Source: an uncultured bacterium (GTDB lineage: Bacteria > Gemmatimonadota > Gemmatimonadetes > Gemmatimonadales > Gemmatimonadaceae). From it: DNA of 49,154 nt. Below the pieces are notes generated by a model. That model was not told the DNA's origin. It did no database searches and saw only the letters and a program-made list of their open reading frames with translations. The position numbers and the translations under genes were made by a program. Shown here piece after piece: positions 1-49,154 of this stretch (within the stretch, counting starts at the first letter, position 1; the number at the start of each line of letters is the position of its first letter). The DNA lies in NCBI GenBank assembly GCA_963978095.1, contig CAXBQP010000020.1, positions 1 to 49,154 of the forward strand, in the 5' to 3' direction.

Positions 1-848
1 GGGAGCCGTTGGCCATCCATCATCACCGCGCGCGGATAGGGCAAGGGGATGACCTGAATCGGCGCGCCGGTCGCATCGGTGGCACCGCGCAGGCGGTGCA
101 GGTTGTCGAGCGAGCGGCGGTGGTTCTCGTCGGCGGGGTCTTCTTCGTGGGCGAGCACCACGACACCGGGGGCGACGAATCGCGCGATGTCATCCACATG
201 GCCATGCGTGTCGTCTCCCACGCAGCCTTCGCCAAGCCAGAGGGTCGTGGTGATGCCCAGGCTCTCCCGGAAGATCCGTTCGTAATCGGCGCGGTCCAGC
301 CCCGGGTTGCGGACCTGCACCTCCGACAGGAGCCACTCTTCGGTCACGAGCAGGGTGCCCTGACCGTCGGTCTCGATGCCGCCCCCTTCGAGCACGACGC
401 GACCGCGGCCATCGGGGCGCTGCGGGAGGTGCGTGGCGAGTCCGCTGACGTGCGCCACGACATCGCCAACTGCCGCGTCGTGCGCGTAGTTGTCGTACTT
501 GGCCCAGGCGTTGAAGCCCCAGTGCACCAGCTCCACCGCGCCCGATGCGTTGAGTACCCCCGTCGGGCCGGAATCCCGGAGCCAGACGCGGTCGTTGGGC
601 GCGACGTGCAGCCGATACCCCGAGGGCACCTGATGCAGGGCAAGGCAGCGCTGCGCCTCCTCGCGGACGGCGTCGTCGTGGCAGAGGATCTCCACCCGTT
701 CATGCCGGTGCAGGGCACGTACGATCTCCGCCCAGACCCAGGGAATCGGCCCGAACTTTCCGGGCCAATCGGGTTCGTGGTGCGGCCACGCGAGCCACGT
801 CGCCTCGTGCCGCTCCCACTCCGCGGGCCATCGCACCGCGGGCCTCAT
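1..848 (-). CDS. aguA: Agmatine deiminase family protein (3' end runs off the window; not in the ORF track)
   Basis: Manual translation from ATG 848 gives MRPAVRWPAEWERHEATWLAWPHHEPDWPGK, the PAEWE..W..WP N-terminus of PAD_porph deiminases. LEGG, DT.GH.DD motifs follow. ATGA overlap with the aguB stop. Confidence 0.9.
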   Translation of the reverse strand, partial: MRPAVRWPAEWERHEATWLAWPHHEPDWPGKFGPIPWVWAEIVRALHRHERVEILCHDDAVREEAQRCLALHQVPSGYRLHVAPNDRVWLRDSGPTGVLNASGAVELVHWGFNAWAKYDNYAHDAAVGDVVAHVSGLATHLPQRPDGRGRVVLEGGGIETDGQGTLLVTEEWLLSEVQVRNPGLDRADYERIFRESLGITTTLWLGEGCVGDDTHGHVDDIARFVAPGVVVLAHEEDPADENHRRSLDNLHRLRGATDATGAPIQVIPLPYPRAVMMDGQRL

Positions 849-1756
849 CCGATCCAGCGATTCAGGATCGGAGCGTAGGCGTCGATGCGCCGATCACGCA
901 GGAAGGGCCAGTTGCGGCGCGTATCCTCGATGCGGCCCAAGTCGCAGGTCGCGATGAGGGTCTCCGGCTCCGTCCCCGCCTGCGCGAGCCAGCGGCCCAA
1001 GGGATCGCAGATGAACGAGTGGCCGAAGAACTCGAGCCCATCGGTCCCCGGCTCGGCTTCAAATCCCACGCGATTCGGCGCGGCCACGAACACGCCGTTG
1101 GCGATGGCGTGCGCGCGCTGGGCGGTGCGCCAGGCGTCGACCTGCGCATCCCCCCACTCGGCTTTCTCCGCCGGATGCCATCCGATCGCCGTCGGGAAGA
1201 ACAGGATCTCGGCACCCAGGAGCGAGGTGATGCGCGCCGCTTCGGGGTACCACTGATCCCAGCAGATCAGGACGCCGATCGTCGCGTAGCGGGTCTTCCA
1301 GACTTTGAATCCGCTCGCGGTACCGGCGCCGTCGTTCACCGCGTCGCCCGGGGCGAAGTAGTATTTCTCCTCGAACAGCGGGTCGTGCGGGATGTGCATC
1401 TTGCGGTAGGTGCCGAGCACCGTGCCATCGGCGTCGATCACGACCGCCGCGTTGCGGTAGACACCAGCGGCCTGCCGTTCATACAGCGGGACGATCAGGA
1501 CGATCGCAAGTTCAGCGGCGAGGGCGGACAGAGTAGCGATCGTGGGACCCGGGATTTCTTCGGCGAGATTGAAGTACTCTTGCCGCAATGACTTGCAGAA
1601 GTACGGCGCGTTGAAGAGTTCCTTCAGGCAGATGATCTGGGCACCCTGCGACGCCGCCTCGCGGATGCGGCGGATGGTCGCCGCGAGCGCGGTCGACGGG
1701 GCGCCGTCGACGGCGTCCTGGATACAGGCGATGGTGACGCGTCTCGAGCCGGTCAT
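845..1756 (-). CDS. aguB: N-carbamoylputrescine amidase (carbon-nitrogen hydrolase)
   Basis: Nitrilase triad motifs ELF, YRKMHIP, EKYYF, ICWDQWYPE; C-terminal RRNWPFLRDRR; adjacent to aguA. Confidence 0.88.
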   Translation of the reverse strand: MTGSRRVTIACIQDAVDGAPSTALAATIRRIREAASQGAQIICLKELFNAPYFCKSLRQEYFNLAEEIPGPTIATLSALAAELAIVLIVPLYERQAAGVYRNAAVVIDADGTVLGTYRKMHIPHDPLFEEKYYFAPGDAVNDGAGTASGFKVWKTRYATIGVLICWDQWYPEAARITSLLGAEILFFPTAIGWHPAEKAEWGDAQVDAWRTAQRAHAIANGVFVAAPNRVGFEAEPGTDGLEFFGHSFICDPLGRWLAQAGTEPETLIATCDLGRIEDTRRNWPFLRDRRIDAYAPILNRWIG

Positions 1757-1775
1757 GACGGGCAATTTAGCCCTG

Positions 1776-3131
1776 TCAGTCGCGAAGTGCGACTACGATG
1801 TCGGCGAGATTGGTGCCGGTAGGGCCGGTGCGGAGCAGGGCACCGATGCGGTCCAGCGCGGGATGTGCGTCGCATCGCCGAAGCTGGCCGGCGGGGTCGA
1901 GTCCGGCGGCGACGATTCGGCCCCAGCTGCGTTCGTCGACGAGTGCGCCGGTGGCATCCGTGGGGCCGTCGCGTCCATCCGTGCCGGCGGCAAGCACGGT
2001 GACGCGCGGCGTTGCCGTCCCGCGCGCATGCGGATCGCGCAGCGCCTGTTGGGCGAGGTGGTGCAACTCGATGGCGGCCGCGAGCGCGAACTGCTGATTG
2101 CGCCCGCCGAGTCCGTGGTCACGGGGGAGATCGACGGTCGTCTCGCCACCGGCGATCAGGCATCGTCCCGGCTCCGCGAACCACGCGGCGCGCGCAAAGG
2201 TGCGTCCTGCCTGTTCCGCCTCGCCGGCGAGCGGCTCCTTGGACAGCAGCGCGGTCCGTCCGAGCGCGGTGGCGGCGGCCGCGGCCGCACGGAGGACGTC
2301 CTGATTCCCAATCACGACTGGCGGTCGCACGTGCGCGAGTGCCGGCGAGCCGGGTTTGGTGGTCTCGGGACGATCACCATGGCGAACGGCGCCGAGGTAG
2401 GCCGCGAGAGAGAGCGGGAGTCGTCGTGCGAGCTCCGTTTCGCGCAGCATCTGCTCGATCTGGGTGGCGAAGAGGGGGTCCGCGCTGAACGGACCACTGG
2501 CGATGTCCGTGGGGTCGTCCCCAACGACGTCGGAGAGGATGACAGGATGGATCGGGGTCGGGGCGAAGGCGAGTCCGAGTCGTCCGGCTCCCCAGCGGGC
2601 GAACCGCTTGCGGATCGCGTTGGTCGCGCGGATGGGCAGTCCCGACTCGAGCAGGAGGGCCGTGAGCGTGGCGAGGTCTTCGCCGCGCACGCCGTCCTCC
2701 GGCGCTCCGATGAGTGCGCTCGTGCCGCCGGAGATCAACGCGATCACCGCGTCGTCTGCGGCGACCTCGTCGCGCAGTGCGCCCAGCGCGTCGGCGCAGA
2801 GGCGTGATCGTGGGCCGGGGATCGGGTGATCACCGACCATGACGGGCAGTGTCGGCGATGCCATCGGGGCCGGGCGTTCGGCGACGACGAGTCCGCCGGC
2901 GCACGGCAGTTGGTGTTCCTCGAGGAATGCCGCGGTGGCCTGCGCCATGGCGGGCGCTGCTTTCCCGGTGGCCACTATCCAGTGCGTTCGCGCGGGTGCG
3001 CCGGTGAGCACGGCCACGGATCGCCCGAGGGCGGCGCGCGTCGCCGCCGCCGGGGCCGCGGCGCGCAGCGCGGCACGAAACACTTCGCCCGCTACCTGGG
3101 CAGCGGGCGAAGGTGGTTCGAGCGGTGTCAT
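1776..3131 (-). CDS. Glycerate kinase type 2 (DUF4147 + MOFRL)
   Basis: GKAA, GDHP, LISGGTSAL, ILSDVVGDD..IASGP, GGETTV, GGRNQ, GTDGRDGPT, TGTN motifs. Confidence 0.9.
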   Translation of the reverse strand: MTPLEPPSPAAQVAGEVFRAALRAAAPAAATRAALGRSVAVLTGAPARTHWIVATGKAAPAMAQATAAFLEEHQLPCAGGLVVAERPAPMASPTLPVMVGDHPIPGPRSRLCADALGALRDEVAADDAVIALISGGTSALIGAPEDGVRGEDLATLTALLLESGLPIRATNAIRKRFARWGAGRLGLAFAPTPIHPVILSDVVGDDPTDIASGPFSADPLFATQIEQMLRETELARRLPLSLAAYLGAVRHGDRPETTKPGSPALAHVRPPVVIGNQDVLRAAAAAATALGRTALLSKEPLAGEAEQAGRTFARAAWFAEPGRCLIAGGETTVDLPRDHGLGGRNQQFALAAAIELHHLAQQALRDPHARGTATPRVTVLAAGTDGRDGPTDATGALVDERSWGRIVAAGLDPAGQLRRCDAHPALDRIGALLRTGPTGTNLADIVVALRD

Positions 3132-3138
3132 GCGGGAA

Positions 3139-3705
3139 TTATGGCGTACTGCCCGATGCTTTTGCCACTGCGGCGCCGAGCTCGTCGTACGAGTCGGCGG
3201 AGAGCTCGCGGAACGGAGACATCACGTGGGCGATGCGGCCGTCCGGGCCGACCACGAACACATTGCGCTTCGCGAAGTTGATGAGCGGAATCTTCGAGTC
3301 GTAGCGCTTGACGACGTCTCCCGTGGGGTCGCTCGCGAACATGATCGGGAACTTCTTTTCCCGGGCCCAGTTCACGAGCACGGTGTCGTCGTCGGTGCTG
3401 ATGCCGATGACCGTCACCTTGTTGCCGTTGTTGAAGAGCTTGGCGTACTGATCACGGTACGCCTCCATTTGGACTGTTCAGCCCTTGGTCCGTGCCTTGG
3501 GGAAGAAGGCGAGGACGACGGTTTGTCCCTTGAGGTCGGACAGGTGGATGGGCTTTTCCGTGAGCCCGTTTTTCGTGGCGCCTGCGAGGGTGAAGTCCGG
3601 AGCGATGTCGCCGACTTTTGGCATGGTTTGCGCGTGGAGGTTCACGGCCGGGCGCGCGAGGAGTAGCGCGGCGGCGGTGAAACGAAGGATCGCGGGGCGG
3701 TTCAC
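3139..3705 (-). CDS. Exported peroxiredoxin (BCP/PrxQ-like) with in-frame TGA, probable selenocysteine (188 aa with readthrough)
   Basis: GTG 3705 overlaps the upstream stop (GTGA). Reads ...FFPKARTKG-TGA(3478-3480)-TVQMEAYRDQY..., in frame with ORF 3139..3468. The TGA aligns with the Cys of the paralog FFPKARTSGCTAQM. Hairpin follows. Confidence 0.88.
3442..3463 (-). promoter_or_regulatory. Putative bacterial SECIS hairpin
   Basis: mRNA GGCGUAC-CGUGAUCA-GUACGCC, a perfect 7-bp stem starting 14 nt after the UGA, with G as second loop base. Confidence 0.75.
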
Positions 3706-4259
3706 TTGGCCCCCGTGACTTTCTTGAGTTGGGCGGCGAGTTCGGTGTAGGAATCCTCGACCATCGGCTTGAAGGGCTTGGTCGTGGCGGCGATCTTGCC
3801 GTCCGGACCCACGATGTAGAGGAGGCGGTTCTCCATGGACCCGTTGTAGGCGCCGTAGGCCTTGCCCATGGCGCCGTTGGCGTCGCTGGCGAAGAGCATC
3901 GGGAAGTTGGCTTCCTTCGCCCAGTTCGCGAGGGTGGTGTCGGCGTCCACGCTCACGCCGATCACCGTGATCCCCTTGCCGCCATTGAAGATCTCGGCCC
4001 ATTTGTCGCGGTAGTGCGTCATCTGGGCGGTGCACCCGGACGTTCGCGCCTTCGGGAAGAAGGCGATGACCACCGTCTGGCCTTTGAGTTTCGCGAGCGA
4101 GATCGGGGCGGCGGTCACGCCGGTTCGGGTGGCACCGGGCAAGGTGAAGTCCGGCGCGACGTCGCCGACTTTGGGCCCGACCTCCTGGGCCTGGGCGCGC
4201 ATCGTTGGGAGGACGAGGCTCGCGGCGAGGGTTGCGACGGTGACGGCAAGTCGGCGCAT
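3702..4259 (-). CDS. Exported peroxiredoxin (BCP/PrxQ-like), Cys paralog
   Basis: AGGAG RBS before ATG 4259; signal peptide; VGDVAPDFTL; PxxxTxxC (PKARTSGC); conserved Arg in NRLLYIV. Confidence 0.9.
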   Translation of the reverse strand: MRRLAVTVATLAASLVLPTMRAQAQEVGPKVGDVAPDFTLPGATRTGVTAAPISLAKLKGQTVVIAFFPKARTSGCTAQMTHYRDKWAEIFNGGKGITVIGVSVDADTTLANWAKEANFPMLFASDANGAMGKAYGAYNGSMENRLLYIVGPDGKIAATTKPFKPMVEDSYTELAAQLKKVTGAK

Positions 4260-4374
4260 CGAGGTGCACTCCTGGAATGAAGTACGAGCGAGGATGGAAC
4301 GGTTGGAATAACGGCCGAACCGGAGGATCGCGCAACGGTCCAGACAGTAGAACCGGACTCGCACACCGGAAGTT

Positions 4375-5277
4375 TCAGGGTGCAGCCGCGATCACACGCA
4401 ATGCCCCGGGAACGGCGTGCACCTGCACGTCCGGTTCCGCGGCGTGGCAGAGCTCTCCGTCCGCCTCGAAGTCCGGCGGGGCCGCGAACCGCAGCGCGAA
4501 GCGCGCCGCGCGTCGGGAGAGCACCTCGGGGTGCGACACATGGGTGCCGCGGATGGCCCGCGCGAAGAGTGGGATCCGCGCCAGCCCCCGGACGTCGCCG
4601 ATCTGCACGCAGTCGAGCTGTCCATCGGTCACCGACGCGTGCGGAGCGATGCGGAAGGTCCCCCCGAAGTTCAGGCCGTTGGAAAAGACCGTCATCATCG
4701 AGTGCCGGGGCTCGGCGGCGATGGCCGCGTTCACGAACGTGAATCCGGGGTAGCGCAGCAAGTGCTTGAGCGACGCGGCGAGGTAGACCGCATTCCCCGT
4801 CAGCGCGCCGCCGCGCCGCGTGTCGTCGAGGACCGCGACGTCGAACCCGAAGCCGGCCACGTTCAGAAACCAGTGCGCGCGCGCCCCGCTGTCGATGCGA
4901 CCCATGTCCACCCGCCACTCGGTGCAGGGTCCGGCGATCAGGCGCGCCATGGCCCGCAGGTCGTGCGAGGGCGCGGGCAGGTTCTTCGCGAAATCGTTGC
5001 CGGTGCCGCCCTGAACAAATGCGATTCGGGCCCCGACGCCCGAGCGCGCGAGCGCGCCGGCGCACTTGCTCCACGTCCCGTCGCCTCCGATCGCCACGAT
5101 GGTGGTCGCGCCATCGTCGAGCGCGCGGGCCACGAGGGAGGCCTCGTCACCCGCGCGCGTGGTGGTGCGAATGTCCGTGATGCCGACCGCTCCGAAGGCG
5201 GTCCGGACGGCCGGGAGCATGCGCGCCCCCCGGCCGCGGCCGGACGCGGGATTGGTGACGACGACCGTGTGGTCCAC
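4375..5277 (-). CDS. Diacylglycerol/lipid kinase (YegS/DgkB family)
   Basis: NPASG, GGDGT, GTGNDFA, FLNVAGFGFD, GGTFRIAP, DGE motifs. Confidence 0.9.
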   Translation of the reverse strand: MDHTVVVTNPASGRGRGARMLPAVRTAFGAVGITDIRTTTRAGDEASLVARALDDGATTIVAIGGDGTWSKCAGALARSGVGARIAFVQGGTGNDFAKNLPAPSHDLRAMARLIAGPCTEWRVDMGRIDSGARAHWFLNVAGFGFDVAVLDDTRRGGALTGNAVYLAASLKHLLRYPGFTFVNAAIAAEPRHSMMTVFSNGLNFGGTFRIAPHASVTDGQLDCVQIGDVRGLARIPLFARAIRGTHVSHPEVLSRRAARFALRFAAPPDFEADGELCHAAEPDVQVHAVPGALRVIAAAP

Positions 5278-5303
5278 CCGTCTCGCGTCCGGTGCGACGC
5301 GCG

Positions 5304-8018
<2,715 letters not shown>

Positions 8019-8074
8019 GTCGATCTCGTGATCGTCGCCCAGTGCACGGCGGCACGGACGTGGATGATCGCCTG

Positions 8075-8142
8075 AGCCACTAGGACTTGCCGTTCGCCGG
8101 GCGCACGCGTCAGGCGCGTGGTGAGGGCACAACTCCTAGGCT
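8075..8142 (-). promoter_or_regulatory. Structured 5' leader of acnA (candidate cis-regulatory RNA)
   Basis: Outer arms AGCCUAGGA / UCCUAG(UG)GCU enclose the inner hairpin CACGCG-CCUGA-CGCGUG. A -10-like TAGATT lies just upstream (about 8151-8156). Confidence 0.4.
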
Positions 8143-8161
8143 GCGAGGAAATCTAACAACA

Positions 8162-8196
8162 GCGCCGGGGGCCGCCACCAGCGCGGCCCCCGGCGC
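8162..8196 (-). terminator. Intrinsic terminator of the S9 peptidase gene
   Basis: Perfect 14-bp inverted repeat GCGCCGGGGGCCGC / GCGGCCCCCGGCGC, followed on the minus strand by TGTTGTT. Confidence 0.7.
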
Positions 8197-8217
8197 ATCC
8201 TCCGATGCAGCCACCGG

Positions 8218-10479
8218 CTACGGCTGGATGCGCGGCGCTGGCGCGTCGACCGTCTTGAGCAACTCCTTCCAATCGAAGCTGACGGGTTTTCCGCGAACCC
8301 ACTTCTCCATCCAGTCGAACTCGGACATGGACTTGGTGTACTGGTCGCGCGCTTCCGGGATGCCGTGCGTCGTGCCAGGGTACACGAAGAACTCGGTGGG
8401 GACGCCCACCCGCTTGAGCGCCATGTGCATCTCCTCGCTCTGTGGGCGGGGCACGCGCGGATCGCCGTCGACGACATGGATCATCATCGGCGTCTTGGCG
8501 TTCTTGATGGTCGCGATCGGGGATTGCTTCCACCAGTTCTCGTACTCATTGCCCTCGAAGAACAACTTGTCGCCGAGGTACCACTGGCGCAGGCGTTGGG
8601 TGTCGGACTGGCCGTACATCGAGATCCAGTTCGCCACGCCGGCGCCGGAGGAGATGGCTTTGAATCGGGTGGTGTGCGTCTCGATCCAGTTCGAGTAGTG
8701 GCCGCCGGCGCTCCATCCGAGCACGCCCATCTGGTTCGGATCCACCAACCCCTGGGCGATCAGGGTGTCGACGCCGGACATGATGTCCTGGTAGCCCTTG
8801 GTGAAATAGTCGCCTTGGGTTTCCGTCTTGAACTTGTCGCCGTAGTTCGTGCTGGCCCGGTAGTTGGGCATCAGCACCACGTAGCCCGCCCCTGCGTAGA
8901 CCTGTGCGCCGTAGCCGCCGTTGAAGGTCAGCTCGTCGGCGGCTGCCGGGCCGCCGTGGATCGACACGATGAGCGGATACTTCTGGCCCAACACGTAGCC
9001 CACCGGCTTGAGCAGGACGCCGCCCACCGGGGTGCCGTCGCTGGATTTCCAGGTGATTTCCGTTTCGTCCCCCAGCGCGATCTGCGCGACCTGCGGATTG
9101 GCGTCCGTCAGCCGGATCCATTTGGCGCGGTCGGAGATCTGTTCGATCGTGGGGACGGTGTAGAGCGAGCTCGGGGTCTTGGGGTCCGTGTAGGTGATGA
9201 GCAGGGCGTTGCTCCCCTCGTCACGCGCGACCGTCACGCTGCCTCTGACGCTCGTCACCGGCTTCACCTTGCCCGAGGCGACGTCGATCGCCACGACCTG
9301 CGTCGTGGCCTTGATGCCTTCGCGCGAGTAGATGGTCTTGCTGTCGTCGCTCCACCAGCCGGGGGTCACGGGACCATCGTAGCCCGCGCCCAGTTTGCGC
9401 CAAGGACCGCCAGCCAGTGCGCGCAGGTAGGTCTTCTCCTGGTGCATGAACTTCCCGTCTTCCGGCGTGCTGTACGCGATCCACTTGCCGTCCGGCGAGA
9501 AGCTCAGCGGGCCTTCGGGGATCTCGAGGTTGTTGGTCAGCCGTTCGACTTTCCCGGACGTGACGTCGAGCAGATACAGGTCGGCGGCGTCGCGCTCCTC
9601 GAGAGTGCCGCGCCAATAGCGGTCATCACGCGTGGCATTGAACCCCACGTACTTGGCATCGTCGGAGACGCTGAACCCGCTCACGCTGTAGTTGACGTCG
9701 TTGGTCAGCCGCTTGCTGGCGCGGCTGACCAGGTCGAGCACGTAGAGGTGCACGCGCGGCTCGATCGCGTTGCGGATCTTCACCCCGAACTTCGCGTCCG
9801 TGCGGCGCCGTTCGTCGCTCTGGACCGTGTCCGGCGACAGGTAAAAGATCTTGGATCCATCCTTGGAGAACTGCCAGTTCTGGACGGGGGTCGTTCCACG
9901 GGTGAGTTGCACGGCCGGCGTTTCCAGTGCGTTCGCGGGGATCCCCCACAACTGGGTGGCCTCCGCGCGTCCGGTGGCGTACACGAGCCACTTGCCGTCG
10001 CGGCTGACCGCGAACTGTCCGACGCCGTTGGGCGCGTCGGTGAGTTTGCGCGCCTCACCGCCGTCGGTCCGCATGAAGTACAGCTGGTTTCCACCGCCCG
10101 CGGCGCCGCCGCGCCCCCCTGCGGCAGCGGCCGCGCCGGCCGCCGCGTCACGATTGCTGGCGAACACGAAGCCGCCGTCGGAGACCCAGCGTGCCGGCCC
10201 CTCGTCCTTGTCCTTGGTGAAGGTCAGCTGCCGCGTCGAGGGCAGCCCGTCCTTCATCGACACCAGGTAGAGATCCGATTGGCGCTTCGCTGCCTTCCAG
10301 TCCGGCGTGGTGAGGGTGTACAGCATCCACTTGCCGTCGGGACTGACCGCGGGCGCGGCGGCCGTGCGCATCTCCTGCACGTCCATGAACGTCATCGGGC
10401 GTTGTTGCTGCGCCGAGAGTGTGAGGGCGAGCGGCGAGCCGAGGACGAACAGGGCAACCGGGAGCGAACGGGAGCGCAT
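8218..10479 (-). CDS. S9 prolyl oligopeptidase / dipeptidyl aminopeptidase family, secreted
   Basis: Signal peptide (LSA-Q); PD40-like SPDGK repeats; HGGP; GWSAGG nucleophile; DPRVP Asp; THGI His. Confidence 0.92.
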   Translation of the reverse strand: MRSRSLPVALFVLGSPLALTLSAQQQRPMTFMDVQEMRTAAAPAVSPDGKWMLYTLTTPDWKAAKRQSDLYLVSMKDGLPSTRQLTFTKDKDEGPARWVSDGGFVFASNRDAAAGAAAAAGGRGGAAGGGNQLYFMRTDGGEARKLTDAPNGVGQFAVSRDGKWLVYATGRAEATQLWGIPANALETPAVQLTRGTTPVQNWQFSKDGSKIFYLSPDTVQSDERRRTDAKFGVKIRNAIEPRVHLYVLDLVSRASKRLTNDVNYSVSGFSVSDDAKYVGFNATRDDRYWRGTLEERDAADLYLLDVTSGKVERLTNNLEIPEGPLSFSPDGKWIAYSTPEDGKFMHQEKTYLRALAGGPWRKLGAGYDGPVTPGWWSDDSKTIYSREGIKATTQVVAIDVASGKVKPVTSVRGSVTVARDEGSNALLITYTDPKTPSSLYTVPTIEQISDRAKWIRLTDANPQVAQIALGDETEITWKSSDGTPVGGVLLKPVGYVLGQKYPLIVSIHGGPAAADELTFNGGYGAQVYAGAGYVVLMPNYRASTNYGDKFKTETQGDYFTKGYQDIMSGVDTLIAQGLVDPNQMGVLGWSAGGHYSNWIETHTTRFKAISSGAGVANWISMYGQSDTQRLRQWYLGDKLFFEGNEYENWWKQSPIATIKNAKTPMMIHVVDGDPRVPRPQSEEMHMALKRVGVPTEFFVYPGTTHGIPEARDQYTKSMSEFDWMEKWVRGKPVSFDWKELLKTVDAPAPRIQP

Positions 10480-10708
10480 GGAGATTTTTCCGTGTGGCTG
10501 GAGGATGCAGTACCGTGGCGAGTTTCCGCGCAATCGTCAAGCACCACGCCGTGCATCATGGGGCCGCTGGTGCCGTAGCGGGTGACGTAGCGGGTGACGT
10601 CCCGCACGGTGACGGCCGCCCGCAACAACGGCGACGCGCGCCGGACGGCACGATGCGAGTCGTCGCCCCCGTGGATAAGTTTGCCGGAGTACCCTTCCGA
10701 AACCCCGC

Positions 10709-11905
10709 ATGAACGCTCCCGACCCGCTTCTCGACTTCCGCCGCGAGTTTCCGATTCTCGAGCGCTGCACCTACATGGTGTCGAACTCGCTCGGTGCCAT
10801 GCCACGTACCGTCCCCGAGCGGTTGGCGGAGTACGCCGATCAGTGGGCGACGCATGGGGTGCGCGCGTGGGCCAAGGGGTGGTGGTCCATGCCGTTGGCG
10901 TTGGGGGACGAGATCGCGCCGCTCATCGGGGCCGGCCCGGGAGAGGTCGCGATGGTCCCGACCGTGAGCATGGCGCAAGCGGCGATCCTCTCGGCGCTGG
11001 ATTTCCGCAATGGTCGCGACACGATCGTCATGACCGCGCTCGACTTTCCCAGCGTGCGGTATGTGTTCGACGAACTTGCTCCGAAGCTCGGTGCGCGCGT
11101 GGTGGTGGTGCCGAGCGACGACGGCGTGTCGATCGATGAGGACCGCCTCTGCGCGGCCATCGATGACCGCACGGCGTTGGTGGCGATCTCGCATGTGCTC
11201 TTCCGGTCCGCGTACATCATGGATGCCGCCCGGATCACCACGCACGCGCACCGCATGGGAGCGCTGGTGGCGCTGGATGCCTACCACTCGGTCGGTGTGA
11301 TGCCGGTGGACGTGCAGGCAATCGGCGCCGATTTTCTCACCGGCGGCGTCTTGAAGTGGCTGTGCGGTGGTCCGGGCGGCTGCTTCCTGTACGCGTCCCC
11401 GTCGGCCAGCGCACGGTTCGCGCCGGCGCTGACGGGTTGGCAGGCGCATGCGCGTCCCTTCGCCTTTGCCGACGAGATGGAATACGCGGGTGGCGCCGCC
11501 CGCTGGCTCGGCGGGACCCCGGTCATTCCCGCGTTCTTCGCCAACGCCGAGGGGCCGCGCGTGATTGCGCGCGCCGGACTCACGGCGATTCGGGAGAAGT
11601 CGATCCGCCAGACGACCGCGCTCATTGCGCTCGCCGACGCGCGCGGGTATCGAGTGCATGCGCCGCGCGAGGTCAACCGTCGTGGGGGCACGGTCGCCTT
11701 CGACGTGCCGCACGGGGCGGAGGTCGCGCAGGTGTTGCTGGAGCGCGACGTCGTCATCGACTACCGCCCGGGGGCCGGGATTCGCGTAGCCCCGCATTTC
11801 TACACGTCGAATGCCGAGGTCGTGCGCGTGGTCGAGGAAATCGCCGACATCCTCGAGTCCGGGGCGTGGCAACGATTCGCCGGTTCCCGGCCGATCGTCA
11901 CCTAG
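10709..11905 (+). CDS. kynU: Kynureninase-like class V PLP enzyme
   Basis: FRREFP, SNSLG, DFPS, LDAYHSVG, GGVLKWLCGGPG (PLP Lys), RGG, R.APHFY. Confidence 0.7.
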   Translation: MNAPDPLLDFRREFPILERCTYMVSNSLGAMPRTVPERLAEYADQWATHGVRAWAKGWWSMPLALGDEIAPLIGAGPGEVAMVPTVSMAQAAILSALDFRNGRDTIVMTALDFPSVRYVFDELAPKLGARVVVVPSDDGVSIDEDRLCAAIDDRTALVAISHVLFRSAYIMDAARITTHAHRMGALVALDAYHSVGVMPVDVQAIGADFLTGGVLKWLCGGPGGCFLYASPSASARFAPALTGWQAHARPFAFADEMEYAGGAARWLGGTPVIPAFFANAEGPRVIARAGLTAIREKSIRQTTALIALADARGYRVHAPREVNRRGGTVAFDVPHGAEVAQVLLERDVVIDYRPGAGIRVAPHFYTSNAEVVRVVEEIADILESGAWQRFAGSRPIVT

Positions 11906-11968
11906 TCCCGCTCTGGCAGCGCTCCGCCGGACGCTGTAGCTTCGCCGATATCTCCAGTCTCCCAGACC

Positions 11969-12196
11969 ATGCCTCAGGCGCCACGCAAGCTTCGCAAACA
12001 ATACGTGAACACCGCGTACCCGCATGCGGTGCTCCGGTTCGAGGACGGACACGAGATCGTCGTGAAGCGCGGCATCGGAAAGACGTTCGACATCTACGCC
12101 GGCGAAACCGTGAGGCTGCTCGCGGTGTTCGATCCGGACGCCCGGGAGCGCGAGCTGGTGGCAACCCGCAAGGCCGAGGACTTCGACGACGCGTGA
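11969..12196 (+). CDS. Small hypothetical protein (75 aa)
   Basis: Fills the intergenic gap; protein-like composition and GC3-rich codons. Confidence 0.7.
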   Translation: MPQAPRKLRKQYVNTAYPHAVLRFEDGHEIVVKRGIGKTFDIYAGETVRLLAVFDPDARERELVATRKAEDFDDA

Positions 12197-12235
12197 TGCG
12201 TTGTCGTCGGCGTGCGCATCGAGTATCGTGCGCGA

Positions 12236-13153
12236 GTGACGACATCTTCCGATCCTACCGTCCGGCTGCGGCTGCATCCTGAGGTGCAACAGGCGCTGGC
12301 GCGGCGCCTGCCCGTGGTCGCCCTCGAGAGCTCCGTGCTCGCACAGGGGCTTCCGATTCCCGCAAATCGGGAGGCCGACCAGCGGACCCGCCGTGCGGTG
12401 CGGGAGGCGGGCGTCGTGCCGGCGGTGACGGCAGTGGTGCGCGGCGCACCGACCATTGGTCTGGACGAGGCGGACCTGGAACGGTTTCTCGCGCGCGGGG
12501 GCATCCACAAGGTGTCGGCCCGCGACCTCCCGTGGGCCATGGCGACCGGCCGCGATGGCGCGACCACCGTGGCGGCGTCGCTGGCCCTGTGCACGGCGGC
12601 GGGGCTCCCGGTCTTCGCCACCGGGGGGATCGGTGGCGTCCATCGCGACGCGCCCTACGACGAGTCGGCGGATCTCCTCGAACTCGCACGCTCGCCTGTG
12701 ATCACCGTGTGTGCCGGCGCCAAATCGATCCTCGACCTGCCAGCCACGCTGGAGCGACTCGAGACGCTGGGCGTGAGCGTGCTCGGGTACCGCACCGAGG
12801 AGTTTCCGGGCTTCTTCACGTCGCGGACGAGGCTCGTGGTGCCAGCGGTCGCGGAGTCGGCCGCGCAGATCGCGGCCGCGTATCGGGCGTCGCGATCCCT
12901 GGGGCGTCCCTCGGCGCTCTTGGTGGTTCAGCCGCCGCCCGCCAGTACGGCACTCGATCCGGCGGTCGTGGAGTCCGCCGTCGCCCACGCCTTGGAATCG
13001 GCGCGGGCCGCCGGCGTGCGTGGCGCGGCCGTCACACCGTTTCTGCTCGCCGCCGTCGAACGGGAGACGGGGGGCCGGTCGCTGGCGACCAACCTCGCGC
13101 TCCTGGAGTCCAATGCGGCGTTGGCGGCAGAGATCGCCGTCGCGCTCCATTGA
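12236..13153 (+). CDS. psuG: Pseudouridine-5'-phosphate glycosidase
   Basis: PVVALESS, KVSARDL, GATTVAA, FATGGIGGVHR, DESADL, CAGAKSILD, G.AVTPFLL; GTG start chosen from the upstream -10 element. Confidence 0.92.
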   Translation: MTTSSDPTVRLRLHPEVQQALARRLPVVALESSVLAQGLPIPANREADQRTRRAVREAGVVPAVTAVVRGAPTIGLDEADLERFLARGGIHKVSARDLPWAMATGRDGATTVAASLALCTAAGLPVFATGGIGGVHRDAPYDESADLLELARSPVITVCAGAKSILDLPATLERLETLGVSVLGYRTEEFPGFFTSRTRLVVPAVAESAAQIAAAYRASRSLGRPSALLVVQPPPASTALDPAVVESAVAHALESARAAGVRGAAVTPFLLAAVERETGGRSLATNLALLESNAALAAEIAVALH

Positions 13154-13215
13154 TTGTCACCGGTGCCACCGCTTACGATTCCGTCATCATCCCCGAGCTG
13201 GAGGTCAGGCGAACC

Positions 13216-14325
13216 ATGGCGTCTTCCTTCCTGAGTTCTGAGGAGTACGACGAGCGGGCGCATCAGCTCTACAACGAGGGCAACTTCGACGGCGCCCTCG
13301 TCACGTTGCGGGAAGGGCTGGCGCTGTATCCGAACGCGGTGGAGCTTCACGTGGGACTCGGCTATGCGCGTCTGGCCCGGGACGAGTTCGCGTGGGCGCG
13401 CCGCAGCTTCGAGGAAGCGCTCCTGCTCGACCCCGATCACGAAGACGCGCTCGCGGGACTCGGCGAGACCCTGTTGCGCTTCGGTCAGATCGCGGCCGCG
13501 CTCAAGAGCTTCAGCCGGATTCTCGACCTCGGGTACCAGGACGACATCGAGTTGATGCTGCAGGTGGCGCGGGCACTGTTCCGCGACGGCCTCATGGAGG
13601 ATGCGGCCCGGTTCGTCACGGTCGCCATCCAGCAGGTGCCCGACAATGCGGAAGCAGTGGCGATGCTCGGCTACATCGAGCATCGGACCGCACAGGATGA
13701 GGCGTCCGTCGCGACCCTGCGTCGCGCACTCACTCTCGAGCCGGACTACGCCGAAGCGCGGATCTATCTCGCCAACGTCCTGTACGACCGGGGCGACTAC
13801 GAGGCCGCGCTGTATCAGTTCGAGCAGACCTCGCCCGAGGACCATTGGGACGAGCTCGGCATCTGGCGCCTCATGGAGCTCAAGAAGAGCACGCAGCGGC
13901 TGGCCGACGACGATCCCGCGCTTCGGCCGTGGGACGATCGGCTTGCGGAGCTCAATGAGGAGCCCGACGACATCGACCTCATGCTCGGGGAGATCGAGGC
14001 GGCGGCGAACACCCGGGCCGAGGACGAGGCGCGCCATCAGCTGGAACTGTTCGGCACCTTGCTCGCCGAGTTCGCGGTGGAACTGGGCGCGGGAGGCGCG
14101 CATGATGTGATCGGCCGCGACGGTCGGCAATACCACGGCAGTTGGACGCAGATCGTGCAACAGATGCGCGAGGGGGCGTCACAGCCCGGGCGGACGGTCG
14201 AGGAGTTCATGCAGGCGGAGGCACGTCGCGGGTTCTCGCTGACGGGGATGCTCATTTCGACGGCGGACGCCGAGGCGTTCATCCGCGGCAGTGCTGACGC
14301 GGGCATGCTGCGGATCGTGCGCTGA
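13216..14325 (+). CDS. Tetratricopeptide repeat protein
   Basis: GGAGG RBS; repeated TPR helices (ALLLDPDHEDALAGLG, ALTLEPDYAEARIYLANV). Confidence 0.88.
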   Translation: MASSFLSSEEYDERAHQLYNEGNFDGALVTLREGLALYPNAVELHVGLGYARLARDEFAWARRSFEEALLLDPDHEDALAGLGETLLRFGQIAAALKSFSRILDLGYQDDIELMLQVARALFRDGLMEDAARFVTVAIQQVPDNAEAVAMLGYIEHRTAQDEASVATLRRALTLEPDYAEARIYLANVLYDRGDYEAALYQFEQTSPEDHWDELGIWRLMELKKSTQRLADDDPALRPWDDRLAELNEEPDDIDLMLGEIEAAANTRAEDEARHQLELFGTLLAEFAVELGAGGAHDVIGRDGRQYHGSWTQIVQQMREGASQPGRTVEEFMQAEARRGFSLTGMLISTADAEAFIRGSADAGMLRIVR

Positions 14326-14362
14326 TGAAGAACAGGCTGCGGCGCGGGACTCGGAGTGGCGC

Positions 14363-15280
14363 ATGATCACCCTGCGCGAGGTCACGCGTGAATACCGGTC
14401 GCTGCTCGGCCGCACGGTCCGCGCGGTGGACGATGTTTCGCTCGATATCGCGGCGGGCGAAGTCCTGGGCATCGCCGGACCCAACGGAGCGGGGAAGACC
14501 ACCTTGCTGGCGATCTTGCTCGGCTTCTTGCGGCCGACGTCTGGCGCGTTGCGCATCGATGGACTCGAGCCCCGGGCGTTCGTTGAGGCGCACGGCGTGG
14601 CGTACGTGCCGGAGCTGATGGCGCTCCCGACGCACTGGACGGTCGACGAGGCGTTGCGTCGCCTTGCGACCCTCGCAGACGTGCCGGCGGCGGAGTTGCG
14701 GGGCGCCGTCGATCGTGTGGTCGGGGCGTTGGCGATCGGCGAGCACCGCGGAAAGCGGCTGAAGGCACTGTCCAAGGGCAATTTCCAGCGCGTGGGCATC
14801 GCGCAGGCGCTGCTGCACGACGACATGCGACTCGTGGTGTTCGACGAGCCGACGCACGGTCTGGATCCGGTCTGGACGGCCCGGTTCCGCGAGATCGTCG
14901 ATGCCATGCGGCGTCCCGACCGCGTCATCGTGGTGGCCTCGCACAATCTGGACGAACTCGAGCGGGTGTGTGATCGGGTCGCCATCGTGGACCGCGGGCG
15001 GATCCAGCGGGTCGTCACCGTTGGCGGGACCCCGGCAGCGACCGCGTCGGCGGCGACGTACCGTATCCGGGTGGCGACCGGGGGCGAGGCCGTTGTAGCG
15101 GCCTTCCCGGGGGCAACGCTCACCACCAACGGGGACATCGACGTGGGCTCGGTGGACCTCCCCACGCTGAATGCCCGGCTGGCCTCCGCGATCGCGGGCG
15201 GCGCGATGATCGTCACGGTCGTACCGCGCGCGAGCGCACTGGAGACGGCCTTTCGGTCCGCCGTCGGAGGCGGTGCCTGA
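14363..15280 (+). CDS. ABC exporter ATP-binding protein
   Basis: Walker A GPNGAGKTT; signature LSKGNFQR; Walker B VVFDEP; SH switch. Confidence 0.92.
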   Translation: MITLREVTREYRSLLGRTVRAVDDVSLDIAAGEVLGIAGPNGAGKTTLLAILLGFLRPTSGALRIDGLEPRAFVEAHGVAYVPELMALPTHWTVDEALRRLATLADVPAAELRGAVDRVVGALAIGEHRGKRLKALSKGNFQRVGIAQALLHDDMRLVVFDEPTHGLDPVWTARFREIVDAMRRPDRVIVVASHNLDELERVCDRVAIVDRGRIQRVVTVGGTPAATASAATYRIRVATGGEAVVAAFPGATLTTNGDIDVGSVDLPTLNARLASAIAGGAMIVTVVPRASALETAFRSAVGGGA

Positions 15281-16029
15281 TGCGATCCGGCATGCTGCGC
15301 TACGCGCGCTATCAGGCCGGCGATTTCCTTTTGCAGAAGGCCTCGGTGCCGGCCGTACTCGCCCTGTTCATCGGCGGACTGACCGTCTATCTGGCTTCGC
15401 ATAGGAGCGTGCCGATCGACTGGTCCGCGCCCTTGGGTGCCGACAACGCGCGCGCGGTACTGAAACAGGCGTTGGATCTGTTCGTGCCGCTCGCGGCGTT
15501 CCTGGCCGTCAACGGCATCAGCAGTGGGGATCGCCAACGGGGGTATGTGCGATTCCTCTTTGCGAAACCCGTTGTCGTGCCGGCCTATTATGTGCAGACG
15601 TGGCTTGTGGATGGCGGAATGCTGGCGCTGCTCGCCGGCGCGCTCACGATGTTGCTGCAGCTGTTCACGACGGCGTTGCCGGTCGGGGGCGCCATGGCGG
15701 CGGCCGCGCTCACATGGATCCTTTTGGGCGGGCTCGGCTTCATGCTGTCGACGCTCACCCGGCGGGATGGCGCGCTGGTGATTCTGGTCTGGATGCTGGC
15801 GTCGCTCCTGCGTGCGGCCGCCGCGATGCAGCCGGAAAGTCCGCTGCCGTCGTGGATGCTCCCCGTGGTGAAGCTGCTGCCTCCCGCCGACCGGCTCGAT
15901 GTCGTGCGCACGGCACTGTACGGCGTTCACGCCGTCGACACGGCGGCGGTGCTGCATGTGGTCGCGTACGGGCTCTCCTGTCTCGCCGTTGGCACGTTCG
16001 TGCTGCGGCGCCGTTCCCTGATCACCTGA
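15280..16029 (+). CDS. ABC-2 type permease
   Basis: About 6 hydrophobic segments; ISSGDRQRGYVRFLFAKP coupling motif; TGATG overlap with the ATPase. Confidence 0.8.
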   Translation: MRSGMLRYARYQAGDFLLQKASVPAVLALFIGGLTVYLASHRSVPIDWSAPLGADNARAVLKQALDLFVPLAAFLAVNGISSGDRQRGYVRFLFAKPVVVPAYYVQTWLVDGGMLALLAGALTMLLQLFTTALPVGGAMAAAALTWILLGGLGFMLSTLTRRDGALVILVWMLASLLRAAAAMQPESPLPSWMLPVVKLLPPADRLDVVRTALYGVHAVDTAAVLHVVAYGLSCLAVGTFVLRRRSLIT

Positions 16030-16040
16030 CCCGCCCCCGC

Positions 16041-18677
16041 ATGTCGTTGCTCGATCGCGCCATTCCCCCCGACAGCGTTCGCCGCGTCGTGCTTCCGAAC
16101 GGTTTGCGACTGCTCGTTCGCCGCGATACGACCGCGCCGGTCGTGGCGATTGTCACCTACGTGAAGGCGGGCTACTTCGACGAGACGGACGACATCGTCG
16201 GCGTCGCGCATGTGCTGGAGCACATGTACTTCAAAGGAACCCCATCGCTCGGCGTCGGGGAGATCGCACGGGCCACCAAGGCAAGTGGCGGCTTCCTGAA
16301 CGCGGGGACCATCTACGACCACACGCATTACTACGCGGTGTTGCCGTCCACGGGATTCGCGGCCGGGCTCGCGGTGCAGGCCGACGCGTATGCCAACTCG
16401 CTGATCGACGCGGCCGAACTCGCACGCGAGCTCGAGGTCATCATCGAGGAGGCCAAGCGCAAGCAGGACAATCCCACGGCCTTGGCCACGGAGACCTTGT
16501 TCGAGTTGCTGCACGAGCGCCACCGGATGCGACGCTGGCGCATGGGTCGCGAAGCGGGGCTGCGTGCGCTCGGTCGCGCGCAGGTGGACGGCTTCTATCG
16601 GAACTTCTACCGACCCTCGAATACCGTGCTCTCGATCGTGGGGGACGTCGATCCCGATGCGGCCGTGGCACTGGTGACGCAACACTACGGCGGGCTGTCC
16701 GACGCGCCGGTCCAGCGGAGCCCGGGGCCCGTGGAGGTCACGCCCCCTGTCCCGGCGTTCCGGTATCGGGAACTCTCTGGAGACATCAAGCAGGCCGAGC
16801 TGGTGTTCGGGTGGCGGACCCCGGCGCTGCTGCATCCGGATACGCCGGCGCTGGATCTCCTGAGCGCAGTGCTGTCGAGTGGGCGCGCCTCGCGGCTGTA
16901 TCGCGGCGTCCGGGAGCGTCGCCTCGCCTCCGCGGTGAGCAGTGCGAACTACACGCCAACAGAGCTCGGCGTCTTCACGCTGCACGTCTCGGCGCGGCCC
17001 GAGCTTGCGGTGTCCGCCGCGCGCGCGGCATGGGATCAGCTGCGGTGTGTCCGCGAGGGCGCGGTGACCGCCGCCGAGGTTGATCGCGCGCGACGAGTGC
17101 TCGAAGCGAGCTGGTTGCGCCGCTTCGAAACGATGGACGGACAGGCGAATCATCTGGCGTCGTGGGAGCTGCTCGGGGACTGGCAGCGCGCGGGGGCGTA
17201 CGTGGACGCCCTGCTCTCGACGGATGCGGCGGCAGTCGCCGCAGTGGCGCGGCGGTACCTCACCCCGGAACTCGCGGGACTCGTCGCGTATCGCCCGGCC
17301 GACGCCCCGGTGTTCGCCCAGGATGCCGCGCGGATGCTCGAACGGCTCGACGACGAACGACCGGTCCCGCTTGAGGCCGCCACGCGCCCCGGGGCGCCGT
17401 CCGTGGTGACGCCACTCGGTGCGGCGGTGCTGGATCGCGTGGCGGGTGCGGTCCGAGTGTATCGCACCGCCGAAGGGATCCCGGTGCTCGTGCAGCGCCG
17501 GCCGGGTGCCATCGGGCATCTCGGGTGGTTCGCGCGCGGCGGCGCGAGCACGGATGCGCTCCCGCAGGCGGGGCTCGCCTCGATGGCGGCCCGTACGGCG
17601 CTCAAGGGAACCCAACGGCGCGGCAGTCAGCGACTTGCCGAGGATGCGGAGTTCCTCGGGGGCGTGTTGACGTCGTCGGCCACGCCTGATCTGCTGCAGT
17701 TCACGATGTCGGTGCCCGTCCGCCAGCTGGCGGAGGCGGCAGAGTTGTTGGGAGACGTGGTGCAGGAGCCATCGTTTCAGGTGGACGCGTTCGAGGCGGA
17801 ACGTGCCGTGGCACTGGCCTCGCTCGCCTCGATGCACGACGACATGTATCGCTGGCCCATGCGACTCGCGCAGGAGGCGGCGTGGGCCGGCCATCCCTAC
17901 GGCATGTCGCTGCTCGGCACCGAGGAGACCCTTCGGCGGATGTCGCCGGCGGATCTCGCGGCCTTCCATCGCGAACGGGTGCTCGAGTCTTCGGGGGTGG
18001 CGGTGGTCGTGGCGGATCTGGATCCGGACGATGCCGCGGCGCTCGCCGGTCGTGCGTTCAGCGGGTTGCGCGCCGGACCCGATCCCCGGATCGACCGGGC
18101 CGCCTGGCCGAGTATCGCGCATCGGGTGGAGGAGTCGCGCGAGAAGGCGCAGAGCGCACTCGCGATTCTGTTCGAGGGCCCCTCGCGCGAAGAGGACGCG
18201 CGCACGTCGGCCGCGCTCATTGCTTCGGTTGCCAGCGGGTTGGGGGGGCGATTCTTCGACGAGTTGCGGGACCGGCAGTCGCTCGCCTACTCGGTGATGG
18301 CGGCACCGATCGTCCGTCGTCGAGGCGGCGCCTTTGCGGCCTACATCGCGATGTCGCCCGAAAAACTTGAGCAGGCGGAGCATGGGTTGCTCGCGGAGTT
18401 CGCCAAGTTGTGCGAGTCGCCGGTGTCGGACCAGGAGCTCGACCAGGGCAAGACGTATCTGCGCGGCAGTTGGGCGATCCGTCGGGAAAGCGGCGCGGCC
18501 GTGGCCGCGGATCTCGCCGATGCCTGGCTCTTCGGGCGCTCGCTCGAGGAAATCGACGCGTACGACGGCCGGATTCGCGCCGCGACCGCCTCCGACCTGC
18601 TGGCCTGCGCGCGTCGCTATTTCGACCCGTCACGTCTCGCGACCGCCGTCATCCGTGGATCGGGACACCGCGGCTGA
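16041..18677 (+). CDS. M16 zinc peptidase (pitrilysin/PqqL-like)
   Basis: LPNGL; inverted zinc motif HVLEHMYFKG; SRL..VRE; second half RFFDELRDRQSLAYSV. Confidence 0.92.
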   Translation: MSLLDRAIPPDSVRRVVLPNGLRLLVRRDTTAPVVAIVTYVKAGYFDETDDIVGVAHVLEHMYFKGTPSLGVGEIARATKASGGFLNAGTIYDHTHYYAVLPSTGFAAGLAVQADAYANSLIDAAELARELEVIIEEAKRKQDNPTALATETLFELLHERHRMRRWRMGREAGLRALGRAQVDGFYRNFYRPSNTVLSIVGDVDPDAAVALVTQHYGGLSDAPVQRSPGPVEVTPPVPAFRYRELSGDIKQAELVFGWRTPALLHPDTPALDLLSAVLSSGRASRLYRGVRERRLASAVSSANYTPTELGVFTLHVSARPELAVSAARAAWDQLRCVREGAVTAAEVDRARRVLEASWLRRFETMDGQANHLASWELLGDWQRAGAYVDALLSTDAAAVAAVARRYLTPELAGLVAYRPADAPVFAQDAARMLERLDDERPVPLEAATRPGAPSVVTPLGAAVLDRVAGAVRVYRTAEGIPVLVQRRPGAIGHLGWFARGGASTDALPQAGLASMAARTALKGTQRRGSQRLAEDAEFLGGVLTSSATPDLLQFTMSVPVRQLAEAAELLGDVVQEPSFQVDAFEAERAVALASLASMHDDMYRWPMRLAQEAAWAGHPYGMSLLGTEETLRRMSPADLAAFHRERVLESSGVAVVVADLDPDDAAALAGRAFSGLRAGPDPRIDRAAWPSIAHRVEESREKAQSALAILFEGPSREEDARTSAALIASVASGLGGRFFDELRDRQSLAYSVMAAPIVRRRGGAFAAYIAMSPEKLEQAEHGLLAEFAKLCESPVSDQELDQGKTYLRGSWAIRRESGAAVAADLADAWLFGRSLEEIDAYDGRIRAATASDLLACARRYFDPSRLATAVIRGSGHRG

Positions 18678-18692
18678 CCGCGCCGCGGCGTG

Positions 18693-19421
18693 TCAGCGCG
18701 TGCTGGCGGGGAGGTAGCCGAGCGCGCGATTCAGCCAGCGCGCCATGGGAAGCATGAGGGCGAAGTCCCGCATGGCCAGATCCACGAGTGCCGCCGACTG
18801 CAGGTCGCGGTCCGCGTACCCGACCCCGACGGTGAAGGACTTGTACCGCAACCACGATGCCGCCGGATGATCGTCGGTGAATCCGCGCGGCAGCCGTTTG
18901 AGCAGGATGCCGGGTTCGTCCTGCGTCAGTGTGCCGAATCGGCGGGTGAATGGTGCGGCCGTGACGGCCCGCCGCCATCCGGGAAGGTCGGTGCCCAATC
19001 GGTCGCGTATCTTGGCCAGCGCGTGCGCCGGCGGCATCCAGAGCCCACCCGCGACCATGGACGCACCTGGCTGCAGGTGGAGGTAGAACCCCGCACCGCC
19101 ATCGATCTCCTTTCCGACTCCACGACCCGGGGCGCGATGGAAGATCCACAGGGAGGCGTGCGTCTTGTACGGTGCCTTGTCCTTGCTGAAGCGCACGTCA
19201 CGATGGATGCGGAACATCGAGCGTTTGGGATCGCCGACGAACTCCGGCGCGAGGGTGGCGAATCGGACGTCGAGCTCCTCGATCAAGGCGCGCGTCGGCT
19301 CCGCCACCTGGTGGACATAGTCGTCCCGATGCGCCTCGAACCATTCGCGGCGATTGTTGCGCGCGAGGGCGCGCAGAAAGGTGAACGCCGCGGGGCGATA
19401 GCCGGTGAAAGAAGGGTTCAC
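18693..19421 (-). CDS. DUF2461 (TIGR02453) protein
   Basis: NNRREWFEAHR, FRIHRDVRFSKDKAPYK, GFYLHL, LKRLPRGF..DHP. Confidence 0.9.
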   Translation of the reverse strand: MNPSFTGYRPAAFTFLRALARNNRREWFEAHRDDYVHQVAEPTRALIEELDVRFATLAPEFVGDPKRSMFRIHRDVRFSKDKAPYKTHASLWIFHRAPGRGVGKEIDGGAGFYLHLQPGASMVAGGLWMPPAHALAKIRDRLGTDLPGWRRAVTAAPFTRRFGTLTQDEPGILLKRLPRGFTDDHPAASWLRYKSFTVGVGYADRDLQSAALVDLAMRDFALMLPMARWLNRALGYLPASTR

Positions 19422-19437
19422 GTGCCGTGCCTCCAGT

Positions 19438-19791
19438 TCAACCGCGGTCGAGTCGGGCGGTCCGCGCTTCCGACACGCCGAGCTTGCGGACGAAGACATC
19501 CACCGCACGCTGCGGGTCGCGCCCCGCAGCCACGAGCAGGTCGAGCGCCAGCAGCTCGCGGGACGGAATCGTGTGCACGCTCATGTGCCCGAGGTCGAGC
19601 AACACGACGACGGCGACCCCCTCGCGCGGCAGGGTGCGGATGACCGGCGGACCAAAGGTGGAGAGTCCCGCGGCCCCCGCGGCCGACAGGAGCAACCCGG
19701 CGATTGCCGTGCCGTCGTGCAACAGGCTCGTCGGCGCGCCGCGGAAGTCCGCGGTCCGGTGCAACAGCGGGGGCGGGCCGTGTGCTTCCAT
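19438..19791 (-). CDS. S-adenosylmethionine decarboxylase (SpeD/SpeH)-like protein lacking the E-S cleavage site
   Basis: GVAVVVLLDLGHMSVHTIP..ALDLL and terminal RG resemble G.S.V.V..ESH.S.HTWPE..A.D.F.C and RG of class 1b AdoMetDC. Confidence 0.7.
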   Translation of the reverse strand: MEAHGPPPLLHRTADFRGAPTSLLHDGTAIAGLLLSAAGAAGLSTFGPPVIRTLPREGVAVVVLLDLGHMSVHTIPSRELLALDLLVAAGRDPQRAVDVFVRKLGVSEARTARLDRG

Positions 19792-19809
19792 TATCGGAGG
19801 AGTGCCACG

Positions 19810-20274
19810 CTAAAACATGCTCATGGCGAGGAATGACCGCAGCGAATCGTTGGTCGAGCGCAGGCGGGCCGACATCACGCGCACCACCGACCAGAGCACC
19901 TTGTAGGCGAGCTCGCGATCGAAGTCGAGCACCATCTCGAAATCCGTGCGCGAGATCGTCAGCACCTTCGTGCCGCCGTTCGAGATGGCATCGGTGCTCC
20001 GCTGGCTGTGGTCGAACACCGCCATTTCCCCGAACAGCGCCCCCGGTTTGAGCACGGCGAGCGCCTCCTCACCGCTTCCCGGAATGTCGCGGCTGATGCG
20101 CACCTCACCGGCGACAATCAGGTAAAGGCGGTTTCCGACCTCCCCTTCGCGGAAAATGACCTCCCCGCTCTGATACTCGGTGGGTCGGCAGACCTCGGCG
20201 AGCTGTGCGAGCTCGCTGTCGTCCAGGTCCCGGAAGATGGCGCTGGCGCGGAGCAATTCCATGCGGTCGGTCAT
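19810..20274 (-). CDS. Stand-alone cyclic nucleotide-binding domain protein
   Basis: IFREGE.G..LYLI..GEV, FGEMA, RS phosphate-binding cassette; no HTH domain. Confidence 0.9.
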   Translation of the reverse strand: MTDRMELLRASAIFRDLDDSELAQLAEVCRPTEYQSGEVIFREGEVGNRLYLIVAGEVRISRDIPGSGEEALAVLKPGALFGEMAVFDHSQRSTDAISNGGTKVLTISRTDFEMVLDFDRELAYKVLWSVVRVMSARLRSTNDSLRSFLAMSMF

Positions 20275-20370
20275 GCGGTACGATTGGGCAAGGGGGACAG
20301 GGACTCCCCGCGAAGCTAGGGATGCCCTTGGACGCTGGCAAGCGTCGCGGTGTATCGGCTAGACTTCAGG

Positions 20371-20901
20371 ATGCGGACGCGCGAACCGTTGGCGAACCTG
20401 CCCAACCTGATCTCGCTCTCGCGACTCGGAATGGCCGGGCTGTTCGTGGTGCTGGACGGTCGTGAGCAACGGCTCCTTCTGATCGCGGGTGCGGCCACCA
20501 CCGATATCCTCGACGGGTACATCGCCCGGAGCCGTGGCTCGGTCACCAAGTGGGGCGCGCTGATCGACGCCATCGCCGACCGCTTTTTCGTGTTCGCCGC
20601 CGTCTGCTGCCTGCTGTTCGACCGCACGCTTCAGACGTGGCAGTACGCGGTCTTCATCTCGCGCGACTTCATGACCGCCGTCGGCTTTCTGACGGCCAAG
20701 GCGATTCCCTGGCTGCGCGCGGTGCCGTTCCAGTCACGTCCGGCGGGCAAGGTGGTGACCGTCTTCCAGGTGGCGACGCTGACCGCCATCTATCTGGTGC
20801 CCTCGCTCGTGATACCGTTGCTGATCACGGTCGGTGTGGCGTCGCTCTATGCGATCGTCGATTACACCATCGCGCTGTATCACGCGCGGGCGCGGAACTG
20901 A
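20371..20901 (+). CDS. CDP-alcohol phosphatidyltransferase (PgsA-like)
   Basis: NLPNLISLSR; TDILDGYIAR...G..ID..AD signature. Confidence 0.92.
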   Translation: MRTREPLANLPNLISLSRLGMAGLFVVLDGREQRLLLIAGAATTDILDGYIARSRGSVTKWGALIDAIADRFFVFAAVCCLLFDRTLQTWQYAVFISRDFMTAVGFLTAKAIPWLRAVPFQSRPAGKVVTVFQVATLTAIYLVPSLVIPLLITVGVASLYAIVDYTIALYHARARN

Positions 20902-20909
20902 CGGTGGTC

Positions 20910-21398
20910 ATGCGTGGCGTCACCGTGCTGTGTGCGTGGGTCGCGATCGCGATGCCCGCTCGTCGGGTCGGCGCACAGGACTTCGCCTTCAATCCCGCGC
21001 TGCAGTGGCAGGGGCGTGCGGAGATGAGCGCGACCAGCGACGGCACCTCGGTCTTCGTGGGCGGGGGCGTGAACCTGCCAGCCGGCTATTATGTCAGGCT
21101 GGGCATCGACGGCGCCGCCGGCCAGCGTGTGCAGGACGGGGCCGCGGGCATCACCTGGCGTACGGATCTCACGGCGCGATTCCTGCTGGACCCGTTCGCG
21201 GAGCAGCGCGTGGGATGGTATGCCGGCGGCGGGTTGTCAGCCGTGCATGATGGGGCGTCCTGGAGGCCGTGGGTGACGCTGCTCGTCGGCCGCGAGGGAC
21301 CGACCGCCGGGCGGTGGAGAAGTGCCGTGGAGGGGGCCATCGGAGGCGGGGTGCGCCTCGGCGTCGTGGTGCGTCGCGCCCGGGTGAATGGACGCTGA
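20910..21398 (+). CDS. Secreted hypothetical protein, likely small outer-membrane beta-barrel
   Basis: Signal peptide VGA-Q; alternating beta-strand pattern (WYAGGGLS, YVRLGIDG). Confidence 0.65.
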   Translation: MRGVTVLCAWVAIAMPARRVGAQDFAFNPALQWQGRAEMSATSDGTSVFVGGGVNLPAGYYVRLGIDGAAGQRVQDGAAGITWRTDLTARFLLDPFAEQRVGWYAGGGLSAVHDGASWRPWVTLLVGREGPTAGRWRSAVEGAIGGGVRLGVVVRRARVNGR

Positions 21399-21424
21399 GG
21401 TGTCACTGAATCGCTGCACGAAGA

Positions 21425-21457
21425 AAACGGGGGCCTCCGTCAGGAGGGCCCCCGTTT
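21425..21457. terminator. Bidirectional intrinsic terminator
   Basis: AAACGGGGGCC...GGCCCCCGTTT between convergent genes. Confidence 0.75.
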
Positions 21458-21485
21458 CGTCAGTCGTCCGAGATGCGCGTCGCGC

Positions 21486-21755
21486 TCAGGCGATGGCCTG
21501 CTGCGGCGCCTTGGCGGGCTGCGAGAAGCGCTCGCCGAGTGTGCGGAGATCCGTCAGCTCGCCCTCGCCCAACTCGTGGTAGCGCTCCGCCATGTACGCC
21601 ATCGTATCGTCGAACCACACTTTCTGGTCTTCCAGCGCGGATCCGACCACGTCGCACCGCATGATGTGCTGGAAGAGCTCGTCGCGCGCCTGCTCGAACG
21701 GAGTGGGCTCCGCCGACACCCGACGGGGCGCTTTGCTGGGCTTCTTATGATTCAT
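21486..21755 (-). CDS. Small hypothetical helical protein (89 aa)
   Basis: Protein-like composition; ends before the terminator; divergent from dsbA. Confidence 0.75.
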   Translation of the reverse strand: MNHKKPSKAPRRVSAEPTPFEQARDELFQHIMRCDVVGSALEDQKVWFDDTMAYMAERYHELGEGELTDLRTLGERFSQPAKAPQQAIA

Positions 21756-21995
21756 TGAAGAGCGTGTGAGGTTGAAAGGAACCACCGCAATCTAAGCGGT
21801 CTTGTCCGGTAATCCTATGGCCGACCGTACTCCTTTTCGCCGGCCATCGCGACCGGTCCACGCCATCGGTCCGGCCGTCCACTGTCTGCTCTTCGACAAC
21901 GCACCGCCGCGGCGAAGCGTTGGCACCTCCGACTGTCCCGGGCGTCGACCAGACGCTATTTTCCCCGCAACAACCGAACACCTCGAGGGAACTCC

Positions 21996-22727
21996 GTGGC
22001 CAAACAGACCGTCAAACCGAGCAAGTCGGGCAACTTCGTCGGCATTCTCGTCGTCATCGCCGTGGTGGGCATTGCCGTCATCGCGTATCTGGCCAACGGC
22101 AAGGGGTCAAAAGCCGTGACGGTGGATCCCAACGTGCCGGCGGGTGCGGCCCAGGGGTATCGGTTCGGCAGGGAGGATGCGCCGGTGCAGATTCTCGAGT
22201 TCGGGGACTTCGAGTGCCCGTCGTGCGGCCAGTTCGCCACGGTCACCGAGCCCGACATCCGCGTCCGACTCGTGGCGTCAGGGCAGGTCGCCTTCACCTT
22301 CTATGATTTCCCGCTCGACATGCACCGCAACACGTGGGCCGCATCGAACGCCGCGGCCTGCGCCAACGATCAGGGGAAGTTCTGGGAGATGCACGACCGC
22401 CTGTTCGAGGGGCAGAACGACTGGAACACCCAGGCCACCAAGGATCCTGTCAGCGTCATGAAGGGGTATGCCAAGGAAATCGGGCTCGACCTCTCCACGT
22501 GGCAATCGTGCGTCGACGAGGCCAAGCACCTCGGGCGGATCAAGGGGAACCGCGAGGAAGCGCTCCGCCGCAATATCCAGAGCACCCCGACCTTCATCAT
22601 CGGCGACAAGATGGTGCCGGGTGCCATCACGTACGACACCTTCAAAGCGTACGTGGATTCGGCCGCGGCCGCGACGACGTCTCCCAAGGCGCCTCTCAAG
22701 GCGCCTGCCAAGGCCGCCGCGAAGTGA
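21996..22727 (+). CDS. DsbA-family thiol-disulfide oxidoreductase
   Basis: N-terminal TM anchor; EFGDFECPSC; cis-Pro STPTF. Confidence 0.92.
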   Translation: MAKQTVKPSKSGNFVGILVVIAVVGIAVIAYLANGKGSKAVTVDPNVPAGAAQGYRFGREDAPVQILEFGDFECPSCGQFATVTEPDIRVRLVASGQVAFTFYDFPLDMHRNTWAASNAAACANDQGKFWEMHDRLFEGQNDWNTQATKDPVSVMKGYAKEIGLDLSTWQSCVDEAKHLGRIKGNREEALRRNIQSTPTFIIGDKMVPGAITYDTFKAYVDSAAAATTSPKAPLKAPAKAAAK

Positions 22728-23149
22728 ACGCTCGGCAGTCGATCGCGGTCCTCTCGCTCTCGGGATTCTTCCTCGCCTGCTATCTGACGCTGTTCAAGCT
22801 CGGATACGTCGGCACGCTGGCCTGCGGCACGGGGGGATGCGAGACCGTGCAGCTGAGCAAGTGGGGCGACTTCCTGGGGATGCCCGTGGCGGCCTGGGGC
22901 GCGCTCTTCTACCTCGCGATGTGCGCGTCCGCGATCTGCGCCGAGTTCGGATGGGTCACTCGGCCACCGGTGCTGGCGTGGGCCATGACCCTGATGAGCG
23001 GGTGGGGCGTGCTCTTCAGCGGCTGGCTCACCTGGCTGGAACTCGCGCGCATCCACGCCATCTGCCGGTACTGCGTGGTGAGTGCGGTGCTGGTTCTCGT
23101 GCTGTTCGTCTTGAGCCTGCGTGAACTGCGCGCGCAGCGCGAGGGGTGA
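22724..23149 (+). CDS. Vitamin K epoxide reductase (VKOR) family protein
   Basis: CGTGGCETVQLS loop cysteines; CRYC; GTGA overlap with dsbA. Confidence 0.92.
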   Translation: MNARQSIAVLSLSGFFLACYLTLFKLGYVGTLACGTGGCETVQLSKWGDFLGMPVAAWGALFYLAMCASAICAEFGWVTRPPVLAWAMTLMSGWGVLFSGWLTWLELARIHAICRYCVVSAVLVLVLFVLSLRELRAQREG

Positions 23150-23159
23150 GTCGTCCGAC

Positions 23160-25124
23160 TCACCCCTCCTGGTCCTCGTACTGCTCCTTCAGCGACGATA
23201 CCACCGACGGATCGGCGAGCGTGGTGGTGTCGCCCAGCGCACGCCCTTCGGCGATGTCACGGAGCAGGCGACGCATGATCTTCCCCGAGCGTGTCTTGGG
23301 GAGGTCCGCACTGAACATGATGTCGTCCGGACGCGCGAGGGCGCCGATCTTCAGGGCGACGAACGCGCGGAGTTCGTCGCGCAGCGCCGGCGTTTGCCGG
23401 AATCCTTCGCGCAGCGTCACGAACGCCGCGATCGCTTGTCCCTTGAGCTCATGGGATTTGCCGACGACCGCCGCTTCCGCGACCGCGGGATGTTCGACGA
23501 GCGCGCTCTCGACTTCCATGGTGCCGATGCGATGTCCCGCCACGTTGAGCACGTCATCGACGCGGCCGAGGATCCAGTAGAAGCCGTCGTCGTCCCGTTT
23601 GGCCCCGTCGCCCGGGAAGTAGAGGTCCGGCCGTCCCTCCCATTTGGAGAAGTAGGTCTGGACATAGCGCGCGTCGTCATTCCAGATGGTCCGCAACATG
23701 GACGGCCAGGGGCGGGTGAGCGCCAGCAGTCCGCCGCCGACATCGATCGGCACCGCGGTGGAATCGAGCAATGCGGCCGAATAGCCCGGGAACGGGGTCG
23801 TCGCGCTCCCGGGTTTGGTGGCCGTCACGCCGGGCAGCGGGGAGATCGCGATCGCACCGGTCTCGGTCTGCCACCACGTGTCGACGATCGGGCAGCGATT
23901 GCCGCCGATCTTCTCGCGGTACCACATCCACGCTTCAGGATTGATCGGTTCGCCGACCGTGCCGAGCAGCCGTAGCGAGGAGAGGTCGTGGGCCGCGGGA
24001 TGTTCGTCCCCCCATTTCATGAAGGCCCGGATCGCCGTGGGCGCGGTGTAGAGAATCGTCACCCCATGCCGCGCGACGATGCTCCAGAAGCGGTCCCGCT
24101 CCGGCCAATCGGGAGCGCCCTCGTACATCACGCAGGTGGCGCCGTTCGCGAGCGGCCCGTACACGAGGTAGGTATGTCCCGTGATCCACCCCACGTCCGC
24201 CGTGCACCAGAACACATCGTGCGGCTTGAGGTCGAACACGAGTTTGGTCGTCGTGGCGGCGCCGGTGAGGTAGCCACCGGTCGTGTGGACGATCCCCTTG
24301 GGTTTCCCGGTCGTGCCTGAAGTGTACAAGATGAACAGCACGTCCTCGGCGTTCATCGGCTCCACCGGGCACGACGCGCTCGCCTTCTGCATGAGGCGGT
24401 GGTACCAGTGGTCGCGACCGTCCTGCATCTCCACATACGCCTCGCCGATCGGCCCGCTGCTCCGGCGCTGGACGACGATCACGTGCCGCACGCATGGCGC
24501 TTCTTCGAGCGCCTTGTCGACATTCCGCTTGAGCGGGACGATCTGCCCGCGCCGATACCCACCATCCGCGGTGATCAGCACCTTGGCCTCGGCGTCGTTC
24601 ATGCGATCACGCAGCGATTCCGGCGAGAATCCGCCGAACACCACCGAGTGAATGGCGCCGATGCGGGCGCAGGCGAGCATCGCGATGGCGGCCTCGGGAA
24701 TGAGCGGCAGATAGATGCCGACACGGTCTCCCTTCTGCACGCCCAGCGACTTCAGGACGTTCGCGAACTGCTGGACGTCCCGGTACAGGTCCCAGTACGT
24801 CAGCGTGCGCTGGTCGCCGGGCTCGCCTTCCCAAATGATCGCCGCCTGATTCCGCTTGTCTCCCAGCGCATGCCGGTCGACGCAGTTCGCCGCGATGTTC
24901 AGTGTGCCGTCGGCGAACCAGGTGGCATGAGGCGGGGTCCAGTCGAGTACACGCGTGAATGGCGTGATCCAATCGAGCTGCCGGGCCTGTGCTTCCCAGA
25001 ACGCCTCGGGCGCGGCGCTGGCCGATGCATGGAGCGCCGGCGAGTTCACATGAGCGGCCGCGGCGAAGGCCGGCGACGGTGGGAACGAGCGGTTCTCGTT
25101 CAACAACACGGAGAAGTCGGTCAT
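23160..25124 (-). CDS. acs: Acetate--CoA ligase
   Basis: [34 protein letters not shown]. Confidence 0.97.
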
Positions 25125-25215
25125 ACGCCAATCTTAGCGAACGAGCTCCCGGGGCGCACCATCTGCCGCACCAGCTCGCGGTACCATTCCGGCCCTGGGG
25201 TTGCTACGATTCTGC

Positions 25216-25755
25216 ATGATTCACTACTGGCATGAACTGTCGACCGGCGAGCACCCGCCGGAAGTGGTAACCGCGGTGGTGGAGATCCCCGGTGGCTCCC
25301 GCAACAAGTATGAACTGGACAAGGAGAGCGGGCTCTTCAAGCTCGACCGCGTGTTGTACTCGGCGGTGGTCTACCCCAGCGATTACGGCCTGATTCCGCG
25401 CACCCTTCACGAGGACGGCGACCCGCTGGATGTGCTGGTGCGCATCAATGAGCCGACCTTCACCGGGTGTCTGATCGACGTGCGGCCGATCGGCGTGCTC
25501 AAGATGCTCGACAAGGGAGAGCCGGACGACAAGATCCTGGCCGTTCCTGCACATGATCCACACAGCAGCGAGTTCTTCGACATCGCCGACATCGCGCAGC
25601 ACTATCTGCGCGAAGTGGAGCACTTCTTCCAGATCTACAAGGACCTCGAGGGGAAGCGCGTGGAGATCCTCGGGTGGGAGAAGAGCGACGCCGCGATGCG
25701 GATCATCTCCGAGAGCATCGTGCGCTACGAGTCCAAGTACGGTCCCACCGCCTGA
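25216..25755 (+). CDS. ppa: Family I inorganic pyrophosphatase
   Basis: KYELDKE, YG.IP.T, DGDPLD, DDKILAVP, HFF.IYK.LE. Confidence 0.96.
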   Translation: MIHYWHELSTGEHPPEVVTAVVEIPGGSRNKYELDKESGLFKLDRVLYSAVVYPSDYGLIPRTLHEDGDPLDVLVRINEPTFTGCLIDVRPIGVLKMLDKGEPDDKILAVPAHDPHSSEFFDIADIAQHYLREVEHFFQIYKDLEGKRVEILGWEKSDAAMRIISESIVRYESKYGPTA

Positions 25756-25778
25756 CCGTCGCGTGGCGCCCGCTCATG

Positions 25779-26255
25779 CTACGGCGCGAGTCGGGCGTAG
25801 GCGGCTTGGTGATACAGGAGGGGCGCTCCCGCTCCGGTGGCGCCGGCGACCACTTCACAGACGACGATGATGTGGTCGCCGCCGGGGTACTGCGCGACGA
25901 TGCGTGTCTCCAGCTGGGCGAGCGCGCCGGACATCAGGGCGACACCGGAGTCTCCGCGCCGGAACTCCACGCCGGAGAACCGGTCCTCTCGGCTTTCGGC
26001 GAATCGCTGCGACAGATGCTGTTGGGTCGCGGCGAGGATGCTGACCCCCAGGTGCGACGCCTCCGTGAGCGCCGGCGCGAGTGTCGCGTCGCGGTCCACA
26101 CAGACCAGCACCATCGGTGGAGAGAGGCTGAGCGAGGTGAAGGCGCTGACCGTCATCCCGTGGTCGGTGCCAGCCGAATCCCTCGTGGTGATGATGCTCA
26201 CGCCGCTGGCCAGCTGACCCATCAGCTGCCGAAAGTGCGGTATATCGATCGTCAT
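25779..26255 (-). CDS. Flavin reductase family protein
   Basis: FR..MG..ASGV.IIT, GMTVSAFTSLSL.PP, GDH, PLLY. Confidence 0.92.
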   Translation of the reverse strand: MTIDIPHFRQLMGQLASGVSIITTRDSAGTDHGMTVSAFTSLSLSPPMVLVCVDRDATLAPALTEASHLGVSILAATQQHLSQRFAESREDRFSGVEFRRGDSGVALMSGALAQLETRIVAQYPGGDHIIVVCEVVAGATGAGAPLLYHQAAYARLAP

Positions 26256-27526
26256 GCGAATCCCTGCCGCCCCGGAGGCGGTCCGAACAGTTGCCAGAGC
26301 ACCCCGGGGCGCACCATCATGCGCGCGGGGACGAGTCCATCCAAGGCCCCGCCGATGAGGTCGGTCATGGCGGGGCGTTGCTCGAATGAACGCGCCACGC
26401 GGGCAAAGAGTGCCGGGGACGTCAGCGCCGCGCTCACCAGGGCGTCCGTCCGCCACCGGGCCGAGAACGCATGGCGGCGGCTGCGCTCGTAGGCTTCCAA
26501 TGCGTGGTCGGCGCGGACGGGGGACGGCGCGCGGAGTGCTTCGAACAGATAGCTCCCCAGTGTCACGCCGCCGTGCAGGGCGGTGTGAAGGCCGTCCCCG
26601 CCGATCGCGGCAGCGCCATGCGCTGCATCGCCGACGAGTGCGATGCCCGGGGCCCAACTCCGGGGGGCATGCGTCGAGTGGGCGGAGACGGGTCCTTCCA
26701 CGCGTCGAGCACCGTGCCGGCGAGCGGCGCCGAGGCATGCCGAGACCCTCGGATGCGACGCGAGCCAACCGTCGAGGTACGCTTCGGCGTCGAGTGTTGC
26801 CGCGCCCGCGACCTGCCCCGGCACGACCAGCGTGAGGGTCGCGCCACCGTCGCGGGACGTCACCACCTCGCAGCAGCCGTCCGCGAACAGGTGGAGCGCC
26901 CGCGACGCGCCGACTCCGCCGACACCGGACAGATGCATGCGGTATACCAGACGGCGCGTGGTCCGTGCACGGGGGGCGATCCCCGAGAGGCGCGCGATGC
27001 CGGCGGCGCCCCCGTCCGCGGCCACGACAACGCGCGCGCCGCACGTGTGCACGCCGAGCAACGGCTGCGCGGGATCCGGTCGCGTGGCCTGCACGCGCAC
27101 CCCACTGACACGACCGCGGGCATCGCGGAGCACGTCGTGCGCCCGGACGCCCTCCAGGATCCGCGCTCCCACGGCGCGCGCACGGTCGCGCAGGATCGCG
27201 CCGACCTGCGCCCGGTCGATCGTCATTCCGTTTGCAGGAAGCGCCGCGGTTACTTCCTCGTCGGGCAACCCGCTGGATGTTGCCTGCAGCAAGAGCTGGG
27301 TCACGGGCGAGGCACCCGCGCTCCGCATGGCGTCGAGCGCGCCCATCTCGGAGAGCAGAGTGATCGCGGACGGTCTGACGTACCCGATCTGCGGTGCGGA
27401 GCGCGCGACGGGTGCGGGGGCGACGACCAGCACGTCCACGCCATTCCGCGCCAACGCCCAGGCGGTCGACGCGCCGGCGGGCCCTCCCCCGACGATCACG
27501 ACGTCGGCGCGTGCCGCGTCAGTCAT
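26252..27526 (-). CDS. FAD-dependent oxidoreductase (geranylgeranyl reductase-like), divergent
   Basis: DVVIVGGGPAG, AADG, LVGDAA motifs. Confidence 0.8.
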   Translation of the reverse strand: MTDAARADVVIVGGGPAGASTAWALARNGVDVLVVAPAPVARSAPQIGYVRPSAITLLSEMGALDAMRSAGASPVTQLLLQATSSGLPDEEVTAALPANGMTIDRAQVGAILRDRARAVGARILEGVRAHDVLRDARGRVSGVRVQATRPDPAQPLLGVHTCGARVVVAADGGAAGIARLSGIAPRARTTRRLVYRMHLSGVGGVGASRALHLFADGCCEVVTSRDGGATLTLVVPGQVAGAATLDAEAYLDGWLASHPRVSACLGAARRHGARRVEGPVSAHSTHAPRSWAPGIALVGDAAHGAAAIGGDGLHTALHGGVTLGSYLFEALRAPSPVRADHALEAYERSRRHAFSARWRTDALVSAALTSPALFARVARSFEQRPAMTDLIGGALDGLVPARMMVRPGVLWQLFGPPPGRQGFA

Positions 27527-27554
27527 CGACGCGCGGCCCCGCGGGCGCGAGCGC

Positions 27555-28355
27555 TCACACGCCGATGAATCGCCGCAGCCCGATGGCCGCGAGGGCGCCC
27601 ACCGAGGCTCCCCATACGTTCACGACATCGTTGCTCAGCCACCGGAAGCCGTGCCGATGCGTGGTCCGGTACCCGCACGGATGTACGCGGCGCTCGGTCC
27701 ACTCGCGGCAACGGTCGCAATAGCGGCGCATCTGGACCGTGGCGCCCGCGAGCGAATCGCTGAGCATGCCGATCGTTCCCGCTGCGGTCACGATGGAGAC
27801 CGTCCGTCGGTCCAGTTCGGGAAGCAGGATCGCGGCAAGCGTGGCAAGAAAGAGCGCCCCCGCAGCGCCAGCCAGCGTGCCGATGACGGTCACGCCCCCC
27901 GACATGCCCAGCGGTACGCGACGCCACGAGACAATCGAACGGGGGATGCCGCCGAGCATGATGCCGATCTCGGTGGCCCAGGTGTCGGCATTCGCCGCTG
28001 CGAGCGCCCCCAACGCGGCGAGTTGCCACCGCGGGCCATCGCTGCGAAAATGCATCAGCAGGCACAGGGCGAAGATCCCGCCATTCGCGGCCACTTGCCG
28101 CGCGGTGCGCTCGGCCACTTGCGGGATCGTCTGGATGGTGCGGCGCCGCTTGTCGTCCGCACGCCACACGGTGAGCGCGCTCGAACTGGCGAAGAACGCG
28201 ACCAGCAGCGTGGCCCACGCCCAGCCGGCGGCGCACGCCAGGACACCGATCACGAATGCCATCCCTTGGCCTTCCGGGGAGAGCATCCGGCGACGGCGAG
28301 CGGCACCGGTCACGGCCGCCGCCGCGATGGCGCCGGCGAGGCCGCGGAGGATCAT
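27555..28355 (-). CDS. DUF92 (TMEM19/VTE6-like) membrane protein
   Basis: RTARQVAANGG, ADTWATEIG, GMSGGVT..G, DSL.GAT.Q, NDVVN. Confidence 0.9.
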   Translation of the reverse strand: MILRGLAGAIAAAAVTGAARRRRMLSPEGQGMAFVIGVLACAAGWAWATLLVAFFASSSALTVWRADDKRRRTIQTIPQVAERTARQVAANGGIFALCLLMHFRSDGPRWQLAALGALAAANADTWATEIGIMLGGIPRSIVSWRRVPLGMSGGVTVIGTLAGAAGALFLATLAAILLPELDRRTVSIVTAAGTIGMLSDSLAGATVQMRRYCDRCREWTERRVHPCGYRTTHRHGFRWLSNDVVNVWGASVGALAAIGLRRFIGV

Positions 28356-28497
28356 CACTTGGAACTCGTTCACTGCGACGAAGAATGCCACGCGGATGGC
28401 CGAACGCAAGTTCCGCGAATCGTTCCGCGAACTGTCCGCCGACCGCGCGCCTGCATAACTTGACACCGTTCACCTTTCTGCCCTCTGCCTCCCCATC

Positions 28498-29124
28498 ATG
28501 TCCGCCTCCGTCGATCCCTTCCTGCCGCTGAGTCTCCTCGACGCCGTTCGCGCCGTGGACCTGCCGAGCGGGGACTTTGACACGGAGCTCGTCCACGAAC
28601 TGCGCAACAAGCGGTTCGGGTTGAGCGATACCGTCCTGGCGCAGCTCAAGCGTTATCAGGAAGCAGTCCGGCGCAACCAGCGACCTTCGGTCGAGGATGC
28701 GCGCGCGCTGGCGACGCTGATCGGCCGCCGTCCCGATGCCGAGGCGGTCTTCCGCGAAGCGGGACGCATCCTGGCGCGACACGCCTACAGCCGGATCTCC
28801 CCGCTCACGCGCGGCTTCATGCGCCACACGCCGGCGTTGCTCGCGCGGCCGATCGCGTTGCGGCATGTGCGCCGGGTGAGTCTGCGCTACTTCACCGGTC
28901 GCATCCGGCGCGTCGGGTCGTCGATCCTGCTCGAGGTGCGGGAGCCGGTGACGCTCGACACGGCGCCGCGCCAAGTCGGCTGCACGTACTACGAGGCCGC
29001 GTTGCGGGAGCTCATGCAGCTGCTGGTCGGCGGGGTCGGCGCGGTGGAACATGTGCGGTGCGCGGGCCGGCAAGAGGGCACGTGCGAGTGGCGCGCGGAG
29101 TGGCGTCCCATCGGCAGCCGATAG
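28498..29124 (+). CDS. Hypothetical protein with V4R/H-NOX-like C-terminal fold
   Basis: C..x22..HVRC-x7-C-EW pattern. Confidence 0.65.
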   Translation: MSASVDPFLPLSLLDAVRAVDLPSGDFDTELVHELRNKRFGLSDTVLAQLKRYQEAVRRNQRPSVEDARALATLIGRRPDAEAVFREAGRILARHAYSRISPLTRGFMRHTPALLARPIALRHVRRVSLRYFTGRIRRVGSSILLEVREPVTLDTAPRQVGCTYYEAALRELMQLLVGGVGAVEHVRCAGRQEGTCEWRAEWRPIGSR

Positions 29125-29148
29125 CTTCATCCCACACGGAGCCCCACG

Positions 29149-30327
29149 ATGATCACGACCGAGACGCTCGCCGCCGTCCAGCACGCCCTCATCGACGCCG
29201 GCGTGGACGGCTGGTTGCTCTACGACTTCCGCGGACTCAACCCGATCGCCAAATCGCTGTTGCAGCTCGAAGGGCTGGCCTCGCGCCGCATCTTCGGGTG
29301 GATCCCGGCGCGCGGGACGCCGGTCGCCATCGAACACGCCATCGAGCCGGGGACCTGGGTGCATTGGCCGGCGCAGTGGGAGCGCCGCGTCTACAGCTCC
29401 TGGCGCACGCTCGAGGCGGAGGTCGCCGCGCTCGTCGGCGGACGCACGATCCTGATGGAATATTCCCCGGGCGATGCCGTCCCGGTGGTGGACCGCGTCC
29501 CCGCTGGCGTGCTGGAGATGGTGCGCGCGACCGGCGCCACGGTGCGCACGTCCGCCGATCTGGTCTCGCGTTTCTTCGCGGTGTGGACCGATGCCCAACT
29601 GGCCTCGCACACGCGGGCCGCCGAGCACTGCGCGCGGATCGCCAAGTCGGCGATGGCCCGCGCGGGTGCGCACGTCCGTTCGGGGACGCCGATCGCGGAG
29701 CACGAACTCATGGCCTGGATACAGGGAGAGTTCGCGGCGGCCGGACTCGTCACGGATCACGGCCCGAACGTTTCGGCCAGCGAGAACGCCGCCAATCCGC
29801 ACTATGAGCCGTCGGCGCAGGCGCCACGTCTGCTTCGCGACGGTGACGTACTGCTCATCGACCTCTGGGCGACCGAGCCCGATGGGATCCACGCCGATCA
29901 AACGTGGATGGCGAGCATCGGCACTCCATCGCCGAAGCTGCTCACCGTGTGGAACGCCGTGCGTGACGCCCGCGACGCCGCCATCACGTTGATTCGTGAG
30001 CGGATCGCCGCCGGGGAGGCGATCCGCGGCGCCGAGGCGGACGATGCCGCCCGCGGGGTGATCGTCGCGGCCGGCTATGGCGCGTCTTTCACCCACCGCA
30101 CCGGTCACTCGATCGACGTGCGCGCGCTGCACGGATCGGGCCCCAATCTCGACAATCTCGAAACGCGCGAAGAGCGCCTGCTCATCCCCGGTGTCGGCTT
30201 CTCGATCGAGCCGGGCGTGTATCTCCCCGGCGAGTTCGGCGTGCGCAGCGAGGTGAACGGCTACATCGACGCGCACTCGGCCCTCATCACGCCGGGCGAA
30301 CCGCAGCGCGATCTGATCATCCTGTGA
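29149..30327 (+). CDS. M24 Xaa-Pro aminopeptidase
   Basis: ANPHY, LIDL, ADQT, HRTGH, FSIEPG.Y, GVRSE metal ligands. Confidence 0.92.
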   Translation: MITTETLAAVQHALIDAGVDGWLLYDFRGLNPIAKSLLQLEGLASRRIFGWIPARGTPVAIEHAIEPGTWVHWPAQWERRVYSSWRTLEAEVAALVGGRTILMEYSPGDAVPVVDRVPAGVLEMVRATGATVRTSADLVSRFFAVWTDAQLASHTRAAEHCARIAKSAMARAGAHVRSGTPIAEHELMAWIQGEFAAAGLVTDHGPNVSASENAANPHYEPSAQAPRLLRDGDVLLIDLWATEPDGIHADQTWMASIGTPSPKLLTVWNAVRDARDAAITLIRERIAAGEAIRGAEADDAARGVIVAAGYGASFTHRTGHSIDVRALHGSGPNLDNLETREERLLIPGVGFSIEPGVYLPGEFGVRSEVNGYIDAHSALITPGEPQRDLIIL

Positions 30328-31634
30328 CCGGAGCCCTCCGGCGCGAACTCGGGCTCTTCTCCGCCGCACTCCTCGTCGTGGGGGGCATCATCGGCAGCGG
30401 GATCTTCTTCACCCCCGCGGAAACCGCGCGCGCGCTGCCCAGCGGCGCGTGGGTGCTGGGCGTCTGGGCGCTCGGCGGCGTCGTCGCGCTCGCTGGTGCG
30501 CTGACCTACGCCGAGCTCGGCGCCATGCTGCCGGAGGCCGGGGGCGCGTACGTCTATGTACGCGAGGCATTCGGCAAACTCCCCGCGTTCCTGCTGGGCT
30601 GGATGACCTGGCTGCTCATCGCGACCGGCGCGATCGCCGCCGTGGCACTGGGCTTCGCGGATTATCTCGGGCGATTCGTCGCGACCGACCTGGTCGGCGG
30701 GCGGATGGGAGTCGCCGCGATCACGATCGTGGTGTTCACGGCCACGAACTACATCGGCGTGAAGCCCGGAACCGTCACCGCGAACCTCTTCACCGTCGCC
30801 AAGATCGCCGCGCTCGCCGCGCTGATCCTTGTCGGACTGTTCGCCCCGTGGGGCGTCGCCCCGACCACCGTCGCGACGGCCCCGGTGGCCCCGCCGCTCG
30901 CCTCGGGATTCGCGGCCGCGTTCGTCGCGGTGCTCTTCACGATCGGCGGCTGGCAGCAGACCAACATGGTCGCCGGTGAGATCAAGGATCCCGCCCGTAC
31001 GTTGCCCAAAGCGCTCGCGGTGGGCATCGCGATCGTGATCGCGATCTACCTGGGCGCCAACATCGTGTACCTCAAGGCGCTCGGTCGCGACGGGCTCGCG
31101 GGGAGCACCGCGGTCGCCGCGGACGCCGCGCGGCACTACGTGGGGGCATGGGGAGCGCGCGCCATCACGATCGCGGCGATGCTCTCGATCTTCGGCTTCG
31201 TGAACGTCGCGCTCCTGACGAACGCCCGCGTCCTCTTCGCGCTCGGGGCCGACGGGGCGTTCCTCCCGGCCGCCGGACGGGTGCATCCCCGATTCGGATC
31301 CCCGCATGTCGCGCTGGTGATGATCGGCGGCTGGGCATTGGTGCTGCTGTTCGGCACGGGCGGGAAAATCGGCACACTCCTCGACGGTGTCGTCTTCGCC
31401 GACTGGATCTTCTTCGGGCTCGGGGCGGCGAGCGTCTTCGCGCTGCGGTCGAGCCGCCCCGACCTGCCGCGCCCGTACCAGGTGCTCGGCTACCCGATCC
31501 TGCCCGCCTTCTTCGTGCTCTGCGCGGCGGCGGGGGTGGTGAGCGCCTTCGTGGCACACGTCGAGATGTCGCTCATCGGCACCGCGATGCTCGCTGTGGG
31601 CGCGGTGGTCTACCGGATGCGCTCCACGCGCTGA
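30324..31634 (+). CDS. APC family amino acid permease
   Basis: IIGSGIF, YAELG...P.AGG.Y.Y, GW, AGEIKDP; about 12 TM segments. Confidence 0.92.
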   Translation: MTGALRRELGLFSAALLVVGGIIGSGIFFTPAETARALPSGAWVLGVWALGGVVALAGALTYAELGAMLPEAGGAYVYVREAFGKLPAFLLGWMTWLLIATGAIAAVALGFADYLGRFVATDLVGGRMGVAAITIVVFTATNYIGVKPGTVTANLFTVAKIAALAALILVGLFAPWGVAPTTVATAPVAPPLASGFAAAFVAVLFTIGGWQQTNMVAGEIKDPARTLPKALAVGIAIVIAIYLGANIVYLKALGRDGLAGSTAVAADAARHYVGAWGARAITIAAMLSIFGFVNVALLTNARVLFALGADGAFLPAAGRVHPRFGSPHVALVMIGGWALVLLFGTGGKIGTLLDGVVFADWIFFGLGAASVFALRSSRPDLPRPYQVLGYPILPAFFVLCAAAGVVSAFVAHVEMSLIGTAMLAVGAVVYRMRSTR

Positions 31635-31652
31635 AGGCGCGGCGCAGGGCGA

Positions 31653-32591
31653 TCAGCGACCGATGTGGCGGTCGATGACCATCGCGATGAACAGCAGCGC
31701 GAGGTAGAGCAGGGAGTACTTGTAGACCCACCAGGACGCGCGCACCCAGTTGCCGCTGTTCCGCTCGACGTAGACGCGGCGCACGCCGTTGAGCAGCAGC
31801 CCGCCCAGCAATGCGGCCGACGCGAGATAGATCACCCCGAAGAGTCCGAAGCAGACCGGTAGCAGCGTGAGCGCCACGAGCAGCACCGTGTACCAGAGCA
31901 TCTGCGCGATCGTCTCGCGCTCGCCCCACACGAGCGGCGCCATCGGGACGCCGGCGTTGCCGTAGTCGCGCTGCTTGTTGAGCGCGAGCGCCCAGAAGTG
32001 CGGTGGGGTCCAGTAGAAGATGATGAGGAACAGATACCATGCGCCGAGATCGAGCGATCCCGTGACCGCCGCCCAGCCCACCAGAGGCGGGAAGGCGCCG
32101 GCCGCACCGCCGATCACGATGTTGTGCGGCGAGGAGCGCTTGAGCCAGCGCGTGTAGATGAACACGTAGAAGTAGAACCCCGCGAGCGCGAGCGCCGCCG
32201 TGAGCACATTCACGAGCTGGGCGAGCATGTACGTCGCGGCGGTGGCGATCAGCACACCGAAGGCGATCACCGCGCGCGGCGACATGCGCCCGCTCGGGAT
32301 CGGGCGCAGCCTGGTGCGTACCATCACGTCGTCGATATCGCTGTCGAGGTACATGTTCACCGCGTTCGCGCCGCCGGCCATCAAGTAGCCGCCGAGGGTC
32401 ACCCAGAGCACGCTCGCCCAGGTGGGGGTCCCGGCGACGAACATCGGCGCGATGGTGGTCACGAGGAGCAACGAGATGATCTTCGGCTTGGTGAGGGTGA
32501 TCAGGTCCTGCGTGAGCGTCACGTTGCGCACGCGTGGTCTGCCCGCGGGATCGACCGGTGGTATCGTCGCGGAGGTGGCGGTCTCCGTCAT
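31653..32591 (-). CDS. cyoE: Protoheme IX farnesyltransferase (heme o synthase)
   Basis: LTKP, NMYLD.DID.VM.RT..RPIP.G, YTRWLKR, NIVIGGAAGAFPPL.GW, WTPPHFWAL. Confidence 0.96.
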   Translation of the reverse strand: MTETATSATIPPVDPAGRPRVRNVTLTQDLITLTKPKIISLLLVTTIAPMFVAGTPTWASVLWVTLGGYLMAGGANAVNMYLDSDIDDVMVRTRLRPIPSGRMSPRAVIAFGVLIATAATYMLAQLVNVLTAALALAGFYFYVFIYTRWLKRSSPHNIVIGGAAGAFPPLVGWAAVTGSLDLGAWYLFLIIFYWTPPHFWALALNKQRDYGNAGVPMAPLVWGERETIAQMLWYTVLLVALTLLPVCFGLFGVIYLASAALLGGLLLNGVRRVYVERNSGNWVRASWWVYKYSLLYLALLFIAMVIDRHIGR

Positions 32592-32845
32592 GCGCGCGGC
32601 CCCATGCTCGCGGGGGCGACCCCGGTGCCGCGCAGGTCGGCGGGGTGCATGGCGATGCGCGTCCCGTGCAACAGTCCGATCAGCGCGAGGGCGGGCCCGA
32701 CCGCGAAGATCCACTCCAGCAGAGGGGAGCGGACGGGGCCCGCGATCCGCATCCCCCGCGTGGTGGAGCGCAGAATGCCCCCCTGCGCCACACAGATGGC
32801 GAAGGCGGCGATCCAGAACAGGGTGTCGGCGAGCGGTGTGGCCAT
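32588..32845 (-). CDS. Small two-TM membrane protein resembling the cytochrome c oxidase subunit II TM hairpin
   Basis: Two hydrophobic helices, the second LEWIFAVGPALALIGL; ATGA overlap with cyoE. Confidence 0.65.
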   Translation of the reverse strand: MATPLADTLFWIAAFAICVAQGGILRSTTRGMRIAGPVRSPLLEWIFAVGPALALIGLLHGTRIAMHPADLRGTGVAPASMGPRA

Positions 32846-32924
32846 GGGCAGAAAGGGGCGTCGGAGGGCAGCAGGGGAAGTTCGCCGGTTGGACGACGGG
32901 TTTCAATACTGATACGTTCCCCCG

Positions 32925-34295
32925 ATGCCAAACGCGACAGAAAGCACAAAAGGTTCATCGCTCCAGCGCCGGCTCGGGCTGTGGAGCGCCATGGCGGTCG
33001 TCATCGGGTCGACGATCGGCTCCGGGATCTTCCGGTCACCGGCGGGGATCGCCGACAAGCTGCCCGGTCCGCTGCCGATGATGGCCGTGTGGGTCGCGGG
33101 CGGGATCTTTGCGCTCTGCGGTGCGCTGACGATGGCGGAGATCGGGACCGCCTTCCCCCAGACCGGCGGGGTCTACGTTTTTTGCCGGGAGGGGTGGGGC
33201 CGTCTTGCCGGGTTCCTCTTTGGGTGGGGGCAGGTCGTGATGATTCGCGCCGCCTCACTGGGGGCGATCGCGATCACCTTTGCCGAGTATGCGTTCAGGG
33301 TGAGCGGCATGGACCCCGCCGCGCCGCAGCACGCGCAACGCGTGAAGTGGTTGGCGGCCGGCGCGATCCTTCTCACCGGCGGCTTCAACTATGTCGGCGT
33401 CCGTTTCGCGGCGACGGTGAGCAACTTCACGGTGCTGGCCAAGTACGGCGGGCTCCTGTTCATCGTGCTGGTGGCGTTCGTCATCGGGCTCCCGCAGACG
33501 CATGGGGGGAACTACACACCGTTGGCGCCGGCGGGGAGCTTCACGCTGCCGATGTTCGGTCTGGCGCTTGTCAGCACGTTGTGGGCTTTCGACGGTTGGG
33601 CCGATCTGGCGTACAACGCGGGGGAAGTGCAGGATCCCGGAACGAACATTCCGCGGGCGCTGATCGGCGGCACCCTGGCGGTGCTCGCCATCTACCTGGC
33701 CGCCAATCTCGCGTATCTGGCCGTGCTCCCCGTCGAGACCATGCGCCATTCCAAGCTGGTCGCGGCGGACGTCGCACAGCTGGTGATCGGGCCCGCCGGT
33801 GTAGTGTTCGTGAGTGTCACGGTGATGATCTCCACCTTCGGCACGCTGAACACCGTGCTGTTCACGAGTCCCCGGGTGTTCTTCGCGATGGCCGGAGACG
33901 GGCTGTTCTTCAAGCCGGTGGCCAAGGTCCACCCTACGTTCGGGACCCCGTATGTCGCCATTGCGATGACCGCCTGCTTCGGCGCCGCGTACGTGCTGTT
34001 CCTGTCGTTCGATCAGCTGGCGGACGCCTTCGTGACGGCCTTCCTGCCGTTCTACTTGCTGGCGGTGGCGGCGGTGTTCCGGCTCCGCGGCCGTCCGGGG
34101 TACGCGCCGACCTTTCGGGTCCCGCTCTTCCCCTTCGTGCCGCTCCTGTTCATCGCCTCGGTGCTCTATCTGCTCGGGAATGCCCTGGTGCAGGCCGACA
34201 GTCGGGTGCCGACCCTGATCGTGTTGGGGCTCGTCGCCAGCGGCGTCCCGGTGTACTACCTGACCGTGGGGCGCGCGTCGGGCGACCGGAGCTAG
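32925..34295 (+). CDS. APC family amino acid permease
   Basis: TIGSGIFRSP, P.TGG.YV, AFDGW, AGEVQDP, HP.FGTP. Confidence 0.92.
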   Translation: MPNATESTKGSSLQRRLGLWSAMAVVIGSTIGSGIFRSPAGIADKLPGPLPMMAVWVAGGIFALCGALTMAEIGTAFPQTGGVYVFCREGWGRLAGFLFGWGQVVMIRAASLGAIAITFAEYAFRVSGMDPAAPQHAQRVKWLAAGAILLTGGFNYVGVRFAATVSNFTVLAKYGGLLFIVLVAFVIGLPQTHGGNYTPLAPAGSFTLPMFGLALVSTLWAFDGWADLAYNAGEVQDPGTNIPRALIGGTLAVLAIYLAANLAYLAVLPVETMRHSKLVAADVAQLVIGPAGVVFVSVTVMISTFGTLNTVLFTSPRVFFAMAGDGLFFKPVAKVHPTFGTPYVAIAMTACFGAAYVLFLSFDQLADAFVTAFLPFYLLAVAAVFRLRGRPGYAPTFRVPLFPFVPLLFIASVLYLLGNALVQADSRVPTLIVLGLVASGVPVYYLTVGRASGDRS

Positions 34296-34510
34296 GGTCG
34301 AACGAGGATACGCCGTCCTGACCCGAACGGAAGCCGAAGATCGCAAGCGGCATCGTATCGGCGCCTTGGGGAGTGCCCGAGCCCTGCGATTTTCCTTCCG
34401 GTTCGTGACCCGACGTTTACCCGATGAACGTTGACCTCGGGGGGCGTTTGGCGGTATTTTTCCGACTTGTAGTAAGTACCCCCTTTTCCTTACATCAGGA
34501 CCTCCAACAC

Positions 34511-37500
34511 ATGCAGAAATTTCGGTGGAGCACGGTGCTGTCGGCCATCGCTGCGATCGGGCTGTTCGCAGCGGCCGCAGGCGCGCAGGTGACCACGGGT
34601 TCCATTGCCGGCCGCGTCACGGACGCGACGGGCAAGCCCGTGGAAGGCGCGCAGGTGCAAGTGGCGAACGCGTTGAACGGCCTCTCGCGCGCGGCGGTCA
34701 CGAACCCCGACGGCCGCTACACGGTTCTCGGCCTCGAGGTCGGTGACGGCTACTCCGTCAGCGCCAAGCGCATCGGCTTCCAGCCGATGACCAAGGCGAA
34801 CCAGACGGTCGGCCTCGGCATCGCGACGCGCGTCGACTTCGCGCTCACCGCGCAGGCCGCGCAGCTGTCGAGCGTCAAGGTGACGGTCACCACGGATCCG
34901 ATCATCAGCCCCAACAAGATGGGCTCGGGCGTGGCGATCACCGACTCGTCGCTCCACCGCCTCCCGACGCTGAACCGCACCTTCACGGACTTCGTGACGC
35001 TGGCGCCGCAGGTGTCGAGCTCCGGCCCGGGGCTCTCGGGTGCCGGCGCCAACAACCGCTACAACAACATCCAGATCGACGGCTCGACCGAAAAGGATCT
35101 CTTCGGTCTTGGCTCGACCGGCCAGCCGGGTGGTCAGGCCGGCGGCAAGTCGATCGGCATCGAAGCGGTGAAGTCCTACCAGGTGCTGCTCTCCCCGTAC
35201 GACGTGCGCTACGGCAACTTCTCCGGCCTGCTCGTCAACGCCGTGACGAAGAGCGGCTCGAATCAGTTCCACGGCAGCAGCTACTACTACCTCCGCGACT
35301 CGTCGCTGACCCGCTCGCAGAGCTACCTCGGCTACTTCCAGCAGAAGCAGTATGGTCTGACGCTGAGTGGCCCGATCATCAAGAACAAGGTCTTCTTCTT
35401 CCTCAACCCCGAGTTCCAGGCGCTGAACAGCCCGTCCAGCGGCTGGTTCGTCGGCGGCCCGTACTCCGGTCTTCCCCCGGCCGCGGACGTGACGCGCCTG
35501 CAGACGCTGCTCGGTGCGCTCGGTTACAAGGGCGTCGGCGACGGCTCGCAGCGCGCCAACACCAACCCGCTGACCAACGGCTTCTTCCGCCTCGATTTCC
35601 AGGGACTCCCGTGGAACTCGACGCTCACGATCCGTGACAACTACGGCCACGCTGACCAGGACGTGTTCTCGCGCGGCACCAGCGGCACGCTGGCGCTGAC
35701 CGACAACGGCTACACCTTCAAGTCGGACAAGAACGCCGTCGTCGCGCAGCTGAAGTCGGCCTTCTCGAACGGCACGTACAACGAGCTCTACCTCGGCGTC
35801 ACGCACATCCGCGACGCCCGCGTGACCTTCATCGACGCGAACAGCCCGATGGTGACGGCCCGCTCGTCCCTGAGCGCGGTGTCGCTCGTCGCCGGTGCGG
35901 AGCGCTCGTCTCAGGCGAACCAGCTCGACCAGGACGTCAAGGAAGTCACCGACAACTTCACGTTCTCCCTCGGCGCTGACCATCGCTTCACGATCGGCAC
36001 GCAGAACCAGTGGTACAAGGTCCGCAACCTGTTCGGTCAGAACCGCTACGGTGACTGGACCTTCAACTCGCTCGACTCGCTCGCCGGCACCTGCACCACC
36101 TGCGCCAGCACGGCGGTCGCCCAGCAGTACCGCATCGGCGTCCCGGCCCAGGCCGGCTCCGACGGCGCGGTCCGCTTCACGCAGCGCACGCATTCGTTCT
36201 ACCTCCAGGATGAGTGGGCGGCCACGAACCGCCTCAACATCTCGCTCGGCCTGCGCGCCGACGCGTCGTTCTTCGACACCGCGATCCCGCTCAACCAGGG
36301 CGTGCTCGACACGCTCGGCCGCGACACCCGCAACATGCCGTCCGGCAACTGGCAGTATGCGCCGCGCCTCGGCTTCAACTGGGACGCGACGGGCGACGGC
36401 AAGAACCAGGTCCGTGGTGGCGTCGGCATCTTCACCGGCCAGCCGGCGTTCGTGTGGATGTCCAACGAGTACCAGAACTCGGGGCTGACCGGCTACAACC
36501 AGCTCACCTGCAACGGAACCTCGACGTCCGGCACGAACCTCCCGCCGGTCTTCAACGCCGCGGCCATCGCCACCCCGCCGACGTCGTGCCGCGTGGGTTC
36601 GGCGGCGCCGGCTGGTAGCGTCGGTCTCTCCGCCGCTGCTGGCGGCGAAGTCGACCTCGCCCGTTCGGATCTGAAGTTCCCGCAGACCATGCGCTACACC
36701 CTCGGCTACGACAAGGAGCTCGCCGCGGGCTACGTGTTCACCGCCGAGTACATGTACTCGCGCGGCTTGAACCAGCTGTTCTATCAGAACATCGCCCTCG
36801 GCGGTGTGCAGGGCGTGGACCGCTACGGCCGCGTGATGTACGGCCCGGCGCCGCTGCAGCCGGTCAAGGTCGGTGGCACCTATGTTCCCGCCACGGCGGT
36901 CTCGAGCGGTGGCTACAGCAAGACCCAGGTCTTCGAGATCAGCAACTCGTCCAAGGATTGGTCGCAGCAGTTCACGATCGGCCTCACCCGCCGCTACATG
37001 AACAACTTCGAGGCTTCGCTCTTCTACACGCACACGGAAGCGCAGGACGTGCAGAGCTTGACCTCGTCGACCACGAGCTCGCAGTACACCTTCGGCAAGT
37101 CCTACGGCGCCGTGGCGCAGAACGTGCAGGACCTCGGCCACTCGGTGTTCGAGACGCCGCATCGCATCGTGTTCAGCGGCACCTACACGTTCCAGCCGAC
37201 CGGTACCGACATCTCGCTCATGTACATCGGCGAGTCGGGCCAGCGCTTCCACTACACCTACGGTGGCAGCAGCAGCGGCGACATGAACGGCGACGGCATC
37301 GGCAACGACGCCATCTACGTCCCGAAGGACGTTCGCGACTCGAACCAGATCATCTTCGTCACGAACGGCACGACGACCATCGCGCAGCAGCAGGACGCGC
37401 TGGAAGCCTTCATCAACTCCCACAAGTGCCTGAAGGACCAGGTCGGCACGATCATGCAGCGCAACAGCTGCAGCGAGCCGTTCCACCACACCTTCAACTT

Positions 37501-37834
37501 CTCGCTCCGTCAGCGCCTCAGCGGGCTGCTCGGCTTCTGGAAGGGGGCGAAGGATTCGCAGCTCGACCGCATCCAGTTCCAGTGGGACATCTTCAACGCG
37601 GCGAACTTCATCAATCGCTCGTGGGGGTCGTACCCGTCGGCGGGCTTCGGCGCCACCAACCTCCTCTCGTACAGCTCGAAGGAGACTGGCTCGATGATCA
37701 CGAAGGACGGACTCGGAGCCGGCGGACTCGGCGCTCGCGCCAAGTACACGTTCAGCCCGACCTTCTTCTTCACGAACGAGCAGAACATCAACAGCAACTA
37801 TCGCATGCAGATGGCGCTGCGCTACAGCTTCTAA
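34511..37834 (+). CDS. TonB-dependent receptor (Oar-like, N-terminal carboxypeptidase-regulatory-like domain)
   Basis: Signal peptide AGA-Q; GSIAGRVTD; NNIQIDG; NAVTKSGSN.FHGS; Y.QDEW; PRLGFNWD; terminal RYSF. Confidence 0.93.
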   Translation: MQKFRWSTVLSAIAAIGLFAAAAGAQVTTGSIAGRVTDATGKPVEGAQVQVANALNGLSRAAVTNPDGRYTVLGLEVGDGYSVSAKRIGFQPMTKANQTVGLGIATRVDFALTAQAAQLSSVKVTVTTDPIISPNKMGSGVAITDSSLHRLPTLNRTFTDFVTLAPQVSSSGPGLSGAGANNRYNNIQIDGSTEKDLFGLGSTGQPGGQAGGKSIGIEAVKSYQVLLSPYDVRYGNFSGLLVNAVTKSGSNQFHGSSYYYLRDSSLTRSQSYLGYFQQKQYGLTLSGPIIKNKVFFFLNPEFQALNSPSSGWFVGGPYSGLPPAADVTRLQTLLGALGYKGVGDGSQRANTNPLTNGFFRLDFQGLPWNSTLTIRDNYGHADQDVFSRGTSGTLALTDNGYTFKSDKNAVVAQLKSAFSNGTYNELYLGVTHIRDARVTFIDANSPMVTARSSLSAVSLVAGAERSSQANQLDQDVKEVTDNFTFSLGADHRFTIGTQNQWYKVRNLFGQNRYGDWTFNSLDSLAGTCTTCASTAVAQQYRIGVPAQAGSDGAVRFTQRTHSFYLQDEWAATNRLNISLGLRADASFFDTAIPLNQGVLDTLGRDTRNMPSGNWQYAPRLGFNWDATGDGKNQVRGGVGIFTGQPAFVWMSNEYQNSGLTGYNQLTCNGTSTSGTNLPPVFNAAAIATPPTSCRVGSAAPAGSVGLSAAAGGEVDLARSDLKFPQTMRYTLGYDKELAAGYVFTAEYMYSRGLNQLFYQNIALGGVQGVDRYGRVMYGPAPLQPVKVGGTYVPATAVSSGGYSKTQVFEISNSSKDWSQQFTIGLTRRYMNNFEASLFYTHTEAQDVQSLTSSTTSSQYTFGKSYGAVAQNVQDLGHSVFETPHRIVFSGTYTFQPTGTDISLMYIGESGQRFHYTYGGSSSGDMNGDGIGNDAIYVPKDVRDSNQIIFVTNGTTTIAQQQDALEAFINSHKCLKDQVGTIMQRNSCSEPFHHTFNFSLRQRLSGLLGFWKGAKDSQLDRIQFQWDIFNAANFINRSWGSYPSAGFGATNLLSYSSKETGSMITKDGLGAGGLGARAKYTFSPTFFFTNEQNINSNYRMQMALRYSF

Positions 37835-37851
37835 GTTCCACCTGAGGTCAG

Positions 37852-37887
37852 CGAAGCCCCGGGGCGCACACGCGTCCCGGGGCTTCG
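37852..37887. terminator. Hairpin after the TBDR gene (terminator-like)
   Basis: CGAAGCCCCGGG / CCCGGGGCTTCG inverted repeat; no clear U-tract. Confidence 0.55.
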
Positions 37888-37925
37888 TGCATCCGGAGGT
37901 GGGCGGACACCGGATGCCGCAAGAG

Positions 37926-37964
37926 CCGACGGGCCCGAATCGATGGTCGATTCGGGCCCGTCGG
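37926..37964. repeat. Perfect 18-bp inverted repeat
   Basis: CCGACGGGCCCGAATCGA-TGG-TCGATTCGGGCCCGTCGG. Confidence 0.8.
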
Positions 37965-37997
37965 TGCCTCGGATGACCGCCAACTGGCGGGCGTTGA

Positions 37998-38879
37998 CTA
38001 GAAGATCGAGAACTTGATGTACTTGCGTGGGTTCTTCTGGAAATCCGCGGTGAGCGAATCCAAGCGCTGCAGCAGGGCGCGGACGTCATTGTACATGGCG
38101 GGGTCGTTCATGAGCTTGCCCGCGGTCCCTGGGCCCTCGCTGGCCTTCAGGAGGACCGCGTTGAGCTTTTCAGTCGTGCCCTTGAGGTCAGCGGCGAGTT
38201 GCGAGACGTTGGTCGCCGTGGCGCGCAGTGCCTTGACGGTGGAGTCCACCTGTGCCGAGTCCACCGAGTTGGCCAATCGCCGTACGGAGGCCTGCGTCCG
38301 GGTGAGCTCGGCGTTCTGTTGCGCCGCGACGTCCTGCAGTTCCTTCATCAAATCCGTGGACTGCCGGATGGCCTGTCGGATCTCGCCGAACCCGCCGGTT
38401 TCCACGAGTTCCTTGTTGAGCGCTGCCGTGAGCACCGAGATCCGTCCCGCGATCGTGTCCACGCGGGCCAAGACGTCGCCGATTTGGGGGGTCGGGTGAC
38501 CGGCGAGCAAAGTGTCCCCTTCCGTGTAGGACTGGAGATTCGGCTTGTCCGGGTGGAGGGCGATGAGTTGGTCGCCGAAGAAACCGTTCGGTTCGATGGT
38601 CGCGGTGGTGCCGCGCGGAACGTGGTATTCCTTCCGGATCCGGAATTTCACGATGAGCAGGCCATCGGACTGGATGTCCACGCTCTCCACGTAGCCGACG
38701 TTGACGCCCGCGAGCAGGACCGGTTGCCCCTGCTTGAGCCCGGCGCCCCAGGTGAACTTGGCGAACAGGGGGTAACCCGGCTGGAGCCCGCCTCGGGCCA
38801 GCCAGAGCGACCCCACGACCAGTGCCGCGACCGCGACCGTGGTGGTGAGTCCAACGAGTACTTCGTCTCGACGCTTCAT
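37998..38879 (-). CDS. mlaD: MCE/MlaD family protein
   Basis: N-terminal TM; GLKQGQPV.LAGV.VG.V MCE motif; helical tail; G.AGKLMND. Confidence 0.9.
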   Translation of the reverse strand: MKRRDEVLVGLTTTVAVAALVVGSLWLARGGLQPGYPLFAKFTWGAGLKQGQPVLLAGVNVGYVESVDIQSDGLLIVKFRIRKEYHVPRGTTATIEPNGFFGDQLIALHPDKPNLQSYTEGDTLLAGHPTPQIGDVLARVDTIAGRISVLTAALNKELVETGGFGEIRQAIRQSTDLMKELQDVAAQQNAELTRTQASVRRLANSVDSAQVDSTVKALRATATNVSQLAADLKGTTEKLNAVLLKASEGPGTAGKLMNDPAMYNDVRALLQRLDSLTADFQKNPRKYIKFSIF

Positions 38880-39718
38880 CCCTGAAGATACGGTGCGAGG
38901 AGGATCGCCGTGACCGCATCGAGCACGAGGATCCAGATCGAGGAGATGACGACGGCTTTCGCGGTCGCCTTCCCCACTCCTTCGGCCCCAGCCTGCGTCA
39001 CGTATCCCTCGAAGGTGCAGAGATACGCGATGGCGGCGCCGAAGAGCGTGGACTTGATCAAGCTGTACGTCACCTGGAATGGATCATAACCCAGGCGCAC
39101 TCCATCAATGAATGCCGACATCTGGACGTCCGTCAATGTGACGGCCGCCAGCATCCCGGACAGCACGCCGCACACGTTGGCGATGATCGTCAGCACCGGG
39201 AGCATCACGACGGCCGCGATCAGTCGCGGCACCACGAGATAGGCCACCGGATCGTACGAAAGGGTCTCCAACGCGTCGATCTGCTCGGTGACGCGCATGG
39301 TGCCGATCTCGGCGGTCATTTTCGCCCCGATCCGCCCTGCCAGCACCAGCCCCGTGAGCAGCGGCCCCGTCTCCAAGATGACGATCTGGCGGACGGACAG
39401 TCCCACAATCGTGAGTTGGATGCCCGCGAACAGCTGGTAGCGGATCTGGAGCGAGATCACCCCGCCGATGAAGGACGCCACCATGATGACCAGCGGCACC
39501 GAATCCACGCCGATCGCCCGCAGTTGGGGCATGACCAGCGGGAGGTAGGTCTGCGGCTCGGCGAAGGCCCGCTTGAGATCCCGCAGGAAGAGGGCGCGTT
39601 GACCGATTCCCTGGAAGAAGGCGAGCGTCGCCGTCGACACCCTCCGGAAGTACAGCAAGGGGGCTCGCTGTACGACCGGGAAGCTGTTGGTGTGGCGGCG
39701 TTCGACGGACGGGGTCAC
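38876..39718 (-). CDS. mlaE: MlaE family permease
   Basis: IGVDS.P, ETGPLLTGL..AGRIGA...AEIGTMRVTEQIDAL, GAEGVG.AT..AVV. Confidence 0.93.
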   Translation of the reverse strand: MTPSVERRHTNSFPVVQRAPLLYFRRVSTATLAFFQGIGQRALFLRDLKRAFAEPQTYLPLVMPQLRAIGVDSVPLVIMVASFIGGVISLQIRYQLFAGIQLTIVGLSVRQIVILETGPLLTGLVLAGRIGAKMTAEIGTMRVTEQIDALETLSYDPVAYLVVPRLIAAVVMLPVLTIIANVCGVLSGMLAAVTLTDVQMSAFIDGVRLGYDPFQVTYSLIKSTLFGAAIAYLCTFEGYVTQAGAEGVGKATAKAVVISSIWILVLDAVTAILLAPYLQG

Positions 39719-39777
39719 GCGTCTCCTGCGAGGGGCGGTGCCGGACGGAACTCAGCGAGCGGGCGGGGTCCGGATCG

Positions 39778-40875
39778 TCAGGTCCGGACTTTCGCCAGCA
39801 GCCAAATTCCCACGACACTGAACAGTATGCCGGGAAGCCAGGCCGCCAACTCGGGGTTCACGATGCCCTTGGCCCCGATGGCCTGGGTCAGCTGCACCAG
39901 CATGAGAAATATAACGGTGGTGCCGAGGCTGATTCCCACCCCGATCGCGGCGCCGCCACGTTGATTGGAGGTGGCCAGCGGGGCGCCGAACAGCATGATG
40001 ATCAGGCAGGTGGCCGGGATCGCGATCTTGAGCATACGCTCGGTCCGGAGCTTGTTCACGTCGCTTCCCGAGCGCTGCATGGCCTGAATGAAGAGTCCCA
40101 AGTCGTAGTACCCCATCTCCTCGGGGGCCTTGGGGTTCACCATCAGGTTCTCGGGCTTCTCGGTGAAATGCCGATCACGCAGCGAGTCGAACTTGATGGT
40201 GAGGTTGGTCGAGTCGTCGAGCAGGACGTGCATGGCGCCGTCGCCCAACTGCCAGCCGCCGCGCGTGGGGCTGTAGTCGGCCCGGCGTGCCGTGATGTAC
40301 TGCGTGGGATAATCCGGTCCGTTGCCTTTGCGGTCGATCTGCAACCCCTCGAGCAACTTGAGCGGCACATTGGCGCTCGTGATCTGATACACGCGCCCCC
40401 CCTCCGCAGTCGCGAAGGTGAAGTTGTAGCGATTCAGCACATCGTGCGTGTGATTGTCCTGGAGCAGTTCGTCGCGGCGCGCATTGGCGCGCGGGGCGAT
40501 CGACGAGAGCACGAGGGCGAGTGCGGTGGCCAGGGTGGCGCCGATCGCGATCGGCGCGATGAACCGGTGAAAGCTGATCCCCGAGGCCTTGGCGGCGGTG
40601 ATCTCGGAGTGCCGCGTGAAGCCGCCGATCGAGAACACGGTGGCAAAGAGCACCGAGGCGGGGAGCACGAGCAGCATCGTCGACGGGACCCCGAACAGAT
40701 ACGCTTTGGCGATGGCCGAGGGCGCCAGGTTGGCGGCCAGATACTTGCCCAGGCTCTCGGTGACGTCGATGACGATGACGAGGATCGGGAAGCCCAAGGC
40801 GGTGGCCACCATGATCTTCAGGAACTCGTTGAAGACATAGCGGTCCAACGGGTGGAGCAGGCGGCGTCCGCTCAT
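39778..40875 (-). CDS. lptG: LptF/LptG family permease (LptG-like)
   Basis: LDRYV, SEITAAKASGIS coupling helix, AAWLP. Confidence 0.85.
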   Translation of the reverse strand: MSGRRLLHPLDRYVFNEFLKIMVATALGFPILVIVIDVTESLGKYLAANLAPSAIAKAYLFGVPSTMLLVLPASVLFATVFSIGGFTRHSEITAAKASGISFHRFIAPIAIGATLATALALVLSSIAPRANARRDELLQDNHTHDVLNRYNFTFATAEGGRVYQITSANVPLKLLEGLQIDRKGNGPDYPTQYITARRADYSPTRGGWQLGDGAMHVLLDDSTNLTIKFDSLRDRHFTEKPENLMVNPKAPEEMGYYDLGLFIQAMQRSGSDVNKLRTERMLKIAIPATCLIIMLFGAPLATSNQRGGAAIGVGISLGTTVIFLMLVQLTQAIGAKGIVNPELAAWLPGILFSVVGIWLLAKVRT

Positions 40876-42374
40876 GTCAGTCCCTTCCGGCGGCGGAAGG
40901 TGTCGCGCAACCGCTCGATCCATTCGGTGGCTTCGCTGCCTCGGCTCGTGCTTCCTTCATTGCCGAGTCGCGCCACGAGATAGAGTCCGACGCCGAGGAG
41001 CAGGAGATTCGTGGTCCACATGGCCCATGCCGGCGACATGTAGTTGCGCCTCGCAAGTTCTTCGCCGACGATCAATCCCACATAGTACAGGGCGAACACG
41101 CCAAGGCTCACGCCGATGGTGAGCCCCACACCGCCACGGGGGAACCGGAGCGCGATGGGCATCCCCAAGAGACAGAAGATCACGCAGGCCGAGGCGATGG
41201 CGAACTTCTTCTCGATCTCGACTTGATTGCCGTCGAGGACCCGCTGTGATTCGGTCAGGACCATCTTGAGCGTGGAGGCTTGGATGGCCGCTTGGACCGA
41301 ATCGGTGGCGCGGCTCTGCTCTTGGGCTTGCAGTGTGACGTTGCGGTTCGGGTTGGTATCCCGAGGCCGGACCGGTGCCTGCTGCGGAGTTTGCGGGAGT
41401 TCCGCCGCGTCGGCCGCGCGGACCATGCCGACCCGGGAGAGGGCGGCACGGAAGGCGCAGTAGCGGCCGCCGATCCCCGGCGACCTGCTGCGCGGCGCCA
41501 GCGAATCCGCGGTCTTGGGCGCGATGCGGGCGAGCTCCCGGTATGCGCTGTCCTGTTCGCGGCCCGCCTTGATGACCTTGCGTTGCAGCTCGCAGACCGT
41601 CATTTCGCGATCGCTCTTCTCCAGGTCCTGCGACTGCCGCTCGAGGGAGTTCCCGATGTTGCGGACCTTCACGAAGTCGGTGTGGAAGAACACGCGTTGC
41701 AGGCGCGTCGGTTCGCCGCCGGTGAGCTCGGCCATCGAGCCGTCGAACAGGGTGAGCAGCAGGTCGTGTCCATCCGCGGAGAGCTCCAGGAGGCCGCTGT
41801 CGGCGGTGATGGTGCGCCGACGTTGCGGGTCCGCCATGTCCCAGATGGTGACGTCCTTCATGGTGTTCGAGAGCGATGCCAGATGCGACGTGCGCAGGAA
41901 GAGCTTGCCCGTGGCGACTTCGTTGATGACCTGCTCGCGAAGCGCGAATGTCGGTTTGACGCGGGCGATGTCGTTGGTGAGCGTCGCGAGTCGGTGGTTG
42001 GACCGGGGGAGCACCTGGTCGTTGAACCAGACCATGAACAGGGTGATGATGGCGCCCGAGACGATGACGGGGACCATGAGCCGCTGCATGGAGAAGCCGC
42101 TCGCCTTGAAGGCGGTGATTTCGTTCTCCGAGGCCATCCGGCTGAATGCATGCAAGGTGGCCACCAGGACCGCCATCGGCATCGTCATCGCGACGGTGAA
42201 GGGCACCGAGAGGATCAGGAACTCGGCGATGACCGTCCAGTGGAGTCCCTTGCCCACGAGCTGTCCGAGCTGCTTGGCCACGTACTGCAGGAGCAGCAGC
42301 GAGGTCAGCGCGGAGAGCGAGAAGGCGAGCGGCGCGAAGTGCTCACGCAGGACGTACTTGGTGACGATCTTCAC
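40872..42374 (-). CDS. lptF: LptF/LptG family permease (LptF-like, extended)
   Basis: KYVLRE, NEITAFKASGFS, NDQVLPRSN, KKFAI..AC..F.LLG.P. Confidence 0.85.
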   Translation of the reverse strand: MKIVTKYVLREHFAPLAFSLSALTSLLLLQYVAKQLGQLVGKGLHWTVIAEFLILSVPFTVAMTMPMAVLVATLHAFSRMASENEITAFKASGFSMQRLMVPVIVSGAIITLFMVWFNDQVLPRSNHRLATLTNDIARVKPTFALREQVINEVATGKLFLRTSHLASLSNTMKDVTIWDMADPQRRRTITADSGLLELSADGHDLLLTLFDGSMAELTGGEPTRLQRVFFHTDFVKVRNIGNSLERQSQDLEKSDREMTVCELQRKVIKAGREQDSAYRELARIAPKTADSLAPRSRSPGIGGRYCAFRAALSRVGMVRAADAAELPQTPQQAPVRPRDTNPNRNVTLQAQEQSRATDSVQAAIQASTLKMVLTESQRVLDGNQVEIEKKFAIASACVIFCLLGMPIALRFPRGGVGLTIGVSLGVFALYYVGLIVGEELARRNYMSPAWAMWTTNLLLLGVGLYLVARLGNEGSTSRGSEATEWIERLRDTFRRRKGLT

Positions 42375-42596
42375 GCGATGGGGGCGGACGCTCGGTCAGG
42401 GCAGGGCAACGATGACAGGGACTCCGGAACGGCAGGAACCCTGTGTGCCACAAAGGGTTGTAGGGATTTGCAGCTCTCGTATATTCCACCCGACGACCGC
42501 GTTCGGGCAAGGTCGTGATACCCGGTTCCGCTCGGAGGGTTGCCAGTGGGATCCCCCGATTCGGTCGTCCGCCGCCCTCTCCCTCTCCCCGACCCC

Positions 42597-43556
42597 ATGT
42601 CGCCCCTGCTTTCGCGCCGCGTACGACGTGCTCTCCTGGCGCCCAGCGCCTGTCTGGTCACGCTTGCCCTGACGGCCTGCCCCGCGGCCGGCGACAAGGG
42701 GAAGGCGAGCGCTGCGACGACCGCCAGCGAGTTCAATGCGGACTCGGCCATGAGCTACATCCGGCAGCAGGTTGCGTTTGGTCCCCGGATTCCAGGATCC
42801 GTCGGCTCTCAGAAGACCGGGGATTGGATCGTGGCGCATCTGAAGGCGACGTCCGATGTGGTGCTGGAGCAGACCTGGACCCACACCACGGCCAAGGGCG
42901 TCAAGCTTCCGCTTCGCAATATCTTCGCGCGGTACCGGCCCGATGCCACGGAGCGGGTCCTGTACGTGACGCACTGGGATACCCGTCCCGAGGCCAACGA
43001 GGAAACGGACCCGGCCAAGCAGAAGCTCCCGATCGACGGGGCGAACGACGGCGCCAGTGGAGTCGCCCTGCTGCTCGCCATCGCGGACGCCCTCAAGAAG
43101 ACCCCACCGACCGTCGGGGTGGACTTGCTCTTCGTTGATGGCGAGGACTACGGGACCTTCACGCCCGACATCGACGTCCTGCTGGGGTCGAGCTACTTCG
43201 CGGAGCATCTCCCGAATCCCCAGTACAAGCCCATGATCGGCGTGCTGTGGGACATGATCGGGGACGCGGACCTCCAGATCTATCAGGAGATCAACTCGGT
43301 GAATGCCGCGCCCGAAATCGTCCAGCGGGTGTGGGGGAAGGCCAAGGAGCTCGGCTACGAGAGCTCGTTCATTCCGCAGGCGAAGGTCCCGATCACCGAT
43401 GACCACATGCCGCTGATCAAGGCGGGCTTGCGGGTCGTGGACGTCATCGACATCGACTACGACTACCACCACAAGGTGAGCGACACCATCGACAAGGTCT
43501 CGGCGAAGTCCATGCGGATCGTCGGTGACGTGGCGATGGCGTTGTTGCGGCCGTAG
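42597..43556 (+). CDS. M28-family lipoprotein, probable type II glutaminyl-peptide cyclotransferase
   Basis: Lipobox LTAC; FGPR.PGS; HWDTRP; GANDGASGV; DGEDYG; DMIGD; TDDH.P; HH...DT. Confidence 0.75.
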   Translation: MSPLLSRRVRRALLAPSACLVTLALTACPAAGDKGKASAATTASEFNADSAMSYIRQQVAFGPRIPGSVGSQKTGDWIVAHLKATSDVVLEQTWTHTTAKGVKLPLRNIFARYRPDATERVLYVTHWDTRPEANEETDPAKQKLPIDGANDGASGVALLLAIADALKKTPPTVGVDLLFVDGEDYGTFTPDIDVLLGSSYFAEHLPNPQYKPMIGVLWDMIGDADLQIYQEINSVNAAPEIVQRVWGKAKELGYESSFIPQAKVPITDDHMPLIKAGLRVVDVIDIDYDYHHKVSDTIDKVSAKSMRIVGDVAMALLRP

Positions 43557-43631
43557 CCGGACGCAACGGTTGGCTTCGGCGCGCGGTCGATTGGTGCGCG
43601 CCGTCGTGCGGTCTGGTGGTATCCTCGTGGC

Positions 43632-44381
43632 ATGCCGACCCCTGGAGAGAAGCGCGCCCTGATCTTCCTTGCGAGCGTTTCCACGCTTGGAGTGGCGCTG
43701 CAGGGATGGCGCTCGCGAGAGGGCAGTGCTGCGGCGTCGCCGAGCGACCGCGTGGAGCTCGCGCAGCAGATCGGGCGAGTCGATTCCGCGATCGCCAGCG
43801 GTGGGGTCCGTCGGCGGGCCGGCGGCGCACGGCTCGGCGGGGCGGGCGGCCGAGTGGCCGGGGTGGACTCCGGCCCCGCGGGGAGTCGGGGGAATCGACC
43901 AGGGGGTTCGGCGCGTGGCGCGCGGTCCCCGCGCGCCACGCCTGCGGTGCCCGAGGAGCCGCTGGACAACCGGGACCGCTATTTCGCACGGCGCGAGGAG
44001 GAGGATGCGCGGCGCCATCAACTGGGCCCGGCCCGTGATGTCATAAGTGATGGCAATCGGAGCAGAAGCGACGGGATACGTGGGCGCGCAGCGCCACTTC
44101 CGCCGGTCGATGTTGACCTTGCCACGGAGGAAGAGCTCGGAGCCGTGCCGGGAATCGGCCCCGCGTTGGCGCGGAGGATCGTGGGCGACCGCATCGAGCG
44201 GGGGCCGTTCGGTTCACTTGAGGAACTGCGACGGGTCCGCGGGATCACCGCCCCCTTGGCACGACGGATCGCGGCATTCATCACCTTCTCGCGGTCCCCG
44301 GATCCGGATCGGGGGGCGTCAGCGCCTCCCCCTCTCCCGACAGGGCGTCGCCGGCGGACGCCGGGCGTGGAACAACCTTGA
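43632..44381 (+). CDS. comEA: ComEA-family helix-hairpin-helix DNA-binding protein
   Basis: N-terminal TM; AT.EEL..VPGIGP.LA.RI...R...GPF.S.EEL..V.GI. Confidence 0.85.
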   Translation: MPTPGEKRALIFLASVSTLGVALQGWRSREGSAAASPSDRVELAQQIGRVDSAIASGGVRRRAGGARLGGAGGRVAGVDSGPAGSRGNRPGGSARGARSPRATPAVPEEPLDNRDRYFARREEEDARRHQLGPARDVISDGNRSRSDGIRGRAAPLPPVDVDLATEEELGAVPGIGPALARRIVGDRIERGPFGSLEELRRVRGITAPLARRIAAFITFSRSPDPDRGASAPPPLPTGRRRRTPGVEQP

Positions 44382-44491
44382 CACCTCTCCACACGACGGC
44401 CAGCTTCCCCGAACGGGAACCCGCGCTCTATAGTAGGGCGTCACGCCCCGGTGCGACCTGATTCCACCGCTCACCAGGACATACGCTCCCG

Positions 44492-46324
44492 ATGGCCTCT
44501 CCAGTCGCATCCGGTACGGAACGCATCGGCGACCTCCTCGTCCGTGAGGGGTTAATCACGAAGGAGCAGTTGGAGAAGGCGCTCCAGGAGCAGAAGCAGA
44601 GCGGCACGCGGGTGGGGTACAACCTCGTCAAACTCGGGTTCGTCAATGAAGTCGAGTTGACCAAGACGCTCGCGCGGCAGTTCAAGATGCCTGCGGTGGA
44701 CCTGTCCCGGTTCGAGGTGGACCCCAAAGTCGTCAAGCTGATCCCGGGCGACGTGGCCCTCAAGAATCTGGTGCTCCCGTTGACGCGCGAGGGGCGCACG
44801 CTCACGGTCGCGATGGCGGACCCGACCAACATCGCGGTCATCGACGACCTCAAGTTCATCACGCGCTACGACATTTTCCCCGTCATCGCCGGCGAATACA
44901 CGCTGCGCAACGCACTCGAGAAAGTCTTCGAATCGGCGGATGCGCATATCAACGACCTGTTGGGCACGATTGCCGAGATGGATTCGGACGACGAGCTCGA
45001 GGTGGTGGATACCAAGGAGGAGGAGAACAACGCCAGTGCGTCGACGGGGACGGTCGACGATGCACCGGTGGTGAAGCTGCTGAACGCGATCCTGACCGAT
45101 GCGGTAAAGCGGGGGGCGAGCGACATCCACTTCGAGTGTTTCGAGGCGGACATCCGCGTCCGGTATCGCATCGACGGGGAGTTGCAGGAGATCATGAAGC
45201 CGCCCAAGAAGATGCAGGCGGCGCTCGTCTCGCGGTTCAAGATCATGAGCTCCCTCAACATCGCGGAACGTCGTGTCCCGCAGGATGGTCGCATCAAGCT
45301 CAAGATGGGGAAGAAGGTCATCGACTTCCGCGTCTCGACGCTCCCGACGATCTTCGGCGAGAAGGTCGTACTCCGTATCCTCGACAAGGGGAATCTGACG
45401 CTCGATCTGGAGAAGTTCGGGATCGAGCCCGCGGCGGAGAAGGAGTTGATGGATGCCGTACAGAATCCGTACGGCATGGTGCTCGTGACCGGTCCGACCG
45501 GGTCCGGCAAGACGACGACGCTCTATTCGTGTCTGAGCAAGGTCAACACGATCGACACCAACATCATGACCGCCGAGGACCCCGTCGAGTACAATCTGTA
45601 CGGGGTGAATCAGGTGTTGGTGCGCAACGAGATCGGCATGACGTTCGCCGCCGCGCTCAAGGCGTTCCTGCGTCAGGATCCGAACATCATCATGGTGGGC
45701 GAGATCCGTGATCTGGAGACCGGCGGCATCGCGATCAAGGCGGCCCTCACCGGCCACATGGTGCTGAGCACGTTGCACACGAACTCCGCGCCGGAGACGG
45801 TGACACGTCTCATGGACATGGGGCTCGAGCCGTTCAACGTGAGCTCCGCGCTCAATCTGGTGCTGGCGCAACGCCTGGTACGGAGGGTCTGCGGCAACTG
45901 CAAGGTCAAGTATCAGCCCGACGAGACGGAGTTGAAGGTCGCGAAGGTCACGCCGGACACGCGTCTGGGCGACATGCGGTTCACGCAGGTCGCGCTCGAT
46001 GGCGTGCGGAGCCGGGCGCCGAAGGACGCCGCCCCGTTCCTGGCGAACCTGTCACTGGACACCAAGATCAAGGATCTCCCGTTCTTCAAGGGAACGGGGT
46101 GCGACCAGTGCGGCGGCAGCGGGACGAAGGGGCGTCAGGGGTTGTATGAGGTGATGTTCATGACGCCCGTATTGCGCAGGTTGATCCTGCAGAATGTCGG
46201 CGCGGCCGAGATCCGTGACGCCGCGATCGACGGCGGCATGCTGACGCTGCGCATGGACGGTTGGCTGAAGGTGATGAAGGGCGTGACGAATCTCGAGCAG
46301 GTCGTCCGCGAAACCAGCGTCTAG
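44492..46324 (+). CDS. pilB: Type IV pilus assembly ATPase
   Basis: MshEN N-terminus; RRVPQDG; GPTGSGKTT; EDPVE; LRQDP; TGH..LSTLH; tetracysteine motif. Confidence 0.96.
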   Translation: MASPVASGTERIGDLLVREGLITKEQLEKALQEQKQSGTRVGYNLVKLGFVNEVELTKTLARQFKMPAVDLSRFEVDPKVVKLIPGDVALKNLVLPLTREGRTLTVAMADPTNIAVIDDLKFITRYDIFPVIAGEYTLRNALEKVFESADAHINDLLGTIAEMDSDDELEVVDTKEEENNASASTGTVDDAPVVKLLNAILTDAVKRGASDIHFECFEADIRVRYRIDGELQEIMKPPKKMQAALVSRFKIMSSLNIAERRVPQDGRIKLKMGKKVIDFRVSTLPTIFGEKVVLRILDKGNLTLDLEKFGIEPAAEKELMDAVQNPYGMVLVTGPTGSGKTTTLYSCLSKVNTIDTNIMTAEDPVEYNLYGVNQVLVRNEIGMTFAAALKAFLRQDPNIIMVGEIRDLETGGIAIKAALTGHMVLSTLHTNSAPETVTRLMDMGLEPFNVSSALNLVLAQRLVRRVCGNCKVKYQPDETELKVAKVTPDTRLGDMRFTQVALDGVRSRAPKDAAPFLANLSLDTKIKDLPFFKGTGCDQCGGSGTKGRQGLYEVMFMTPVLRRLILQNVGAAEIRDAAIDGGMLTLRMDGWLKVMKGVTNLEQVVRETSV

Positions 46325-46335
46325 GGCCAGTCCAC

Positions 46336-47496
46336 ATGACCGCTCCCACACCAGCCGGTGCGTCCGGAACCCCCGCGTCGTCGGCTCCCGGCGTCAATCT
46401 GCGCGCCCTGCTCGAGGAGATGATCGAGCGCGGCGCCTCGGACCTGCACATCACCGCCGGCGAGAAGGCGAAGATGCGCATCGACGGCGAGATCCTGAGT
46501 TCCCGCAACGAGTACGTGTTGACCCCCAAGGACACGCTGCAGGTCGCCTACTCGGTGCTCACCGAGCAGCAGAAGAAGCGGTTCGAGACGGAGAACGAGC
46601 TCGATTTCTCCTTCGGGATCCAAAGTTTGGCGCGCTTTCGCGGCAACTGTTTCAAGCAGCGGGGTTGCGTCTCGATGGTCATGCGGCAGATCCCGATCAG
46701 CGTCAAGACATTCGACGAGCTCAAGTTGCCGCCGGTCATCGCGCGGCTCGCCGAGAAGCCGCGCGGACTCGTGCTGGTGACGGGTCCCACGGGTTCGGGC
46801 AAGAGCACGACGCTCGCGGCGATGATCGACAAGGTCAACAAGGAGCGTCGGGGGCACATCATCACGGTCGAGGATCCGATCGAGTTCATCCATCGGCATC
46901 AGGGGTGCATCATCAATCAACGCGAGGTCGGGACCGACACCCCGTCGTTCGCGTCGGCGCTCAAGTATGCGTTGCGCGAGGACCCGGATGTGATCCTGGT
47001 GGGCGAGATGCGCGACCTCGAGACGATCTCGGCGGCCCTGACGATTGCGGAGACCGGGCATCTGTGCTTCGCGACGTTGCACACCAACTCCGCGGCCGAG
47101 GCGATCAATCGCATCATCGATGTCTTCCCGAGCCATCAGCAGTCGCAGGTGCGTGCGCAGCTGTCGTTCGTGCTCGAGGGGATCGTCACGCAGACGCTGC
47201 TGCCGAAGCGCGTCGGGAAAGGACGGGCGATGGCCGCGGAGATCCTGGTGGTGACCCAGGCGATCCGCGCGCTCATCCGGGACGACAAGATCCATCAGGT
47301 GTACTCGAGCATGCAGAGCGGCAAGAAATTCGGCATGCAGACCATGAACGATGCGTTGTACCAGCTGTACACGGCGCGTGAGGTGAACGAGGAGGACTGC
47401 CTCCGCGTCTCCTCCGATCCGAACGAGTTCCTCCGGATGATCGGCAAGCAGCCCGTGGACGGCGATGCCGCGCCGCGCGAGAGCGGGCGGCGCTGA
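46336..47496 (+). CDS. pilT: Type IV pilus retraction ATPase
   Basis: ASDLH, GPTGSGKSTTLA, EDPIE, ALREDPD, AIRALIRD, GMQTM. Confidence 0.96.
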   Translation: MTAPTPAGASGTPASSAPGVNLRALLEEMIERGASDLHITAGEKAKMRIDGEILSSRNEYVLTPKDTLQVAYSVLTEQQKKRFETENELDFSFGIQSLARFRGNCFKQRGCVSMVMRQIPISVKTFDELKLPPVIARLAEKPRGLVLVTGPTGSGKSTTLAAMIDKVNKERRGHIITVEDPIEFIHRHQGCIINQREVGTDTPSFASALKYALREDPDVILVGEMRDLETISAALTIAETGHLCFATLHTNSAAEAINRIIDVFPSHQQSQVRAQLSFVLEGIVTQTLLPKRVGKGRAMAAEILVVTQAIRALIRDDKIHQVYSSMQSGKKFGMQTMNDALYQLYTAREVNEEDCLRVSSDPNEFLRMIGKQPVDGDAAPRESGRR

Positions 47497-48692
47497 TGCC
47501 GACGTTCGCGTATACCGCGCGGGACATGAAGGGGGCGTTGCGGTCGGCGACGATCGAGGCGCGGGACACCGCCGATGTCGCGGCGCAGCTCCGCAAGCTG
47601 CGGATGACGGTCGTGAAGATCGAGGCGACCGGTTCGGCGAAGCCGACCACGAAGGGCAGCATCCCGATGCGCGACATCGTCATCTTCACGCGCCAGTTCT
47701 CGACGATGATCAACTCCGGGCTGCCGCTCGTGCAGGCGCTGGACATCCTGAGCAAACAGAGCGAGCACAAGGTCCTGCAGGAAGTCACGAAGCAGGTGGT
47801 GTTCGACGTCGAGTCGGGCCACACCGTTGCGGATGCCCTCGCGAAGCATCCCAATGCCTTCACGGATCTCTACGTCAACATGGTGGCCGCCGGCGAGGCG
47901 GGCGGCATCCTGGACACCATCCTGCTGCGGCTCGCCGGGTTCATGGAGAAGAACGACGCACTCGTGCGCAAGGTGAAGGGTGCCATGATCTACCCGGCGG
48001 TGATCATGAGCGTGGCGGGCATCGCCGTCTGCGTGCTGTTGATCTTCGTGATTCCGGTGTTCAAGGGGATGTTCGCGGAGGCGGGGCAGGCGCTGCCGCT
48101 GCCGACGCAGATCGTGATCGCCCTGTCGGAGTTCCTGACGGGGTACTGGTATCTCGTCATCGCGGTGGTGGTCGGGGCGGTGTACGGGATCAAGAACTAC
48201 TACAAGACGTCGGCGGGACAGCTGGTGCTGGACCGCCTGATGCTGCGGGCGCCGGTGCTCGGTGACGTGCTCAAGAAGTCGGCGGTGAGCCGTTTCACGC
48301 GAACGCTGGGCACGCTGATCAGTTCCGGCGTGAGCATTCTCGAGGGACTCGAGATCACGGCGAAGACCGCGGGCAACCGCGTGATCAGCGATGCCATCAT
48401 GGCGAGTCGGGCGAGCATCGCCGGCGGCGATTCCATCAGTGCGCCGTTGGCCAGGAGCGATGTGTTCCCTCCGATGGTGATCTCGATGATCTCGGTCGGT
48501 GAGCAGACCGGTGGGTTGGACGAGATGTTGACCAAGATCGCCGACTTCTACGACGAAGAGGTGGATGCGGCCGTGGGGGGACTGCTGTCGCTGCTGGAGC
48601 CGGTGATGATCGTGTTCCTCGGCGTGGTGGTGGGCGGCATGGTCGTCGCGATGTATCTGCCGATCTTCGACATGGTCAACAATGTGCAGTAA
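47496..48692 (+). CDS. pilC: Type IV pilus platform protein
   Basis: FTRQFSTMI.SG, AGEAGG.LD, GAMIYP, GEQTG.LDEML, LLEP, AMYLPIF. Confidence 0.96.
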   Translation: MPTFAYTARDMKGALRSATIEARDTADVAAQLRKLRMTVVKIEATGSAKPTTKGSIPMRDIVIFTRQFSTMINSGLPLVQALDILSKQSEHKVLQEVTKQVVFDVESGHTVADALAKHPNAFTDLYVNMVAAGEAGGILDTILLRLAGFMEKNDALVRKVKGAMIYPAVIMSVAGIAVCVLLIFVIPVFKGMFAEAGQALPLPTQIVIALSEFLTGYWYLVIAVVVGAVYGIKNYYKTSAGQLVLDRLMLRAPVLGDVLKKSAVSRFTRTLGTLISSGVSILEGLEITAKTAGNRVISDAIMASRASIAGGDSISAPLARSDVFPPMVISMISVGEQTGGLDEMLTKIADFYDEEVDAAVGGLLSLLEPVMIVFLGVVVGGMVVAMYLPIFDMVNNVQ

Positions 48693-48698
48693 TCGCTG

Positions 48699-49154
48699 AT
48701 GGCCGCCGATCCGCGGCCCGACACGTCGGCCGAGCTGGAGCGTCTGCTGGAGTCGTTAGAGTCGCGCACCGTGCGCGCAACGGTTGGATGTCGACCATGA
48801 CGGGCTGCCCGACGACATCACCTTCGTGCAGACCTGGGCGTATCCCGTCGGGGAGCAACCGTTGGACCAAGTGGTCCACAGCTCGCGGGGCCCTTGCGTG
48901 CCGGGCGCGGGCAGGACGAACGCGTCTTCCTCGTGGACGACGAGAGGGTCCTGCGCGATCGTCTCCAGGAGTCGCTTGAACACCAGGGCTACCGCGTGGA
49001 AGTGGCGGAGGATGGCGCTGAGGGGGTCACACCAATCATGATCAGCGGATTCGGCGAGGCGCTCGCCGAATCCGAGGCGGTGCGTCAGTCCGCGTACGGG
49101 GATTCTTCGCGATACGGATCGACGTCGTCGTCCTTGGTGGCCCAGATTTCGTGC
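48699..49154 (+). pseudogene. Degraded two-component (receiver domain) remnant
   Basis: A short ORF from ATG 48699 stops after 33 codons. From about 48918 one reads ERVFLVDDERVLRDRLQESLEHQGYRVEVAEDGAEG joined directly to VTPIMISG, missing the phospho-Asp segment. Confidence 0.6.

Follow-up and report, generated by a model that had tools for sequence, protein, structure and literature searches.

Two TGA-split reading frames in a Gemmatimonadota genome almost certainly form one gene for a selenocysteine peroxiredoxin of a known kind, probably secreted

The window analysed here, a 49,154-nucleotide stretch of DNA from an uncultured member of the Gemmatimonadaceae (contig CAXBQP010000020.1), carries two related peroxiredoxin genes in tandem on its minus strand (Table 1). 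The downstream one is divided in two by the open reading frame track, as a first-pass annotation of this DNA had pointed out, with a 109-residue piece at 3139..3468 and a second piece ending at 3478. Nonetheless, the frame which that annotation had drawn through both pieces, from a GTG start to a TAA stop, is borne out, and only a single internal stop interrupts its 188 codons. Here, the interrupting TGA is codon 76, found in the expected context (FFPKARTKG-TGA-TVQMEAYRDQY), and the neighboring paralog, which reads FFPKARTSGCTAQM, indeed carries TGC at the aligned codon. The two proteins share 53% identity over 177 residues, and the TGA stop of the paralog overlaps the GTG start of the downstream gene (GTGA, 3702-3705). 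Moreover, the upstream paralogs group in our tree as a separate, all-Cys clade of 19 rows. We also noticed that this kind of selenoprotein is routinely halved by gene callers.

Table 1. Positions of the peroxiredoxin genes and their features in the window.
Feature	Positions	Strand	Details
Gene for predicted exported 1-Sec peroxiredoxin, complete, 188 codons	3139..3705	minus	GTG start, TAA stop 3139-3141; translation, Pfam AhpC-TSA, AF2 model
UGA codon 76, predicted to be read as Sec at the peroxidatic position (PxxxTxxU)	3478..3480	minus	Aligns with catalytic Cys of paralog and solved BCPs
SECIS hairpin	3442..3463	minus	5' arm 3463-3457, loop 3456-3449, 3' arm 3448-3442
Signal-peptide-like N-terminal extension, residues 1-26 (putative)	3628..3705	minus	
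Upstream tandem paralog, predicted exported 1-Cys peroxiredoxin, 186 aa, TGC at catalytic codon	3702..4262	minus	ATG 4262, TGA stop 3702-3704

When read through the TGA, the protein is a peroxiredoxin in both sequence and fold. The Pfam AhpC-TSA domain (PF00578) is matched over residues 31-160 with 100.5 bits (cut-off 26), and AF2 models the protein as one domain (pLDDT 90.9), for which the top Foldseek matches are all peroxiredoxins, with E-values down to 5.9e-14. The best PDB folds are BCP-type peroxiredoxins, and the cytoplasmic BCP/PrxQ structures 2ywn/4g2e, 2cx3, 3hjp, 3drn, and 5enu provide the best matches by sequence (E = 1.2e-16 to 4e-9) as well as by fold (target TM-score 0.81-0.86). 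In the alignments, Pro69, Thr73, the catalytic residue (predicted Sec76), and Arg147 align with the same functional positions of the solved BCPs. Arg147 is the residue within KRNVFVV that had been taken as the catalytic arginine, and it is invariant in 32 aligned sequences. Still, sequence identity to the solved BCP/PrxQ proteins is only about 27-32%, and these differ by lacking a signal peptide, by having Cys rather than Sec, and, in several cases, by having a resolving Cys. In the protein described here there is no Cys whatsoever (0 C, 1 U), in agreement with the first-pass annotation. Our search with the NCBIfam profiles matched no equivalog, as the scores for BCP (PRK09437, 68.2 bits, cut-off 140), the Deinococcus PrxQ model (48.6 bits, cut-off 260), and PrxU (NF040737, 47.1 bits, cut-off 270) all stayed below their cut-offs. 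Thus, the protein resembles BCP and is nearest to BCP/PrxQ, yet lies outside the curated equivalogs. Because its N-terminus is signal-peptide-like and Cys is absent, it is probably an exported 1-Sec enzyme of the BCP/PrxQ type, with both activity and export being predicted.

The active-site Pro, while retained in the present protein, is found in just 37 of 96 Sec copies as against 29 of 29 Cys copies. The Pro of the PxxxTxxC motif is usually described as absolutely conserved. A further possibility suggested by these alignments is that this Pro may be dispensable in the Sec forms, and that Sec would then relax a structural need of peroxiredoxin catalysis.

Directly past the UGA, we found a hairpin (GGCGUAC-CGUGAUCA-GUACGCC) that begins 14 nt downstream and codes for part of the peptide E-A-Y-R-D-Q-Y-A. 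In the bSECIS model (bSECISearch), as given in the legend of Fig. 2 in PMC13188914, the loop has 3-9 nt with a G at position 2 followed by U, the stem has 4-16 bp, the distance from UGA to loop is 16-37 nt, and the MFE is -7.5 or lower. With an 8-nt loop bearing G-U at positions 2-3, a stem of 7 bp, a UGA-to-loop distance of 21 nt, and an MFE of -10.3 kcal/mol, the hairpin agrees with this model on all four counts. Its stem is 100% paired across 26 distinct sequences, and paired in every Sec copy. Compensatory changes occur at pair 33-54 (GC, CG, and UA) and pair 34-53 (GC and AU), while the remaining five stem pairs are invariant and therefore uninformative on structure either way. The loop reads CGTGATCA in 92 of 97 Sec copies, which is unusually fixed across a clade when compared to the bSECIS consensus, and it does so in 1 of 29 Cys copies, none of which (0/29) has the seven paired stem positions. 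The Sec copies have also fixed codons that are rare in the genome, namely CGT (95/97; 13.7% of Arg codons), GAT (94/97; 33.8% of Asp codons), and CAA (89/97; 15.7% of Gln codons), where the Cys copies have CGC (24/29), GAC (21/29), and CAG (25/29), respectively. Here, an RNA structure clearly constrains the choice of codons as well as the sequence of a peptide (A-Y-R-D-Q-Y-A). The hairpin had gone without mention in the first-pass annotation.

A search of Rfam with the hairpin returned no family, the sole match being a chance lncRNA (E = 0.21) under the gathering score. The surrounding 86-nt region folds no better than its shuffles (z = -0.86), so the support is limited to the short hairpin. 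A lower helix between the UGA region and the AAGCUCUU stretch (A1 columns 10-16 with 56-62), taken from a single-sequence fold, was dropped, as pairing in the relatives reaches just 77.5% and many cells are broken.

The genome, which is 91% complete, has the full set of genes that a check on Sec insertion would look for, each scoring above its curated cut-off: tRNA-Sec (85.4 bits, cut-off 47; ARAGORN anticodon tca), the adjoining selD (386.6 bits), selA (540.6 bits), and selB (341 bits). It also holds a second candidate selenoprotein, an FdhA-like protein with its UGA within SCNRT-U-HAPSV, whose score with TIGR01591 (648 bits) falls just below the cut-off of 666; the FdnG-type model TIGR01553 was set aside as a poor fit (76.5 bits). 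A whole-genome scan by codon likelihood found just two convincing in-frame TGAs within domains. Beyond this genome, we drew 151 genomes evenly across the phylum Gemmatimonadota and tabulated by hand the forms of the gene against selA. The TGA form is present in 95 genomes, Cys forms alone in 23, and no match at E <= 1e-30 in 33, and within this search the Sec peroxiredoxin is found in a single class of the phylum only. Of the genomes that gave no match, 22 have selA. Here, selA accompanies the TGA form in 95 of 95 genomes, whereas it is found in 5 and missing from 18 of the 23 genomes with Cys forms only, and the same contrast between TGA with selA and Cys only is seen inside the genera g12 and g53. 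Among the Cys-ortholog genomes of the organism's own genus, a loss of selA was sought and not seen (G003, G013, and G021 all retain it), from which it follows that a Cys form can occur with the machinery still in place. The association between Cys forms and selA loss was visible only in the wider phylum sample. Of two further relatives, G004 has selA as a fragment only, with selB above cut-off, and in G017, which has the TGA form and is 61% complete, our search found neither selA nor selB above cut-off.

These distributions bear on whether the UGA might be read through with something other than Sec, either by a near-cognate tRNA that would give Trp or Cys, or by the Sec pathway itself giving Cys at low selenium. 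Sequence analysis cannot distinguish the inserted residue, and the Cys orthologs are evidently functional, both of which would suit such a reading. Even so, we consider it very unlikely, as it does not account for the pairing of TGA forms with selA across the phylum, nor for a hairpin whose loop G-U and spacing fit a SelB-binding SECIS and which simple read-through would not need.

Among 41 relatives, the best match to the protein contains exactly one in-frame TGA in 36, only uninterrupted forms were found in 4, and 1 gave no match; all 28 TGA copies (27 loci of relatives) share one and the same alignment column. One of the locus sets used in our comparisons was gathered partly by the pattern QMEAYRDQ, which favors Sec forms. 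In the column of the UGA, Cys is found in 3 orthologs and in all 15 upstream paralogs. The alternation between TGA and TGC/TGT among orthologs that had been proposed as a check on recoding is thus seen, and the sequence on either side of the codon is under purifying selection (dN/dS < 1). Downstream of the TGA, comparison with the two closest orthologs (dS about 0.5) gives dN/dS values of 0.058 and 0.114; the median for the full set of pairs, in which dS is saturated, is 0.37. In addition, contigs from two DNA runs of two other studies and from two metatranscriptome runs bridge the TGA without a difference at this codon, the latter not being proof of transcription since DNA can occur in RNA libraries.

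That an ordinary Cys-peroxiredoxin was simply disabled here by a nonsense mutation or a base-call error is thereby rendered very improbable. A point mutation would leave just such a lone in-frame TGA, differing from TGC by a single base, and public gene calls do break at this place, the closest database relatives being 109-residue fragments. Against this, the TGA is neither private to the strain nor a read error, recurring as it does in most relatives, in 95 phylum genomes, and in independent contigs from DNA and RNA libraries, while the downstream half is held under strong constraint (dN/dS 0.06-0.11 for the closest orthologs) and a conserved hairpin follows the codon. The first-pass annotation had favored Sec recoding over a pseudogene and had named in advance what would speak against it, namely a lack of Sec machinery, a TGA found in this strain alone, or a sequencing error; each of these was put to the test, and each came out on the side of Sec.

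Scarcely credible, too, is a true termination yielding two products, with an N-terminal peptide of 75 residues and a separate protein of 109 residues whose translation begins at the ATG at 3468. This ATG lies 3 codons past the TGA, and the database entries P0029, P0043, and P0115 begin there. Such a split would, however, sever one thioredoxin-fold domain, modeled as a single unit and covered by one Pfam match, at its active-site helix, leaving a C-terminal piece with neither the catalytic residue nor the signal peptide; moreover, the Met is a conserved residue of the domain, as Cys paralogs share the Q-M found there. As for a change of genetic code, by which UGA would be a sense codon (Trp or Gly) genome-wide, nothing beyond the open frame speaks for it and its probability is negligible, given that TGA is, as had been claimed, an ordinary stop, indeed the commonest of the genome (806 of 1306 long ORFs, along with the upstream paralog), that the codon aligns with Cys instead of Trp or Gly, and that convincing in-frame TGAs inside domains number only two.

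We therefore conclude with very high confidence that 3705-3139 is one intact gene whose internal UGA would be recoded as Sec. By the sequence evidence, the two TGA-split fragments would almost certainly be parts of a single antioxidant enzyme, probably a secreted one, that belongs to a kind of selenoprotein known before. A bacterial family of Sec peroxiredoxins has long been on record in PMC1088965, PMC5029168, and PMC13188914 ('Prx'; PF00578/COG1225, TxxU, PxxxTxxU), with PrxU of Eubacterium acidaminophilum as prototype, and the earlier statement that such proteins exist in bacteria is borne out by the entries in PMC1088965 and PMC13188914. Judging by those entries, our protein is like the family in its AhpC/TSA domain, in Sec at the peroxidatic T-x-x-U, in a bacterial SECIS directly past the UGA, and in having widespread Cys homologs. 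It differs in scoring below the cut-off of the PrxU model NF040737, in being nearest to BCP/PrxQ, in its signal-peptide-like extension, and in having no other Cys.

With regard to export, residues 1-26 consist of an Arg-bearing start, an AAALLLA core, and an LHA-Q end, and the orthologs have in common a hydrophobic stretch ending in A-x-A-Q. The cytoplasmic BCP structures align from residue 28 onward only, and AF2 pLDDT drops to 49-74 over residues 1-30. Of 105 related loci, 25 (every one a U form) have a TlpA-like gene and/or a CcdA gene as the tail-to-tail neighbor of the Sec gene, convergent with it and hence not co-transcribed; related genomes are non-independent observations. Such adjacency is absent in this window and in its genus, and the orthologous CcdA/TlpA-like pair of the genome is located on contig C3, the TlpA-like protein encoded there bearing a WCENC motif as well as a signal peptide. 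TlpA/CcdA pairs also serve cytochrome c maturation. When the Cys paralog was modeled in complex with the TlpA-like protein of this genome, the outcome (0.36, compared with 0.24 for the control) spoke neither for nor against binding.

A known parallel is the periplasmic peroxide-reduction pathway PprX-TlpA-ScsB of Caulobacter crescentus (PMC3322552). As described there, PprX is likewise of the BCP/PrxQ subfamily and has an N-terminal signal sequence (signal-peptide-like, and putative, in our protein), and many relatives here have a TlpA-like gene and a DsbD-family transporter gene adjoining. On the other hand, PprX has Cys and a resolving Cys where our protein would have Sec and no resolving Cys, the transporter is a CcdA-type DsbD_TM protein instead of ScsB, and the link here is one of gene neighborhood, found outside this window.

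Starting from what was computed (the conserved UGA, the SECIS structure, the Sec machinery, and the peroxiredoxin fold), we propose that SelB with Sec-tRNA(Sec) would bind the 7-bp hairpin, and that the ribosome would insert Sec at UGA-76 rather than terminate. The product would be exported by means of its predicted signal peptide, and Sec76, placed alongside Thr73 and Arg147 in the PxxxTxxU pocket, would reduce peroxides and become a selenenic acid. As there is no resolving Cys, recycling would need an external thiol protein, for which the best candidate may be the exported TlpA-like WCxxC thioredoxin, supplied with electrons via the membrane protein CcdA, in a manner that would parallel PprX-TlpA-ScsB. 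Periplasmic recycling of this sort, suggested by gene neighborhood, is a tentative proposal to which we would give somewhat less than an even chance. Rather unlikely, if conceivable, is the broader picture of a class-wide selenium version of envelope peroxide scavenging (exported 1-Sec peroxiredoxin, TlpA-like protein, and CcdA) that switches to Cys with loss of the Sec trait.

In sum, the gene is an unannotated member of the catalogued Sec-peroxiredoxin family, and its product is a predicted selenoprotein of about two thirds of the sampled Gemmatimonadota genomes that public gene sets call as a 109-residue fragment. No curated NCBIfam model covers the protein and no Rfam family covers its SECIS, and together with the fragmentary annotation this means that selenium use is under-reported in Gemmatimonadota, an abundant phylum of soil and freshwater. 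Our literature search on selenium use in Gemmatimonadota found nothing, and the available portions of review texts on bacterial selenoproteins make no mention of the phylum. Sec and Cys forms coexist in this family, in some genomes even as tandem copies, and within genera the switch from one to the other follows whether selA is present or has been lost, which offers a natural comparison of the two. If export and recycling by TlpA/CcdA are true, cell-envelope peroxide defence would be extended to selenium chemistry.

The peroxiredoxin gene of the window is a single frame, which the ORF listing breaks into a 109-codon part (3139..3468) and a part ending at 3478. Our analysis bore out its description in the first-pass annotation as one gene split by a TGA beside a Cys-containing paralog, with the same frame and TGA context and not a single Cys in the product. 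This TGA falls on codon 76 (U76), the peroxidatic position. The paralog shares 53% identity with the Sec protein across 177 residues, its TGA stop and the GTG start of the Sec gene overlap (GTGA), and both proteins match Pfam AhpC-TSA (92.7 bits for the paralog and 100.5 bits for the Sec protein). By sequence, the closest solved chains were archaeal and bacterial BCP-type peroxiredoxins (2ywn and 4g2e, E = 1.2e-16; also 2cx3, 3hjp, and 3drn), with the BCP catalytic Cys aligned to U76 and the Arg of K-R-x-V-F-V to R147. Moreover, an AlphaFold2 model (32-row alignment) had a mean pLDDT of 90.9, and its best Foldseek matches were peroxiredoxins, BCPs first. No equivalog was reached in NCBIfam (BCP 68 bits against a cut-off of 140, and PrxU 47 against 270). 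Because a second Cys is absent, the enzyme would be of the 1-Cys (here 1-Sec) type, with an external reductant required.

Locations of the Sec-peroxiredoxin gene and associated features (G000, the window's own genome; plain positions are those of the window)
Feature	Location	Strand	Details
Sec peroxiredoxin frame	3705-3139	minus	188 codons; GTG start 3705, TAA stop 3139-3141
In-frame TGA	3478-3480	minus	sole internal stop; FFPKARTKG-TGA-TVQMEAYRDQY
Upstream paralog	ATG 4262 to TGA 3702-3704	minus	FFPKARTSG-C-TAQM at the aligned place
SECIS hairpin	3463-3442	minus	GGCGUAC-CGUGAUCA-GUACGCC; begins 14 nt 3' of UGA; MFE -10.3 kcal/mol
tRNA-Sec	G000:C68:5429-5521		85.4 bits (cut-off 47); ARAGORN anticodon tca
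selD	directly adjoins tRNA-Sec		386.6 bits
selA	own genome		540.6 bits
selB	own genome		341 bits, full model covered
Formate-dehydrogenase-alpha-like candidate selenoprotein (locus L134)	G000:C24:986-3298	minus	TGA C24:2684-2686; SCNRT-U-HAPSV
CcdA and TlpA-like thioredoxin, adjacent	G000:C3:120644-121800 (L138:1498-2798)		DsbD_TM, 169 bits; WCENC, predicted exported

The first-pass annotation had taken this TGA for Sec recoding and not for the lesion of a pseudogene, and had named as a check TGA/TGC alternation among relatives, with purifying selection on both sides; both were found. By hand count of rows, a match with a single in-frame TGA is present in 36 of 41 genomes from the genus and order, and the codon is not private to the strain; four others have uninterrupted matches only, and one has no match. 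All 28 aligned TGA copies (27 loci) place it in a single column (FFPKARTxG-U-T), where three orthologs (genomes G003, G013, and G021) and 15/15 upstream paralogs carry TGC or TGT. On the 5' side of the UGA, Nei-Gojobori dN/dS against the two closest orthologs (dS ~0.5-1.3) was 0.071 and 0.024, and on the 3' side it was 0.058 and 0.114; the medians for all Sec pairs, at which dS is saturated, were 0.18 and 0.37, respectively. A read error is likewise not the source, as the TGA is bridged unchanged by contigs of two DNA runs from two other studies (3134-3619, zero differences, and 3441-3911) and of two metatranscriptome runs from one study (3355-3537 and 3326-3568, zero differences), the latter attesting to the presence of the sequence and being no proof of transcription. 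In one related genome (G015, L041:1501-2598), two tandem Sec-peroxiredoxin copies each have their own TGA and the same SECIS hairpin, the second standing in place of the usual Cys paralog.

On all four counts the hairpin 3' of the UGA fits the published model of bacterial SECIS elements, which, as outlined in PMC13188914, has a loop of 3-9 nt, a stem of 4-16 bp, a UGA-loop distance of 16-37 nt, G then G/U in the first loop positions, and MFE <= -7.5. RNAalifold on 28 sequences predicted exactly the 7-bp stem, and its seven pairs are intact in 26/26 distinct sequences, with compensatory forms at pair 33-54 (G-C, C-G, U-A) and pair 34-53 (G-C, A-U), the A-U form altering two amino acids together. 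Shifting the 3' partner by 1-3 columns lowered pairing from 88.7% to 23-46%. A longer lower helix was unsupported by the relatives' alignment, and an Rfam search with the hairpin matched no family. We then compared 97 Sec with 29 Cys copies from the phylum (a few genomes being represented twice; L053 was excluded, as were L128-L132, which lie outside Gemmatimonadota). All seven pairs form in 85/97 Sec and 0/29 Cys copies, six pairs in 12/97 and 6/29, and the loop CGTGATCA occurs in 92/97 and 1/29. Synonymous choices differ too: Arg is CGT in 95/97 Sec copies (genome usage 13.7%) and CGC in 24/29 Cys copies, Asp is GAT in 94/97 (33.8%) versus GAC in 21/29, and Gln, three codons past the UGA (3469-3471), is CAA in 89/97 (15.7%) versus CAG in 25/29. 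Synonymous sites are thus under RNA constraint only in copies that have the UGA. The stem also explains the near-invariant Sec-form peptide A-Y-R-D-Q-Y-A, and the retention of CAA, outside the supported stem, suggests a sequence constraint in the UGA-hairpin spacer. The SECIS of Gemmatimonadota Sec-peroxiredoxins is unusually fixed.

As anticipated in the first-pass annotation, the full Sec machinery of tRNA-Sec, selA, selB, and selD is encoded in the genome (2.98-Mb assembly, 101 contigs, 91% complete; the window is contig C20). Its view that the genetic code is unchanged also stands, since 806 of 1306 long ORFs end in TGA, more than in any other stop. A codon-likelihood scan for in-frame TGAs flanked by coding signal both 5' and 3' gave 55 candidates, which mostly look like neighbouring genes in a common frame; besides the peroxiredoxin, the single convincing one was the formate-dehydrogenase-alpha-like gene on contig C24 (TIGR01591, 648 bits, just below the cut-off of 666), with a 10-bp hairpin 3' of its UGA. 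As regards terminal stops, 28 Sec genes (window 3139-3141 and L023-L052) use TAA/TAG in 25 cases and TGA in 3, versus TGA for 62% of long ORFs genome-wide, and 15/15 upstream Cys paralogs end in TGA overlapping the following gene's GTG start; shared ancestry may explain this bias.

A scan of public genome contigs placed the relatives in Gemmatimonadota, chiefly Gemmatimonadaceae MAGs, and added 71 U (Sec) and 16 C (Cys) copies across 80 loci, a ratio that favours Sec forms because QMEAYRDQ was among the search patterns. Free of this pattern bias, a set of 151 genomes drawn evenly across the phylum (requested at >=90% complete) had matches at E <= 1e-30 in 118, all confined to seven families (f1-f7) of one class. 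By hand count, one or more TGA-bearing matches occur in 95, uninterrupted matches only in 23, and none in 33. The selA gene, found in 122/151, is present in 95 of 95 genomes with the TGA form, in 5 of 23 with Cys forms only (absent in 18), and in 22 of 33 with no match (absent in 11), as cross-tabulated by hand and given without a p-value because the genomes are related and so do not count as independent. Both states coexist in two genera: g12 (G047 and G116, TGA with selA; G113, Cys without) and g53 (G172, TGA with selA; G151 and G171, Cys without). Sec/Cys form against selA is a clean pattern. In the closer set of genus and order, selA occurs in 38/41 genomes; TGA-form G004 (100% complete, 300 contigs) has a C-terminal selA fragment and an above-cut-off selB, our search found neither selA nor above-cut-off selB in G017 (61% complete), and G028 yielded neither selA nor peroxiredoxin. 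The selA gene is retained by G003, G013, and G021, the three members of the genus with a Cys ortholog, which speaks against a strict rule.

A quick, not securely rooted maximum-likelihood tree was built from 126 copies (93 U and 33 C; catalytic column masked, incomplete-domain rows and L053 left out); it requires at least five U/C changes, of either direction, two of them forced by starred branches. Upstream paralogs form a separate all-Cys clade (19 rows), the window's gene lies in a 37-row clade (29 U, 8 C) with Cys orthologs nested inside, and another clade, with 63 rows, is Sec throughout. Counts including locus L030 partly rest on an unpublished genome (G006); each falls by one on its removal, with the same conclusions. 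A distant, different peroxiredoxin in a Bryobacterales MAG (L129, ~2501-2899) has TGA at the catalytic position (FFPAAFTGG-U-TKEL), lacks the Gemmatimonadota hairpin sequence, and forms a long branch. The active-site Pro of PxxxTxxC is usually described as absolutely conserved. Here, at position -7 from the Sec/Cys codon, Pro is found in 29/29 Cys copies and in 37/96 Sec copies (L023-L127), the others having F (26), Y (25), I (3), V (2), S (2), or A (1). Pro/non-Pro changes number at least four on the tree, all among Sec rows; the window's protein retains its Pro (P69, ~3499-3501).

Residues 1-27 lie outside the domain at low model confidence, and their charged start, AAALLLA core, and LHA-Q end, a layout common to orthologs and paralog, are read as a putative signal peptide. 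Clustering of ORFs in 105 loci gave DAG-kinase-like, DUF4147/MOFRL, CN-hydrolase, and agmatine-deiminase-like genes as neighbours in the window's own family. In 25 loci, all U forms and spread over several deep lineages of the all-Sec clade (Longimicrobiales MAGs among them), a TlpA-like thioredoxin-fold and/or CcdA (DsbD_TM) gene sits immediately 3' of the Sec gene on the opposite strand, tail-to-tail and hence convergent; being from related genomes, these are non-independent evidence. The TlpA-like proteins have a common signal-peptide-like start and an invariant W-C-x-x-C, and the pair on contig C3 of the window's genome is orthologous to these flanking pairs. A contig of 1569 bases (L127) that may be mis-binned, from a MAG with Phycisphaerae in its title, carries Sec-peroxiredoxin, TlpA-like, and CcdA genes arranged as in the Gemmatimonadota loci. 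Such pairs serve cytochrome maturation too. We infer that TlpA-like/CcdA could form the reductant route of the Sec enzyme, a layout that follows the same principle as the PprX-TlpA-ScsB pathway in the Caulobacter envelope, described in PMC3322552.

In a 5.8-billion-protein collection, full-length relatives (181-206 aa, <=67% identical) are Cys forms and go by the names peroxiredoxin Q/BCP or redoxin domain-containing protein. Close relatives (93%, 89%, and 82% identical; P0029, P0043, and P0115) are present only as 109-residue entries starting MEAYRDQYAK, at the Met three codons past the UGA; public gene calls therefore halve the Sec family at the UGA. The family of Sec-peroxiredoxins with TxxU has long been known: a 2016 survey reported it from 78 organisms (PMC5029168), and a 2026 review lists it under the PxxxTxxU motif (PMC13188914). 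Gemmatimonadetes are absent from the main texts of the selenoprotein surveys and reviews searched, and full-text literature searches on selenocysteine and Sec-peroxiredoxins in the phylum returned unrelated papers only.

UGA conservation, the SECIS, the Sec machinery, and co-occurrence with selA together support the Sec-recoding reading, and, judged from sequence, window 3705-3139 is almost certainly a real selenoprotein gene. It is a previously unannotated member of the known Sec-peroxiredoxin family, conserved across one class of Gemmatimonadota. More tentatively, and in our estimate rather doubtfully, it may be part of a pathway that deals with envelope peroxide through an exported selenium enzyme, recycled via TlpA/CcdA, in which Sec forms would have a relaxed need for the active-site Pro.
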